Part shown: positions 1 through 64,000 of the stretch, piece by piece
Layout of the letters: every line of letters starts with the position of its first letter
Numbering within the stretch: position 1 is the stretch's first letter
Assembly (NCBI GenBank): GCA_964016885.1
Contig: OZ024745.1
Location: forward strand, 123,070,001 to 123,134,000
Origin: Eledone cirrhosa
Lineage: Eukaryota
Reading direction: 5' to 3'
DNA length: 64,000 nucleotides
The notes under the pieces: generated by a model
What the model was told of the DNA's origin: nothing
The model's input: only the letters and a program-made list of their open reading frames with translations
Database searches by the model: none
Translations under genes and position numbers: made by a program

Positions 1-589
1 AAAAAGTAACAATTATAAGAACATGCCTACTCTTGCGATGTGAAACTTGCCTTCATTCATATGTAGAACTATGTAGAGTCAGATTAATAAAATCAATGGT
101 TTTTCTACTTGTATAGAAGAGATAATATATTAAGTAGACAAGCCTTTGTTCATATCTGCTGCATTTCTTTTTAAAGAACATGAATAATGATGAAGTGAAG
201 ATACTAAATATCCCCAAGAAAATGCTTTATGAATAATGTCTATTTTTTTTTTTAATAGCACATCATAAAATCTCAGGAAGTGTTTTTTTATAGCCAGAAA
301 AAATATTCTTTACCTAATTTTCCATACTAATCTCTCTTAGATTATCTTTTCTTAAAAACATCGAAAAGATAGAATACCAACTTTTGTAGCTTTTCTTGTG
401 TTTGTATTTTTATTTTTTGCTTTTTCCTTTTGATTTTAGTTGTTCTAGTTAAATCTATAGGTCTTTCACTACCCTCATGACAAAATTCATTGATTTAATC
501 GTATATGTACTGTTCTGTTATATTAAATAGAACTTGTTTCAATGAAACACTATCATCTGTGCATCATGAAACCCACTTTCTAATTATGA

Positions 590-2092
590 TAATAATAGTA
601 ATAATAATAATAATAATAATGCTTTCTTTATTAACCACAAGGGTTGACACAAAGTATAACATTAAGGACAACACAGGACAATACAAATGGGCATTTCCGC
701 ATGTAAAATAAAAAAAAACAGTGTGACAAAAGGAAACAATGAAAAATTCCCAATAGTGGGGAGACCTCTGAGGGTTGCTCGTGGAGAAAGCCCACTAGAA
801 AAGCCCCGGTTACCCTGACCGCTAGGGCAAATGCCCTCTTCCAGTTTTCCTCCTACAATGCTACAAGCACACGCTCAGGGTAGACCCATTCACACAAGCC
901 ATTCTTGCCTCTCTCACCCACCTTTCAACAAACTGGCTGGAGGTCAGCACTTCCCTCTCCACCCTGATTTTCCTCTTCAGGTGAAACCTGAAAAAGTTAA
1001 TGAGGGCGTCACTGAAGAGGAAAGTACCGGTCATCAACCCTTTCAGACGTGTCCACCATACAATCTCTTTTACCATGGCCACCAGGCAGATAAAAACTGC
1101 CTGCCCTTCTCGGCTAAAGGAGGGCGGCGAGGCTATCTTCACAATGGACTCAGCCGATAGCCGGATCCGTTCTACCTGTGACAGCAGGTGTTCGGCATAA
1201 ACCCACAAGTCAGCAATGCTCGGACACTGGACGAGTGCATGCAGGACGGTTTCATCGCCCTGTGCATATCTCTGACAGGCTTGGCTGACGGCACTTCAGT
1301 GCCTGTAGAGTTTATCCCGAACTGGCAAAGCTCCTCGGTAGCACTGCCAGGCCAGGGATTTCTGGAAGTTGTACATGGGCCCCGGCCTGAAAGTTCTCCC
1401 GAAGATATTGGCTAGTTGGTTTTTGTCGATGCCTATAGTCTCCACAAGGACGTTGTTGTTCTTTCCTTCCACTAATCCTCTATAGAAAGCCAAGGTGGAG
1501 TTTCCAGCGATTGTATTGCTCGACTGGTCGAGGGCTGTAAGCGCCTGAAGACATTCTAGTCTCCAAGCGCTTCCTCTCTGTCTTCGCTTGATGCAGGACT
1601 GCAGCTCCGCCAAGGAGACAAGCTGGGGAAACATGTGTCTAGCAAAGGACGACCACACCTGATCATCGTCCAGGAAGAGGTGGAGATGCCGTAGCCTGAG
1701 CGCATGTCTGCGCATCAGCAGCCACGGCATGCTCAGCCCTCTGCCTGACCATCAGAGCATGTCCCTTCCACAAAAAGCGAAAGAGCAAACGCTCCAATGC
1801 AGTCAGGCGAGGCTTAGGACAAGGCACGACGGTCAGGCGGTAGTAGATGACGGACGCGATGTATGCATTCACCATCTCCGCTAGACCTTTCAGGGATAGC
1901 TTCCTCTCGGTCCATTTCTGGGTGAGAGAAAACACCTTGCTCATGACCTCCCGGTTTTTGTCCGTCTGGAGGTTTGGACCAAACCAGACCCCTAGCAATT
2001 TAACCGGTCCGTCCGTCCAGCGCCCGACGACGCTGTTGGGCGACATGGACCTACCTCTCCAGGTACCGAGTTGCAGGCTTACTGATTTTTCC
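590..2092 (-). mobile_element. 5'-truncated Tx1/L1-clade LINE (ORF2 C-terminal part, frameshifted) with 3' UTR and (ATT)n tail
   Basis: Minus-strand frames give post-RT motifs 'EKSVSLQLGTW', 'VKLLGVWFG', 'W..RKLSLKG', 'LLFRFLWKG' and a zf-RVT/CCHC-like 'ALPVRDKLYRH...CQRY...ETVLHALVQC'. The GC-rich block ends in AATAAA plus an (ATT)n tail. Confidence 0.88.
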
Positions 2093-2153
2093 TAGTAGTA
2101 GTAGCAGTAGCAGAAGCAGTAGTAGTGGTAGTAATAGTAGTAGTAGTTATAGC

Positions 2154-2193
<40 letters not shown>

Positions 2194-2355
2194 ATACTAG
2201 CAGCAGCAGTAGTAGTAGTAGTGGTGGTGCTGGTGGTAGTAGTAATAGTAGTAGTAGCAGTAGTAGTAGTAGTAGTAGTAATAGTAGTAGTAGTAGTAGT
2301 AGTAGTAGCAGCATCAGCAGCAGTAGTAGTAGTGGTTATTGTTTTAGTAGTAGTA
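2093..2355. repeat. (TAG)n/(CAG)n microsatellite
   Basis: Direct reading. Confidence 0.95.
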
Positions 2356-2724
2356 GGAGTTGTAAGTTTCTTACTTCATGGAAATTTTAAATTTTCTTTA
2401 AAGGAATAAATCTAAATTTGATACCTGAAGCTATTAAAGGAGGAATGAAGAGGTGAAGGATGAGGATGACTTCACACACCAATTGTAGTTACTCTTGAAC
2501 AAACACAAACTAATAACAAACACCTGTTCATCCCAACCCCTACTACTTTACCCACTCCATAGATTATCTTAATTAAAAAGACTGCCTTTGATAAAGTCGT
2601 TAGCAAAAGTAGGATTAATTTCAACATAAAGAAAGCAAAACAAACAAAAAAACAACAATAACAATAACCAAACTAATGATGATACGAACGGTTAACAAAA
2701 ATAAAAGTAGTAGTAGTAGTAGTG

Positions 2725-2771
<47 letters not shown>

Positions 2772-2834
2772 GGTGGTGGTGGTGGTGGTGGTGGTAGCAG
2801 CATAGCAATAGTAGTAGTAGTAGTAGTGGTGGTG

Positions 2835-2892
<58 letters not shown>

Positions 2893-3480
2893 GATGATCA
2901 TGTTGATGATGATGATAAAGGTTTACAATTGAGGCACAAGGGCAACAATTTAAGGAGAAGGGCAGGTAAGTCGTTTATATCAACCTCAGTCCCTATATCA
3001 TGCTCATCATTTAATGTCTATTTTACATGCTAGCATGGGTTAGACGAGTTGTCTCATTTGAGACAAGGTGGGTCAGGTGACTGTGTCTTGGTCATACAGC
3101 TGTTTCTGGCTTGGTTTCTACAGCTGGATGCCCTTCATTTACAGTGTTTGCTGAGTGCTTTTTGTCATGATACCTTTTATATATATATATATATTTCTCT
3201 TTCTTACGTCCATATTCCAAGCTTGCATGGGCTTGGACGGGAGTTTTCGCACTTGAGGCAAGAGTGGTTGTCTTGCTCGCATAGGACTGTCTGGCGGGTT
3301 TTCTACGGCTGGATGCCCTTCCTAACACCAACCACATTTACAGTGTGGAACTGGGAGGTTTTTACCGTGTTACCTACACGGCCACATTACAGCGTGGACT
3401 GTGTGTTTTTTTGTCATGACACCTACACGACCTCATTTGTTTCAGGCTGGATGTTGTGGTACCAACATAACTTTACTATA

Positions 3481-3820
3481 TCATCATCATCATCATCATC
3501 ATCATTTTACGTCCACTTTTCCCTGCTTGCAAGGGTGGGACGGGAACTGATGCTGGCTTGATTTCTACAGCTGGATGCCCTTCCTAACACCAACCTCATT
3601 TACAGTGAGTGCTGGGTGCTTTTTTGCCGTCGCACCTCCACGACCACTTTGCAGTGGAATGATAGGGACTGGGGTCCATCTCATTTCTACAGCTGAGTCA
3701 ACTGGAGCAATGTGAAATAAAGTGTCTTGCTCAAGGAAACAACACATCACCCGGCCTGAGAATTGAACTCACAACCTTTCGATTGCAAGGCCAATGCTCT
3801 AACCACTAAGCCATGTGCCT

Positions 3821-3822
<2 letters not shown>
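3481..3822 (-). mobile_element. Full-length tRNA-derived CORE-like SINE (family A) with (GAT)n tail
   Basis: A box TGGCTTAGTGG, B box GAGTTCAATTC, CORE-like CCTTGAGCAAGACACTT, tail GGGAAAAGTGGACGTAAAATGATGAT. At least 6 near-identical copies in the window. Confidence 0.88.
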
Positions 3823-3870
<48 letters not shown>

Positions 3871-3920
3871 GAAAAGCGGACGTAAAATGATGATGATGAT
3901 GATGATGATATATATATATA

Positions 3921-4052
3921 TAGGAAAAGAGTCAGGACGGACCCCGACAGCTGAGCTCCGGCCGTTTCGACAGCTAGATCTGAACTACCCTAAGTATCAA
4001 GTACTCTGGTGCGTTATGGTCCACCTGGTTCCTTACCACACTTCCTTCGTTA
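3921..4052 (+). mobile_element. Penelope-like terminal fragment (family P1) with inverted 5' part, in (TA)n
   Basis: Ends TTACCACACTTCCTTCGTTA(TA)n. Homologous to 25455-25597, 36066-36268, 48855-48983 and 49321-49463. Confidence 0.6.
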
Positions 4053-4056
4053 TATA

Positions 4057-4377
4057 TGTGGTGGTGGTGGTGGTGGTGGGGATAATGTTGATGATGAGGA
4101 TGATGATGATAGTAATGATGATTGTCATTGAGTTGTTGCTGGTGGTGATGATGATGATAATGCTGATGATGATGATAATGACAACGATGATGATGATGAT
4201 GATGAGGATAAAAGAGGTGGTGATGATGATGATGATAAAAGAAGTGGCAGTGATGATGATGATGATGATGATGAGGATAAAAGAGGTGGTGATGATGATG
4301 ATGATGATGATGATGGTGAAATTGGTGATAGTGATGATGATGATGATGATGATGATGACGATGATGATGATGATGAC

Positions 4378-4435
<58 letters not shown>

Positions 4436-4497
4436 GTGAAATTGGTGATAGTGATGACGATGATGATGATGATGATGACGATGATGATGATGATGAC

Positions 4498-4552
<55 letters not shown>

Positions 4553-4576
4553 GTGAAAGCGGTGGTAGTGGAGATG

Positions 4577-4608
<32 letters not shown>

Positions 4609-4616
4609 GGTGATGG

Positions 4617-4653
<37 letters not shown>

Positions 4654-4720
4654 AGTAATGGTAGTAAAGAAGACAATAATGGTAGTTGAAGAGGTTGAGA
4701 TGGTGAAGGTGGTAGCGAAA
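4057..4720. repeat. (GAT)n microsatellite with internal duplications
   Basis: Direct reading. Confidence 0.95.
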
Positions 4721-5102
4721 GATGTGATGTATTGTTTCTAAATAAATATAAATAAAAATAAATGGCAATGATTCCAGTGATGATGTTAACAACTACAAAC
4801 TATGGCAGCAACCAAAAATAACCAGTTATAACATAAACTTTTTCATTTCTTCTTTTGTCATTTTTTTCCTGTTTTGGAAATTTCGAAGAAGAAGAATTCC
4901 CATGGAATTAGAAGGTTACTGCTTCTAAGCAAGACAATAAAATGTAAATTCCAAAGAAATCGCTTTGTTTTCATGCTTAAATAATGCTAGTAAGAAATTA
5001 GAGAGAATAGAAACCAATTTCCTGCAAACAAGTATTAATTCTTGGAATTGTCACTTCAGAAAACACCACCATATATATGCACATATATATATATATACAC
5101 AT

Positions 5103-5180
<78 letters not shown>

Positions 5181-5287
5181 GTATATATATATATATATAT
5201 ATACATATATTCACATACATATATATATATATACATATATATACATACATATATATATATATGTATGTATACATATATATATATATG

Positions 5288-5386
<99 letters not shown>

Positions 5387-6097
5387 TAATAATGAAGATG
5401 CACCTAAAAATAGCAGCCAAATTTACCTCAAATCACATGCTATCATATAACAATAGAATAGTAGTAGACATTTCAAAATGTGGCCCCTCGGGTGGCCATA
5501 ACCGAAATACTTTTATAGGATTGTTTAAACAGTGACTTGGGACTAAGAAAGAACAACAGCAACACATTAATATAACATAACAGATTATGTGATGGAGTTG
5601 TAGTCACTGCAGACTATTATTATATAGAAACTAAATAATATGACATAGGGAAGGTCTCCAGTTTGATAATACTTTCCTTGCTCCCTTCCATTAGTCTCAA
5701 GGGCCCTGAAAAGAGCCATAGATCCTGTCCTTCCCTCCTGTCTAAGCAACAGAAAAAACTGAAATCTTTAAGATAAGGCAAGACACATTAGATAATAGAG
5801 ATCTAGAGACAAAATATCAGAATAAAAGATGGCAAAATCACAGCTGGAATGCTTTTGATTATTGTATTTGAGTTCACAGGACTGATCTGTAGCTAAACAA
5901 CAACAGTAACAGCAGTTTAATGAGGGTTAAATAGGCAGAAAAGGACAAAAAAGAAATAGTTATGATTTAGTTTGTATAAAAGCATGAAGCACAGGTGAAA
6001 TACTCATAGTGAATGGACCAACATGGGAGTTCCTATTTAGTTACTCTAACTGCCAAAAATAACAACTAAATTTCCCTTAAATCATATCCTACTCTCT

Positions 6098-6350
6098 TAA
6101 TCCTTTCTTTACCATATTTGTAATGAAAGACACTGCCAGTAATTATTTTGAAAATAATAAAAAATTTAGAGGGAATTAGAATATAACTGTTTTTCTAAGT
6201 ACTAAAATGGTGTTTGGAATAAACTTAACAAAGGCTCTTACATAAAATTACAATGAAAGGTATTTAGGTAAATATACACATTTTAAAATAAATAGCTTTG
6301 TATCATAAAACCAGGAGCATTTTCAGGCAGTTTGGTATCAGAAAGATGAA
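6098..6350. mobile_element. Diverged TTAA-bounded MITE, second family (related copies ~9555-9800, 13195-13650, 16945-17180, 41130-41380)
   Basis: Shared internal text (TTACCATATTT.TAATGAA...TTTTGAAAATAA) and TTAA/AAAGG(G)TTAA-like ends. Confidence 0.5.
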
Positions 6351-6452
6351 AACAGTAGACTATGTAGTCCATGTATGATATAGAAAAGGGTGATCAAAGC
6401 TAGAGAGTCTTTGATCATAAGTCTAAAGATCAAAGTTGATATAGAGTTATAC

Positions 6453-6862
6453 CAACGGTGAGTAAACTATGGCCAACAGACTACATACAGCACACACTGT
6501 TTGTTTGTAGAGGCTGCAAATCTTCTTGCATGAAGATGTCAGTTTGTGTACTTCCAGATAATTTCACATAGAATAACGTCTCACAGATTCAAAGTCTTGC
6601 ATATAACTACAAGTATGTTGAATTTTGACAACAAACTTGAACAGAATTATAGGAAATTGCAAAACATTCATTAGAGTTTAAGTAACTGTTTAATAATATT
6701 TATGAAGCAACATTATATTAAATTCTGTGCAATTTGTTACTTGCGAAATGATACAGCTGCCTGGATAATAATTGTATTTTTGTGTGTTTGTTGAATGCAG
6801 TCTATTAGGAATGTCAATGATACTTCATGTGGCTGTTGCAGAGAAAGGTCTACTCACGACTG
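6453..6862. mobile_element. Old hAT (Charlie-like) non-autonomous DNA transposon
   Basis: Imperfect TIRs CAACGGTGAGTAAACT / GGTCTACTCACGACTG and subterminal ATGTGGC motif. TSD not clear. Confidence 0.5.
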
Positions 6863-7062
6863 AACAAAACAATAATAATAATGATATTCCAAGCGAAACA
6901 GATTCTCAGGAAAGATATGTAATGGATATCAAACTACTTAAACTTTACCTCTTAACTGACCTAAAGTGAAGTTTTAACAAGGCTTCATAAGCAAGTTTGA
7001 TATAAGTGTTTTATTATGGCTATCAGTTACAGATATTAATAAGTATTTATTGTAGTAACATA

Positions 7063-7724
7063 TCTATATATCTAAAACAGAGAATGTCTGTCTCTCTGTC
7101 TGCCTGTCTGTCTGTCTGACTGTCAGTCTGTCTGTCTGACTCCCTAAAACTCGAGAACCACCCAACCGATTGTTTTCAAACTTTACACATGTAATACTTA
7201 TGGTCCTGTGAGTGTTTTGAGCAAAATATATTTCAATTTTTCAATGCCTAAGGACCGTATTAGGCGATTTAGCGATCTCTCTCTATAATTCTTAGTTTTT
7301 CTTTTTAGATAGATACATAGATATAACGTTGCGCCCTTATAATATCTGTCTGTATGTCTGGCTGTCTGCATTACGACATTATGACGCTATATGTGTGTGT
7401 GTATATATGTATATATAGTGTGTGTATATATATATATAGTGTGTAACGTTTTTCGAAATATTTACTTCTGCGTTCACAGATTGATTTTTTAGTTTCAGAA
7501 GATCCCGTTAAGGGTGAAAGCAGCGATTCTTTGCTTAAACTTTAATCTGTTATTTTAATATATATATATATATAATTATATATTCATGTACAGATATTTT
7601 TGCATACACAATAACAAAATATAAACAAACGTATTTATTTCATGAGGCTCGATAAGGATAAATATATATCAAATATATAAGAACTATAGAGCAAATCCCG
7701 AGCAACGCCGGGTCATTCTCCTAG
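7063..7724 (+). mobile_element. Non-autonomous Helitron
   Basis: 5' TCTATATAT after an A, (GTCT)n, 3' hairpin CCCG-AGCAACGC-CGGG (7697-7712), terminal CTAG followed by T, no TSD. Confidence 0.8.
7491..7541 (+). ncRNA. Hammerhead ribozyme motif, core mutated (U4>A)
   Basis: Stem I AGTTT/AAACT; CAGAAGA; stem II CCC-GTTAA-GGG; GAAA; stem III GCA/TGC; UU site. A 5'-truncated copy lies at ~7973-8013. Confidence 0.55.
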
Positions 7725-7822
7725 TTCAAACTATAATTAGATTTGTTAAGTTCTTAATGGTCACTAATAATGTTTTTAAAATATATCTTACACTCTGCCT
7801 TTAAGCTCTTCGACACTCACAC

Positions 7823-7867
<45 letters not shown>

Positions 7868-8089
7868 ATAATAATAAATTTGAAGACTAAAATCCAAAGA
7901 GGGCTCGATAAGGATAAATATATATCAAATATATAAGAATCCTAGAGCAAATATTTATTAAAATAACAGATTAGATCCCGTTAAGGGTGAAAGCAGCGAT
8001 TCTTTGCTTAAACTTTAATCTGTTATTTTAATAAATAATTAATATATATATATATATATGTATGTATGTGTGTGTGTGTGTGAGTGTTT

Positions 8090-9103
8090 TACTGGGAGGA
8101 TCTAAATACATTTTCTCAGTTCGAATGGAGCAATAATTATTAGTGGTTAGGTGCTTAAAAGGAGTGAAAAGGGAAGGCAACCCCTCTTTATTTAAAATGA
8201 GAGGAGAAAGGAGTTAACTAATGTCATGTTTATAGGTTATTGGTAGTGAGGTTTTATGTAGATTAAGAAGTTACAGGGGTTAGAGGCAATACGGTAAATA
8301 TCTGTAGGAGAGGGTGGTGGTGAGGAGCAAGTGAAGTGGTCACCTTAGGAAGCTTACTGTGTGTTAATTAAAGAGCCTTTCCATATTGGAGGGTTTATAG
8401 AATCTAACTGTTTATAGGAAGAGGTGAAGTGAGTGTTCAGGTGTGTTCTGTGTGAAATATTCTTAAACTGGGTTTTTCCACTTTTTAAGTATATATTTAG
8501 ACATGTGCAAGCCGTGGTTGAAGTAGTCTGCTCTCATATTTAGGCAGTTATTCATGGAGTGCAGTTCTTTTTAGGAAGTTCCATCTGTGCATGAATTCCT
8601 TGACTTCATTCTGTTTCCATAAGGCTTAGATCTCTAGAATCTTCCATTTAATGGAAAAAATCGGTGCCGCTATCTTTGAGGGTCCACATGTAAGTGGCTA
8701 GTATCATGGAAGATCTCTTGTCTGTGTGTCGGAAGGTCATTTCATGATTAAGAAAACAGCCTTTAAAGCAATCCTCTGACATTCCCACATATTTCCTGAC
8801 CTCCTGCTGCTGGTTCACTTGAGTCAAAATGATTTCTGCTTCATATACCAAGGTGGGTATGCTGCATTTTTGGTCAAGGGCAAATATGTTTCATCTTAGG
8901 CATGAGCAGCCTGATATGAGGGATCTCCTAATTTTGTTGGTGATTTTATACTTTTTGCACAGAAATAGCCAATTTCCACTGTATGGCAGTTATATATTTG
9001 CTTATTTGTATGGCCAACAGGGAAACGTTTATCTAAGAGTGCTAAGAACTTCTTTGTATATATATGTTGCACACACACAAATCTTGAAAGCTGCCTACAT
9101 ATA
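8090..9103 (-). mobile_element. Penelope-like element remnant (thumb/linker + GIY-YIG endonuclease + 3' UTR), pseudogenised
   Basis: 'KKFLALLDKRFPVGH...IYNCHTVEIGYFC', 'CPL', 'VYEAEII...KYVGMSEDCFKGCFLNHEMTF...LATYMWTLK' match the PLE GIY-YIG consensus; stops and frameshifts present. Confidence 0.85.
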
Positions 9104-10749
9104 AAATTGAATTACTACTACATTGATTTACTGTTTATCTTCATTTTTGGCAAGATGCTTTGAGAATTGAGCGAGTGGAACCAAAGCTATATTAATTCTA
9201 TAGAAAAACTTCTTATCAGCATAACAGATTACGATAGTATATAGAAATCAAATTGACACAAATAAGTAAATTACAATATTTTCATCTGGTACAAAAAAGT
9301 GTAAAACCAGGTGCAGCTGTATGAAGTAGACACCAAATGACGAAAATGAAACACATTTCTTTTCCCTTTTAAATGTTCCAGAAATTAATTGACTAAGAAA
9401 GTAGATGAGAGACTTAGAAGAAGGACACTTTGTATTAGACATATATAATGTTGAAGATAAAATTTGTCTAAAGATAGAAAATAAATAAAGGTTTGTTGGA
9501 GTACATCTGAGCTGACGAAAATAATGGATTTTTAATTTTGAAAATTCATAGGTAGGAGTCCTTTGGGGAACACTCTGCCAAAGATTGCCCCTGATTCTAG
9601 GTTAAATAACTGTTGAAGTATTTGTGCTTATCTAAAAACCTTCCTTCGTAACTTTATGTTATGATGTGTTCCAAACATTAAATAAATAATGAGAAAGTTA
9701 GTTATATTAGTAAATCTCTTTAAATTCTTGATTATTATCAAAATTATTTGAAAATCATAGGTAATGTTTTTTTTATTAGAAATATGATTATGAAAGATTA
9801 CTGTTTTGGTCTTGGGGTTTAACCACTTTCATTTTACACAGGTTTTTAGAGACAGAGAGGGTTTTTTGTTTATAGTGTTGATTGTCATCATATTATGAGC
9901 ACACAAGTATGGCTGTATGGTTAAGGCATTCATTTCACAACTGTGCAGTTCTAGTTTCGATCCCACTGCAAGCCCTCTCGGGTAGGTGTCTTCTTTATAA
10001 ATGAAATTTCAAAGCAGAAGCTAATCATCTGTGTGAAATGATAAAATTGGTGGATCAAACAAAAATACCAAGTGGTAATTAGATTCATCTTATTTATGTC
10101 TTTTTATACCAGGTGAACTTTGACAATCTACCCAATCAATATAAGAAGTATCAGAGAAAGAACTATGGTTAATATAATCAACCAAAACTCTTGACAGCAG
10201 TACTAAAACATGACTATTGCATGGCCAAAGTTAATTTATTGTCATAATGGTGTGACACACCTGTTAGTATGTCTGTATGAAATGAGGGTAAAACCAAAGT
10301 ATTCACCAGACGTAATTCCGAACTATCAGCAAGAGACTCCATAGACACAGTCTACCGGACAGTTCACTTCAGTTATTATTTATAGATATTTCACCTAGTT
10401 CACTTTTAGTTACACAGGGGTGTTCAGGTTTTTTCCCTACAATATTTATTAAAATCAGTAAAAGAGCAAAAGAATAAAAGAATATAATCAAGTGTAGAAA
10501 TCATGCCAATCAAAGGGTTGAGTGGATTCTTCATTTGTGTCCAGGACACAACAGTCTACATAGTATTGATGCCACAATAAAATACACCCAGTAACCTCTG
10601 TAAAGTCATTTGTGCCAAGGACATGATAGTCTACATAGTACTGATGCCACAATAAAATACTGGTGTCAAGGACACAACAGCCTACAGCAGAGAGCTGGAA
10701 TAAATACTGCAAAGCAATCTATCTGATATTCTAACAACTCTGTTAATTC

Positions 10750-10822
<73 letters not shown>

Positions 10823-10909
10823 AGACCCTCTTCCTGCTATATCAAGCATTAACCTAATATATTCCTTCCATATAGTGTACCGATTGTGTTGTTATTTCTG
10901 TTTACCTTT

Positions 10910-10940
<31 letters not shown>

Positions 10941-10942
<2 letters not shown>

Positions 10943-11207
10943 TCTCAGACCGGGTGATGTGTTGTTTCCTTGAGCAAGACACTTTATTTCACATTGCTCC
11001 AGTTTACTCAGCTGTAGAAAAGGGACTGGGGTCCATATCATTCCACTGCAAAGTGGTCGTGGAGGTGCCACGTCAAAAAAGCACCCAGCACTCACTGTAA
11101 ATGAGGTTGGTGTTAGAAAGGGCATCCAGCTGTAGAAATCGAGCCACAATCAGTTCCCGTCCCACCCTTGCAAGCAGGGAAAAGCAGACGTAAAATGATG
11201 ATGATGA
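10941..11207 (+). mobile_element. SINE family A, 5'-truncated
   Basis: Matches 3481-3822. Confidence 0.85.
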
Positions 11208-11219
11208 TATATACATATA

Positions 11220-11253
<34 letters not shown>

Positions 11254-11525
11254 TATATTATATTATATTATATTATATTATATTATATTATATTCAGTTT
11301 AGAGTAGGTACACCATATCCCTGCATAAGAAGCAACTAAAAGAGTTGATAAGAAGAAGAGCATCTAGCCCGATGACGTTGAGGATGATGATGACAAGGAT
11401 TATATGCACTTATATATACACACACCCACAAACTTAAAGACAACCTTAATAAATCTCTCTCTTACACACACACTTACACAAACACACATATATATATTTT
11501 TATATATTTATGCGCACGTGTATCT

Positions 11526-11560
<35 letters not shown>

Positions 11561-11645
11561 CAACAAAGCTGCAGAAATAAAGTATTCCTCTACAGTTAGT
11601 TGGCAATTAATTTTAAACTTCCAAAGAGGAAGAGAGAGAGAAAGA

Positions 11646-11717
<72 letters not shown>

Positions 11718-12014
11718 GAAAGTGGGCATGATGCCAGTTAGTTTTCAACTATCTTCTCAATATACTAAGCAGACTATGTCATATATAAAATGGACACATC
11801 ACCAGATAAGGAGCCTGCAATTTCATATAGATTCAATGCAAATTAATTTTGCATGGTCTTTGAGTAAGCAAAGTTGAAATGCCAATAAATTAGGTGATGG
11901 TGGTGTGCAAAATAAACGAAAATCATCAACATTGAAGGGGGAAAATTAATATATTTCTAACTGATATCTGACATTTATAATTCTTTGTGATGATATTGTA
12001 AAACCTATCATGTG

Positions 12015-12440
12015 CTGGTGAATTGGTAGAATTGGCAGAACATTGGATAAAATGGCACTTTAGTATTTGCCCTGGCTCTTAATATTTTGAGTTCAAATAC
12101 CGCCAAGTTCAACCTTGCTTTTCATCCTTCCGAGATTGCTAAAATAATTGTTTCTACTTTTGGCACAAGGCCAGCAATTACCCCAGGGTATTACTGGTGC
12201 TTTATTTTTATTTTATCAACCCCGTAAGGATGAAATGTAAAGCTAATCTTGGCGAGATTTGAACTCAGAAAATAAAGAGCTATAACTCTATGCTGCAAAG
12301 CATGGTGTCTGATGCTCTACTGATACTGCGAATCCGCTGAGATTGATTAAATAATGTACCAGTTAAGTACTGGGGTTATTTAATCAACTTTGCCATTCTC
12401 TTAAATTTGCTGATCTTGTGCTTAAGTTAGTGATCAATAC
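12015..12440 (+). mobile_element. SINE family B (tRNA head + Nin/Deu-like domain) interrupted by an antisense family-B copy (12145-12337)
   Basis: CTTTTCATCCTTCCGAG...AAAATAA(TG)TACCAG domain; TSD-like GAGATTGCTAAAATAAT/GAGATTGATTAAATAAT around the inner copy. Confidence 0.75.
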
Positions 12441-13072
12441 CTAATGTGTACCCATCTGAACAGTGACATAAAACAGCATAAATGGAAGTAAATCTATATA
12501 ACTGAATCCATATGTGTGGCCTAGTAGTTAGGGTGTTGAACTAACGATCATGAGGTCATGGGTTTGATTCCTGGACCTATTTGTACATTGTGTTCTTGAG
12601 TATGTCACTTTATTTCACATTGTTCCAGTCCACTCAGCTCAAAAGAAAAATTAATGCCAGTAGCCACCCCTAGGTCTTAAGCTATGCAAAAAACTGATGT
12701 CCTGTCCAGAGGGGAAACATTTTCAAGATAGGAATGGGGCTCTTATCATTAAAACACTTAAGAACCATCATGTATATCGTCTTTTAAATGCATTTGCCAT
12801 TCTTTCACCCAGAACCATGAAGCAACATCTATTTGATGTTTCCAAAAGACATGAGAGTCAAATAGATTAGATATATATTTTCCTAACATATTTATATATA
12901 TATATATGCAAAACCTTTCAACTGGACATATTCCTATGTATGTCCATGTCATCTTGACACTTTTCAGGGCTTTGATTCCAAGATTTGGGGGTAGGGAAGG
13001 ACAAAACTACAGCCAAGAGACCTGATATGAATACTTAAAACAAAATGGATTGTGCTTAATGCATCTAAAAGT

Positions 13073-13128
13073 CAGTAACTGATAAGCAGGTAACTGATAA
13101 GCAGGTAACTGATAAGCAGGTAACTGAT
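13073..13128. repeat. 15-bp tandem repeat (GTAACTGATAAGCAG) x~3.7
   Basis: Direct reading. Confidence 0.9.
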
Positions 13129-13651
13129 AGGAGTATCAAGTTTGTGTGATATAATCTAGAAATATGAGTCCACCATAGCTTTACGTGAACTCTTTTGATC
13201 CCAAACCACTTGAAATTGTTCCTTGGTTTATGATTAAAGTAACTATCTATTAAAAGTGTTTACATTTATATAAAAAAAATCTTCCTCCATAATTTTATGG
13301 AAACAAAAGTCTACATATTAAAAGAAAACGAAATAGAAAGAATTAAATAGCAAAAGTAAGTAAAAAGGGAAGTAAATGACTCTACACCCCAGTCTAGGTG
13401 ACATATTCATTTCTTCTCTTTCGTCTTTTTTTTAATATGTAAAGGTTGATGAATTGTAAATTTGTTGTATTTTTAAACCTAATAAACTCTTTCATTATGA
13501 AAAGAAAATGACGTAAGAACCTTTATTAAGTTTTGTTCCAATCATTAGCTGAATAATGAGAAAGTTGGTTACATTACTGAATTCTTTCAAGTCCTTGATT
13601 ATTTTCAAAGTTATTTGAAAATCATAGGAAATATGGTAACAAAGGTTTTAA

Positions 13652-13862
13652 TATTTAGCATTTACATTACTCTATATTTACTATTGTATTTTCACACTAA
13701 ACACTTTACCTCACATAATTATCTCACACTATATCGAATCTACGAGATTTTGGTACTATTTATTTTGAGAACAATACCTTATGAGCAGCCAGTTATGGCC
13801 GGTTTAAACAGAAAGAGGTGAGAGAATTCTGGCCAGGTAAGGCCAGTTTAAATGCTAAAGGG
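13652..13862. mobile_element. piggyBac-type TTAA MITE (family M), diverged
   Basis: Internal match to other M copies; right end AATGCTAAAGGG. Confidence 0.75.
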
Positions 13863-13975
13863 GTAAGTCTGTTTCAATTGTATTGTTCATGATTTTCATA
13901 AAGCTAAAATTATGAAAACTCTTGCAATAATTTGTTTCTCCACACCAAATAGAAAATCACACGCACATGAACAGA

Positions 13976-14006
<31 letters not shown>

Positions 14007-14062
14007 CCATACTCACAAATAAACACACATGCGCATACTCTTTGAAAATGTCTGTCTTTTAA

Positions 14063-14520
14063 CTCTTTAGCATTTAAACCAGTTGTATACGGACAGAATT
14101 CTTTCTCATTTTTTAAACTGGTCATAACCAGCGGGTCACACTGACATTAAGATATTGTTCTTAAAATAAACAATAACATCATCAAAATCTCGTAGATTCG
14201 ATATTATATGCGATAAATATGTGAGATAAAGCCTTTACTATACAATAGGAAATATAGTAATGTAAATGCTAAATATTTAACCCTTTAGCATTTAAACCAG
14301 CCATATCAGCCAGAATTTTCTCACCTCTTTCTGTTCAAACTGGCTGTAACTGGCCACTCATACTGATGTTAAGGTATTGTTCTCAAAATAAATAATATCA
14401 AAACTTCATATATTCAACATTATGTGAAATAATTATGTGAGATAAAGCCTTTAATATAATAGTAAAGATATAGTAAATGAAAATATAATAGTAAATGTAT
14501 TAATTGTAAATGCTAAAGGG
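14063..14520. mobile_element. Two tandem family-M TTAA MITEs sharing a central TTAA (14277-14280)
   Basis: TIR CCCTTTAGCATTTA...TAAATGCTAAAGGG flanked by TTAA. Confidence 0.85.
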
Positions 14521-14584
14521 TTAAATGAGAGCCAGTCATTTTCCATGTCTTAAGCTTATGGTTAGTCTGATATGGAGTTCTAAA

Positions 14585-15299
14585 TAACCAGCTGTGAAAA
14601 GGAAACAATAATAATTTGAACTCAGAACGTAAAGGGCCATAACTCTATGCTGAAAAGCATGGGTCTGATGCTCTAATGATAATGCCAATCCACCGAAATA
14701 ATAATAATTGTTTCTACTTTTGGCACAAGGCCAGCAATTATCCCAGTGCATTACTGGTGCTTTATTTATCAACCCCGTAAGGATGAAAGGCAAAGTTAAC
14801 CACCGCGGGATTTGAACTTAGACCGTAAAGGGACGTAACTCTATGCTTCCAAGCATGGCGTCAGACACTCTACCGATACTGCCAATCCACCTAAATACAT
14901 CATCATCATCTCTGGGTGAATGGATTTATAGTTGAGCATTTTTTTCAGTCGAATATTCTAAGGTCCAATCAGAACATTATATAATTCTTTCTACTTTTGG
15001 CACAAGGCCAGTAATTACTCAGTGTATTACTGGTACTTTATTTTATCAACCGCCGTAAGGATGAAAGGCAAAGTTAACCTTGGCACGATTTGAACTCAGA
15101 ATGGAACATTATATAATTGTTTCTACTTTAGGCACAAGGCCAGCAATTACCCAGTGCATTACTGGTAATTTATTTTATCGACCCCGTAAGGATGAAAGGC
15201 AAAGTCAACCTCGGCGGGATTTGAACTCAGATTGTAAAGAGATGTAACTATGCTGGAAAGCATGGCGTCCGACCCTCTACCGATACTGCCAATCCACCG
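14585..15299 (-). mobile_element. Cluster of family-B SINEs (about 4 full or partial copies)
   Basis: Repeated TTTCTACTTTTGGCACAAGGCCAG...ACCCCGTAAGGATGAAAGGCAAAG...GATTTGAACTC. Confidence 0.85.
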
Positions 15300-15593
15300 A
15301 AGACTTCTTTAATCTTCCTCTCCCATATTAACAATATGCAGCAATTTTCTAAACATCTATTTGCTATATATATCTATGCCAGTATATTTGTAATGCTTAT
15401 AGAATCAGTTAACTTTAATCATTTACTTGCAAAGGTTTCATTGTAATTTAGCAAATATTGTCAGACTTGTTTAAAATGAAAACTACATATGATAAACTAT
15501 TAATGACACACCAGTGAGGAGAAGTTCTATGTGGTCACTTGATCTGACAAAGATATCAGCCAACTCTGCTAAGATCACACTCTACTCTCTTAA

Positions 15594-15814
15594 CCCTTTA
15601 GTATTTACATTACTCTATATTTACAATTATATTTTTATGGTAAAGGCTTTACCTCACATATTTATCTCACATAATATCGAATCTATGAAATTTTGGTATT
15701 ATTTATTTTAAGAACAATACCTTAACGTCAGTATGAGTGGCCAGTTACAGCGGATTTAAACAGAAAGAGGCGAGAGAACTCCGGCCGGATATGGCCAGTT
15801 TCAATGCTAAAGGG
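15594..15814. mobile_element. Family-M TTAA MITE
   Basis: TTAA-CCCTTTAG...CTAAAGGG-TTAA. Confidence 0.88.
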
Positions 15815-17548
15815 TTAAAACACTATGGATACATTAAACAATATAGTTCTTTTATACAAAAAGCAAAAAAAAGGATGGAATATGTTTTTATCTTATGTCT
15901 GCTCAATCAGAGTTGCTATATGTTCTAACCATGAAGCAACTTTACATACATGTTTAAATCTTAAATGTTCTAACCATGTTTACATAGATGTTTAAATCTT
16001 AAACAGGAGTTCAATTTCGCATAGTTACTTGTTTTTAGTTCATGTCTTCTATGGAAATATAACAACTTATTGATAGATATATAATAGAAATTTATTCCTC
16101 ATCTATATCTCATACATTTACTCCTAATGCCCATGAGCGACTTTTTCTACTTGAAATAGCAGCCAAATTTCCCTCAAACCATAGTTTATCATTTTATAAA
16201 AATATCAAAACATATTAAATAATATAGATCTGTAAAAGATTGGATGGTCAACACTAGACAATATCATTGAACCACAATTTGTTAGGTTTCTTTATTGAAC
16301 AACTGCCACTAACATGACTACACAGATGCTCTTCTGAAATCTTTCAAATACAACACCTTATCATATGGAAAATCAAAGGTTAATGTTTTTCAAATTTGGA
16401 TGTTGTGGATGATTCCACTACTCGCAGTTCTATTTGATCTACAATTTTCTACAGATTCCAATTACGGGAATTTTAAACAAGAATCTGCCATGCTTATTAT
16501 TGATGCAAGATTTGAGATAAGAAACTGCAAAAACCCACTTCTTGTTATAGATTTGAGGATTAGATAACCAAATAACATTTTCTAACAACAAAATTAACGA
16601 ATCAATTATCTCCACAAATAATTGGAAGCTTCTCAAACAGATGTTAGGTGTGTAGATATCTTTTGAACAAAAAGTAAACATATTTAATCCTTTCATTAGA
16701 AAGGTAGATGATAAGAAGGGCATCCAGCTGTAGAAAGCCTGCCAAACAAAAGTTTGGGAAGACCCTTCAGCTTTGTCAATGAATGACAACCTCCACCATG
16801 CACTTGATAGAATATATGACCATAAGTAAGTGAGATGTAGACCTTGTCTCGCCTGTCAGGGAAGTCAGTAGCCCCACTTCAGACCTGTCCAGACCTGTCT
16901 AATCCCTGCTAGCAGAGAAAGTAGGCATTAAACGATGATGATGATGATTACCATATTTCTAATGAAGGATACTGACTATGATTTTCAATTAATTCTGAAA
17001 ATAATCACAAATTTGGAGGAATATGATAACTAATCTCCCCATTATTAAAATAGTATTTGGAGCATATATTAATAAAGTATGATGAAAGAATTTTAGATAA
17101 ATATAAACACTTTAAAACAAATAAGTTTGTATCATAGAAGCAAGGGGCAGTCACAGGTGGCTTGCTATCAAAGGGGTTAATCAGCATTTAGGTAATGCAC
17201 TCAGTATATTTCAATTAAGATCTTCATACCACATTCCTTAAAACATTCGATTTTACTTTCAAATCAACGCTATCTCGTATCAATGAATGACAAATTTTTT
17301 CATCCAATATTAAACTTCAAAATAAATTCAAATATATTGACATTTTTCTAAACCATTTCCAGACCATGACTTTCTTTATTCATTAAAAATCAAACTGGCT
17401 ATATAACCAGATTTCTTTTAATGAATAATTAAAAATAACACTCTCTGTTGCTGCCTGTTTCTTTCTCTTTCTCTTGGTTTCTTTCTTTCTTTTTCACTTA
17501 GAGCAAAAGACACAAATATATATACATGAATACATAAACACATATGCT

Positions 17549-17705
<157 letters not shown>

Positions 17706-17810
17706 CATACATATATATATACATACATATATATATACATATATATATATGTATATATACATATATGTCTATGCACACACACATACATATATATATATAT
17801 GCACACACAC

Positions 17811-17877
<67 letters not shown>

Positions 17878-18355
17878 TAGTTTATCCCCTTACTTAATTC
17901 AGTGCATTCAACCATAGAAGTGTGAAGTTTATAACTAGAGTAGATTTATCAATGGAGAAGATAATTTTGTTCAGTAGAATTCATGATTAAAATTTCATAC
18001 TTGAGGAAACATAATTAAAATCTGCAAGAGAAGAAGAGTATTGGAATCTGGAAAAGTTGAATAAATTTAAATCCTGCAGTAAATAAATTTACTGCTGAGA
18101 TTTTGATAAGACGTATCTTTACATTCATGTATTTGTGCACATATGTGTTTGAAGATGGTTTGTTATAGATGAGTTAATGTGTAGTATATAAAGCAAATTT
18201 CTTTAGATTTTAATGCTTATCAGAAATATGAATCATAATATGGATAGAAAGCACAAATATTGTGCATGTGGCTTGGCTATTCCAACCCCTTCTTTCTATC
18301 ATTCCATGAGCAACAGATATCTGTGTCTCTCTCTCTCTCTTTTACTCTCTTATAG

Positions 18356-18570
18356 AAGTGCCAAGAAATGCAAGTTGAAGGAAGACGTAGTAGAGGAAGA
18401 CCACGAAAAATATGGTGGGAGGTGGTGAGAGCAGACCTCAGATCGCTGAAACTCATGGTGCAGATGACAAAGGACCGTGACAAGTGGAGAGATGCTGTGA
18501 TGAATAGGACCTGTCCCACCCTTGCAAGCAGGGAAAAGCGGACATAAAATGATGATGATGATGATGAGGA
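18356..18570 (+). mobile_element. RTE-clade LINE 3' end (C-terminus + (GAT)n tail)
   Basis: KCQEMQVEGRRSRGRPRKIWWEVVRADLRSLKL...DRDKWRDAV...* (18356-18547), a typical RTE C-terminus. Confidence 0.85.
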
Positions 18571-18611
18571 TGAATATATATATATGGATTATTGTATGTG
18601 TATATACATAT

Positions 18612-18790
18612 ATAATTGTTTCTACTTTTGGCACAAGGCCAGCAATTATCCCAGTATGTTACTGGTGCTTTATTTTATTGACCCCGTAAGGATGAAAGGC
18701 AAAGTTAACCTCAGCGGGATTTGAACTGAGAACATAAACGGCCGTAACTTTATGCTGCAAAGCATGGTGTCTAATGCTCTACCGATGCTA
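18612..18790 (-). mobile_element. SINE family B
   Basis: Matches other B copies. Confidence 0.85.
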
Positions 18791-19514
18791 AGAAAAAGAA
18801 AATGCAGACCTGCATAGACTATTCATGAAAAAAAAGACTGGATGGTCAAGGCTTGAACAACTTTGGTCATAGAAATTCTTGATCATGTTCAGCTTAGAGC
18901 TAAGGACAGCTATCATGAAAACTTACAGGCATAGTACTTTTGTAAGATGAATGATTATGCAACAGAAATGATATGTTTAAATGCAGATAACTAAATTTCA
19001 GATAGAATTAACCTATTTAAATGCATAAACACACATTTAGAAAATTCCTGAATAATCTGATAACCAATAAAATATTAATTTATATTATAATCAGCTGAAT
19101 TAAACTGAGTTCAACAGTTCCTGTTTCCCAATTTGTAATCATACCAACAATTCATTGAGTAATTCATTCTAAAGAATTTCACCAGAGTTGAAAAAGGGAG
19201 TAGCAACATGTGTATTTTACCAAAACATATAAAGGGAGGTGAAATAGCTAGAAATTGGAATTCAGCTTACCAGAATCTTATACTACTTTTTACCATCTTC
19301 ATCATCGTTACATCATTGTTTTACAGCCACTTTTCCATGCTGTCATATATGGGATGGGATACAATGGGGTACAGATGGATGCCCTTCCTGACTCCAAGAC
19401 TTAGTTGCCTCTTACAACACACAAGAATACAGTTTACCTATTCTATTATTCAGAAGAAAATGTCTACAATATATATTATACTAACAATTTTCAAACTTTT
19501 TTGATCCATGACAT

Positions 19515-19890
19515 CTATATATAAATTTGTGATTCTATCATAACACGTAAAGAGAGGAGTAGTTTGACTACCTCATACTACTCCTCTCTCTTTACATCTG
19601 CTGCCTGTGTGAATGTATGTGTGTGTAAAAGGAAGGAAGGGGATGGTGAAAAACTACGCTGTGTGTGAGTGTATGTCCATGTATGTGTTTGTGTAAATGT
19701 ATATGTGTGTGTTTGTATGAATGTATGTGTGAGTTTGTGTGAATATATATCTGTGAGTGTGTATTTTTGTAAGTGCGTCTGTGTTTGCGCATTTATATTT
19801 ATATAAATTTATGCATATGCACATACACACATGCACACACATATACACATATACATGCATCAGCATATGGAAAAACAATTCTAGTACAGA
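19515..19890 (-). mobile_element. Unclassified repeat with hairpin, homologous to 43300-43560 (probable hAT-type non-autonomous element)
   Basis: Shared GTAAAGAGAG(A)GGAGTAG...CTACTCCTCTCTCTTTAC hairpin and flanking text; a CAGTGACATAGCTAG end lies at 43195. Confidence 0.55.
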
Positions 19891-19959
19891 TTAAAGCACT
19901 GCAAGAGTTATGTCACATCAACTTTCTTTAAGTTTTGTTTTATGTAAAAAAAAAAAATG

Positions 19960-20138
19960 AACCTGGCTGATTATGCTTGGGATTCAGCCAGATCAGTTGG
20001 AGAGAGTTGTCTCTGACAGGGCCTGCTGGAGGGAGTGTTTGAGAACCCTGCCCCACGACCTTCTCAGGAATAAGTGGGTGAAGACGAAGAAGAAGAAGAA
20101 GAAGAAGAAGAAGAAGAAGAAGAAGAAGAAGAAGAAGA
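19960..20138 (+). mobile_element. RTE (Expander/Rex3-like) 3' end with (GAA)n tail
   Basis: LGIQPDQLERVVSDRACWRECLRTLP followed by the tail. Confidence 0.65.
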
Positions 20139-20674
20139 GTATTAGAAATGTCTAACAACAGAGATGTGTACATGAATTGCAGTTTACAACAAAAGAATAA
20201 ACATTCACCCAAGGCTAGTTACAGGGTATTCAGCATTCTAGGCCAGCCATACAATCTGTGTCCTTCCTCTATTCCTCTAGACCTATAAGCTACACTCTCT
20301 TCCCTTGAACTTGCAAAGTGTATTCACCCATCAATGTCTTTCTACTAATTCTTGTTCTAACATTTCCTCCAGCTGTCATCATTTTCACATCCGCTGAAAA
20401 ATTCAGTCGAAAAATTATAATTAACTTTGAAAGAAGAAATCTATAATTTTATGATCATACATATCAATGGGTAAATTTATTATCTGGTAAAATTTGAAAT
20501 AGTTCTCTGACACAAAACTTGAAGATGAATCAGTTGCTGGTTGTCTCAACCTATGTTGGCCCATTGGCTTTTCCAGCTGGTTTTGTCTGAGAAGTGGGCA
20601 TGGTTCTGTCCACAATAAGCAAATACATGCACAGAGACTTCTTAGACTCTTGAACATACATACATGGATAGATA

Positions 20675-21159
20675 TGTACAGCCACCAGAAATAACATCTG
20701 TGAAATAAACAACTCTATCTGCTTAGCTAGCTACCTCACTGTGAAACAAACAACCCTTAAGCCACCAAAATAAAATGCCTACACAGCGGCTAAACATCAA
20801 ACGATTATTTTTGTATAAATAGAGTGGTTCCAAATTCTTTCGCCAGTCGCCCTTTGGCAGAGTCAGCTCGTGTATCGTTGTTCCTTTCCTCTGCCACACT
20901 TGTCACTCACACACGCCTTGTACCTCTGTATTGTCGCTTCATGCATGAAAATAAATAGCTGACCGAAACTAATCTCTTGCCTTGCTCATCCTTTCAACTT
21001 GTTCTTTCGTCTGTTCATCCTTACCATATGTGACAACAGTCCTTTTAAGGGTTATCCTCAGATCCAATCAGACCGTATATGTGATAACAGTCCTTTTAAG
21101 GGCTATTCTCGGATCCAATCGTAAGTACTGACCAGACCGACTAACCACGTCGCTAAACA
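20675..21159 (+). mobile_element. Candidate solo LTR
   Basis: TGTACAGC...GCTAAACA ends, TATAAATA (~20814), AATAAA (~20950), internal ~50-bp direct repeat. TSD ambiguous. Confidence 0.4.
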
Positions 21160-21799
21160 TACATAAATACATACATGGATGCATGCACACATGTACACAA
21201 ACATACACATCCATCCACCCATACACACACACACACTTGCATAAATACATACATTAGATTTTCAGGCAAAACTAAAACTGCAAATTTAGTCTGTAAATAA
21301 AAGAGTGATAATATGTGAGATTTTTCAAGAAATCAACATATGAGTTCTTTGATTCTTGTTATCATAATTCTAGCAATAAAGCTCCTCTTTTGTAAAACTT
21401 CAAAGAATGTAAAAAGGAATATACTATACATGCATAATTACATACACACACACACATATATATATATATGTACCAACATACATATACATATGCACATACA
21501 TGCTCACACACACACCACACAAACATTTATCTACTGATGGATTTTTTTTATCCTAAACTTTGAATACACACATACAAGTATATATATATATCAACTCAGT
21601 ATATATATATATGTGTGTGTATGTGTGTATGTGTGTGTATGTGTGTGTGTGTATGTATGAAATAATATATATATATATATATGTGTATATTAATATTACT
21701 ATCTTCTAGACTGAAATTATCAGAGTTTGGCTAAGAGAGAAGAATATCAGCACAAAAGAGAAAAAAATATAATTAGGTAGATGGATATATAGTAAAGTG

Positions 21800-22192
21800 T
21801 TGTGGTTGGGTGGTGGTTGGATGGGTGGATGGATGGTTGGTTGGGTGGTTGGTTGAATGGGTGGATGGTTGGTTGGATGGTTGGTTGGATGGCTGGTTGG
21901 ATGGTTGGATGGTTGGTTGGGTGGTTGGGTGGATGGGTGGATGGTTGGGTGGTTGGTTGGATGGGTGGATGGTTGGTTGGGTGGTTGGTTGGGTGGTTGG
22001 TTGGGTGGTTGGTTGGATGGGTGGATGGTTGGGTGGTTGGTTGGATGGGTGGATGGTTGGATTGTTGGTTGGGTGGTTGGTTGGATGGGTGGATGGTTGG
22101 GTGGTTGGTTGGATGGGTGAATGGTTGGGTGGTTGGTTGGGTGGTGGTTGGATGGGTGGGTGGTTGGTTGGATGGGTGGGTGGTTGGTTGGG
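21800..22192. repeat. (TGGN)n tetranucleotide array
   Basis: Direct reading. Confidence 0.95.
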
Positions 22193-22411
22193 GGTAAAAA
22201 AGCCTTATATATAGACACAAATAGATAGGTTAGCAGCAAGCAATTAGAAAGATAGATAAACAGGTAGATAGATAGATAGACAGATAGATAAATAGATAAA
22301 CTGATAGATTAATTAAATTGATTGATTGGTATATATATATATATATACATACACAGACATATATATGTATATATATATATACACATACACATACATATAT
22401 ATATATATATG

Positions 22412-22542
22412 TTTTAATATAGATGAGATTCTACAGTTCTAGTCCTGTAGAATCTCATCTATATTAAAAATGTTATACTCTGCTATGTATTGAGTACCTT
22501 ACTTACTGTGGTTACCTCCGATTCAACCCAGAATAACTTACC
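22412..22542 (+). mobile_element. Penelope-like terminal fragment (family P2) with 25-bp fold-back
   Basis: Perfect arms 22412-22436/22445-22469; homologous to 52280-52400. Confidence 0.6.
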
Positions 22543-22544
22543 TA

Positions 22545-22627
22545 TATATATATATATATAGATATAGATATATATATATATACAAACATATATATACACA
22601 TACAAACCTATATATACATACATACAT

Positions 22628-22658
<31 letters not shown>

Positions 22659-22715
22659 CATATATATATACAAACATATATATACACATGCAAACCTATG
22701 TATACATACATACAT

Positions 22716-22762
<47 letters not shown>

Positions 22763-22811
22763 TATATACAAACATATATATATACACATACAAACCTATA
22801 TATACATACAT

Positions 22812-22842
<31 letters not shown>

Positions 22843-23000
22843 CATATATATATACAAACATATATATATATACACATACAAACCTATATATACATACATA
22901 CATACACACACACATATATATATATATATACATATATATATACAAACATATATATATACACATACAAACCTATATATACATACATACATACACACACACA

Positions 23001-23032
<32 letters not shown>

Positions 23033-23075
23033 CAAACATATATATATACACATGCAAACCTATGTATACATACAT

Positions 23076-23130
<55 letters not shown>

Positions 23131-23183
23131 TATATACAAACATATATATATACACATGCAAACCTATATATACATACATACAT

Positions 23184-23232
<49 letters not shown>

Positions 23233-23238
23233 TATATA
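22545..23238. repeat. Compound minisatellite (~70-bp TA/CA-rich unit with ACAAAC anchors, about 9 units)
   Basis: Recurrent ACAAACATATAT...ACACAT(A/G)CAAACCTAT. Confidence 0.85.
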
Positions 23239-23522
23239 CAGTGGGAGATAGAATTAGGAAAAGTAGATGGCTGATAGCTGGATAGTCTAGTAGAATTATG
23301 TTAGGATGTTGTAAGAGGGTGAAGAAGAGACAAGAAGAGTGTATTGGCAGGTAGTATGATAGACAGGTAGAACTGATGAGAGGCGGGGTGTAGGGGGGGG
23401 GGGGAGGGGGATGGGGAGGATCTGTCATCAGGTAGACAGGAAAATAGAATCAATAAAACATGAGGCAATGTCTCAATAAATATTCAATAGTACACACATG
23501 CACACACACACATACATATATC

Positions 23523-23582
<60 letters not shown>

Positions 23583-23688
23583 TATATTTATATATGTATA
23601 TATATTTATATACATATATATATACACATATAGTTATATACAAATATATATATATATATATACATATATACATATATACACATATATT

Positions 23689-23770
<82 letters not shown>

Positions 23771-23834
23771 CACATATATTTATATACATATATATATATA
23801 TATATATACATATATACATATATACACATATATT

Positions 23835-23882
<48 letters not shown>

Positions 23883-23998
23883 TATATTTATATATGTATA
23901 TATATTTATATACACATATAGTTATATACATTTATATATATACTTATATACATATATATATATATATATTTATATACATATATATATTTATATACATA

Positions 23999-24033
<35 letters not shown>

Positions 24034-24049
24034 TTATATATATATATAC

Positions 24050-24081
<32 letters not shown>

Positions 24082-24140
24082 TCTTTATTTGGATTCTTTT
24101 TTTTCTTCCCCTTGCTGATAGAATTCAAAGAATAATAACA

Positions 24141-24173
<33 letters not shown>

Positions 24174-24829
24174 TGTTAGATTACGAAAGAATATCTTGTT
24201 TCTGTAGTAGTAAAAGAGAAAGAAAAGCAACAACGACAAAAAAACAAAAAACAAAAAAAAACGACAACGACAATAACAACAACAAATATGGGTTGATAGA
24301 TGAATAAATAAATAAATAGATAGATAGATGAATATAAAATAAATAAGAAATACTCTGAAAGAAGAGTAATAGATAAAGGAAAATAATGGAATAGAATTGC
24401 TAGTTATGAATATGTTTTTATTTTATTGCATTCATTTTATTTGTTTATTTTATTTTATATTCTTTTGCCTATATTTTATTTTATTTTATTACATTTATTT
24501 TATTTTATTTTTTTATTGCATTTTTTTATTTGTATATTTTATTTTATTTTATTTGTATATTTATATTTTATTTTACTTTATTTTTTGTATTTATTTTATC
24601 TGTATATTTATATTTTAATTTATTTTATTTTATGATTATTTGTTTTGCTTTAAATAAATTTTAGAATTCATATTTTTCTAGATAAACTGAAAAATGGGAT
24701 TTTGAATTCTTCTGAATATATGTATCTTTAAAGTATATTCCTAAGAAGTGTTCTAATTTTAGGAGTAAGGGAGTAAGAGGGGAGAACATAGGAAAAAAGA
24801 AGTTATATATTCATTAATAATCAATATTC

Positions 24830-25597
24830 ATTGAAATTCTTACTTCATCGCTTCGCCAAGGGGGATAGAAGAAACACAAAAATGGTATTTCCAGTTTTAA
24901 TAATTTTGTATTTTCCTTACAATATTCTTATCACTTCCTTCCACTCCCTCTCCTCTTCCTTTTCCTTTTTCCTCTTTTGCCTACCCCGAGGCAGCCCATC
25001 GGGCTATCTTTTGTAGCCTTAGTACCTCCACCCCAGTAAATAACAGCTGCTTTAGACTCTAGAGATTTGTTCATTACTTTTTACTATTTAATTTTATTAT
25101 TTTTACTTTTTTTATTTATTATCTTTAATCTCAATTTATTAACCTTTTAATTCTATTATGTCCCACTCTCAATTTCCTCGAGAATCCTTTTTCGCCTGCT
25201 TCCTAACTAGCCTAATTTCACACATACTCCTTAGAATTTGCTGTATAGAATTCACTTTCAAAGCTTGACCGGCTCCACCCACTCCCTCATTCTTCTACCA
25301 ACAAGTTCAGCCACCCCCACCTCCCACCCACTGCCATGATAGATTTAATTGTGTTTACAAGAAATTTTGACCAATCTTTTTGACAACCACAATCTTCCCA
25401 TATAAGGAATTACCTCTTGAAAAGTTCAGCTATTTATTTCCACGCTCAAAATTCTAATTTAGTCCAGAAATAGCTGTCGAAACGACCTGACTCTACCTTT
25501 GGAGTTAACCATTTTCCTATTACCCACTCTACTACCCTAAGTATTGAGTACTCTGGAGCATTATGGTCCACCTGGGTCCTTACCACACCTTCGTTAT
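24830..25597 (+). mobile_element. Longer Penelope-like 3' region (family P1)
   Basis: Pyrimidine-rich UTR, then GTCCAGAAATAGCTGTCGAAACG and the P1 terminus TTACCACACCTTCGTTA. Confidence 0.5.
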
Positions 25598-25683
25598 AAA
25601 TATACATATATATGTATATATATATATATAATTATATATGTATATGTATATATATGTACATGTATATATGTATATGTACATAT

Positions 25684-25737
<54 letters not shown>

Positions 25738-25919
25738 ATATATATATATATACATATATACATATATATATGTGTGTGTGTGTATACATTATATCTATAT
25801 CTATATATCTATATATACACACACACACACACATACACATATATATACACATATATATATACTGCATATTAAAAGATATATATATATAGAGAGAGAGAGA
25901 GAAAGAGAGAGGGAGATAG

Positions 25920-26255
25920 AGAGAAAGAGCCATATACCATTTCAGAAGCACAGTATTTTGTACATATAAAAAATACACAATATTCAGGAAAAACTACGTC
26001 CTTTAAGGTGGAAGTTCTTCTTTCCTGATGGTACCATTTCATAGTTTGTAAACCAAAATCGATAGTTGCTGATCGATTGCTTAGATCTATTTTTGTTACA
26101 GTTTACGAAGCATGAAATGGTACCATAAGGAAAGAAGAACTTTTCCAATTAAACCATGTATTTTTTCCTAAATATTATGTGTTATATATGTACATATATG
26201 TGTTATATATGTACAAAATACTATGTATTTCTCAAACGATATATGGCTCTTTCTA

Positions 26256-26258
<3 letters not shown>
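25920..26258. mobile_element. Fold-back element (~130-bp imperfect arms) containing hammerhead halves
   Basis: Arms ~25920-26053 / 26100-26258. GAAA-TGGTACCA-TA (+, 26114-26127) and GAAA-TGGTACCA-TC (-). Degenerate CTGATCGA at 26069. Confidence 0.6.
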
Positions 26259-26292
<34 letters not shown>

Positions 26293-26410
26293 CATTTGAT
26301 TTGAATTATTGATGATCTAGGCAAGTGTCCCTGGAATTTTTCTACTAAGAAACATAAGCATCATACATATTATACATGCTATGATACCTTAAATTAGTAT
26401 AAATATATAC

Positions 26411-26463
<53 letters not shown>

Positions 26464-26644
26464 TATATACACATATATATATGTGTGTGTGTGTGAATAT
26501 ATATGTACATATATATATATATATATATATGTACATATATATTCACACACACACACATATATATATGTGTGTGTGTGTGAATATATATGTACATATATAT
26601 ATATATATATATATATGTACATATATATTCACACACACACACAC

Positions 26645-26675
<31 letters not shown>

Positions 26676-27088
26676 TATATAATGAAAAATTAGAATCCAA
26701 ATGTCGATTCCAACCATTTCAGTTTGATTTCCAAAAGTATTTTCAAATGATACTCTTGAATATAATTCTGGAAATCAAGTGGAAATGGTTGGGCTCAACA
26801 TTGAGATACTACCTCAAAACTAAACCCATTCTACATCTCAGCATTCATTGAGTACTACTCTGATTTCTGGTCTTCCTGGCTCACTCCCCTCTACATATAT
26901 GTTATCATCATCATTACCATTATCATCGTCATCAATTTTGCGTAGATGTTTCCATGCTGGCATAGGTTGGACAGGATGTATGTGGGTAATGTTTTACAGC
27001 TAGTTCCCCTTTCATGATACTAACTTTTTACTCAATTCTTATGATGCAAGGATATGGTGTACCTAACACATAGCCCACAACTGGATAT

Positions 27089-27459
27089 GGTGGCACATGG
27101 CTTAGTGGTTAGAGCATTGGGCTTGCAATCGAAAGGTTGTGAGTTCAATTCTCGGACCGGGTGATGTGTTGTTTCCTTGAGCAAGACACTTTATTTCACA
27201 TTGCTCCAGTTTATTCAGCTGTAGAAATGAGATGATAGGGACTGGGGTCCCTATCATTCCACTGCAAAGTGGTCGTGGAGGTGCCACGGCAAAAAAGCAC
27301 CCAGCCCACACTGTAAAGTGGACGTGTAGGTGCCACGGAGAAAAAGTACCCAGCACTCACTGTAAATGAGGTTGGTGTTAGGAAGGGCATCCAGATGTAG
27401 AAATCAAGCCAGAATCAGTTGCCGTCCCACTCTTGCAAGCAGGGAAAAGTGGACGTAAA

Positions 27460-27489
<30 letters not shown>
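27089..27489 (+). mobile_element. Full-length SINE family A with internal duplication
   Basis: A/B boxes, CORE-like block, (GAT)n tail. Confidence 0.88.
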
Positions 27490-27491
<2 letters not shown>

Positions 27492-27499
27492 ATATATTT

Positions 27500-27548
<49 letters not shown>

Positions 27549-27839
27549 AATACACACACATATATATATATTAGTACTCATACATATGAGATGATAGTCG
27601 ATTGACTTTCGTCAAATCGGACCGAGGAAACAATGTTTCCGATGGTCTTTCCAATATCTAATACTATCTATCTGTCACAACTCCAGATAAAAGGAGCAAT
27701 GTGAAATAAAGTGTCTTGCTCAAGGACATAACGCATCGCCGGGTCCAAGAATCGAACTCACAACCTGACAATTGTGAATCCAATTCTCTAACCACGCGCC
27801 TTCTATGAGATATATATGTAATATACAAGAGAAAGCCCT

Positions 27840-28029
27840 AGTGAGTATATATCTGTGGAAGCAGGGCTGCCTCAGGATCACCTGGTGACAAACATTCCAA
27901 AAAGATCTGATAGCAGCCAACATCACTTGGCATGTACGTAATGAAGCCACTGCCCATTGTGACAGTTGGCAACTACTTACTGCTTGATATGACGAAAGGC
28001 ACGGAAGAATCTAAGACTAAGACTAAGAT
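27840..28029 (+). mobile_element. Degenerate RTE 3' end with (CTAAGA)n tail
   Basis: 'QGCLRITW*QTFQKDL..ANITW...DSWQLL...HGRI*' resembles the RTE GRP..TW...DL...W...DR..W consensus. Confidence 0.6.
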
Positions 28030-28201
28030 ATATTCATATATAAGCTAAGAAATATGTGACAAAATAATTCCATGTTAAAATGGGTGTCAGCTTATATTCG
28101 AAGTTAATATTTTGTCAATTTCCTCTCTGAGGTGAATATTACACAGATATCACTTTGGGGGTGAAATTTTCAAAACAGCTTATATTCAAGTATATAAGGT
28201 A
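28030..28201. mobile_element. TcMar (Tc2/pogo-like) MITE fragment
   Basis: Repeated CAGCTTATATTC and end TATTCAAGTATATAAGGTA resemble the TACTCGAGTATATACGGTA terminus. Confidence 0.45.
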
Positions 28202-28600
28202 TGTTAAATGAAATATAACAGCAAATATGAAGAAAGTTTATTATGATAAAGTAAAAAAAAAATCTATTTAAATATACATTAACTTTCTAAAATGTTATAT
28301 ATATATATATTACAAGGCAAACAAATGTTAAACAAAGTTGCTTCGGAGAAACCTTTCCTCAATTTTCTTTAGCAGTTATATTCATTTAATATCCTTTCAT
28401 TTCACATTGGCAATTCCAACTACAATTATTTTACATAAAATACACTTAAATTTTTTCCCTTTTTTTTTTACATGTTTATGATTAGAAATATAATTTGAAC
28501 AAAAATACACTAAAAATTTTATGTTCTCAAATTATTTTTCTTGTATTAATGGAGCTGAGTTTGTTGTTCTGAAACTCCCTACTAATACCCTAATAGGATG

Positions 28601-28668
<68 letters not shown>

Positions 28669-28844
28669 ACGTGTGTGTATGTAGTGTGTGTGAAGTGTGA
28701 GTGTGTGAGTGTAGTGAAAATATCAACAAGAAATAAAGATCACGCTGTACATAAACAGAGCTAATTTATTATGCAAGATTGTTAGATCATGATACCTTTT
28801 GTTGTAAAAAACTTTCATGTGTATGAATAGTAATAATAATAATA

Positions 28845-29170
28845 ATAATTGTTTCTACTTTTGGCACAAGGCCAGCAATTACCCAGTGTATTACAATAAT
28901 AATATTAACAATAATGGTTTCTTATGTAGGCACAAGGCCAGCAATTTTGGGGAGGGGAAAGTCAATTAATTCGACCCCAGTGCGTGACTGGTACTTTATT
29001 TTATCGACCCCGTAAGGATGAAAGGCAAAGTTAACCTCGGCGGGATTTGAACTCAGATCATAAAGGGACGTAACTACGCTGGAAAGCATGTCTGACTCTC
29101 TACCAATACTGACAATTCAGTACCAGTAACACACTGGGGTTGACTTAATTGACTTTCTCTTCCCCCCAAA
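28845..29170 (-). mobile_element. Family-B SINE cluster
   Basis: Matches other B copies. Confidence 0.8.
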
Positions 29171-29171
29171 A

Positions 29172-29315
29172 CAACTGATGCAGGTAGTTTCTTCCATGCT
29201 TCAGCAACTCTGAGCGTGAAAAATTGTATCCGGAAGTCATGGGAGCTGTACTGTTTTCTCACTTTGTTGGCATGCCCACGTGTGTTAGACACATGGAAAT
29301 CAAAAAGATACTCTA
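29172..29315 (-). mobile_element. CR1-clade LINE ORF2 C-terminal fragment
   Basis: SNTRGHANKVRKQYSSHDFRIQFFTLRVAEAWKKLPASVV matches the CR1 'TRGH..K...R..FF..RV...W..LP..VV' motif. Confidence 0.85.
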
Positions 29316-29908
29316 TAAAACCCTATATTTACAAGGAATGGTATAAAAAAACATACAGTAAATCTGATAATTCTAATTTGTCATTGTAACTCACCAACAT
29401 TATTATATGTTACACTCACCAGAATTATACTCTATGTTTTTACAAGTGTCTTTACGTTCACAATCTAAAACAAAATATTATTATACTCTCTTATTATTCT
29501 AGTTACTCTCACCATTTGCCTCACATTTATTACATTTATCATAATCCTTATAATTATAATAAACTTCCCCATGTCCCATTTCTATCCCAGCCATAATCAT
29601 CATCATTTTATTCTTCACCATTCCCTAACTCTGCCATTGCTATCAAACTTTAAGCTATCAGATTCTTTAGCTATGTTACAAATTTTGGTGCCTTAGATTG
29701 TCTCATTACACCTTTCTTGGTTACCATAGTGGCAATCTCATGCCTATTTATCTCTAAATAATTGTTGATTCCAGCAATAGTAATTGGTGACTGTTGAACG
29801 AAAGTGAGTCTTTTACTTCGAAACCTCAACTCTGCCACACACACACTCTCTCTATCTCTATCTCTATATCCCCCTCTCTCTCTCTCTATCTCTATCTCTA
29901 TATCTCTC

Positions 29909-29961
<53 letters not shown>

Positions 29962-30479
29962 TACACACACACACACTCTCTCTCTCTTTCTCTATCTATC
30001 TATCTATCCATCCATCACGCTCTCTCTCTCTCTCTTTCTCTCTCTCACACACTCTCTCTCTCTTTCTCTCTCTTACACACTCTCTCTCTTTCTTTCACTC
30101 TTTTTCTCTCTCTCTCTCTCACACACACACACTTTCTATATCTATCTATCTCTATCTCTCCCTCTCTCTCACACACACTCTCTCTCTCTATCTCTCTCAC
30201 TCTCCCATCCCACCCTTCTCTCTCACACAATCATGTGGTCTATATATCCATCAACTCTCTTTACTTCCCTGTTTAATATCTTCCACTTCCTCTCTCACCT
30301 GAAAATCAATAGCCACCACGTCAAGTAGTCAAATTATTGGTCTACAAGACTTGTGCTCATCATTTCTAAAACACCTTACTGAAAACATTCACATATTCAT
30401 ATATCTGCACTCATGCACACACACAAAGAAACTAATTCACACACACACACACACACATATATACATATATATATGCAAG

Positions 30480-31240
30480 TGTGCATATGCTTGTATGTGA
30501 GTGTGTTTTTATGTGTTTGTGTTCCAGCATATGTGAGTGTGTTTATATGTGTTTGTGTTCTAGCATGTGTGTGTATGTATGCTTGTATGTGAGTGTGTTT
30601 ATATGTGTTTGTGTTCCAGCATGTGTGTGTGTGTATGCTTGTATGTGAGTGTGTTTATATGTGTTTGTGTTCTAGCATGTGTATGTGTGTATGCTTGTCT
30701 GTGAGTGTGTTTATATGTGTTTGTGTTCTAGCATATGTATGTGTGTATGCTTGTCTGTGAGTGTGTTTATATGTGTTTGTGTTCTAGCATGTGTATGTGT
30801 GTATGCTTGTCTGTGAGTGTGTTTATATGTGTTTGTGTTCTAGCATGTGTATGTGTGTATGCTTGTCTGTGAGTGTGTTTATATGTGTTTGTGTTCTAGC
30901 ATATGTATGTGTGTATGCTTGTCTGTGAGTGTGTTTATATGTGTTTGTGTTCTAGCATATGTATGTGTGTATGCTTGTCTGTGAGTGTGTTTATATGTGT
31001 TTGTGTTCTAGCATATGTATGTGTGTATGCTTGTCTGTGAGTGTGTTTATATGTGTTTGTGTTCCAGCATGTGAATGTGTGTATGCTTGTCTGTGAGTGT
31101 GTTTATATGTGTTTGTGTTCCAGCATGTGTGTGTGTGTGTGTGTGTATACTTGTATGTGAGTGTGTTTATATGTGTTTGTCTTCCAGCACATGTGTATGA
31201 ATGTGTGCAGATATGTGAGCGTGTTTATATATGTTTGTGT
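30480..31240. repeat. 46-bp minisatellite (~15 units)
   Basis: Unit GTATGCTTGTCTGTGAGTGTGTTTATATGTGTTTGTGTTCTAGCAT... Confidence 0.95.
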
Positions 31241-31434
31241 AGCTGTGTACGTGTGTTTATGTACAAATAAACACACATTTTTGTTTTGTTTTATACAATC
31301 ATTTACATTGATTTTTCACTACTAGCTTGCAAGGGTGAGATAAATTTCACAAAAATTTTGATATTTTCTGTTTGAAATATTGGAGAAAGTACATTTACAG
31401 TTGTATATTTTTCCTGTAACTAACATTTGATAGA

Positions 31435-31642
31435 ACGTATGGGATATCATTCAAAAGAGAAGACAAATGATGAACTGCAAAGGATGATTAGAATAGAGCT
31501 AGTGATGAATGTGAAGAGAAATGGAACAAGATGGTTGGGTCAGGAGTTTAGGAAGGATGAAAGGGATTGAATGATATGAGTGATGGAAATGAATGTAGAA
31601 GGAAGAAGAGAAATAGGAGGAGTAAAGAAGACATGGTTTGAA
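31435..31642 (+). mobile_element. Old RTE LINE C-terminal fragment
   Basis: 'NDELQR...RWLGQEFRKD...MEMNVEGRREIGGVKKTW' with stops. Confidence 0.65.
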
Positions 31643-32010
31643 TAATTGCAGCAGAGTGGACTTTGTTAAAGGTACTCAAACACCAGGTAGTGGTGTTAAG
31701 CCAAGTGTTAGATTATATCTACCATTCAAAAACAGATTGGTTACAACAGCTTCTGTTCATCTGATCTCACTCAGCTGATGGTTATGATCATAGACGTCTG
31801 CCGAAGGCGTCATATATTGGATTCTGACTTGAAGAAGCATGATTACATGGCCAAATTCTTCACCACAAATACACATAACTCACACAGTAAAGTGTTAGTG
31901 CTGGTGCCATGGAAAAAGCACTCAGTTCGCTCTGTTAGGTTGCAGTGGCTTTAGCAGTACTATGATAAAACACAGCTGAAAAAGTCCATTAAATCGACCT
32001 CAGTGCGTGT

Positions 32011-32260
32011 GAAGGCACATGGCTTAGTGGTAAGAGACTTGGGCTTACAATCAAAAGGTTGTGAGTTCAATTCTCGGATCGGGTGATGTGTTTTTCCTTG
32101 AGCAAGACACTTTATGTCACATTGCTCCAGTTTACTCAGCCATAGAAATGAGATGATAGGACTGGGGTCCCTATCATTAAATCACCCAAGACACCTCCAA
32201 CAAGATATACCTTGGAGAAGGCCAGCTAAACTTGCATAGGTGTGAGTTGTCACACACAGT
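32011..32260 (+). mobile_element. SINE with family-A head and an alternative 3' tail (second copy 51590-51838, minus)
   Basis: Same head to GGGGTCCCTATCATT, then AAAT.ACCCAAGACACCTCCAAC...GTCACACAC in both copies. Confidence 0.8.
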
Positions 32261-32261
32261 G

Positions 32262-32540
32262 CATGACTGGTACTTTATTTTATCAATCCTGTAAGGATGA
32301 AAGGTGAAGTTAACCGTGGCAGGATTTGAACTCAGAGAGTTACTATCTTAAAAATTGTTTCTACTTTTGGCACAAGGCCAGCATCTATCCCAGTGCATTA
32401 CTGGTACTTATTTTATCGACCCTAAAGGATGAAATCAAAGTTAACCTCAGCAGGATTTGAACTCAGACTGTAAATGGGCGTAACTCTATGCTGCAAAGCA
32501 TAGTGTCCGACCCTCTACCGATACTGCCAATCCACCGCCT
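32262..32540 (-). mobile_element. Family-B SINEs (partial + full)
   Basis: Matches other B copies. Confidence 0.8.
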
Positions 32541-33435
32541 TAATAATGCTTTATTAAAGGCATTTATTTTCCTCACAGTTGTATAAATAACATTACAAAT
32601 TCTTCACAATCTATTCAAAATGAAAATATAAACACAAATTTAAACACATATAACAAATACAATCAACTATTGCTAGGAACCTCACAATTACAACGCACCA
32701 AAATATATGATCAGAGCAAGAGAAAGAAAAAAAGGGCTATAAGAAAACACAACCATCAATTCATCACCAAATGTGACAATCGGCCACACATTATAAGGGT
32801 CAACGGAAATTTTTAAGGCAAGCTAATACACTCGCAGCATTACTATAGGTGATGGCAAGGCTAAATGAAACAATTAATATTTCAGTAAATCTTTCAAAAA
32901 TTCTTCATTAATTAATTAAAATAGACTGTATTTCATAAGAAATACTGTTACAAAAGAATTAATCCAAGACATTTAAGATGAACAAATGGATTGTTGTCAG
33001 AACAATCCAAGAGAGAATTAAAGAAAGAAAACTGAAGACAAACATTTACATTTAAACAAGTGATTGTGTTTATCCTCTTTAGAATATTAATATATATATA
33101 TATATATATATACACATTATATATATATAAATATATATATATATACATTATATATATATATATATATATATGTAGATAAATCTACCAAGAGTTTACGGTA
33201 GTGTCCAATCCGTATGAAGAACTCAATGTATTCCGGATATCATGGAAAGAAAATTACTATTATAGAGAAATGTAGTACCATATTTCACAAATGATGATGA
33301 TGATGATATATATATATACCTATGTACATGATATATATATATATATATATATACATATACATACCTATGTACATACATACTTATTGACACTCACACACAT
33401 ATACACACATACACATATAGACACATACATACATA

Positions 33436-33472
<37 letters not shown>

Positions 33473-33764
33473 AACATTCATAAAACCAATATGAGAAATA
33501 TAGTCAAAAATAGACAAAGTCAAGAGTAAGAATAGATAAAAACAGAAAACAAAGAATTACTTGATTAATGTTCAATATCTTTTACCATAAAGCTATTTTT
33601 TATTTACCAATTATCAGGTTCTTCTCCAGTTTCATAAACCTAGGTACACCCTGACAGTCTCATAATTAATTCCATGCAAAGTGTGTGCGCTATATAGCAA
33701 ACTTCACTATATATATGTTTATTTTTGCATTTTTTGTGGAAAAATCTAAGTAATAATCTATAGA

Positions 33765-34280
33765 ATGCTGATGCCATGATAAAAAGCACCCAGTTCACTC
33801 TGTGAAATGGTAGTGCTGATGCCATGATAAAAAGCACGCAGATCACTCTGTAAAATGGTAGTGCTGATGCCATGATAAAAAGCACCCAGTTCACTCTGTA
33901 AAATGGTAGTGCTGCTGCTACAATAAAAAAAAAACTCAGTCCACTCTGTAAAATGGTAGTGCTGATGCCATGATAAAAAGCACCCAGTTCACTCTGTAAA
34001 ATGGTAGTGCTGCTGCTACAATAAAAAAAAAACTCAGTCCTCTCTGTAAAATGGTAGTGCTGATGCCATGATAAAAAGCACCCAGTTCACTCTGTAAAAT
34101 GGTAGTGCTGCTGCTACAATAAAAAAAAAACTCAGTCCACTCTGTAAAATGGTAGTGCTGATGCCATGATAAAAAGCACCCAGTTCACTCTGTAAAATGG
34201 TAGTGCTGCTGCTACAATAAAAAAAAAACTCAGTCCACTCTGTAAAATGGTAGTGCTGGTGGTACAATAAAAAGCACTGT
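33765..34280. repeat. Higher-order minisatellite (48-bp and ~56-bp units) derived from a SINE internal segment
   Basis: Units share CACTCTGTAAAATGGTAGTGCTG and AAAAAGCACCCAG and run into SINE text GGTTGGTGTTAGGAAAGCATCCAG. Confidence 0.85.
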
Positions 34281-34485
34281 ACTGTGAGGTGGTAAGGCCA
34301 GAGTCACAATACATTACACCCAGTACACTGTGGTGGTTGGTGTTAGGAAAGCATCCAGCCATAAGAAACCATGTCAAAAACAGAGCTTACAATCAAAATA
34401 TAATCACCTGACAAGACTTGCCTCATCAGTATGTGACAACCCATCTAGCCTAGCCAAGCATGAAAAAACAGATATTAAGAGGTGG

Positions 34486-34519
<34 letters not shown>

Positions 34520-34625
34520 GGTTCTTCAAAGACTAATTACATCAAAATAAAATAAAAAAGCAATCCACTTTGCATATTCTAAAATAATTAAAAGAAAACA
34601 GTTTTATGAAAATATTAAATATTAA

Positions 34626-34810
34626 CCCTTTAGCATTTACATTACTCTATATTTACTCTTGTATTTTTGTTGTAAAGGGTTTACCTCACATAATATCTCA
34701 CATAACATCGAATCTATGAGATTTTGATATTATTTATTTTGGGAACAATACCTTAACGTCAGTATGAGTGGCCGATTTGAACAGAAGGAGGTGAGAGAAT
34801 TCTGGCCCGA
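34626..34810. mobile_element. Family-M MITE, one end missing
   Basis: TTAA-CCCTTTAGCATTTAC start. Confidence 0.8.
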
Positions 34811-35116
34811 AAACTGAAGAGAGTACTGACAGGATGGAAGAATCTAGAACCATCTTCATATCCGAGTGAGCTAATGTATCCCTGAAATAATTTTTCTAAG
34901 TCAATCTGAAAACCAGCACACAACCCCCGATCTATTATTAGGTTAGTTAAATAAAAACTAGTTGTATGTAGGCTACGATCAATATTCAATAAAAAAACAA
35001 CTGACCCTATGTCAGGTCAAATCAAATCAATATTGTACATATGCCTGAAATATATGGCTTAGAAAACACATTACATACATACCTACATACATACATACAA
35101 ACATGCATACATATAT

Positions 35117-35208
<92 letters not shown>

Positions 35209-35309
35209 TAGATCTACCAACTCATAGTATTATAATATTGTAAAATTAAATCAAGTCAATCTTTTCCTTTTTTTCAAATATATATATATATGTATACATA
35301 TATATATAT

Positions 35310-35342
<33 letters not shown>

Positions 35343-35763
35343 GTGGTATATGGTCCCATAACACATGAATGCGTCTTAGGGGCGTTGTATTGACATACAG
35401 CATTTTGGGGGCATTTTAAGCCTGGTGGAGCCGATTTCTCTCCAGGCCTGAGTACAGCAAATTTTTTCCAGAGAGGAAAATGATAAAGAGATATAGAGGA
35501 AGAATCAACCCCAGTACCTGACTGGTACTTTTTTTATCGATCTTGAAAGAATGAAAGGCAAAGTTGACCTTGGCAGGATTTGAACTCAGAGACTAGAGAG
35601 CTGGAATGAATACCATAAAGCATTCTATCCAACACATATATATATATATATATATATATATGCATACATACATACATACATATATATATATACATATATA
35701 TATATACATACATACTTATTCATTCATAGAAACATGCATATTCATGTAGCTATATGTATTCAT

Positions 35764-35809
<46 letters not shown>

Positions 35810-35979
35810 AAGTGAGTCCTTCATCAGTGACCCTCCAACCGTCCTCGGCATTTCATCGCTTTAAGGGCCATATGCCTCAGGTTGGTGCGAACAACGGCTA
35901 AAAAAAGTCGTTGGGACACGTAAATAAAGGGGACGCTAGAGTAACAACAAAAAGGTTTAAGCAACGGAAAGTGAATATA

Positions 35980-36065
<86 letters not shown>

Positions 36066-36068
<3 letters not shown>

Positions 36069-36265
36069 CGAAGGAAATGTGGTAAGGAGCCAGATGGAAC
36101 ATAACGCACCAAAGTACTCAATACTTAGGGTAGTAGAGTGGGTAACAGGAACAAGTATGACCCCGATGGCAGAGCTCAAGCCGTTTCGACGGCTAATTCT
36201 GGACTTTGGAGTCCAGAATTAGCCGTCGAAACGGCTTGAGCTCTGCCGTCGGGGTCATACTTGTT

Positions 36266-36268
<3 letters not shown>
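36066..36268. mobile_element. Penelope-like family P1 fold-back
   Basis: 59-bp arms 36147-36205/36210-36268 (one G-U), flanked by (TA)n. Confidence 0.7.
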
Positions 36269-36321
<53 letters not shown>

Positions 36322-36463
36322 TATAAATTTACATATGTTCATACATATTTATGTATAAACACAAAAAAATATACATTTAGACATATATATATATATATAT
36401 ATATTCATACATACATACATACACACACACGTCTGTGAGTATGAATAACTGAGTATATGTGTA

Positions 36464-36530
<67 letters not shown>

Positions 36531-36568
36531 AGAGTGAGTGTCACACTGCACTAGTAAGTAATTAATAG

Positions 36569-36622
<54 letters not shown>

Positions 36623-36624
<2 letters not shown>

Positions 36625-36918
36625 TTAGTGTTAGTTAATTCCAAAGAAAGAGCAAAGGAAAAAAGAGTGCTCTATGTATAGAACAGAGCTATTTAACTAG
36701 ATAGTGAACAACACAAAATATAACTACTCCATTACCAAAGGTAATCTCTCTATCTGATGAACGATCCAGACGCATGTTAATATTGTCCAGAGTCCTGAAA
36801 CCTTTGGTAGTGGAGTAGTTATATACTGTGTTGTTTACTTTCTAATTATATAGCTCTGTTCTATACATAGAGCACTCTTTTTTCCTTTCCCTTTTCTGTG
36901 GAATTATCTAACACTAAA
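36623..36918. mobile_element. Fold-back element (~115-bp arms) with central hammerhead
   Basis: Arms ~36623-36742/36800-36918; related fragment at 44670-44825. Confidence 0.7.
36748..36815 (+). ncRNA. Type-I hammerhead ribozyme motif
   Basis: Stem I CTCTAT/GTGGAG; CTGATGA; partly degenerate stem II; GAAA; stem III CC-TTT-GG; GUA site. Confidence 0.7.
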
Positions 36919-36921
36919 ACA

Positions 36922-36979
<58 letters not shown>

Positions 36980-37027
36980 TGTACACACATATACACAGTT
37001 ATTCATTACATATTAGTGTAGTGTGAA

Positions 37028-37076
<49 letters not shown>

Positions 37077-37135
37077 GGAGAGAGAGATTCACACTGCACC
37101 AGTATGTAATGAATAACTGTGTATATGTGTGTACA

Positions 37136-37202
<67 letters not shown>

Positions 37203-37291
37203 GAATGAATGAATGAAGTCTCACCCTTGCAAGCAGGGAAAAGCGGACGTAAAATGATGATGAATATATATATATATATATAAATAGAGAG

Positions 37292-37334
<43 letters not shown>

Positions 37335-37423
37335 CACACTGCATCAGTGTAAGATTAATAAGTATATATATATATATAGTGAGGAAACATAAGTCAATTG
37401 CATGAACTCATAATCCTTTATTT

Positions 37424-37479
37424 ACTGCTATATATATTTCGATGATAGCCATTGAATGGCTATGACCTCATCAGGCAGT
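37424..37479 (-). ncRNA. Minimal type-I hammerhead ribozyme (intact core)
   Basis: Minus strand: ACTGC-CTGATGA-GGTCATAGCCAT-TCA-ATGGCTATCATC-GAAA-TATATA-TA|GCAGT. Confidence 0.85.
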
Positions 37480-37544
37480 TAGTCAGTTCTTAGATATGCC
37501 AGCTCTGTGTTTATAGTGTTGATGGTATCAGAGCCTTGGGACAT

Positions 37545-37894
37545 ATCATCATCATTTTTCATCATTTCATTTTACGTCCCGCTTTTTCCCTGCTTGCAAG
37601 GGTGGGACGGGAACTGATTCTGGCTTGATTTCTACAGCTGGATGCCCTTCCTAACACCAACCTCATTTACAGTGAGTGCTGGGTGCTTTTTTGCCGTGGC
37701 GCCGCCACGACCACTTTGCAGTGGAATGATAGGGACCCAAGTCCCTATCATCTCATTTCTACAGCTGAGTAAACTGGAGCAATGTGAAATAAAGTGTCTT
37801 GCTCAAGGAAACAACACATCACCCAGTCTGAGAATTGAACTCACAACCTTTCGATTGCAAGCCCAATGCTCTAACCACTAAGCCATGTGCCTCC
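37545..37894 (-). mobile_element. Full-length SINE family A
   Basis: Matches 3481-3822. Confidence 0.88.
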
Positions 37895-37899
37895 ATTAT

Positions 37900-37935
<36 letters not shown>

Positions 37936-38074
37936 AGATCTGTTTAGACATAAAACCTATTTGACAGTGAAATATGTCAATACTCCTCTTCAATGGAGAT
38001 TTCTCTTAGTTTTTCATTTCAATTATTTTGAAGATATAACATTTTTTTTCTGGCTTCGTTAGTTTCATAAATGT

Positions 38075-38597
38075 TATCATTGTCATCGTCACTGTCATCT
38101 TGTCATCACTGTCAATGTCATCGCTGTCATCACTGTCATCATCATTATTGTATATCATCATCACTGTCACTGTCATCAGTGTGATCAACATCATTGTCAT
38201 CATAATCATCACCATCATTGTCATCATCACTGTCATCATTATTGTCATCACCATCATTGTCATCATCATTGTCATCGGTGTCATCATTGTCATCATAATC
38301 ATCACCATTATTGTCATCATCATTGTTATCATCACTGTCATCATTGTCATCAGCACTGTCATCATTGTCATCATCATCCTCATTGTCATCATCATCATCA
38401 TACCATCACCATCATCACCACCATCACCATAACCATCATCACCATCACCACCATCACCATCATCATCATCCTCACCGTCATCATCATCCTCATTGTAATC
38501 ATCCTCATCATCATCATCGTAATCCTCATCGTCACCATCATCATCATCATCATCTGTCATCAACATCACAGTCCTCCCCCTTCTCATCATCATCATT
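38075..38597. repeat. Degenerate (ATC)n/(TGTCATCAT)n low-complexity tract
   Basis: Direct reading. Confidence 0.9.
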
Positions 38598-39062
38598 AGA
38601 CATCTGTTTTCCCTGCTAACAAGGGTCGGATGGGTCTGTACTTAATTGGAGGTATGGCCCTCTCAGTTGAGCTGGAGGCCACATGTCTTTTACATACATC
38701 CTTCTGCTATACAGAGTGTACAGGGTGCATTTTATCATAGCATCAACACCAGGGAGGATATCATATTTTTTCTCCTATATAAAGTATTGCTCCAGCATGG
38801 TCAAGTCTAATGACTAAAACCAGTAAAAGAATAAAGTAATATAGAATCAACTAAAAATATTCACAACGATGATGATATACTATATATAATGAAATTAGTG
38901 TGTACAGTGCTCAGGTGCACTACAACTCATCAAAGATGCTTGTATAGTACATGTAGGATAATGTACAAATGTCAGGAAAGTGAACAGGATGACGATGTTG
39001 TCTGTTCTTATAGGTTAGATGGTTTTTTGTTTGATTTTTACAGATTTATTTGTGTTGGTTAA

Positions 39063-39477
39063 GTGAGAGATGGGGAGGGCAGGAGAGATGGGGGCGATGA
39101 CAGTGGGAGTTTGGTTCCTCTGTGTTCGGACCTGGTGTACATGAGAGATGGGGAGGGCAGGAGAGATGGGGGCGATGACAGTGGGCAGTGGGAGTTTGGC
39201 TCCTCTGTGTTTGAACCTGGTATACATGAGAGATGGAGAGGGCAGGAGAGATGGAGGCAATGACAGTGGGCAGTGGGAGTTTGGCTCCTCTGTGTTCGGA
39301 CCTGGTGTACATGAAAGATGGAGAGGGCAGGAGAGATGGAGGCAATGACAGTGGGCAGTGGGAGTTTGGCTCCTCTGTGTTCGGACCTGGTGTACATGAG
39401 AGATGGAGAGGGCAAGAGAGATGGGGGCGATGACAGTGGGAGTTTGGTTCCTCTGTGTTCGAACCTGGTGTACATGT
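39063..39477. repeat. GC-rich minisatellite, 78-85-bp unit x~5
   Basis: GAGAGATGG(G/A)GAGGGCAGGAGAGATGG...GGACCTGGTGTACAT. Confidence 0.92.
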
Positions 39478-40089
39478 GTGTGCATTTTAACACTATTTAC
39501 GCTTCAATCTTGTCAAACAACTGTCTGGGGGGTAGCAGCTATCTTCTACCATTAACCAACCAACCAGCCCCCTGTATCTAACCCTATGCATACAAATATA
39601 AGCTGAGTCCCTGTTTTATGTCTGAGAAATAGGCAAAAATCCAAACCCTATGTTTCAACTTGCTTACGTATTTTTATGGCATTCCATATGGCTGCACCTG
39701 ACAAGAAGTTTCTTTAATCATGTGGGAAGTGATCTCTGGTCCTATGTCTGGTTCCTGTCAATATATTTCTGGTAATAAGCAACCATTTGCTTAGGCACAG
39801 ATAAGAGTTGTGGTGGATTATATATAGAACTGTCACTCAAAATATGAATTCCTCATATTTTATATATATATATATGTGTGTGTGTGTATAGGTATGTATA
39901 CATATATGTATACATATATATGTATATATGTACATGCATAGACACACACACACACACATATATGCCAGACAGTCCTATGCGAGCAAGACAATCACTCTTG
40001 CCTCAAGTGGGACTACCCCCGTCCAAACCCATGCAAGCGTGGAACACGGACGTTAAACGGTGATGATGATGATGATGATGATATATATA

Positions 40090-40214
40090 TGGTGGCTGCC
40101 AACTCGTTTTCGAGTACGGCCACTACTTTATATCCATGTAGGAGAACCCCTACCGATGCGCTGAACGAGTGTGACTTTTTAGTCTAGCAAGCGACTTGAA
40201 AACTCTGGTACAAA

Positions 40215-40220
<6 letters not shown>
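40090..40220 (-). mobile_element. RTE-like LINE 3' end with terminal C2H2 finger
   Basis: [23 protein letters not shown], then a short UTR with hairpin CTCG-AAAA-CGAG. Confidence 0.65.
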
Positions 40221-40265
<45 letters not shown>

Positions 40266-40916
40266 CATATATACATATATGCATACATATATGTATACAT
40301 ATATGTACATACATATATGTATACATATATATGCATACATACATATATACATATATGTATACATATCCATACATACATATATACATACATACATATATAT
40401 ATACATATATGTATACACATGGAAAATGGACGTTAAACGAAGATGATGATGATGATGATGATGATGATATATGTACATACATATATGTATACACATATAT
40501 ATATATATATATACATATTTATGCATAACTTAATCAGAGAAGGATATGCAGCACTAATGTTAGTTTTTCAGGGCTCCTGAGACAGATGGAGGAGATATTA
40601 ATGTGTTATATATTCGTTCCAGCACTCAGCATTCTGAATTCTAATCCCACTGATATCTACTTTGTCTTTTATCCATTCCAGCTTCATAAAGAAAGTAGCA
40701 TCCCAGTGCTTATACAGCCTTCTCTCCTTGCTTCTAGCTGTCACATTCTGAATATCCCACTGGATCAACTGTTGAAAGAGGATGTTTGTGTTTGCTTACA
40801 ACTGCATGGTTACCAAAAAGACTTATGAAAAGCATAGTAAATACTACCAAGATATACTATATAGCAGGCGACAGAGAGACTCCATAGTATGGCTGAGAAA
40901 TTTCTATTCTGTTTAA

Positions 40917-41127
40917 CCCTTTAGCATTTAAACCGGCCAGAATTCTCTCTCCTCTTTCTGTTCAAACCGGCCATAAACAGTTGCTTATACTTATGTTAAG
41001 GTATTGTTCTCAAAATAGATAATATTAAAATGTCATAGATTCGATATTATGTGAGATAATTATGTAAGATAAAGTGTTTATCATGAAAATACAATAGTAA
41101 ATATAGAATAATGAAAATGCTAAAGGG
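40917..41127. mobile_element. Family-M TTAA MITE
   Basis: TIRs as in other M copies. Confidence 0.85.
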
Positions 41128-41703
41128 GTAAATCATTTGCTACCATATTTCTAATGAAAAACACAACCTATGATTTAAAAATCATTTTGAAACCGAACAA
41201 GAAATTTGAAGGATTTAGTAACAGAGCTACCTTCTCTTAAATAAGCTGGTGTCTGAAGCATATCAAAGATTTTTACCTCAAATAATGCTGGAAGGTTTTT
41301 TCACATAAATATAAACATTTTACAATAGACAGTCTTGTATAATAGAAACAGTTTTAGAAAGTTTAGTATTAAAAGGTTTAAGTATTGAACTATTTCTATG
41401 ACAAAAATGCTTCAGGAAATATTCAACAGTCCAATATCTTCCACAGGGGCCCAGAGGCCTTCATATTGGTATTCATTGGAATCACAATGCGATATGAAGG
41501 ATTGTAAAGGTTCTCGGAACTATAATCTCCACTTTCCAAGGTGTAATAGTGAATATCTGTATGTGTGCATATGTGTTGTATGTATAGTTGTATGTAAGTA
41601 TGTATGTATGCATAAATATATATTGAAAAAAATATGTGTGTATGTATGTATGTGTGTATGTGTGTATGTATGTATGTGTATATATGTGTGTGTGTATAAA
41701 GTA

Positions 41704-42137
41704 TAGAAAAGTGTATATATAATTGTTTCTACTTTTTGGCACAAGGCCAGCAATTACCCAGTAAATTACTGGTACTTTATTTTATCGACCCCATAAGGAT
41801 GAAAGGCAAAGTTAACCTCGGCAGGATTTGAACTCAGAATGGCAAGGGCCGTAACTCTATGCGTCAAAGCATGGCGTCCAACCCTCTACCGATACTGCCA
41901 ATCCACCACCTAGAAAAGTGTATATATAATTGTTTCTACTTTTGGCACAAGGCCAGCTATTATTCCAGTGCATTACTGGTACTTTATTTTATCGACCCCG
42001 TAAGGATGAAAGGCAAAGTTAACCTCGGCGGGATTTGAACTCAGATCATAAAGGGAGGTAACTCTATGCTTCAAAGCATGGCGTCCGACCCTTACCGATA
42101 CTGCCAATCCACCGCCCTAAAAAAGTGTATATATAAT
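41704..42137 (-). mobile_element. Two full-length family-B SINEs in tandem bracketed by three copies of a 20-bp target duplication
   Basis: TA(G/A)AAAAGTGTATATATAAT at 41704, 41911 and 42118. Confidence 0.85.
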
Positions 42138-42458
42138 GATGTTAAGATAGACATACATATACAAATAGACATACATACATACAGATATGTATGAAAAGAA
42201 TAGCAAGGAAAGAGTATTAGTTATTTTTTACACATTTCAGTCATATATATATATATATATGTATGTATATATACACACACACATATATATATATACACAT
42301 CCACACGCATAAACACACACATTCACACTGGCAGACATATATAAAGATATATCATCATCATCATCACCATTTAACGTCAATTTTTCCATGCTAGCATGAG
42401 TTAAACAAGTTGTCCAGTTGACTGTGTCTTGCTCATACATATTACATTTGTCTATATA

Positions 42459-42489
<31 letters not shown>

Positions 42490-42589
42490 TTAAAGGTTAA
42501 ACAAGGTTCAATGAATAAATCAAAGAATAAAGTTTTACAATAGATTAGAAGCGCTCCACAGCAAAAATGGTTTTCCGGAGTTATTAATA

Positions 42590-42867
42590 TTAATTCAAAA
42601 TATTAACAAAAATAGCTATCTTCAACAGTACATCCTCATCAGATAAAATAAGATGATGCATGACATACCCTGACTAAGTAGATGGCTGAATTTTAACCAT
42701 CTACCATGACTGAATTTTAACCATCTACTTAGTCAGGGTATGTCATGTATCATCTTATTTTATCTGATGAGGACGTACTGTTGAAGATAGCTCAGTACCT
42801 CTGAAACATGTATAATAAAATATACTTGATCACACGAATGTTTATTTTTGTTAATATTTTGAATTAA
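42590..42867. mobile_element. Fold-back element with hammerhead
   Basis: Arms 42614-42685/42721-42792 plus outer arms 42590-42614/42843-42867. Confidence 0.7.
42756..42822 (+). ncRNA. Minimal type-I hammerhead ribozyme
   Basis: TATTTTAT-CTGATGA-GGACGTACTG...CAGTACCTCT-GAAA-CATGTA-TA|ATAAAATA (perfect 8-bp stem I). Confidence 0.8.
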
Positions 42868-44875
42868 AATATATATAAATATGTATATATATATAAATAT
42901 ATTTTACCAATATATATATATATATATATTTTAATAAATTTTAATATATATATTTTATAAATATATATATTTTAATAAATATTGTCTGTACAGCTAATAG
43001 TGATTTAGAGCAATACAATGTGAAATATATAGAAAAGTTCACTATTATTTTGACCTAGTTCTCCACAGAACAGCTCGATGGTATTAGGTGTGAAAAATAC
43101 TTGTTTCAAAGCAATCTTATATACAATATGTTCGCCAACCAACAATATCCAAGTTGAACATGTTAAGCAATAGAGGAATTAGGGTACTCTGAAGCAGTGA
43201 CATAGCTAGAGTGTGTGCTGCCTGGGGCAGCCCTTTAGTTTGCCACCCTTGGGTTCCCACAAAAAATATACATATTGCTCAGTGACTCACTCTTAAAGTT
43301 ATATATATACTAGAAATGTTTTCCATATACTGACGCGTATGTGTAAATGTGTGTGCATATGTGTATGTGTATGTGCATATATTTATAGGTATGAGTATAT
43401 AAATACAAACGCGCAAATACAGACTCACTTACAAAAACATGCACTCACAGACATATATTTAAACAAACACAGACGTAAAGAGAGAGGAGTAGTATGAGGT
43501 AGTCAAGCTACTACTCTCTCTTTACCTGTTGTGACAGAATCAGAAAAATTTATATATATATATATATATATAATATATCAGTGGCAAAAGGTAACCTGGA
43601 AAGCAGGGCATGCAGTTAAATCGCCATGGGCTGCTGACTGCGAGGTTCCTCTCTTCACTGGCGGCTCGCCTAATAGAGGTAACTGGCGAATCTCGCGAGG
43701 GCGCTTGGTTGTTCCAGTGCATTAGCGTCGCCATCACCCGAGCCAATTCTGCGAGTGTGCTGGCTTGCATCAAAATTCATTAGAGAGGTTGCCCAGTACT
43801 CCTCGCGACATTGCTGTCTTTTGCTCTGGTCTTGGCTCGGTTATTCACCCCTTCCTTTATATTTTCTTTAATATTGTAATATTAAAAGAATATATCTTTC
43901 TGGAAGAATCGCGAGCAATTTATAATGTTATCTAAGCATTTGTAATGTTATTTATCTATATATTTAAAACATTTGTTATGTCATTCTACTGTAAATTTAT
44001 TTATATGCTCTGTATAATAAACATTTTACACTTCCTTGTTCAGATGTAGATTTCATAGACTACAACTACAACTGCACTTGTATACTAACATACAATAGTC
44101 AGATTAGTGAGGGCTCCTTTCTGGCCTTAAACAGAGGAATATGTTCAACACATCTCTACAAAAGTAATTTTTTCCCATGGAAGGAGGTGACTACAGAACT
44201 AATGTATAGACTGAGTAGCTGTGAGCTAAGTATTATTCTCATGGACACAGTGACATGTCGATGATCTGATACCAACTGCTAACCATCCAATATCACCAAT
44301 GGATGGTCATATGTATAATAATCACTGCAGAATAATATAGAAACTACGTAATATGATGGCTGCAGCCTGATGATGACCATCATCCTCATAACATTAATTG
44401 GTGTAGGTTGGTTGTTGTTTGGCTGTGAGAGTTGGGAAAAGGTTTTGAAGTAAACGTTTGGTTTTTACTTTGTGTGGCATATGTTGATGCCCTAAGGATA
44501 GACACAGGTCTCTTGGAGATGCAGGTGCATGGCAGATATGATGAGGGACAGAGACCGCTGAAGAGAACTCGTCCATGGATCTCGGGAATTTTACCCACCC
44601 TAGATAGAGATAGAAAGATGTGTGGCATGGTTCTGGTGAGCAGGGTTGACTAGGTTTATGGATTTTCTTTTACATTATAAACAACACAATATAATTATTC
44701 CATTTCAGGAAACTAGATGATCCTTACAGAAATGTCCAGCTTGTTCATCATGTAAAATAGCTCTACACTATACATAGAGCACTCTTCTTTCATTTACCTT
44801 TTCTACGGAAATACATAGCACACATATATAAATATATAGCTAAGGTTGTCAACTTATATATATCAATCTCTGTCA

Positions 44876-44922
<47 letters not shown>

Positions 44923-45011
44923 TCCATATATATATATGTATTATATACATATATATATATGTGGTCGCTTGGAGATGCAGGATATGGTGGTAATGATGAA
45001 GGATAGAAACC

Positions 45012-45169
45012 CAGGGCCGTCTTAACGCTTGGGCATGCTGGGCAGTTGCCCGGGGCCCCACGAGGATAGGGGGCCCATTTGTATTTTTATTCCTGTGAGT
45101 GGTTGTGTAGGTAGGGGCCCCAGTGCTCTGCTTTGCCCAGGGGCCTATAATGCTGTTAAGACAGCCCTG
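45012..45169. mobile_element. hAT-type MITE with 8-bp TSD
   Basis: TIR CAGGGCCGTCTTAAC/GTTAAGACAGCCCTG; TSD TAGAAACC/TAGAGGCC; empty paralogous site at ~44549. Confidence 0.85.
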
Positions 45170-45766
45170 TAGAGGCCGCTGGAGAGAACTCGTCCAATTC
45201 TTGGGAATTTTACCCGCCCTAGAGAGATATATATATGTGTATGTGTGTGTGTATATATGTGTATATATACATGTGTGAGTGTGTGTGTGTGTGTATATAT
45301 GTGTATATATACATGTGTGAGTGTGTGTGTGTGTGTATATATGTGTATATATACATGTGTGAGTGTGTGTGTGTGTGTATATATGTGTATATATACATGT
45401 GTGAGTGTGTGTGTATATATATATATATATGGGATAACAAGCTATCATTTTAGGTAATCCGGTTAAAGGTTGTGAGTACTCTGTACTATGGATAGTTTTA
45501 ACGTACGGCGTTGTTTGACTCAACAAGAGGTTTCCTTAGTTAGGTAACAAGTTTGTGACAATTCCTATACAGGTCATTCTTGGAGTAATAATAGTGAAGG
45601 AGTGAAGAATAACATGGTTGGCTGTACAAAAGGTTTTTATTTACAGTATTAACAATTGTTTCATTGATGAGGTGAGTCTAAATGCTGCTGATCAAGAAAC
45701 AATTGTTAATACTGTAAATAAAACCCTTTTTGTACAGCCAACCATGTTATTCTTCACTCTTTCACT

Positions 45767-45804
<38 letters not shown>

Positions 45805-46092
45805 TTTATGTCTGCTTTTCCCTGCTTGCAAGGGTGGGACGGGAACTGATTCTGGCTTGATTTCTACAGCTGGATGCCCTTCCTAACACCAACCCCATTT
45901 ACAGTGAGTGCTGGGTGCTTTTTTGCCGTGGCACCTCCACGACCACTTTGCAGTGGAATGATAGGCACCACAGTCCCTATCATCTCATTTCTACAGCTGA
46001 GTAAACTGGAGCAATGTGAAATAAAGTGTCTTGCTCAAGGAAACAACACATCACCTGGTCTGAGAATTGAACTCACAACCTTTCTATTGCAA
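45767..46092 (-). mobile_element. SINE family A, head truncated
   Basis: Matches other A copies. Confidence 0.85.
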
Positions 46093-46603
46093 TAAATATA
46101 TATATATATATATATATGAAATTATGCAATGTAAATCATGTTATGTTATATAATAATAATAATAATGAAATTATTGTGTAAAGTGCTCAGGTGCACCACA
46201 ACTCGTCAATATAGTACATAGAATAATACACAAATGTCAGGGAAACAACAACTAAGCAACTGAGTGACAGTCTTAAACAAGGTGCAATAATTTACAGGTT
46301 TGATATAACCTGTCTTACAACAAACATATTTAAGTTGACCATATTATGCTGAAAGAACTCAGTACAAGAAGCATGTAACTCCAAACTGAGTGTGTAAATT
46401 GACAGAACCCATTATATTCATATAAAGAAAGTGTATGCAAATCTATGTATGTTTTTCTTTCTTCATCAATTCATACATGTATAAGTATGTATATAGTATG
46501 TATATAGTATGTATAAGTATGTATATAGTATGTATATAGTATGTATATATTAAGTATATCTATACAGTCACAAGCATATATACTCAAAAAGACATGCACA
46601 CAC

Positions 46604-46672
<69 letters not shown>

Positions 46673-46833
46673 CATATACACATATATATATACATATGCA
46701 CACATATATATACATATACACACATATATATACATATAAACATATACATATATATATACATATACACACACACATATATATATATATAAATACATACATA
46801 TATACATATAAATATATATATATATACATATAC

Positions 46834-46865
<32 letters not shown>

Positions 46866-47253
46866 ATATATATATATACCCAAGTCAATGGGAAAGATTA
46901 TATTAGTGTGTATGACATTATTGTCCATATTTATATGGATCCATTCTGTAAGCAAATTTCCTTTCCCTGAATACCAACGCAACACATGCTGCTACATCTC
47001 ATATAAAGCACACACCAAACACACCTTTTGTAACACTTGTACGCATATAAGTTTCCTGTGTTCTCTTCTTAATTGAAAATATATGAAAGTCAATGTAATC
47101 ATTGGTCTCTGAAGCTGTCAAACAACCTGAAATGTTTGAAGGTTGCTGGTGTTTCTATTGGTGTATAGTTATCAGGGGTATATAAATATATAAATATATA
47201 AATATTTAAATATATAAATGCACACAGATATACAAACATATATAGATAGATAC

Positions 47254-47286
<33 letters not shown>

Positions 47287-47547
47287 TATATATATATAGA
47301 TACATACATATATATATATCTATATATATATATTTCGTTTCTGAATTTGTTTAGCAAGATTCTTTATCTGAAATCGTGTGTTGAAACCGATATTGTTATA
47401 CTTTGGGAGGGTCATGTTGCCAATAAGAAACACACGCACCAGTTGCTTTCACTTCAATTTATTATATATTTATAAATTTACAAATTTATAAATTTATAAA
47501 TTTCTGGTTGGTTGGTTGGTTCCACAACCAGATAGTTGTTTATATAT

Positions 47548-47592
47548 AGTCATAGTCCTTTCGTCACACACTCTATGACCTCTTCAGTAACT
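47548..47592 (-). ncRNA. Minimal hammerhead ribozyme motif (family H)
   Basis: AGTTA-CTGAAGA-G-GTCATA-GAGTG-TGTGAC-GAAA-GGAC-TA|TGACT. Confidence 0.7.
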
Positions 47593-47661
47593 GGGGATTC
47601 CTTTCTTTGTTTCTGTGCCTCCCCTTTCTCTGTCCTACGCCATTTTGTTTCTCAAATCCCC

Positions 47662-47706
47662 AGCCACTGAAGAGGTCACAGAGTGTGTGACGAAAGGACT
47701 ATGACT
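47662..47706 (+). ncRNA. Minimal hammerhead ribozyme motif (family H)
   Basis: AGCCA-CTGAAGA-G-GTCACA-GAGTG-TGTGAC-GAAA-GGAC-TA|TGACT. Confidence 0.68.
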
Positions 47707-47860
47707 ATATATAAACAACTATCTGGTTGTGAAACCAACCAACCAACCAGAAATTTATAAATTTATAAATTTGTAAATTTATAAATATATAATAAATTGA
47801 AGTGAAAGCAACTGGTGCGTGTGTTTCTTATTGGCAACATGACCCTCCCAAAGTATAACA

Positions 47861-47893
<33 letters not shown>

Positions 47894-47932
47894 GATACAT
47901 ATATATATCTATATATATATATATATAGATAC

Positions 47933-47971
<39 letters not shown>

Positions 47972-48011
47972 ATATTAAATAAATGGAAGCTATATTTAAA
48001 AAGAAAATATT

Positions 48012-48076
48012 TATATTATTATATATATTTCAAGGGTAACCAAGACAACATTGGTACGCTTTCATCAGATAAAATA
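48012..48076 (-). ncRNA. Minimal type-I hammerhead ribozyme
   Basis: TATTTTAT-CTGATGA-AAGCGTACCAA...TTGGTTACCCTT-GAAA-TATATA-TA|ATAATATA. Confidence 0.78.
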
Positions 48077-48446
48077 CAAAGTTTGTTTTATAAATAGAGA
48101 CATACCCATAAAAAATCATACCTTATTGGTTGGAAATTGGCTGGATAGTGGAAATATATTAGGGATTATTGAAACTTATATGTGAATATGCAAATTTATG
48201 TACTTATATATATATATATATATTGAGTGAGAGAGAGAGAGAAGGAATGTGAGAGGGGGGTGAGCAAAAGAAGTGGAAGTAGGAGACAGGCTAGAGGTAA
48301 CACTACACATATATATGAAACAATAAATCTGTGTATATCTACACATTACTTTGATATTTTCAGAGACAGCAAGAAATCACTGTTTTGGGAGGTTTCTTTG
48401 CTCTTCTATGTAGAAGTCCAACCCTCTCTGTACTTATATATACACA

Positions 48447-48761
48447 TATTGGCCTTGCAATCAAAAGGTTGTGAGTTCAATTCTCAGACCGCGTGATGTG
48501 TTGTTTCCTTGAGCAAGACACTTTATTTCACATTGCTCCAGTTTACTCAGCTGTAGAAATGAGATGATAGGGACTGGGGTCCATATCATTCCACTGTAAA
48601 GTGGTCGTGGAAGTGTGACGGCAAAAGAGCACCCAGCACTCACTGTAAATGAGGTTGGTGTTAGGAAGGGCATCCAGCTGTAGAAATCAAGCCAGAATCA
48701 GTTTCCATCTCACCCTTGCAAGCAGGGAAAAAGCGGACGTAAAATGAAATGATGATGATGA
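48447..48761 (+). mobile_element. SINE family A
   Basis: Matches other A copies. Confidence 0.85.
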
Positions 48762-48801
48762 TATATAAACATGTTTATATTTGGATGTCTGTTTACAACA
48801 G

Positions 48802-48848
<47 letters not shown>

Positions 48849-48854
48849 CTGACA

Positions 48855-49181
48855 AAGTGTGGTAAGGAACCAGGTGGACCATAGCGCACCAGAGTACTCG
48901 ATACCTAGAGTAGTAGAGTGGGAAATAGGAAAAGTGTCAGAACACAAATGGCTGAGCTCCGGCCGTTTCTGGACTAGATTCCTATATATATATTTATACA
49001 CACACACACACATATATCATCATCATCATCATCATCCATCTTCCATGCTAGCATGGGTAGGACGAGCTATCCCGTTGTAAGGAATCAGGTCAGGGGACCA
49101 AGATTTACTCACACAAAACTGATTTGGGCTACATATATATATACACACACATATATATATATATATATGTGTGTGTGTATA

Positions 49182-49255
<74 letters not shown>

Positions 49256-49463
49256 ACCCTTGCAAGCAGGGAAAAGCAGACGTAAAGTGATGATGATTAT
49301 ATATATATATATATATATATAAGAACCAGTAAGACCCCGACAGCTGAGCTCAAGCCGTTTCGACGGGGTCTTACTGGTTCCTATTACCCACTCTACTACC
49401 CCAAGTATTGAGTACTTTGGTGCGTTATGGTCCACCTGGTTCCTTACCACATTTCCTTCGTTA
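48855..49463. mobile_element. Cluster of Penelope-like P1 termini (48855-48983 minus; 49321-49463 plus with 16-bp fold-back)
   Basis: Shared ACTCTACT..C.AAGTAT.GAGTACT.TGGTGCG.TATGGTCCACCTGGTTCCTTACCAC. Confidence 0.6.
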
Positions 49464-50237
49464 TATATATATATATATTTATATATATATGCTGCTATTT
49501 CTAGCATATTGAGAAACTACATAGAGGTATAGTCTTCATCCTCATTGATGTCATTCTAGCTTGCAGTGTTTTATATATTGATACATATATATATAAGAGA
49601 ATAAATGAGATTAGAGATAGAATCATATACAGATACATACCTAAGCAGATTAACTCCCTATCAATATTGGTTATTGACTATCTTATATATAGTCAAATAG
49701 ATAAAAAATGACAGGAAAAAACATTGAACCTTGCTATAAACTATTGTAGTTTCTGTAGAGGGCTGGAGTGTGAGATGTCCCCGTTGAAGTGTAGCGAAAA
49801 AGAGAGGGGGGACAGGGGCAAGAAGGGGGGGATATATATATATATATATATATATAGTAATAATTGTTTCTACGTTAGACACAAGGCCAGCAATTACCCA
49901 GTGTATTACTGGTTATAGTAATAATAAATGTGAAGACTAACCCATGCTAGCATAGAAGATGGACGTTAAACGATGATGATGATGATGATATATTTGTAAA
50001 TATATATATTTGTATATATATATATATATTTGTATATATATATATACATATGTATATATATATATACATATATATACATATACATATGTATATATATACA
50101 TATATATATACATGCATATATATGTACACACATATATACATTCATGTATATATACATATATATATATACATGTATATATATACATGTATATATATATACA
50201 TGTATGTATATATATATATATATACATGTATATATAT

Positions 50238-50478
50238 AATCTTCAGGTTCATATTCCGTGGTGACAGTCAAGTTTGCAATTTTCAACTGTTGAAAATTGC
50301 AAACTTGACTGTCACCACAGAATATGAACCTGAAGATTGCAAAAGCATGAAAGTACTTGTTCAATTAACACTTAACAGTTAATATTCTACCATACTATTT
50401 CATTCTAATACCATTATAAATTTTAAAGGATTGTAAATAAAACGAGTAAATCAGACAAAGTCGGAATTCCTTTTATTA
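50238..50478 (+). mobile_element. Fold-back element (50-bp arms 50238-50287/50289-50338) with hammerhead
   Basis: Near-perfect palindrome flanked by (TA)n. Confidence 0.7.
50325..50363 (+). ncRNA. Very compact (39-nt) hammerhead motif with palindromic GTAC stem III
   Basis: TGAAC-CTGAAGA-TTGC-AAAA-GCAT-GAAA-GTAC-TT|GTTCA. Confidence 0.78.
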
Positions 50479-50570
50479 ATATATATATATATATATATAT
50501 ATATCGTTTCTGAATTTGTTTAGCAAGATTCTTTATCTGAAAATGTGTGAAAACGAGAAAAGAATCCCCA

Positions 50571-50613
50571 GTCACTGAAGAGGTCACAGAATGTGTGACG
50601 AAAGAACTATGAC
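50571..50613 (+). ncRNA. Minimal hammerhead motif (family H, within rearranged element 50504-50763)
   Basis: GTCA-CTGAAGA-G-GTCACA-GAATG-TGTGAC-GAAA-GAAC-TA|TGAC. Confidence 0.7.
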
Positions 50614-50803
50614 AATATATGAACAACCATCCGGTTGTGGAAGCAACCAACCGGAAATTTATAAATTCTTAAATTTATAAATTTAACTTATAATAAATTG
50701 GAGTGAAAGCAACTGGTGCGTGTGTTTCTTATTGGCAACATGACCCTCCCAAAGCATAACAATATATATATATATATATATATATAGTAATAGTAATAAT
50801 AAT

Positions 50804-50856
<53 letters not shown>

Positions 50857-51257
50857 TATACATGTATCATCACCATCATCATCATCGATTAATGTCTATC
50901 TTCCATGCTAGCATGGGTTGGACGGGTTTATCCCATTTAGAGGGTTGGGTGACCCTGTCTCACTCATATAGGAGTGTTTCTGGCTGGTTGCCCTTCCTAA
51001 CGTTTAATTAGGGAAAGTTAGTTGATTTAGAATCAGCCAACATATAACAGATGTCAAGCACTCAACAGTTTATGTTTATCTGGAGTTTTGTTATAATAAT
51101 AAACAAATAAGACAGTTACTTTAGTCCATCTCTATTTATTTTATTATACGTATTTCAAACATATATGGCTTATGTATAACATAAGTCAAAACATATATAT
51201 TATATATATATGATATATATATAATATATAATATATATAATATATAATATATATATC

Positions 51258-51536
51258 TAAGTCTAAAGTCTGTCTGAAGCCAGAAGGCTCATCAGGTTGG
51301 TGTTTATCCCGGTTTCATGGCATGAAGCGACTGAGAGTACAAGACTCCCCCCTGGACAGGACGCCAGTCCATCACAGGTTTAAACCTCCAGCTATTACTG
51401 GTACTCATTTTCAGCTGAGTATACTGGAGCAACGTGAAATGAAGTGTTTTGCTCAAGAACACAACACACAACCCAGGAATCGAACCCACAACATTATGGT
51501 CGTAAGTCCAACACCCTTACCACTAGGCCACGTACC
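51258..51536 (-). mobile_element. tRNA-derived CORE-like SINE of another subfamily (GATGGACTGGCGTCC...GAAACCGGGATAA body)
   Basis: A box TGGCCTAGTGG, B box GGTTCGATTCC, CORE-like block; diverged relative at 12510-12720. Confidence 0.75.
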
Positions 51537-52122
51537 TTTTTTTTTAGTGTGTGTGTGTCTGTGTCTTTTTGTGTGTCTGTGTGTGTTTGTGTGTGACAGC
51601 TCACACCTATGCAGGTTTAGCTGGCCTCTTCCAAGGTATATCTCGTTGGAGGTGTCTTGGGTAATTTAATGATAGGGACCCCAGTCCCTATCATCTCATT
51701 TCTACAGCTGAGTAAACTGGAGCAACGTGAAATAAAGTGTCTTGCTCAAGGAAACAACACATCACCTGGTCTGAAAATTGAACTCACAACCTTTCGATTG
51801 CAAGCCCAATGCTCTAACCACTAAGCCATGCGCCTTCACTGTTTGTATGCGTGTCTATGTGTGTCTGTTTGTGTGTGTCTGTGTGTGTATGTATGAGTGT
51901 GCCTGTGTGTATGTGAAGTGTTTGTCCCTCACCAATGTTATTACAGTGTAAACCCCAATGTGATAGATTTCAGAATGAAATGTTAGTAAATATGAAGAGA
52001 GAAAGGCTGTGTTGAAACAAGCACAGCTCTGTTAAGTAATGACTTAAATAAATCACATCTACATACATAGCATATAACTAGTATATATATATATACTAGT
52101 TATATATACATACACACATCTT

Positions 52123-52164
<42 letters not shown>

Positions 52165-52214
52165 AATGTGTATATATATATATACATACATATATATACA
52201 CACACACGCAAGTT

Positions 52215-52279
<65 letters not shown>

Positions 52280-52282
<3 letters not shown>

Positions 52283-52400
52283 TAACCATAGTAAGTAAGG
52301 TATTCAATACATAGTAGAGTATATACCAAATTTAATATAGAATATAGAAATGGCTCCTACAGAACTAGAACTGTTTCATTCGAATGAAACAGTTCTAGTT
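52280..52400 (-). mobile_element. Penelope-like family P2 terminus ending in a perfect 38-bp palindrome
   Basis: Palindrome 52363-52400; contains hammerhead 3' half GAAA-CAG...CTG-TA. Confidence 0.6.
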
Positions 52401-52848
52401 TAATCTCTTCTTCATTCACCTTATATAATTTAATCTCTTCTTCATTCACCTTATATCCTTAATATTTAAATTTTAATAATACATAATAAATTCCTTTTCG
52501 CACATTTTATTAAACCCTTCAATATATAAACCTTAAATAAATACTATTCTTAATTCCTTTTTCTTTAATCATAAACATCACCATTCATAAACCTCATTAA
52601 CTTTTAATTTCAACATTTTTTTAAATTATGTATTATCTTACAACGGTTTTTTTTAATTTTCTCTGTGAGACAGTGTTTCTCAGTATTAAAGGCTATCTCT
52701 CCCTCTCTCTCACTCATTTCTCCTCCTCTCTCATCCTTCCTTCTTATACTCCTCCCCCGTCATCCTTTATTTTCTTTCTTCCTCTTCCGCACCTTCCCCC
52801 CCCCCCTTCTCCTTTTTTTTCCCAATCTCATATATCCATCTTACTTTA

Positions 52849-52919
52849 TTTTTCATATGATGAGAATGCAAATATCATCCCATGATGATATTTGCTTTTG
52901 AAATGCGCATAATAAAATA
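52849..52919 (+). ncRNA. Hammerhead motif, core mutated (C3>A)
   Basis: TTTTCAT-ATGATGA-GAATGCAAATATCATC-CCAT-GATGATATTTGCTTTT-GAAA-TGCGCA-TA|ATAAAATA. Confidence 0.72.
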
Positions 52920-53084
52920 CATGGAACTCTTTTAACCATCTTTTGATCTTATATTATATATATACATATATATATATATATACACATATATATATGTATA
53001 TATATATATATAAAATCAAGGTTTAGCAAATAGAGAAAAAGTTTTAAAATAAATTTTTAAAAGTTCACTGTACTTACTATTTGT

Positions 53085-53169
53085 GCCTTTATTGCACGAT
53101 TTCAAACCCCAAAATAAATAGATAATCCAAACGGATTTCCATTGAGAAAGGGAATTTTCGTCAGACGGC
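53085..53169 (-). ncRNA. Hammerhead motif with long stem II
   Basis: GCCGT-CTGACGA-AAATTCC...GGGGTTT-GAAA-TCGTGCAA-TA|AAGGC. Confidence 0.62.
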
Positions 53170-53570
53170 TTTTCTCAGTCGGAGAATGAAATTCTCGAGT
53201 TCAAATCACAAACTGGCGCCATACAAAACTGTTCCCGAATGAGAGTGATATATCTATATATATCTATATATATATATATATATATATTGATTATATATAT
53301 ATTGACTATATATATTACTTGACTAATAGTTTCTATCATTTGATTGGTACTTTATTCTATCATTTGATTGGTACTTTATTCTATCATTTGATTGGTACTT
53401 TATTCTATCAACCATTGGAAGGTTAAAAGACAAATTTGTCCTCACTGAGATTAGAACTGAAATTTGATCTGGCAGTGCTGCAATATTCTATCAGGTTTTG
53501 GTTGATGGAATGGGATCAATTATATAGATTCCAGTATTGGAACATATTCTATTAACCCATATTCTATTAA

Positions 53571-54562
53571 CCCTTTAGTATTTACATTACTCTATATTTA
53601 CTATTGTATTTTCATGATAAAGACTTTACCTCACATAACATTTACATTACTCTATATTTACTATTGTATTTTCATGATAAAGACTTTACCTCACATAACA
53701 TTTACATTACTCTATATTTACTATTGTATTTTCATGGTAAAGACTTTACCTCACATAACATTTACATTACTCTATATATACTATTGTATTTTCATGGTAA
53801 AGACTTTACCTCACATAACATTTACATTACTCTATATTTACTATTGTTTTTTCATGGTAAAAACTTTACCTCACATAACATTTACATTACTCTATATTTA
53901 CTATTGTATTTTCATGGTAAAGACTTTACCTCAAATAACATTTACATTACTCTATATTTACTATTGTATTTTCATGATAAAGACTTTACCTCACATAACA
54001 TTTACATTACTCTATATTACTATTGTATTTTCATGGTAAAGACTTTACCTCACATAACATTTACATTACTCAATATTGTATTTTCATGGTAAAGATTTTA
54101 CCTCACATAACATTTACATTACTCTATATTTACTATTGTATTTTCATGGTAAAGACTTTACCTCACATAACATTTACATTACTCAATATTTACTATTGTA
54201 TTTTCATGGTAAAGACTTTACCTCACATAACATTTACATTACTCAATATTTACTATTGTATTTTCATGGTAAAGACTTTACCTCACATAGCATTTACATT
54301 ACTCTATATTTACTATTGTATTTTCATGGTAAAGACTTTACCTCACATAGCATTTACATTAGTCTATATATACTATTGTATTTTCATGGTAAAGACTTTA
54401 CCTCACAAATTATTTCACATAATATCGAATCTATGAGATTTTTATGTTGTTTATTTTGAGAACAATACTTTAAAATCAGTATGAGTGGCCAGTTAAGTTC
54501 AGTGTGAACAGAAAGAGTTCAGAGAATTCTGGTCGGATATGGCTGGTTTAAATGCTAAAGGG
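53571..54562. mobile_element. Family-M TTAA MITE with an internal 60-bp unit amplified ~14x
   Basis: Intact TTAA-CCCTTTAG...CTAAAGGG-TTAA ends; array 53581-54410. Confidence 0.9.
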
Positions 54563-54599
54563 TTAAAGCAGAATTTCAACTCAAATAATTAAAAATAAT

Positions 54600-55153
54600 A
54601 GTTGGTTCTAATATTAAATTCTAATTTAGGCATAAGGGCTATCAAATATTTTGTAGGGGAGAAGAGAAAGTCAATTAAATTGACCCCTGTATTTCACTGA
54701 TTCTTTATTTTATCAACCTTGGAATGATGAGAGGTATAGGTAACGTGGATAGGATTTGAACTCACAATGTAAAGAGCAATGACTAAACACTGCAAGACAT
54801 TTTGTCTCATGCTCAAATGATTCTAACAATTCACCACCCAATAAAAATCATAATAATAATTATTTCTTATATAGGCACAAGGCCAGAAATCTTTTGGGGG
54901 GAAGGGAAAGTCGATTAAATCGACCCCAGTACATTACTGGTGCTTATTTTATCGACCCCGTAAGGATGAAAGGCAAAGTTGACCTCGGGATTTGAACTCA
55001 GATCATTACTGGTACTTTATTTTATCTACCGCGTAAGGATGAAAGGCAAAGTTGACCTTGGCGGGATTTTAACTCAGACCGCAAGGGGCCATAACTCTAT
55101 GCTACAAAGCATGGTGTCGTCAAACGCTCTACCAATTCTACCAATCCACTGCC
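54600..55153 (-). mobile_element. Family-B SINE cluster
   Basis: Matches other B copies. Confidence 0.8.
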
Positions 55154-55379
55154 TATAATGATGATGATGATGATGATAATGATACAAATAATGATAATAA
55201 CAACAATAACATCAAGTGAAATTGAAATCTACATCAAATAAATAACTGCAAGTAAAATCTTATACATCTGAAGTTTATATGACACACCTACCAAATTATA
55301 CAAACGAGAGATTTATACTCATTCTTATAATAGGCTATTCATTTATATCTGACTGAATGAGTGCAAGTGTGTGTGTATG

Positions 55380-55423
<44 letters not shown>

Positions 55424-55516
55424 TATGCATATATATATACTTGTAGATATGTATATGTATATATATGTATATGTATATATACATACACATATATATATAT
55501 ATATATATATAGATGT

Positions 55517-55577
<61 letters not shown>

Positions 55578-55706
55578 GAAGTTCTATTTAAATTGTTGGG
55601 ATACAACAAGCAAATATTTTTATAACTGATATAAAGCACTCAACAAATTATTAAAGTAAAAATACGATATATTAACAAATGGAAACTATATTTATAAAAC
55701 CATATT

Positions 55707-55771
55707 TATTTCATTATACATATTTCAAGGACACCAAGTTAAATTATGGTGTGCTTTCATCAGATAAAATA
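55707..55771 (-). ncRNA. Minimal type-I hammerhead ribozyme (intact core)
   Basis: TATTTTAT-CTGATGA-AAGCACACCA...TGGTGTCCTT-GAAA-TATGTA-TA|ATGAAATA. Confidence 0.8.
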
Positions 55772-56014
55772 TAATATAGATCAGTTTTATAAATAAATAT
55801 TGACATACCCTTAAAAGAATGCGACCATTTCTGTTGGAAGCTCCCGGATATTTTATTATATGTATAATAAAATATATGGAACTCTTATAACCATCTTTAT
55901 TTCATCTTTATATATACTCCAGTTCTACCAACTGTTGAGTGCTACTTATCTGATATATGCATAGTTTTATTGCTCTACCATATTACTCACCTTCTATATA
56001 TATATATGTGTGTG

Positions 56015-56096
<82 letters not shown>

Positions 56097-56100
<4 letters not shown>

Positions 56101-56643
56101 ATACTTTGGGAGGGTCATGTTGCCAATAAGAAACACACGCACCAGTTGTTTTCACTTCAATTTATTATAAATTAAATTTATAAATTTAGGAATTTATAAA
56201 TTTCCGGTTGGTTGGTTGGTTCCACAACCAGACGATTGTTCATATATTGTCAAAGTTCTTTCGTCACACATTCTGTGACCTCTTCAGTGACTGGGATTCT
56301 TTTCTTTGTTTTTGTGCCTCTCCTTTGTTCTGTCCTACGCCATCTTGTTTTTGTGTGTGTTGACAGAATAAAGGAGAGGCACAAAAACAAAGAAAAGAAT
56401 CCCCAGTCACTGAAGAGGTCACAGAATGTGTGACGAAAGAACTTTGACAATATATGAACAATCGTCTGGTTGTGAACCAACCAACCAACCAACCGGAAAT
56501 TTATAAATTTAATTTATAATAAATTGAAGTGAAAGTAACTGGTGCGTGTGTTTCTTATTGGCAACATGACCCTCCCAAAGCATAACAATATCGGTTTCAA
56601 CACACGTTTTCAGATAAAGAATCTTGCTAAACAAATCCAGAAA

Positions 56644-56646
<3 letters not shown>
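56097..56646. mobile_element. Family-H fold-back element (~230-bp arms) with hammerheads at 56249-56291 (-) and 56406-56448 (+)
   Basis: Inverted arms flanked by (TA)n; GTCA-CTGAAGA-G-GTCACA...TGTGAC-GAAA-GAAC-TT|TGAC in each arm. Confidence 0.8.
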
Positions 56647-56732
<86 letters not shown>

Positions 56733-56924
56733 AAGAGAGAGATTCATACAAATGTACAAACATTCAAACATACATATATCAATCACAGACAGTCATTGAA
56801 ATATATATTTACATGATATTTCTTAGAACAACAATCATGTTCAGAAGTGACAGTGAAATAAGTATAGAAAAGTCTGTTTACTGTTCTCTTTACTGTTACT
56901 ACTGAAATCTTTGAAATAAACATT

Positions 56925-57430
56925 GGCGATGGTGGCGCTAGTAGTGTGATGGTGGCGATGGTGGCGCTAGTAGCGTGATGGTGGCGCTAGTAGTGTGATG
57001 GTGGCGATAGTAGTGTGATGGTGGCGATGGTGGCGCTAGTAGTGTAATGGTGGCGATGGTGGCGCTAGTAGCGTGATGGTGGCGCTAGTAGTGTGATGGT
57101 GGCGATAGTAGTGTGATGGTGGCGATAGTAGTGTGATGGTGGCGATAGTAGTGTGATGGTGGCGCTAGTAGTGTAATGGTGGTGATGGTGGAGCTAGTAG
57201 TGTGATGGTGGTGATGGTAGCGCTAGTAGTGTGATGGTGGCGATGGTGGAGCTAGTAGTGTGATGGTGGCGATGGTGGAGCTAGTAGTGTGATGGTGGCG
57301 ATGGTGGCGCTAGTAGTGTGATGGTGGCGATGGTGGAGCTAGTAGTGTGATGGTGGCTATGGAGTAGCTAGTAGTGTGATGGTGGTGATGGTGGCTATGG
57401 AGTAGCTAGTAGTGTGATGGTGGCGATGGG
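56925..57430. repeat. Minisatellite of 9-bp modules (GGTGGCGAT/GGTGGCGCT/AGTAGTGTGAT)
   Basis: Direct reading. Confidence 0.92.
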
Positions 57431-57987
57431 GTAGAATGGTAGAATGTATGCTTTCCAGACCAAGAAAGCTTACACACACACACACGACAGCAGGCACCTG
57501 TAGTGCTATGATCAAATAAGCACACCTGTAGCATACAAGTGAAGTAATATCGTTGGACCTCCACCAGTTCGAACGATGAGTGTTCTATTCTTTGACCAAT
57601 AAAACAAAACTGCCTATAAAAAGAATGTGCAAGTAGTGGAGCATTTCTTTAGACACAACTACCCCCATAACTTAATTCGCAGGGAGATTCAGCACAACAC
57701 AGTATGTGACAAAGCTGGTCCTTTGAATTACAGATGCAACTCATTTTTTTTTTTTTTTTACTACGTCCAGTTAATTAAACTGTAGCAAGATGAAGTAAAG
57801 TGTCGAGCTATAGGACTCAACGCACCACTGAATATCCGAATTGAACACATAACCTTACAATCCTGAGCTAAACAAGCTAACCATTAACCCATGTACTTTT
57901 ACAATTCAATGTATTATAGTAATTATTAACTTAGATTCAATAGCAAGCAAATGAAGTTGAATCATGATGAGAGTAATAAGAAATTAA

Positions 57988-58340
57988 ATGTATTGAGTCG
58001 TCAAGTATGAAATTTGTAGAAAAAAAAACATATGACCATGTCTCTACACATTTCATGCTTGACGACCCAATAAAATATAAATATAAAATTCTATAGTGAT
58101 ATGTATTGAGTCAAGTATGAAATTTGTAAAAAAAAAAACATGACCATATGCCTCCTACAAATTTCATACTTGACGACCACATATAAAATAAATATAACAC
58201 TCTATAGTGATATCAGCGAAATGTATTGAGTCGTCAAGTATGAAATTTGTAGAAAAAAACATGACCATATGCCTCCTACAAATTTCATACTTGACGACCA
58301 TATATAATATAATAACATTCTATAGTGATATCAGTGATAT
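57988..58340. repeat. Three tandem ~115-bp units, each a long hairpin
   Basis: GTCGTCAAGTATGAAATTTGTAG...CTACAAATTTCATACTTGACGAC. Confidence 0.88.
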
Positions 58341-58542
58341 CAGTAAACTATAAATAATAACTGTATGACATACAAATAGGATCATGATTTATAACAGGAA
58401 ATATTATTTTTGCTAAATTTAGCAGAGATGGTGAAACAAATCAAATACTAATTATTATTCTTTTCCTTCTTTCTCATTTTAATTAATCAGTAAATAAAAG
58501 TATATCTTCATAAACCTACTCACACACTGACACACATATGTG

Positions 58543-58620
<78 letters not shown>

Positions 58621-58730
58621 TATATATATATACACATATAAAATCTAAATACATATAGATAGTTTTATAAATTACACACACACAGATATGTATATATTCA
58701 TATATGTGCCCCTGTGTGTGTGTGTATATA

Positions 58731-58807
<77 letters not shown>

Positions 58808-59004
58808 ATATATATATATGTATAGATATATATGTGTATATATATATATATATATGTATGTATATAAATATGTATATATATGTGTATATATATATATATA
58901 TACATATTTATATACATATATATATACATATATCTATTCATAAATACATATTTTTTTGGTATTGTATGAACATAAATACACACACACACACACATGCACG
59001 CACG

Positions 59005-59036
<32 letters not shown>

Positions 59037-59492
59037 CATAATGACTTAACTAAGCAACACTTAAATGACACCATAATCTTGTTTAAACAAGATACTCTCA
59101 AACAATCTCATTGTAAGAATGAGCAGCAACAAAACTAGGGCTATAGAGAATGTAAAACAATGAATCCTAAATTATTCCATAAATTTGTAAAAATCAGTTT
59201 GGGTACATTACAAGTTTTCCCATTTTTCCACGAAAAAACCTCATTGACTGCAGTCCCTTAAAGTATTTTCTCTTCCTCAATAGAACACATGAAATGATGA
59301 GGTCTTTAACATTATAAATCTACATAGGTGATGCAGCAATCATTGATTATATTGACCTATAGTAGGAAGATATAATATCAGCCATAGATAAAATGAGCAT
59401 GAATTCAGCATCAGGGTCTGATTGGTTCTCAGTGATTCTTCTAAAAGTGTGTAAATGGGTTTAAGCAAAGCTCCTGTACATCTTTTACTTAA

Positions 59493-59745
59493 TGGTTAAA
59501 GGAAGATATAATATGTCCTATCCATTAAGGAGAAAGCAGAGCAGATGTTACCTTAAGTAACAGTAAAATCATGGAATAGGTAAAGGAAGATATGATATGC
59601 TCTATCCATAAAGGAGAAAGCAGAGCAGATGATACCTTAAGTAACAGTAAAATCATGGAATAGGTAAAGGAAGATATGATATGTCCTATCCATAAAGGAG
59701 AAAGCAGAGCAGATGTTACCTTAAATAATAGTAAAATCATGGAAT
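59493..59745. repeat. 87-bp tandem repeat x~3
   Basis: GGT(T/A)AAGGAAGATAT(A/G)ATATG...AAAATCATGGAAT. Confidence 0.88.
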
Positions 59746-59749
59746 GATT

Positions 59750-60700
59750 ATCAGAAGGATAACATTCAGACTTACAACTGGGTGTTAAAATAGTTCTTCA
59801 ACCATCTAAAGATGGATGCAGTAAATCTTGTCTTCGCGAAAGCCTTTGATAAATCTGATCATGAAATTATACGACATAAAATTATGCATTTTGTGTCATA
59901 GTTAGAAAATTATTAGAGTGGCTGCATAATTTTTTACAAGGTAGAAATCAGAGAGTTGTAACAAATGAAGGTCTCTCAAGGGAAGTATTAATGATAAGTG
60001 ACATCCCTCAGGGAACTGTTTTATAGACATTGCTATTCATAATGGTTCTCTCAGACATGCACTAATGCTGTATAGATTGCCACTCTCAATAGCTACGCTG
60101 ATGATAAGAAAGTATCATAGGGTATCTAGAACCTTAATGATGTTACTTAACTAGAGCAAGACCTAAATATACTATACAAGTAAGCTAAAGACAGAAATAT
60201 GTAATTTTAACCCTTTAGCATTTAAACCAGCCATATCTGGCCATAATTCTCTCATTTCTTTCTGTCCAAACTGGTCATAACAGGCCACTCATACTTATGT
60301 TAAGGTATTTTTCTCAAACTAAATAATATCAAAATCTTGTAGATTCGATATTATGTGATAATTATGTGAGGTAAAGCCTTTACTGTGAAAATATAACAAC
60401 ATATATAGAGTAATGTAAATGCTAAAGATTTAATGCTTGAAAATTTCAAGTCCTCTGTTCTCAGCCTCTAAATTCTAACAGACTGCAGCCAAGCTACAGA
60501 AAACCAAAAGAGATTGAAATACCTGGGTGACCTGGGGATCAATATGATTAATGATGTGTCGTTTCAGGTGTATACTACTAAGATGATTACAATGCACATA
60601 TGACTGGCCAGATGGATTCTGAGGTCATTCCGATTGAAAGACCTGAGAACTCTGATGGTCTTATCAAAGATAGTCATTTTTTGTTGTTTAACATTACATG
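59750..60700 (+). mobile_element. Degenerate CR1-clade reverse transcriptase fragment interrupted by a family-M MITE (60211-60429)
   Basis: 'FAKAFDKSDHEI', 'WLHNFLQGRNQRVV', 'SDIPQGTVL', 'YADDKK', 'QDLNILY', 'DLGI', 'WILRSF' with stops. Confidence 0.85.
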
Positions 60701-60765
60701 GTGCCAAAGACCTAAATCTCCGTGACTAGAGTAGAAACCAGATAATGCAATAGTTTAGTGTTTAA

Positions 60766-60984
60766 CCCTTTAGTATTTACATTACTTTATATATACTATT
60801 GTATTTTCACAGCAAAGGCTTTACTTTACATAATTATCACATAATATCAAATCTATGAAATTTTGATATTATTCATTTTGAGAACAATACCTTAACATAA
60901 GTATAAGCAACCAGTTATGGCCTGTTTAAGCAGAAAGAGGTGAGAGAATTCTGGCTGGATATAGCCAGTTTAAATGCTTAAGGG
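60766..60984. mobile_element. Family-M TTAA MITE
   Basis: TIRs as in other M copies. Confidence 0.85.
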
Positions 60985-61298
60985 CTAAAGACCTACAGCC
61001 CTTCAATATATTGCTGAACACATTAAGAAGTATAGAGGTAATGAATGTATCTTCAAGAAGCAATGAACATTCTATTATCTGAGATTCCAGAGGAGATAAT
61101 ATTACAACAAAAAACAAATGATGAAAGCAGAATCAAACTTCTTCATTTATCAAAATTCAATCAGAGAAAGAAGGTTATAGAGAGTGTAGTAACAGTGGCA
61201 ATAGCAGTGCCCCAGCATGGCCACATCGCATCAGTTGAAACAGATAAAAGAGAAGAGCATATATATATATATATATATTCATATATGTACGCATATAC

Positions 61299-61343
<45 letters not shown>

Positions 61344-61394
61344 CATATATGTACGCATATACATATATATATATATATATTCATATATGTATGC

Positions 61395-61437
<43 letters not shown>

Positions 61438-62015
61438 CACAGACACACACACAAACACACACACACACACCACACATATATATATTAATACACATATTTG
61501 ATTTTTGTGTGTGTGCAAGTATATGTTAAGAATTGTTATGATTGAAATAACAAGAAATAAAAATTAGCAGCTAGCTTCTCACATGAAATATATTGATAAC
61601 AAAAAAATTAAGCATTGCTGAAGGTATTTTTCATTTACAGGTAAGACATATCAGACATAAGAACAAAATAGCAAAGAAACAAAACCAAAATATATTAGAT
61701 AATGATAGAATAAACTTGATAAGAAGAAAGCATAAAAATTTATAGGTTTTTGTGTAAACAGGTATTTTTTTAAATCTATTTTTTTTTTTTTACTTTCTCT
61801 TTCAAAGGGCGGGCTGTATATTTTTCTTTATTTTTTTTTTCTTTATTTTTTTTTTGTTTTGTCATTTCTGAAAGATTTAATACCATGGGCCTTTAACTCG
61901 CGATGGAGTTGTTAGGGACTCTGTTGGGACTTGGGCTTTTTTGAAACCTGCCAGAGCCCATCCTTTTCCGAGTTTGAACACAGCCAATTTCTTCCAGAGA
62001 AATAGAGTAAGAGAA

Positions 62016-62109
<94 letters not shown>

Positions 62110-62973
62110 GTAAGAGCAAGATATAGAGGGAAAAAATTGACCCCAGTATTAAAACTGGTACTTTATTTATCAACTTGGAATGGATGAAAGGCAAAGTTGG
62201 CCTGAGTGAGATTTGAACTGAGTGGAAAAGACCAGAGCAAATAGTGCAAAGCATTCTAACTCTACTACTTCTCCTCTTTAACTTTAATAGACTCCAAACC
62301 TTTTAAGCAAAGGTATGCATATATTTCAAACATACATTGAATGAATATATATACACACTATACACACTATACGCACACAAGAGACATATACTGTCAAGAT
62401 TAATTAGAATTATATTAAATATGATTTTTTTAAATATATCATAAAATCGTTTTTTTTTTTCTTTTTCTCTTTATGCATGACTTTTTAAAAAATATCTTTT
62501 CTTTTTTAGAGTTTTCTTAATTCATTCTCAATTTAAATCTTAGAATGGTGATAATATTAAAAATGGTAATAATAATAATAATTGTTATAAATATATAAAT
62601 AAATAAATAAATAAATAAATATTAAAAATTGGCAAATTCAAAGAAGAAGAAGAAGAAGAAGAAGAAGAAGAAGAAGAAGAAGAATTAAGAAATAAATGAG
62701 ATTATTTACAGGTAAACGGAATAAGGAAAAGTATAGATTGTAAAAGGTAAGAATAAAAATAAAGATTTTGCTGAATTTCTTGGGGCAGAAATTTGGTAAA
62801 TTGAAAGTAAGAGTACTAAGAGAGATTTTAAGAAGCATAGGGATTTAAAAAAAAAAAAAAAATTTTTTTAAAATAAAATATATGAATAAATGGAAAGAAA
62901 GTGATAAAAGTAATTAGAGTAATAATAATAATAAAGGTGATAATAATAATAATAATAATAATGGTAATCACAC

Positions 62974-63240
62974 CTGTTTCTCATCCTTGGTTTTGTTGCT
63001 TGTAGTTACTACTGCTCGATCACAATAGCTCCCTTCCAACAGGGCCACTCCTGACGGCCGGCTTGCAGAATCATTCTCATAGTAAAACAGGAAATTCTGG
63101 TAAAGTATGAACCACCTGAGCTGCCACTTGCCTGTGTCAGAACTTTTCTTGTACAGGTAACCACACAGAGTGTTCTCCTGGCGAGCCTTTTGGGCCAAAT
63201 ATAAAATTTGGCTCTCATTGAAACGAATTGCTTTTTGCAT
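62974..63240 (-). CDS. RASGRF1: Ras guanine nucleotide-releasing factor (Ras-GRF) first coding exon, N-terminal PH domain (89 codons)
   Basis: MQKAIRFNESQILYLAQKARQENTLCGYLYKKSSDTGKWQLRWFILYQNFLFYYENDSASRPSGVALLEGSYCDR...KDEKQ closely matches the vertebrate RASGRF1/2 N-terminus. ATG at 63240, phase-0 donor CAG|GTGTGA. Probably a single invertebrate co-orthologue of RASGRF1/2. Confidence 0.93.
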
Positions 63241-63310
63241 TGTCGAATTTTTATATATGTTTGGTGGTTTTATTCCCCAAGACACGGGAGTTGTTAGTTG
63301 AAGTATATGC

Positions 63311-63342
63311 TGTAGTAGTAGTAGTAGTAGTAATAGTAGTAA

Positions 63343-63412
<70 letters not shown>

Positions 63413-64000
63413 TTTGGTGGTGGTGATGATGGTGGTGGTGGTGGTTTTGGGGGTTGGCAGTGGAGATGATGATGATGGTGGTGGTGGTAGTGGTGGTGGT
63501 GTTGGTTGTGGTGGTGGTAGTGTTGGTATTGGTGGTGGTGGTGAGGGCGGTGGTGGTATTAGTGGTGGCTAATGCTATAGTGGTGATGGAAAGTGTCGGT
63601 GATAAAGCTGGTGGTAGTGATGGTGTTGGTGTAAGTGGTGGTGGTGAAGTTGGCGTTGGAGGTGCTTGTTGGTGGTAGTTGCCGTCGTCGCCGCCACCGT
63701 CGTGTTAATTGCAGCAGTGGTATTGGTGATGATGGTGGTGGTGGTGGTGGCGGTGGCGGTAAATCTAAGTCTGAAGAAGCTGAACAACAACATTAACAAC
63801 AACAACAACAACAACAAATGGTCAATGACTTTTGTTCGACGGCAGCGACGACGGCGGTGGTGGTGGTGGTGGTGGTGATGGTGATGATGGCTATTGGACT
63901 GATAATGAACTTGATGATGATAAGTGACGATGATGGTGGTAGTAGTGAAAGTGGTGATTGATGGTGGTGGTGGTGGTGGTGGTGGTGGTGGTGGTGGTGG
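63311..64000. repeat. (TAG)n/(TGG)n low-complexity tract upstream of the RasGRF start
   Basis: Direct reading. Confidence 0.9.

Follow-up and report, generated by a model that had tools for sequence, protein, structure and literature searches.

Metazoan Penelope-like elements have been described as carrying hammerhead ribozymes of a dimer type in their pseudo-LTRs, or pLTRs (Cervera and de la Peña 2014, PMC4209133; Perreault 2011, PMC3088659). In the parts of those papers used here, these hammerheads have a type I fold with a short palindromic stem III and a long stem II, one copy lies in each flanking repeat, most copies are solo remnants, family consensuses carry compensatory changes and action as dimers is proposed. 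The octopod hammerheads described below have all of these features. Measured against the same excerpts, they differ in several ways. The palindrome is even, 8 nt long and has eight states; stem II is built from 3 bp, an invariant Y·Y mismatch and an upper stem; position 10.1 follows position 9 without an extra base; the 10.1-11.1 pair varies; and the 3.0-Gb genome holds at least 86,481 copies.

The Hydra clade comprises Penelope elements with a C-terminal endonuclease and its listed members include the octopus family Hydra-1_Obim, which is noted as being without a pLTR (Craig et al. 2021, PMC8557442). As the clade is characterized in the sections of that paper used here, the octopod elements share with it DKT, a RWK/RWR-type motif, a CxCx5C linker, CxxC and CxH around the E/N, the lack of CCHH, (TA)n targets and the presence of a hammerhead. 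However, published Hydra elements are mostly < 3 kb while the octopod units measure 3.6-3.7 kb, and the published Hydra hammerheads, that of Hydra-1_Obim included, have a stem III of 3-4 bp, a loop of 1-3 nt and an unbroken stem II, from which the octopod motifs differ (PMC8557442).

Non-LTR retrozymes also carry type I hammerheads at very high copy number, with 126,247 in axolotl, and the excerpted accounts describe amphibian retrozyme hammerheads as more efficient as dimers (PMC7229834; Li et al. 2026 preprint). Fold and abundance are thus common to retrozymes and the octopod motifs, but retrozymes, as described there, are non-coding tandem repeats of 170-400 nt whereas the octopod motifs are solo or inverted ends of coding elements. 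Where the stem III of an invertebrate hammerhead has 2 bp and a tetraloop, monomer cleavage is reported as possible in the portion of PMC7229834 used here.

Our literature search found no paper on these octopod hammerheads, and neither "hammerhead" nor "ribozyme" occurs in the O. vulgaris repeat paper. What is new here is the octopod radiation and a structural variant of the hammerhead; the advance is incremental because the class and the dimer model have already been published. Work by Lünse from 2017, cited in PMC6765202, is reportedly a further source on dimer-type Penelope hammerheads. The Y·Y mismatch or the central-pair covariation may already be present in Lünse 2017 or in the supplementary figures of Cervera 2014/Craig 2021 (Figs S7, S8).

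Hammerhead motifs in the window and their host gene

The window is the whole 64-kb stretch of DNA that was analysed. It contains five matches to a hammerhead descriptor, compared with a mean of 0.02 and a maximum of 1 in 100 dinucleotide shuffles. Four of these (H1-H4) had been placed by the original prediction and all are present where it claimed; H5 was absent from it. The features, by position in the window, are as follows.

37421-37482, minus strand: H5, hammerhead of lineage c18; remnant 37363-37546 (minus strand), 97% to L100
42756-42822, plus strand: H1, type I hammerhead of lineage c33, core at 42764, GAAA at 42803, hexamer CATGTA at 42807, predicted cut 3' of 42814; element remnant 42469-42880 (plus strand), 87% to L208
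48012-48076, minus strand: H2, hammerhead of lineage c40, hexamer TATATA, predicted cut 3' of 48020; remnant ~47960-48201
52849-52919, plus strand: H3, hammerhead of a c25-like lineage, hexamer TGCGCA; remnant ~52470-52965
55707-55771, minus strand: H4, hammerhead of lineage c37, hexamer TATGTA, predicted cut 3' of 55715; remnant ~55560-55850
55850-56099, plus strand: inverted fragment from the 3' part of a pLTR (c25-like family); it starts at a fold-back junction that has the stem III palindrome at its centre (55850-55875)
62974-63240, minus strand: first coding exon of RasGRF (PH domain)

The core CUGANGA, GAAA and the NUH triplet (AUA) are intact in H1, H2, H4 and H5. H3 carries C3A, its core reading ATGATGA instead of CTGATGA, and from its sequence the ribozyme is likely dead. 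The stem I that had been described as shared, TATTTTAT/AT(A/G)AAATA, is intact in H1 and H4 but broken in H2 by a single T·T mismatch (ATAATATA) and in H3 by a 2-nt insertion in the 5' strand. The stem I of H5 differs (ACTGC/GCAGT); this copy has the hexamer TATATA and the same C·C mismatch. In the H1 remnant, an inverted 5' piece (42469-42685) contains the ribozyme's 5' half and no more of it, and the sense pLTR end starts at 42693 and continues into (TA)n. Two of the variants that had been quoted are products of decay.

Minimum-energy folding of single copies gave z between -0.7 and -2.8 and recovered both stem I and stem II for all copies but H3, which misfolds; these folds are weak and were therefore left out as support. 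The octopod ribozymes escape the Rfam models: no hammerhead model reached the gathering score, none was among the matches listed (150 of 446), and H1 and H4 searched alone at E<=10 gave no hammerhead match.

The next RasGRF exon lies ~230 kb from the first coding exon, which places H1-H5 all within this intron. Three of them, H2, H4 and H5, lie in sense orientation to the RasGRF pre-mRNA. The first intron as a whole shows no strand bias, with four sense and four antisense motifs, one doubtful row having been dropped, which is too few for a test.

The Penelope families behind the motifs

One search pattern run over the whole genome (3.0 Gb) found 86,481 motifs, a lower bound for the copies, compared with 197 in the control. 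The motifs are solo, truncated pLTR ends of several diverged Hydra-like Penelope families. Where elements are recovered, with TA targets and a unit of ~3.6 kb, the motifs are direct repeats around a RT/GIY-YIG frame of ~800 aa, lying 3,555-3,709 bp apart (L062, L067, L074), and inverted 5' motif copies are common. For each of the five window copies, the lineage has an ORF upstream; the apparent ORF links of c22_L065, a nested insertion, and of c40_L237, a long branch, were left out. ORF identity between lineages is only ~35-70%, and the core and fold persist.

No Pfam match was found on the 800-aa frame, and its closest homologues are 30-42% identical and either without a name or misnamed. The Hydra-like assignment comes from motifs and targets. 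DKT is present in all five element pieces that yielded a DK motif and in P0002; RWK occurs in two element pieces, RWR in three and RWI in P0002. CxCx5C and CxxC/CxH are also present, and CCHH, assessed by eye, is absent, which is the Hydra-clade pattern. TA-rich sequence adjoins the end of 74 of 92 c25-type copies, as insertion into (TA)n predicts. The unit of 3,555-3,709 bp exceeds the "generally < 3 kb" given for the clade, a tendency in that paper and no strict criterion.

Inserted copies decay about neutrally. In 56 copies collected without using the ribozyme, the ribozyme has 1.23% substitutions and the flanks have 1.32% (p=0.73), and the core with stem I decays slightly more slowly than the flanks (0.74% vs 1.32%, p=0.049). 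Two other arrangements of the window copies were considered and rejected. H1-H4 are not partners in one element, as they belong to different families on mixed strands with no intervening ORF, and a tandem retrozyme array does not fit copies that are solo or inverted and tied to a coding element.

Covariation of the stems and the stem III palindrome

The stem II strands are as had been quoted, and they do vary in sequence while keeping their pairing. Three basal pairs and, at position 4, a mismatch of two pyrimidines (Y·Y) belong to stem II as well; these had been omitted. In the H1-H5 alignment 93% of cells pair and both sides change in 12 of 18 pairs; this level of pairing and double change was reached by 0 of 500 shuffles, whose p-values are not independent tests because the lineages are related, and slid registers gave 29-55%. 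Stem I has no double change in H1-H4, and H5 is the sole source of those in the set of five.

Between families the covariation is general. Stems I, II and III all covary among 23 lineage consensuses, stem I pairing being in part imposed by several search patterns and partial stem II pairing by the descriptor. At stem II positions 1-3 and 5-7, 127 of 138 cells pair compared with 34-46% in slid registers, and the Y·Y mismatch is kept in 23/23 lineages. The hexamer pairs are standard in 22/23, 23/23 and 22/23 lineages.

Eight self-complementary stem III hexamers recur genome-wide. The hexamer is self-complementary in 21 of the 23 lineage consensuses and in 72 of 77 sampled matches (15% by chance). 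The hexamers quoted for H1-H4 have the letters given, but CATGTA in H1 is decay and no functional variant: it disrupts the 15.2-16.2 pair, and the family hexamer is TATGTA in 23 of 28 copies collected without using the ribozyme. At the centre of the hexamer, U-A, U·G, C-G and A-U pairs occur. The two covarying bases of this central pair are adjacent and unable to pair within one molecule, which supports selection for dimers in the source elements. In a simulation, six branches, chosen by hand on a tree that was built from 150 endonuclease-domain columns and is weakly supported at its base, would all remain palindromic by chance with a probability of 1e-4 to 1e-6. Modelled stem III energies are +2.4 to +4.7 kcal/mol for the monomer and -2.2 to -10.5 kcal/mol for the homodimer. 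Complementarity is not strict, since a sub-lineage with TGTTCA, a U·U centre, has been amplified (11 of 100 among the matches listed; its mirror TGAACA 0). Two 2-copy clusters have a non-palindromic majority hexamer (ties). Hexamer families of the form TT..AA or TC..GA were rejected, as the 100 matches listed of 660 (control 63) are single-step decay or chance.

The genome-wide data thus support what had been suggested for the source elements, a probable selection on RNA structure and dimer formation. H1-H4 alone are insufficient to show it, and the idea of dimer selection was already in print for Penelope hammerheads.

Do the ribozymes work as monomers, through tertiary contacts of stem II with the bulge of an extended stem I, with an incidental palindrome in the loop? 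The lineages c25, c37, c40 and c41 have a predicted distal stem I helix past an internal loop, the invariant Y·Y mismatch is a candidate tertiary contact, and hammerheads with a 2-bp stem III from invertebrates have, in the excerpt cited above, been reported active as monomers. This reading is unlikely, however, as it leaves unexplained the eight self-complementary hexamers, the covariation of adjacent bases and the count of 27,129 TATGTA against 207 of its mutational mirror TACATA, which is spread over many families.

It is very improbable that mutation and not selection produced the palindromic, wobble-biased pattern, whether by A-to-I editing carried into cDNA, by CpG decay or by inheritance from few masters. 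Cephalopod RNA is heavily edited, a single sense-strand A>G turns TATATA into TATGTA, and genome counts mirror few master elements. However, editing was rejected as the source of TATGTA because the sense-strand bias is T>C and not A>G (singletons 99 vs 43 in total, and 31 vs 9 when the 3' UTR is taken by itself), CpG decay predicts TG = CA while the lineage centres are 8 TG and 0 CA, and TGCGCA, TGATCA and CATGTG are full double changes with both sides altered.

That the palindrome acts on DNA or cDNA, by template switching or as an endonuclease site, with the hammerhead fold hitch-hiking, is scarcely credible, as the fold-back junctions centred exactly on it (42, of which 32 at TGCGCA) are few against > 86,000 motifs, the G·U-type hexamers (TATGTA, TGTGCA, CATGTG) are not palindromic as DNA and all lineages conserve the catalytic core.

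Proposed action and a possible pairing code

Each family consensus keeps a type I hammerhead fold. Its stem III palindrome of 8 nt very probably pairs with that of a second copy, and the active dimer formed in this way would cut the element RNA. The two copies that swap strands through the palindrome would be either the 5' and 3' pLTRs of a single transcript, separated by ~3.6 kb, or would come from two transcripts; the dimer would cut after AUA or GUC, freeing a unit-length RNA that may be circularised. Reverse transcription would then start on a nicked (TA)n target, primed at TA-rich spots that lie 100-200 nt 3' of the core, and this would account for most insertions being short 3' ends with one ribozyme. 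The four window copies are independent insertions.

For dimer action of Penelope hammerheads in living cells, the support in the literature comes mostly from weak cleavage in vitro. Within this one genome, the eight palindromes and their intermediates (U·G, U·U) form a natural series, and their covarying adjacent bases are direct comparative evidence for selection on intermolecular pairing. The series is also a ready panel of matched and mismatched dimers. It comes from a large Hydra-like radiation in an octopod, with ribozymes overlooked by Rfam.

A further reading, which we regard as improbable, is that the stem III palindrome is family-specific and the families are mutually incompatible, while compatible sense fossils in one intron (H2, H4 and H5 in RasGRF) still pair and cut the pre-mRNA. 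Incompatible palindromes would then prevent cross-activation between co-resident Penelope families, and the palindrome could be likened to a retroviral dimerisation signal. If this were true, tens of thousands of dead copies would form a dimer-gated RNA-processing layer in octopods. The pairing groups would be UAUAUA/UAUGUA; UGCGCA/UGUGCA/UGUACA; UGAUCA; and CAUGUG.

Hammerhead motifs within a RasGRF intron

The original prediction of four hammerheads was borne out. H1 to H4 are all type I hammerheads with the order stem I, CUGAUGA, stem II, GAAA, hexamer, UA and stem I, where the hexamer is that of stem III. A fifth motif, H5, was found beyond these four.

Hammerhead motifs and host gene exon in the window
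37421-37482 (-), H5, fifth hammerhead
42756-42822 (+), H1, hammerhead
48012-48076 (-), H2, hammerhead
52849-52919 (+), H3, hammerhead
55707-55771 (-), H4, hammerhead
62974-63240 (-), RasGRF first coding exon, 100% identical to RasGRF of Octopus bimaculoides across 89 residues, which points to an octopod host

The following RasGRF exon lies ~230 kb away (to the left, on contig C5), so a single intron contains all five motifs, of which H2, H4 and H5 share the RasGRF strand. The ~230-kb intron holds 8 hammerhead motifs, 4 per strand.

Descriptor matches number 5 in the window versus a mean of 0.02 in 100 dinucleotide shuffles. Pairing among the five copies is found in 93% of cells, with both sides changed in 12 of 18 pairs; this level was matched by 0 of 500 shuffles, and slid registers gave 29-55%. 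The stem I thought to be shared by four motifs is intact in only two, H1 and H4, and H3 has a C3A change in the core and a 2-nt insertion in stem I. The stem II strands quoted in the prediction do pair, but they form only the upper stem: stem II begins with three basal pairs and a pyrimidine-pyrimidine mismatch, which had been omitted. No Rfam hammerhead model matching these motifs was found (at gathering score; among 150 listed of 446 matches; at E<=10 for H1 and H4 alone). The window copies are remnants of 180-500 bp, and no coding frame was found between them.

Covariation and the stem III palindrome

Motifs of this kind are abundant in the 3.0-Gb genome. The shared-stem-I pattern has 29,680 exact matches (control 0) and a pattern that omits stem I matches 86,481 times (control 197), while other stem I types add 2,829, 422 and 1,771 matches that overlap in part with the 86,481. 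This is no record, because 126,247 type I motifs are reported for the axolotl (PMC7229834). To compare lineages, the 392 distinct motifs in the window plus 330 loci were grouped into 61 clusters, 9 of which were removed by eye as chance or mis-parsed, and the 23 analysed each have at least two copies not picked via the hexamer. In stem II, 127 of the 138 cells for positions 1-3 and 5-7 are paired (slid registers, 34-46%), with up to three types of double change per pair; these lineage clusters are mutually related, so shuffle p-values overstate independence. A pyrimidine mismatch (C·C, C·U or U·C) occupies position 4 in 23/23 lineages, which no search pattern demanded. Stem I pairs 1-4 are also standard in all 23, a result partly imposed by several search patterns.

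The inner four hexamer bases were left free in all abundance patterns. The recurrent hexamers TATATA, TATGTA, TACGTA, TGCGCA, TGATCA, TGTGCA, TGTACA and CATGTG are all self-complementary with G·U counted as a pair, and such a hexamer occurs in 72 of the 77 matches recovered from the first 6.7 Mb of contig C1 (15% expected). The window hexamers had been described as self-complementary or nearly so; in H1, CATGTA leaves the outer pair of stem III broken. The central two bases vary jointly (U-A, U·G, C-G, A-U) and cannot pair inside one hairpin because they are neighbours. By calculation, stem III has an energy of +2.4 to +4.7 kcal/mol for the monomer and -2.2 to -10.5 for the homodimer.

TATGTA occurs 27,129 times versus 207 for its mutational mirror, TACATA, which is spread over many families. 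Sense-strand changes in copies number 99 for T>C versus 43 for A>G (L032-L067 compared with locus L061, 3' UTR included), and 31 versus 9 in the 3' UTR alone; RNA editing as the source of the hexamer pattern would need the opposite bias. The endonuclease tree, which is weak at its base, places the U·G centre in three clades and the G-C middle pair in two. Under different mutation models, the chance that six hand-picked branches would all remain palindromic ranges from 1e-4 to 1e-6. TGTTCA occurs 11 times among 100 matches listed and its mirror 0 times. It is a real sub-lineage with a tandem U·U centre, which counts against strict complementarity, and it may be an intermediate between TGTGCA or TGTACA and TGATCA. 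The L304-L329 family combines the hexamer CATGTG with a GUC triplet and a stem II that is long and mismatched in part; it makes up most of 100 matches listed out of 1,771. Fold-back junctions with the stem III palindrome at their exact centre number 42 genome-wide, one of them at 55850-55875 in the window, and 32 of the 42 contain TGCGCA, the strongest palindrome.

Penelope elements and the site of selection

A GIY-YIG frame was first met between two inverted hammerhead copies and was traced to an open frame of 809 residues at L061, with the ribozyme ~0.9 kb downstream. Fuller copies have a second same-strand ribozyme ~250-290 nt upstream of the frame. The direct repeats are spaced 3,555, 3,709 and 3,676 bp apart in L062, L067 and L074, which are near-complete elements with both flanking repeats present. 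L061-type copies are 93-98% alike in the endonuclease, a likeness that marks the family as young. The lineages of H1, H2, H4 and H5 each have their own diverged frame, with identities of ~50% (endonuclease), 43-60%, 46-59% and 33-44%, respectively; for the exact H4 variant, the link to its lineage is a 370-bp stretch at 86% identity. DKT, YRDD, CxCx5C, CxxC and CxH motifs occur in the protein and CCHH is absent, which are the features published for the Hydra clade of Penelope-like retroelements by Craig et al. (PMC8557442). Among copies of the c25 type, which H3 resembles, 84 of 92 stop 100-109 or 190-199 nt past the core start, and TA-rich sequence then follows in 74 of the 92.

The ribozyme is present in both flanking repeats, its core is conserved, its stems covary and its palindrome is maintained. 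Substitutions were counted in 56 of the 58 copies found through protein or upstream DNA rather than the ribozyme: 47/3,825 in the ribozyme versus 112/8,483 in the flanks (p=0.73), and 12/1,624 in the core and stem I alone (p=0.049). Since the ribozyme decays much as its flanks do in inserted copies, selection acts for the most part on the replicating source elements, as had been predicted. Two copies would pair via an 8-nt palindrome and would cut after AUA, or after GUC in the CATGTG family, and these cuts would set the ends of a unit RNA. Insertions extend 50-150 nt past the predicted cut site before they end, so the template must span it, as RNA left uncut or as a religated circle; religation was proposed earlier (PMC4209133). 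In four lineages stem I is predicted to be extended and to contain an internal loop; together with the invariant mismatch, this extended stem may form a tertiary contact.

Published systems and other repeats

The feature is real, well supported and of an already known kind. Cervera and de la Peña (2014) described hammerheads in both pseudo-LTRs (pLTRs), solo remnants, families rich in compensatory changes, a palindromic stem III and dimers that cleave weakly (PMC4209133). Palindromic stem III loops were reported by Perreault (2011) (PMC3088659), and a 2019 review (PMC6765202) repeats the dimer model, citing Lünse et al. The one octopus Hydra family catalogued by Craig et al. differs from the octopod motifs here in having, as described there, a 4-bp stem III, a 1-nt loop, an unbroken stem II and no pLTR (PMC8557442). 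Our literature search found no account of these octopod motifs. What is new is a set of Hydra-like Penelope families bearing a distinctive hammerhead variant, and the hexamer series gives a natural record of selection for intermolecular pairing that is unusually clean.

Other repeats in the window
819-2091 (-), broken frames resembling a non-LTR retrotransposon reverse transcriptase region, judged by eye
8657-8926 (-), possible old endonuclease remnant, weak match to the element endonuclease (28%, E=0.002)
3506-3822, 10943-11197, 27087-27459, 37571-37894, 45805-46091 and 48448-48746, tRNA-headed SINE copies
36625-36917, 47308-47864 and 56098-56586, short inverted-repeat elements inside (TA)n

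The short inverted-repeat elements may be what is left of further Penelope families in which no ribozyme was detected. Elsewhere in the genome, a second, distinct GIY-YIG frame with a CxxC-type motif lies ~145-620 nt downstream of the hammerhead at locus L028, which suggests a further Penelope clade in this genome.

Follow-up and report, generated by a model that had tools for sequence, protein, structure and literature searches.

Three loci with a common palindromic plan lie in the window, a 64,000-nt stretch of Eledone cirrhosa DNA (contig OZ024745.1; all positions are those of the stretch). A search of the window for the core CTGAAGAGGTCACAGARTGTGTGACGAAAG returned five sites with up to three mismatches (0.00 expected by chance), and a search for the terminus GCTAAACAAATYCAGAAACGA returned three, at 47335(-), 50504(-) and 56626(+) (0.01 expected). 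Two of the loci are head-to-head inverted duplications (47335-47864 and 56092-56646) and one is a lopsided copy (50504-50765); all three have an adjacent inverted, 5′-truncated copy. An earlier note on this DNA had described palindromic hammerhead elements at three loci, and the five cores, three termini and inverted arms bear this out. The same note had regarded 50504-50763 as rearranged: the locus instead has the same architecture as the others, with a tail-bearing arm so extremely truncated that only its last 46 nt remain.

Table 1. Features of the three insertions (47k, 50k and 56k); R positions refer to the 3′ end of the element.
Feature	Position	Strand	Details
Left flank of 47k insertion	47236-47334	.	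(TA)n-rich microsatellite; basis: sequence
47k tail-bearing arm	47335-47650	-	R3705-4000 of the element 3′ end; 55-nt tail = 47335-47389
Minimal hammerhead	47549-47591	-	core 47558-47587; predicted cleavage 47553/47552; one G.U pair each in helix I and helix II
Filler at 47k head-to-head junction	47651-47654	.	4 nt
47k tail-less arm	47655-47864	+	R3757-3945; ends ...AACAATAT, then (TA)n
Minimal hammerhead	47663-47705	+	core 47667-47696; predicted cleavage 47701/47702; C.A mismatch in helix I
Right flank of 47k insertion	47865-47970	.	(TA)n-rich
50k tail-bearing arm	50504-50549	-	R3955-4000; (TA)n before
Filler at 50k junction	50550-50555		6 nt
50k tail-less arm	50556-50765	+	R3750-3945, then (TA)n
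Minimal hammerhead	50571-50613	+	core 50575-50604; predicted cleavage 50609/50610
56k tail-less arm	56092-56360	-	R3695-3945; (TA)n before
Minimal hammerhead	56249-56291	-	core 56258-56287; predicted cleavage 56253/56252
56k tail-bearing arm	56362-56646	+	R3721-4000; tail 56592-56646; then (TA)n, then (GA)n
Minimal hammerhead	56406-56448	+	core 56410-56439; predicted cleavage 56444/56445

The two arms of a locus are unequal: one ends ...CAGAAACGA(AATAT), tail included, and its partner stops 55 nt earlier, at a second defined terminus, ...AACAATAT. Both ends of the insertion run into (TA)n, flanks in which a target site duplication would be masked. In the 47k insertion the stretches 47390-47599 and 47655-47864 (210 nt each) are 98% complementary and lie 55 nt apart; the apparent spacer is the continuation of the longer arm plus the 4-nt filler. 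The defined 3′ end, put by the earlier note at ∼200 nt beyond the predicted cleavage site, lies 202 nt from it (56444/56445 to 56646). The window copies are stumps of 256-531 nt without an ORF; the two hammerheads of one locus are on opposite strands, and no direct tandem of the unit occurs in the window.

The three loci are 5′-truncated insertions of a high-copy Penelope-like element (PLE) of ∼4 kb. Their arms align to the 3′ end of long element copies, the ORF of which carries YVDD, a CxxxxCxxC linker and VVYSIRC...IVYIGET. The linker reads CIDKKCITC, the CX2-5CxxC pattern that precedes GIY-YIG, a likeness at the level of motif. Uninterrupted frames of 1163-1274 codons are present in L100-L102, and the frame is broken in all nine of the near-full-length copies taken by DNA search. 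In an AF2 model of the ORF (pLDDT 85.8) residues 1-349 match the telomerase RTs of yeast, human and Tetrahymena (Z 10.3, 8.7 and 8.6), and residues 450-543 match the GIY-YIG catalytic domain of I-TevI (Z 9.1, rmsd 2.5, 84/92 residues); the same region matches T4 EndoII (Z 6.6) and the UvrC GIY-YIG domain (Z 6.4). A profile of 33 homologues matches solved RTs (E 4.6e-8), and five of the 33 match Pfam GIY-YIG at E ≤ 0.01. Pfam support for the ORF itself is weak, with scores below the cut-offs (RVT_1 21.3 bits against 29.6; GIY-YIG 22.4 against 22.6), and a Pfam search with the whole 1050-residue frame gave no match. The long copies encode a telomerase-like RT together with a C-terminal GIY-YIG nuclease in a single ORF: an autonomous PLE with the same terminus, as the earlier note had proposed to look for. 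Of 16 protein-anchored copies, 14 have the hammerhead on the strand of the nuclease region and ∼440-600 nt downstream of it.

The arms carry a minimal type-I hammerhead motif of the PLE kind, for which self-cleavage is a prediction from sequence. All five window copies have the boxes CUGANGA and GAAA and an H at position 17 (U at 56k, A at 47k and 50k), together with G10.1-C11.1 and helices of 6 bp (II) and 4 bp (I); G10.1-C11.1 is invariant in nine aligned rows. An extra G after CUGAAGA, already pointed out in the earlier note, is found in 5/5 copies; it is the bulge already known from minimal PLE hammerheads, where a base stands unpaired between positions 9 and 10.1 (PMC4209133). The unpaired base is G in this family (family H) and U in a second one (family 2). 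The second family retains the hammerhead through compensatory changes in two pairs of helix II and one of helix I, and since all covariation comes from this one other family each pair represents a single evolutionary event. Helix II is 100% paired, and overall identity between the pLTRs of the two families is only 52%. A set of 85 distinct rows has 94.9% of its cells paired, compared with 17-46% when the partners are slid. G15.2-C16.2 is palindromic; loop 3 (AA or GA) is not, so that the dimeric helix III expected of PLE hammerheads would carry A.A or tandem G.A mismatches. The Rfam hammerhead models gave no match among the rows listed at gathering score and none among those at E ≤ 10 on a 131-nt stretch, and over 10 kb the Rfam hammerhead families are absent among the best 150 of 167 rows (E ≤ 10). 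The folds are not more stable than those of shuffled sequence (z -1.5 to +0.2). Published minimal PLE hammerheads cleave poorly in vitro (PMC4209133) or only with protein present (PMC11167929).

The survey of the family comprised 50 evaluable loci, and 36 partner arms were scored. An adjacent inverted arm ending at R3945 is present at 29/50 loci, shorter inverted pieces at 8/50 and none at 13/50. Every complete inverted arm has (TA)n outside it. The tail occurs on 0/36 partner arms, and exactly one tail is present in 38/38 composites with both ends visible. The arms are separated by -13 to +44 nt, in most cases by -5 to +6. Junction positions vary among the 36 loci with an inverted piece; they also differ among six close relatives of the 47k copy, members of one young subfamily. 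Such variation between loci, found even inside one young subfamily, means that the palindrome arises when the element inserts and that it is no MITE; the earlier view that the inversion forms at insertion rather than being inherited is thus upheld.

A DNA transposon of the foldback or MITE type, bounded by terminal inverted repeats and a TA target duplication, would have the palindromic structure and the TA flanks seen here, but has next to no probability. The centre varies between loci, the two ends are unequal (the 55-nt tail is on one side only), and the copies form a 5′-truncation series at the long end of which stands a 4 kb unit whose ORF encodes RT and nuclease; a MITE with one fixed centre and a TIR/TA TSD was rejected on the first two of these grounds. 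That the palindromes are assembly artefacts appears just as negligible: assemblies are known to have difficulty with the tandem and inverted structures of PLEs (PMC8557442), but this architecture is repeated, with an individual junction each time, at 29 of the 50 loci sampled and on many contigs. Words from the 47k centre were found in three runs, and no contig spans the centre.

Similarity between arms is 0.965 within a locus versus 0.946 between loci, a value as high being reached in 0/10000 permutations, and the arms of L102 are 99.4% identical over 820 nt. The variants GGACTA and GAACTT had been taken to be shared by the arms of a locus and private to it: shared they are, but not private. 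GAACTT is the majority variant of the family, GGACTA is also found in L097, and the 47k right arm has at least eight other copies at 98-100% identity. The variants thus mark subfamilies and were brought in from the source; local conversion between arms, the alternative once offered, is not needed.

Insertions of the element pile up: L044 and L045 are two copies 842 nt apart, and at L079 a family-2 end abuts a family-H end. Given such neighbours, and the targeting of (TA)n, a palindrome could in principle be two independent insertions that met by chance in the same TA microsatellite. This is very improbable, as no (TA)n is left between the arms, every one of the 38 composites has a single tail, arms of the same locus are more alike than chance, and inverted arms ending at R3945 are too frequent for coincidence. 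Direct arrangements do occur in the family as partial tandems of the pLTR-forming kind: at L077, L078, L079, L081 and L083 an upstream 5′-truncated copy runs to R4000, where the next unit follows directly. The join reads ...ACGA followed by AATATCGTAAGCC, and the distance to the next block is a constant 447-449 nt in 4/5 loci.

Could the ribozyme itself define the unit? A non-LTR retrozyme, that is, a non-autonomous unit cut from a transcript by hammerheads to give a circular RNA, would likewise be short, non-coding, present in high copy number and equipped with a type-I hammerhead, and a preprint derives vertebrate retrozymes from PLE pLTRs (10.64898/2026.07.22.740005). We nevertheless hold this to be highly unlikely. 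The window has no tandem direct arrangement and the hammerheads of a locus point in opposite directions; 5′ ends fall at the predicted cleavage site in 0/50 direct and 0/36 inverted arms; and the termini correspond to RT start sites, not ribozyme sites. Across the family 5′ ends have a general hotspot at R3690-3730.

The insertions are very probably 5′-truncated PLE insertions in (TA)n in which the two head-to-head copies of the 3′ end likely derive from one event, with reverse transcription primed from both cut strands. The element nuclease would cut both strands of a TA repeat, and from each 3′-OH cDNA synthesis would start on element RNA at one of two AAUAUCG sites, so that an insertion ends up with a single tail. 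Both cDNAs would then halt at variable points, and the joining of their 3′ ends would involve an overlap or filler of a few bases. Any action of the hammerhead would be on element transcripts that are longer or multimeric; a transcript of the palindrome would bury it in a long hairpin. The argument for two-strand priming draws on genomic scars and on one in vitro study of a lizard PLE.

The inverted arm of the same element could also come from fold-back self-priming of a single cDNA or of an antisense template, and not from two-strand priming. Self-priming has been proposed for rotifer PLEs on the strength of palindromic junctions (PMC3846280), and some loci here would suit it: L003, L015, L020, L030 and L045 have only a short internal inverted piece, which turns within 1-17 nt of the start of the direct arm and lacks (TA)n on that side, the two arms of several full composites turn at a near-equal coordinate (L018 3710/3708, L055 3710/3703), and arms within a locus are more alike than random pairs. 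In all, at ∼8 loci the junctions are symmetric or the inverted pieces short and internal, for which fold-back self-priming is an equally good or better explanation. For the family as a whole we consider it unlikely. The majority of composites are asymmetric (the arms start 20 to >3000 nt apart); a complete inverted arm invariably ends at the one internal site R3945, next to (TA)n, which a self-copying cDNA should not do; and the symmetric cases cluster at the hotspot, where two independent cDNAs would stop too. Moreover, the protein of PAc, a green anole Poseidon element, cuts and extends both target strands in vitro (Frangieh et al. 2024, PMC11167929).

Returning to priming from both strands, both alternative termini end in AAUAUCG. 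It is possible, and we put it forward tentatively as less likely than not to hold, that the repeated motif marks two cDNA start sites, at which AUAU pairs with the cut (TA)n, each site being used once per insertion. If so, one dimeric RNP would copy one RNA from both cut strands simultaneously, genomic scars would be a direct readout of the PLE integration step, and the process would be a homology-guided variant of the non-homologous internal initiation of the lizard element.

The layout belongs to a known repertoire. Hallmarks of PLEs in PMC8557442 and PMC3846280 include an adjacent inverted 5′-truncated copy, a one-sided tail, pLTRs from partial tandems and (TA)n insertion; these papers, PMC11167929 and PMC4209133 further describe a pair of RT start sites, the cutting of both strands and their extension, and a (TA)n bias. 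As the head-to-head layout has already been described for PLEs, the finding is real but ordinary. The present element resembles the EN+ PLEs described there (Penelope/Poseidon, Neptune, Nematis; PMC8557442, PMC3846280) in having an RT and C-terminal GIY-YIG in one ORF with an N-rich insert, partial-tandem pLTRs that contain the hammerhead, an inverted 5′-truncated copy, a one-sided tail and (TA)n or AT-rich targets. The visible CX2-5CxxC linker recalls Neptune and Nematis, by motif and not by phylogeny. It differs in its tail, 55 nt against a published 30-40 nt, and in that the window copies are ORF-less stumps. The hammerhead agrees with the minimal ones of metazoan PLEs, as described by Cervera and de la Pena 2014 (PMC4209133), in boxes, bulge and G10.1-C11.1, in its helix lengths (II long, 6 bp; I short, 4 bp; III 1-2 bp), and in the occurrence of opposite-strand pairs 100-700 bp apart; unlike those, it has a non-palindromic loop 3 and no match to Rfam models. 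The type-I hammerhead is shared with animal non-LTR retrozymes, which the 2026 preprint derives from PLE pLTRs. Retrozymes, however, are tandem direct repeats cut into circular RNAs, whereas the present loci have a single hammerhead on each strand and lack a tandem repeat. In LINE-1 twin priming, too, the second target strand primes a second cDNA, resulting in an inversion; there the segments are adjacent parts of the RNA, whereas the present arms are both copies of one 3′ region, begun at two fixed start sites.

The closest parallel in vitro is PAc (PMC11167929), with an AT-rich target and two neighbouring RT start sites that bound the tail. Its template is uncleaved RNA, which fits the absence here of 5′ ends at the predicted cleavage site. 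The PAc start sites are non-homologous to the cut DNA and are placed 111-118 nt into the ORF. In the present element AAUAU(CG) closes both termini and could pair with cut (TA)n, and the sites precede the first ATG of the long frame by 45-100 nt, unless the upstream ATG of L102 is used, in which case they fall inside the frame. The presence of AAUAUCG at both termini, with each terminus used once per insertion (38/38), is possibly a new detail.

The earlier note had described palindromic loci with a hammerhead in each arm, and these are real: cores, terminus and arms could all be located in the window at the three family H loci, here called 47k, 50k and 56k after their positions. The terminus, GCTAAACAAATYCAGAAACGA, occurs at three sites, (TA)n runs border all three loci, and the arms of the 47k locus are 210 nt each, 98% complementary and 55 nt apart. 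The 50k locus, previously read as a rearranged version, has the layout of the other two, except that one arm is shortened to 46 nt, when aligned to a reference element, or ruler (the reverse complement of L031, a locus fetched from elsewhere in the genome; R-numbers are positions on it). No pieces of an ORF of a Penelope-like element (PLE) were found in the window, which holds three stumps only. Assembled reads at 47504-47740 gave contigs of 56-89 nt only, none of which spans the centre of the 47k locus.

Features of family H in the window and on the reference element (R), with an example of a second family
Feature	Coordinates	Strand	Sequence or remark
Terminus	47335, 50504, 56626	-, -, +	GCTAAACAAATYCAGAAACGA; window motif search
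Hammerhead-like core	47558, 47667, 50575, 56258, 56410	-, +, +, -, +	window motif search
56k arm	56092-56360	-	
56k arm	56362-56646	+	
Hotspot of arm 5' ends	47630-47650 and 56336-56360		
47k, tailed arm	R3705-4000	-	filler 4 nt
47k, tail-less arm	R3757-3945	+	
50k, tailed arm	R3955-4000	-	filler 6 nt
50k, tail-less arm	R3750-3945	+	
56k, tailed arm	R3721-4000	+	filler 1 nt
56k, tail-less arm	R3695-3945	-	
Stop codon	R3558-3560		ruler
Hammerhead core	~R3769		ruler
Predicted cleavage site	~R3803/3804		ruler
Tail-less end	R3945		...AACAATAT
Tail end	R4000		...CAGAAACGA
Site 1			ACGAAAUAUCGU; read across tandem junction
Site 2			AACAAUAUCGG
Second-family example	L062:485-1000		

Other repeats also occur in the window. 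Just left of the 50k insertion lies a near-perfect 87-nt hairpin with a 42-bp stem (50244-50330), whose sub-threshold score on plant miRNA models is probably meaningless. A tandem array of a 60-nt unit (53580-54407; 13.9 copies, 95% matches) adjoins 3.3 copies of a 24-nt unit (53331-53410). Two inverted stretches of 143 nt with 95% complementarity, separated by 3 kb (48448-48590 and 51668-51810), together with a tRNA-like match (51771-51828) and a tRNA match (37824-37887), probably represent tRNA-derived SINE copies. Another dispersed repeat of ~120 nt (3984-4057, 25514-25613, 36049-36166, 48829-48931 and 49364-49478) also flanks the inverted arm of L031.

A search of the 3.0 Gb genome found the end piece in at least 1,901 candidate copies, with identities of 92-100% among 40 scored copies. 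Two fetched loci, L031 and L032, have more than 2 kb in common upstream of the terminus, and their open frame carries the motifs YVDD (reverse transcriptase), a CxxxxCxxC linker and VVYSIRC...IVYIGET. Further copies add 449 nt at the 5' side, giving a unit of ~4.0 kb in total; the classic partial tandem is present too, where a 5'-truncated copy upstream runs to R4000 and the next unit follows directly (...ACGA followed by AATATCGTAAGCC). Near-full-length copies taken by DNA search all have broken frames (9/9). A protein-anchored search gave 26,529 candidate ORF fragments in the genome, which include frames of 1163, 1167 and 1274 codons without interruption. An autonomous PLE with this terminus had been proposed as the element to seek, and the three long-frame loci examined (L100-L102) do have the same termini as the window copies.

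Pfam support for the ORF is weak: parts of the frame give sub-threshold RVT_1, the whole 1050-residue frame matched no Pfam family, and a TonB_2 match on part of the ORF was dismissed as spurious. A PDB sequence search with the single ORF found nothing beyond a low-complexity match to a nucleoporin. The structural comparisons are clear. In an AF2 model of a 543-residue frame (pLDDT 85.8), a wide VIA-align search matched residues 1-349 to telomerase catalytic subunits (Z 10.3, 8.7 and 8.6) and residues 450-543 to the GIY-YIG domain of I-TevI (Z 9.1, rmsd 2.5, 84/92 residues), with T4 EndoII and UvrC ranking lower among the matches of the nuclease region. A profile of 33 homologues also matches solved reverse transcriptases. 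Endonuclease-bearing PLEs are defined by a telomerase-like reverse transcriptase together with a GIY-YIG nuclease at the C terminus, and the modelled ORF structure is clearly of this kind. Among named proteins, a hypothetical one from Octopus vulgaris comes closest (65% identity). In L100 (1539-4688) the N-terminal part of the ORF carries a long asparagine/threonine-rich low-complexity insert (frame residues ~70-330), which recalls the N-rich inserts described for rotifer PLEs (PMC3846280). A short intron (ATGGCG/GTAGGA to CCCCAG/) and Helitron-type ends were considered and dropped.

Arms, tails and flanks were compared across 52 distinct loci, from two samples and the window copies, of which 50 were evaluable. 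An adjacent inverted arm ending at R3945 is present in 29/50 (28 from the main tabulation; L037, at 83.6% identity, from a separate one only), a further 8/50 have an inverted piece that is shorter or internally rearranged, and 13/50 have none. No partner arm enters the tail (0/36), the 55 nt that separate R3945 from R4000. With the addition of six ORF-anchored composites (L075, L078, L082, L100, L101 and L102) and of L103, L105 and L108, which are relatives of the 47k copy, exactly one tail was found in 38/38 composites with both ends visible, although 29 of the 38 were chosen by a tail-bearing anchor and so test only the absence of a tail in the partner. Runs of (TA)n lie beyond every complete inverted arm; some solo copies have them on the 3' side only. 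Both termini share the final heptamer AAUAUCG. One composite, L002, has an unrelated stretch of 300 nt between its arms (1174-1473, oriented), which may have been inserted later or captured as filler.

Arm 5' ends fall at scattered positions, in most cases not the same in the two arms, with junction gaps of -13 to +44 nt. At least eight further copies match the right arm of the 47k locus at 98-100% identity, and all six fetched relatives of this locus are unlike it: four have another junction and two are solo. A MITE, an alternative named beforehand, is ruled out by these differences among close relatives, as is an inherited palindrome; the inversion is made at insertion, and the earlier note was right that it is not inherited. 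Within a locus the two arms resemble each other more closely than do arms from different loci (0.965 vs 0.946, substitution-only identity, 18 loci), a value reached in 0 of 10000 permutations, and those of L102 are 99.4% identical over 820 nt, each being only 79-87% identical to the ruler. The variants taken to be private to single loci are not so: most copies have GAACTT, and GGACTA is found again in L097. They mark the source subfamily, which makes local conversion unnecessary.

The insertion scars are fitted best by two-strand priming at the AAUAUCG sites, a step that we infer: two cut target strands would each prime one cDNA, one cDNA would begin at each site, and the 3' ends of the two would then be joined. 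For eight short or symmetric cases there is a fair rival in fold-back self-priming, the model set out in PMC3846280. As to two-strand priming, the PAc protein, a predicted dimer, both cuts and extends each of the target strands, and its reverse transcription begins at two internal sites close together, which delimit the tail (PMC11167929).

The window contains five sites of the 30-base hammerhead-like core, against a chance expectation of none. Helix I (GUCA/UGAC, 4 bp) is followed by CUGAAGA and a bulged G, the extra G already remarked upon, then by helix II (GUCACA/UGUGAC, 6 bp, with a G10.1-C11.1 pair), GAAA, and a 3' part of G-(AA or GA)-C, U16.1 and H17. Loop 3 (AA or GA) is non-palindromic; like the Rfam and stability results that follow, this counts against the motif or leaves its status open. 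The distance of ~200 nt noted between predicted cleavage site and element end is 202 nt at 56k (from 56444/56445). Rfam scans of the window sequence listed no hammerhead family among their matches, so the motif is classed by its own features and the literature: PMC4209133 describes minimal PLE hammerheads in which helix II is long, helix I is short and a base lies between positions 9 and 10.1, all of which holds for the window motifs too, and reports opposite-strand motif pairs 100-700 bp apart. By fold computation the stability of the hammerhead folds is not out of the ordinary. In the window, a covariance model built from nine copies matches the five known sites and no others, and over 95 sources it matches 135 sites; 94.9% of cells are paired (85 distinct rows of the motif alignment), and changes inside family H mostly break the motif pairs, as expected of dead copies. 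The transcript of the 47k palindrome is predicted to fold as one long hairpin (-346 kcal/mol, z -46), which would bury both predicted hammerheads. A third hammerhead type, nearer canonical, was seen in L096 (~326-385, plus strand): CUGAUGA without the bulge, helix II of 5 bp, palindromic CUAG after GAAA and helix I of 7 bp; a further PLE or retrozyme family is its probable source.

A second PLE family was met by chance in five fetched loci (L025, L026, L062, L079 and L095). It is 52% identical to family H overall, and its layout is the same: AAGATGGCGTAG block, hammerhead, ...AACAATAT, tail and (TA)n. Its hammerhead, CUGACGA-U-GUUGCA...UGCAAC-GAAA, preserves the motif of family H, helix II having two compensatory pairs and helix I one. 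In L079 the tail-less ends of the two families abut, tail to tail.

Arm 5' ends are concentrated at R3690-3730 (19/50 direct and 12/36 inverted arms), directly after an (AC)n run and at the AAGATGGCGTAG block conserved in both families. This hotspot could be an RNA 5' end, a reverse transcriptase stop or a promoter. No TATA box was found ~30 nt before it; with only the TATA-like AATATAAAC ~60-70 nt upstream, a transcription start here is a guess. By comparison no arm starts within R3798-3810, around the predicted cleavage site (0/50 direct, 0/36 inverted), so cleaved RNA is not the usual template, in agreement with the in vitro result for lizard PAc (PMC11167929).

The main value of these findings lies in annotation: palindromes with hammerhead motifs resemble a designed two-ribozyme device but are in fact a routine retrotransposon scar, and should be masked as PLE fragments. 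The retrotransposon is very abundant, with at least 1,900 candidate end pieces and ~26,500 candidate ORF fragments in 3.0 Gb, and Penelope elements are among the abundant repeats of coleoid cephalopods (PMC8967140). Transcripts of the loci would, on folding predictions, form near-perfect hairpins of ~210 bp, possible substrates of small-RNA or editing pathways. Beyond annotation, the tabulated breakpoints are of modest use for the question of how PLEs integrate: they show the one-tail rule, the two AAUAUCG sites, a ribozyme site at which no 5' ends lie and the AAGATGGCGTAG hotspot.

In family H both start sites could pair with cut (TA)n, whereas those of PAc are reported as non-homologous to the target (PMC11167929); such pairing does not appear in the portions of the PLE literature consulted. 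The structural features themselves are all in print for PLEs: inverted 5'-truncated copies, a tail at one end only, complex insertions in tandem and inverted form and a bias to (TA)n in PMC8557442, and inverted pseudo-LTRs, a tail and N-rich inserts in PMC3846280. Both the pattern seen in family H and the kind of element that carries it are known.
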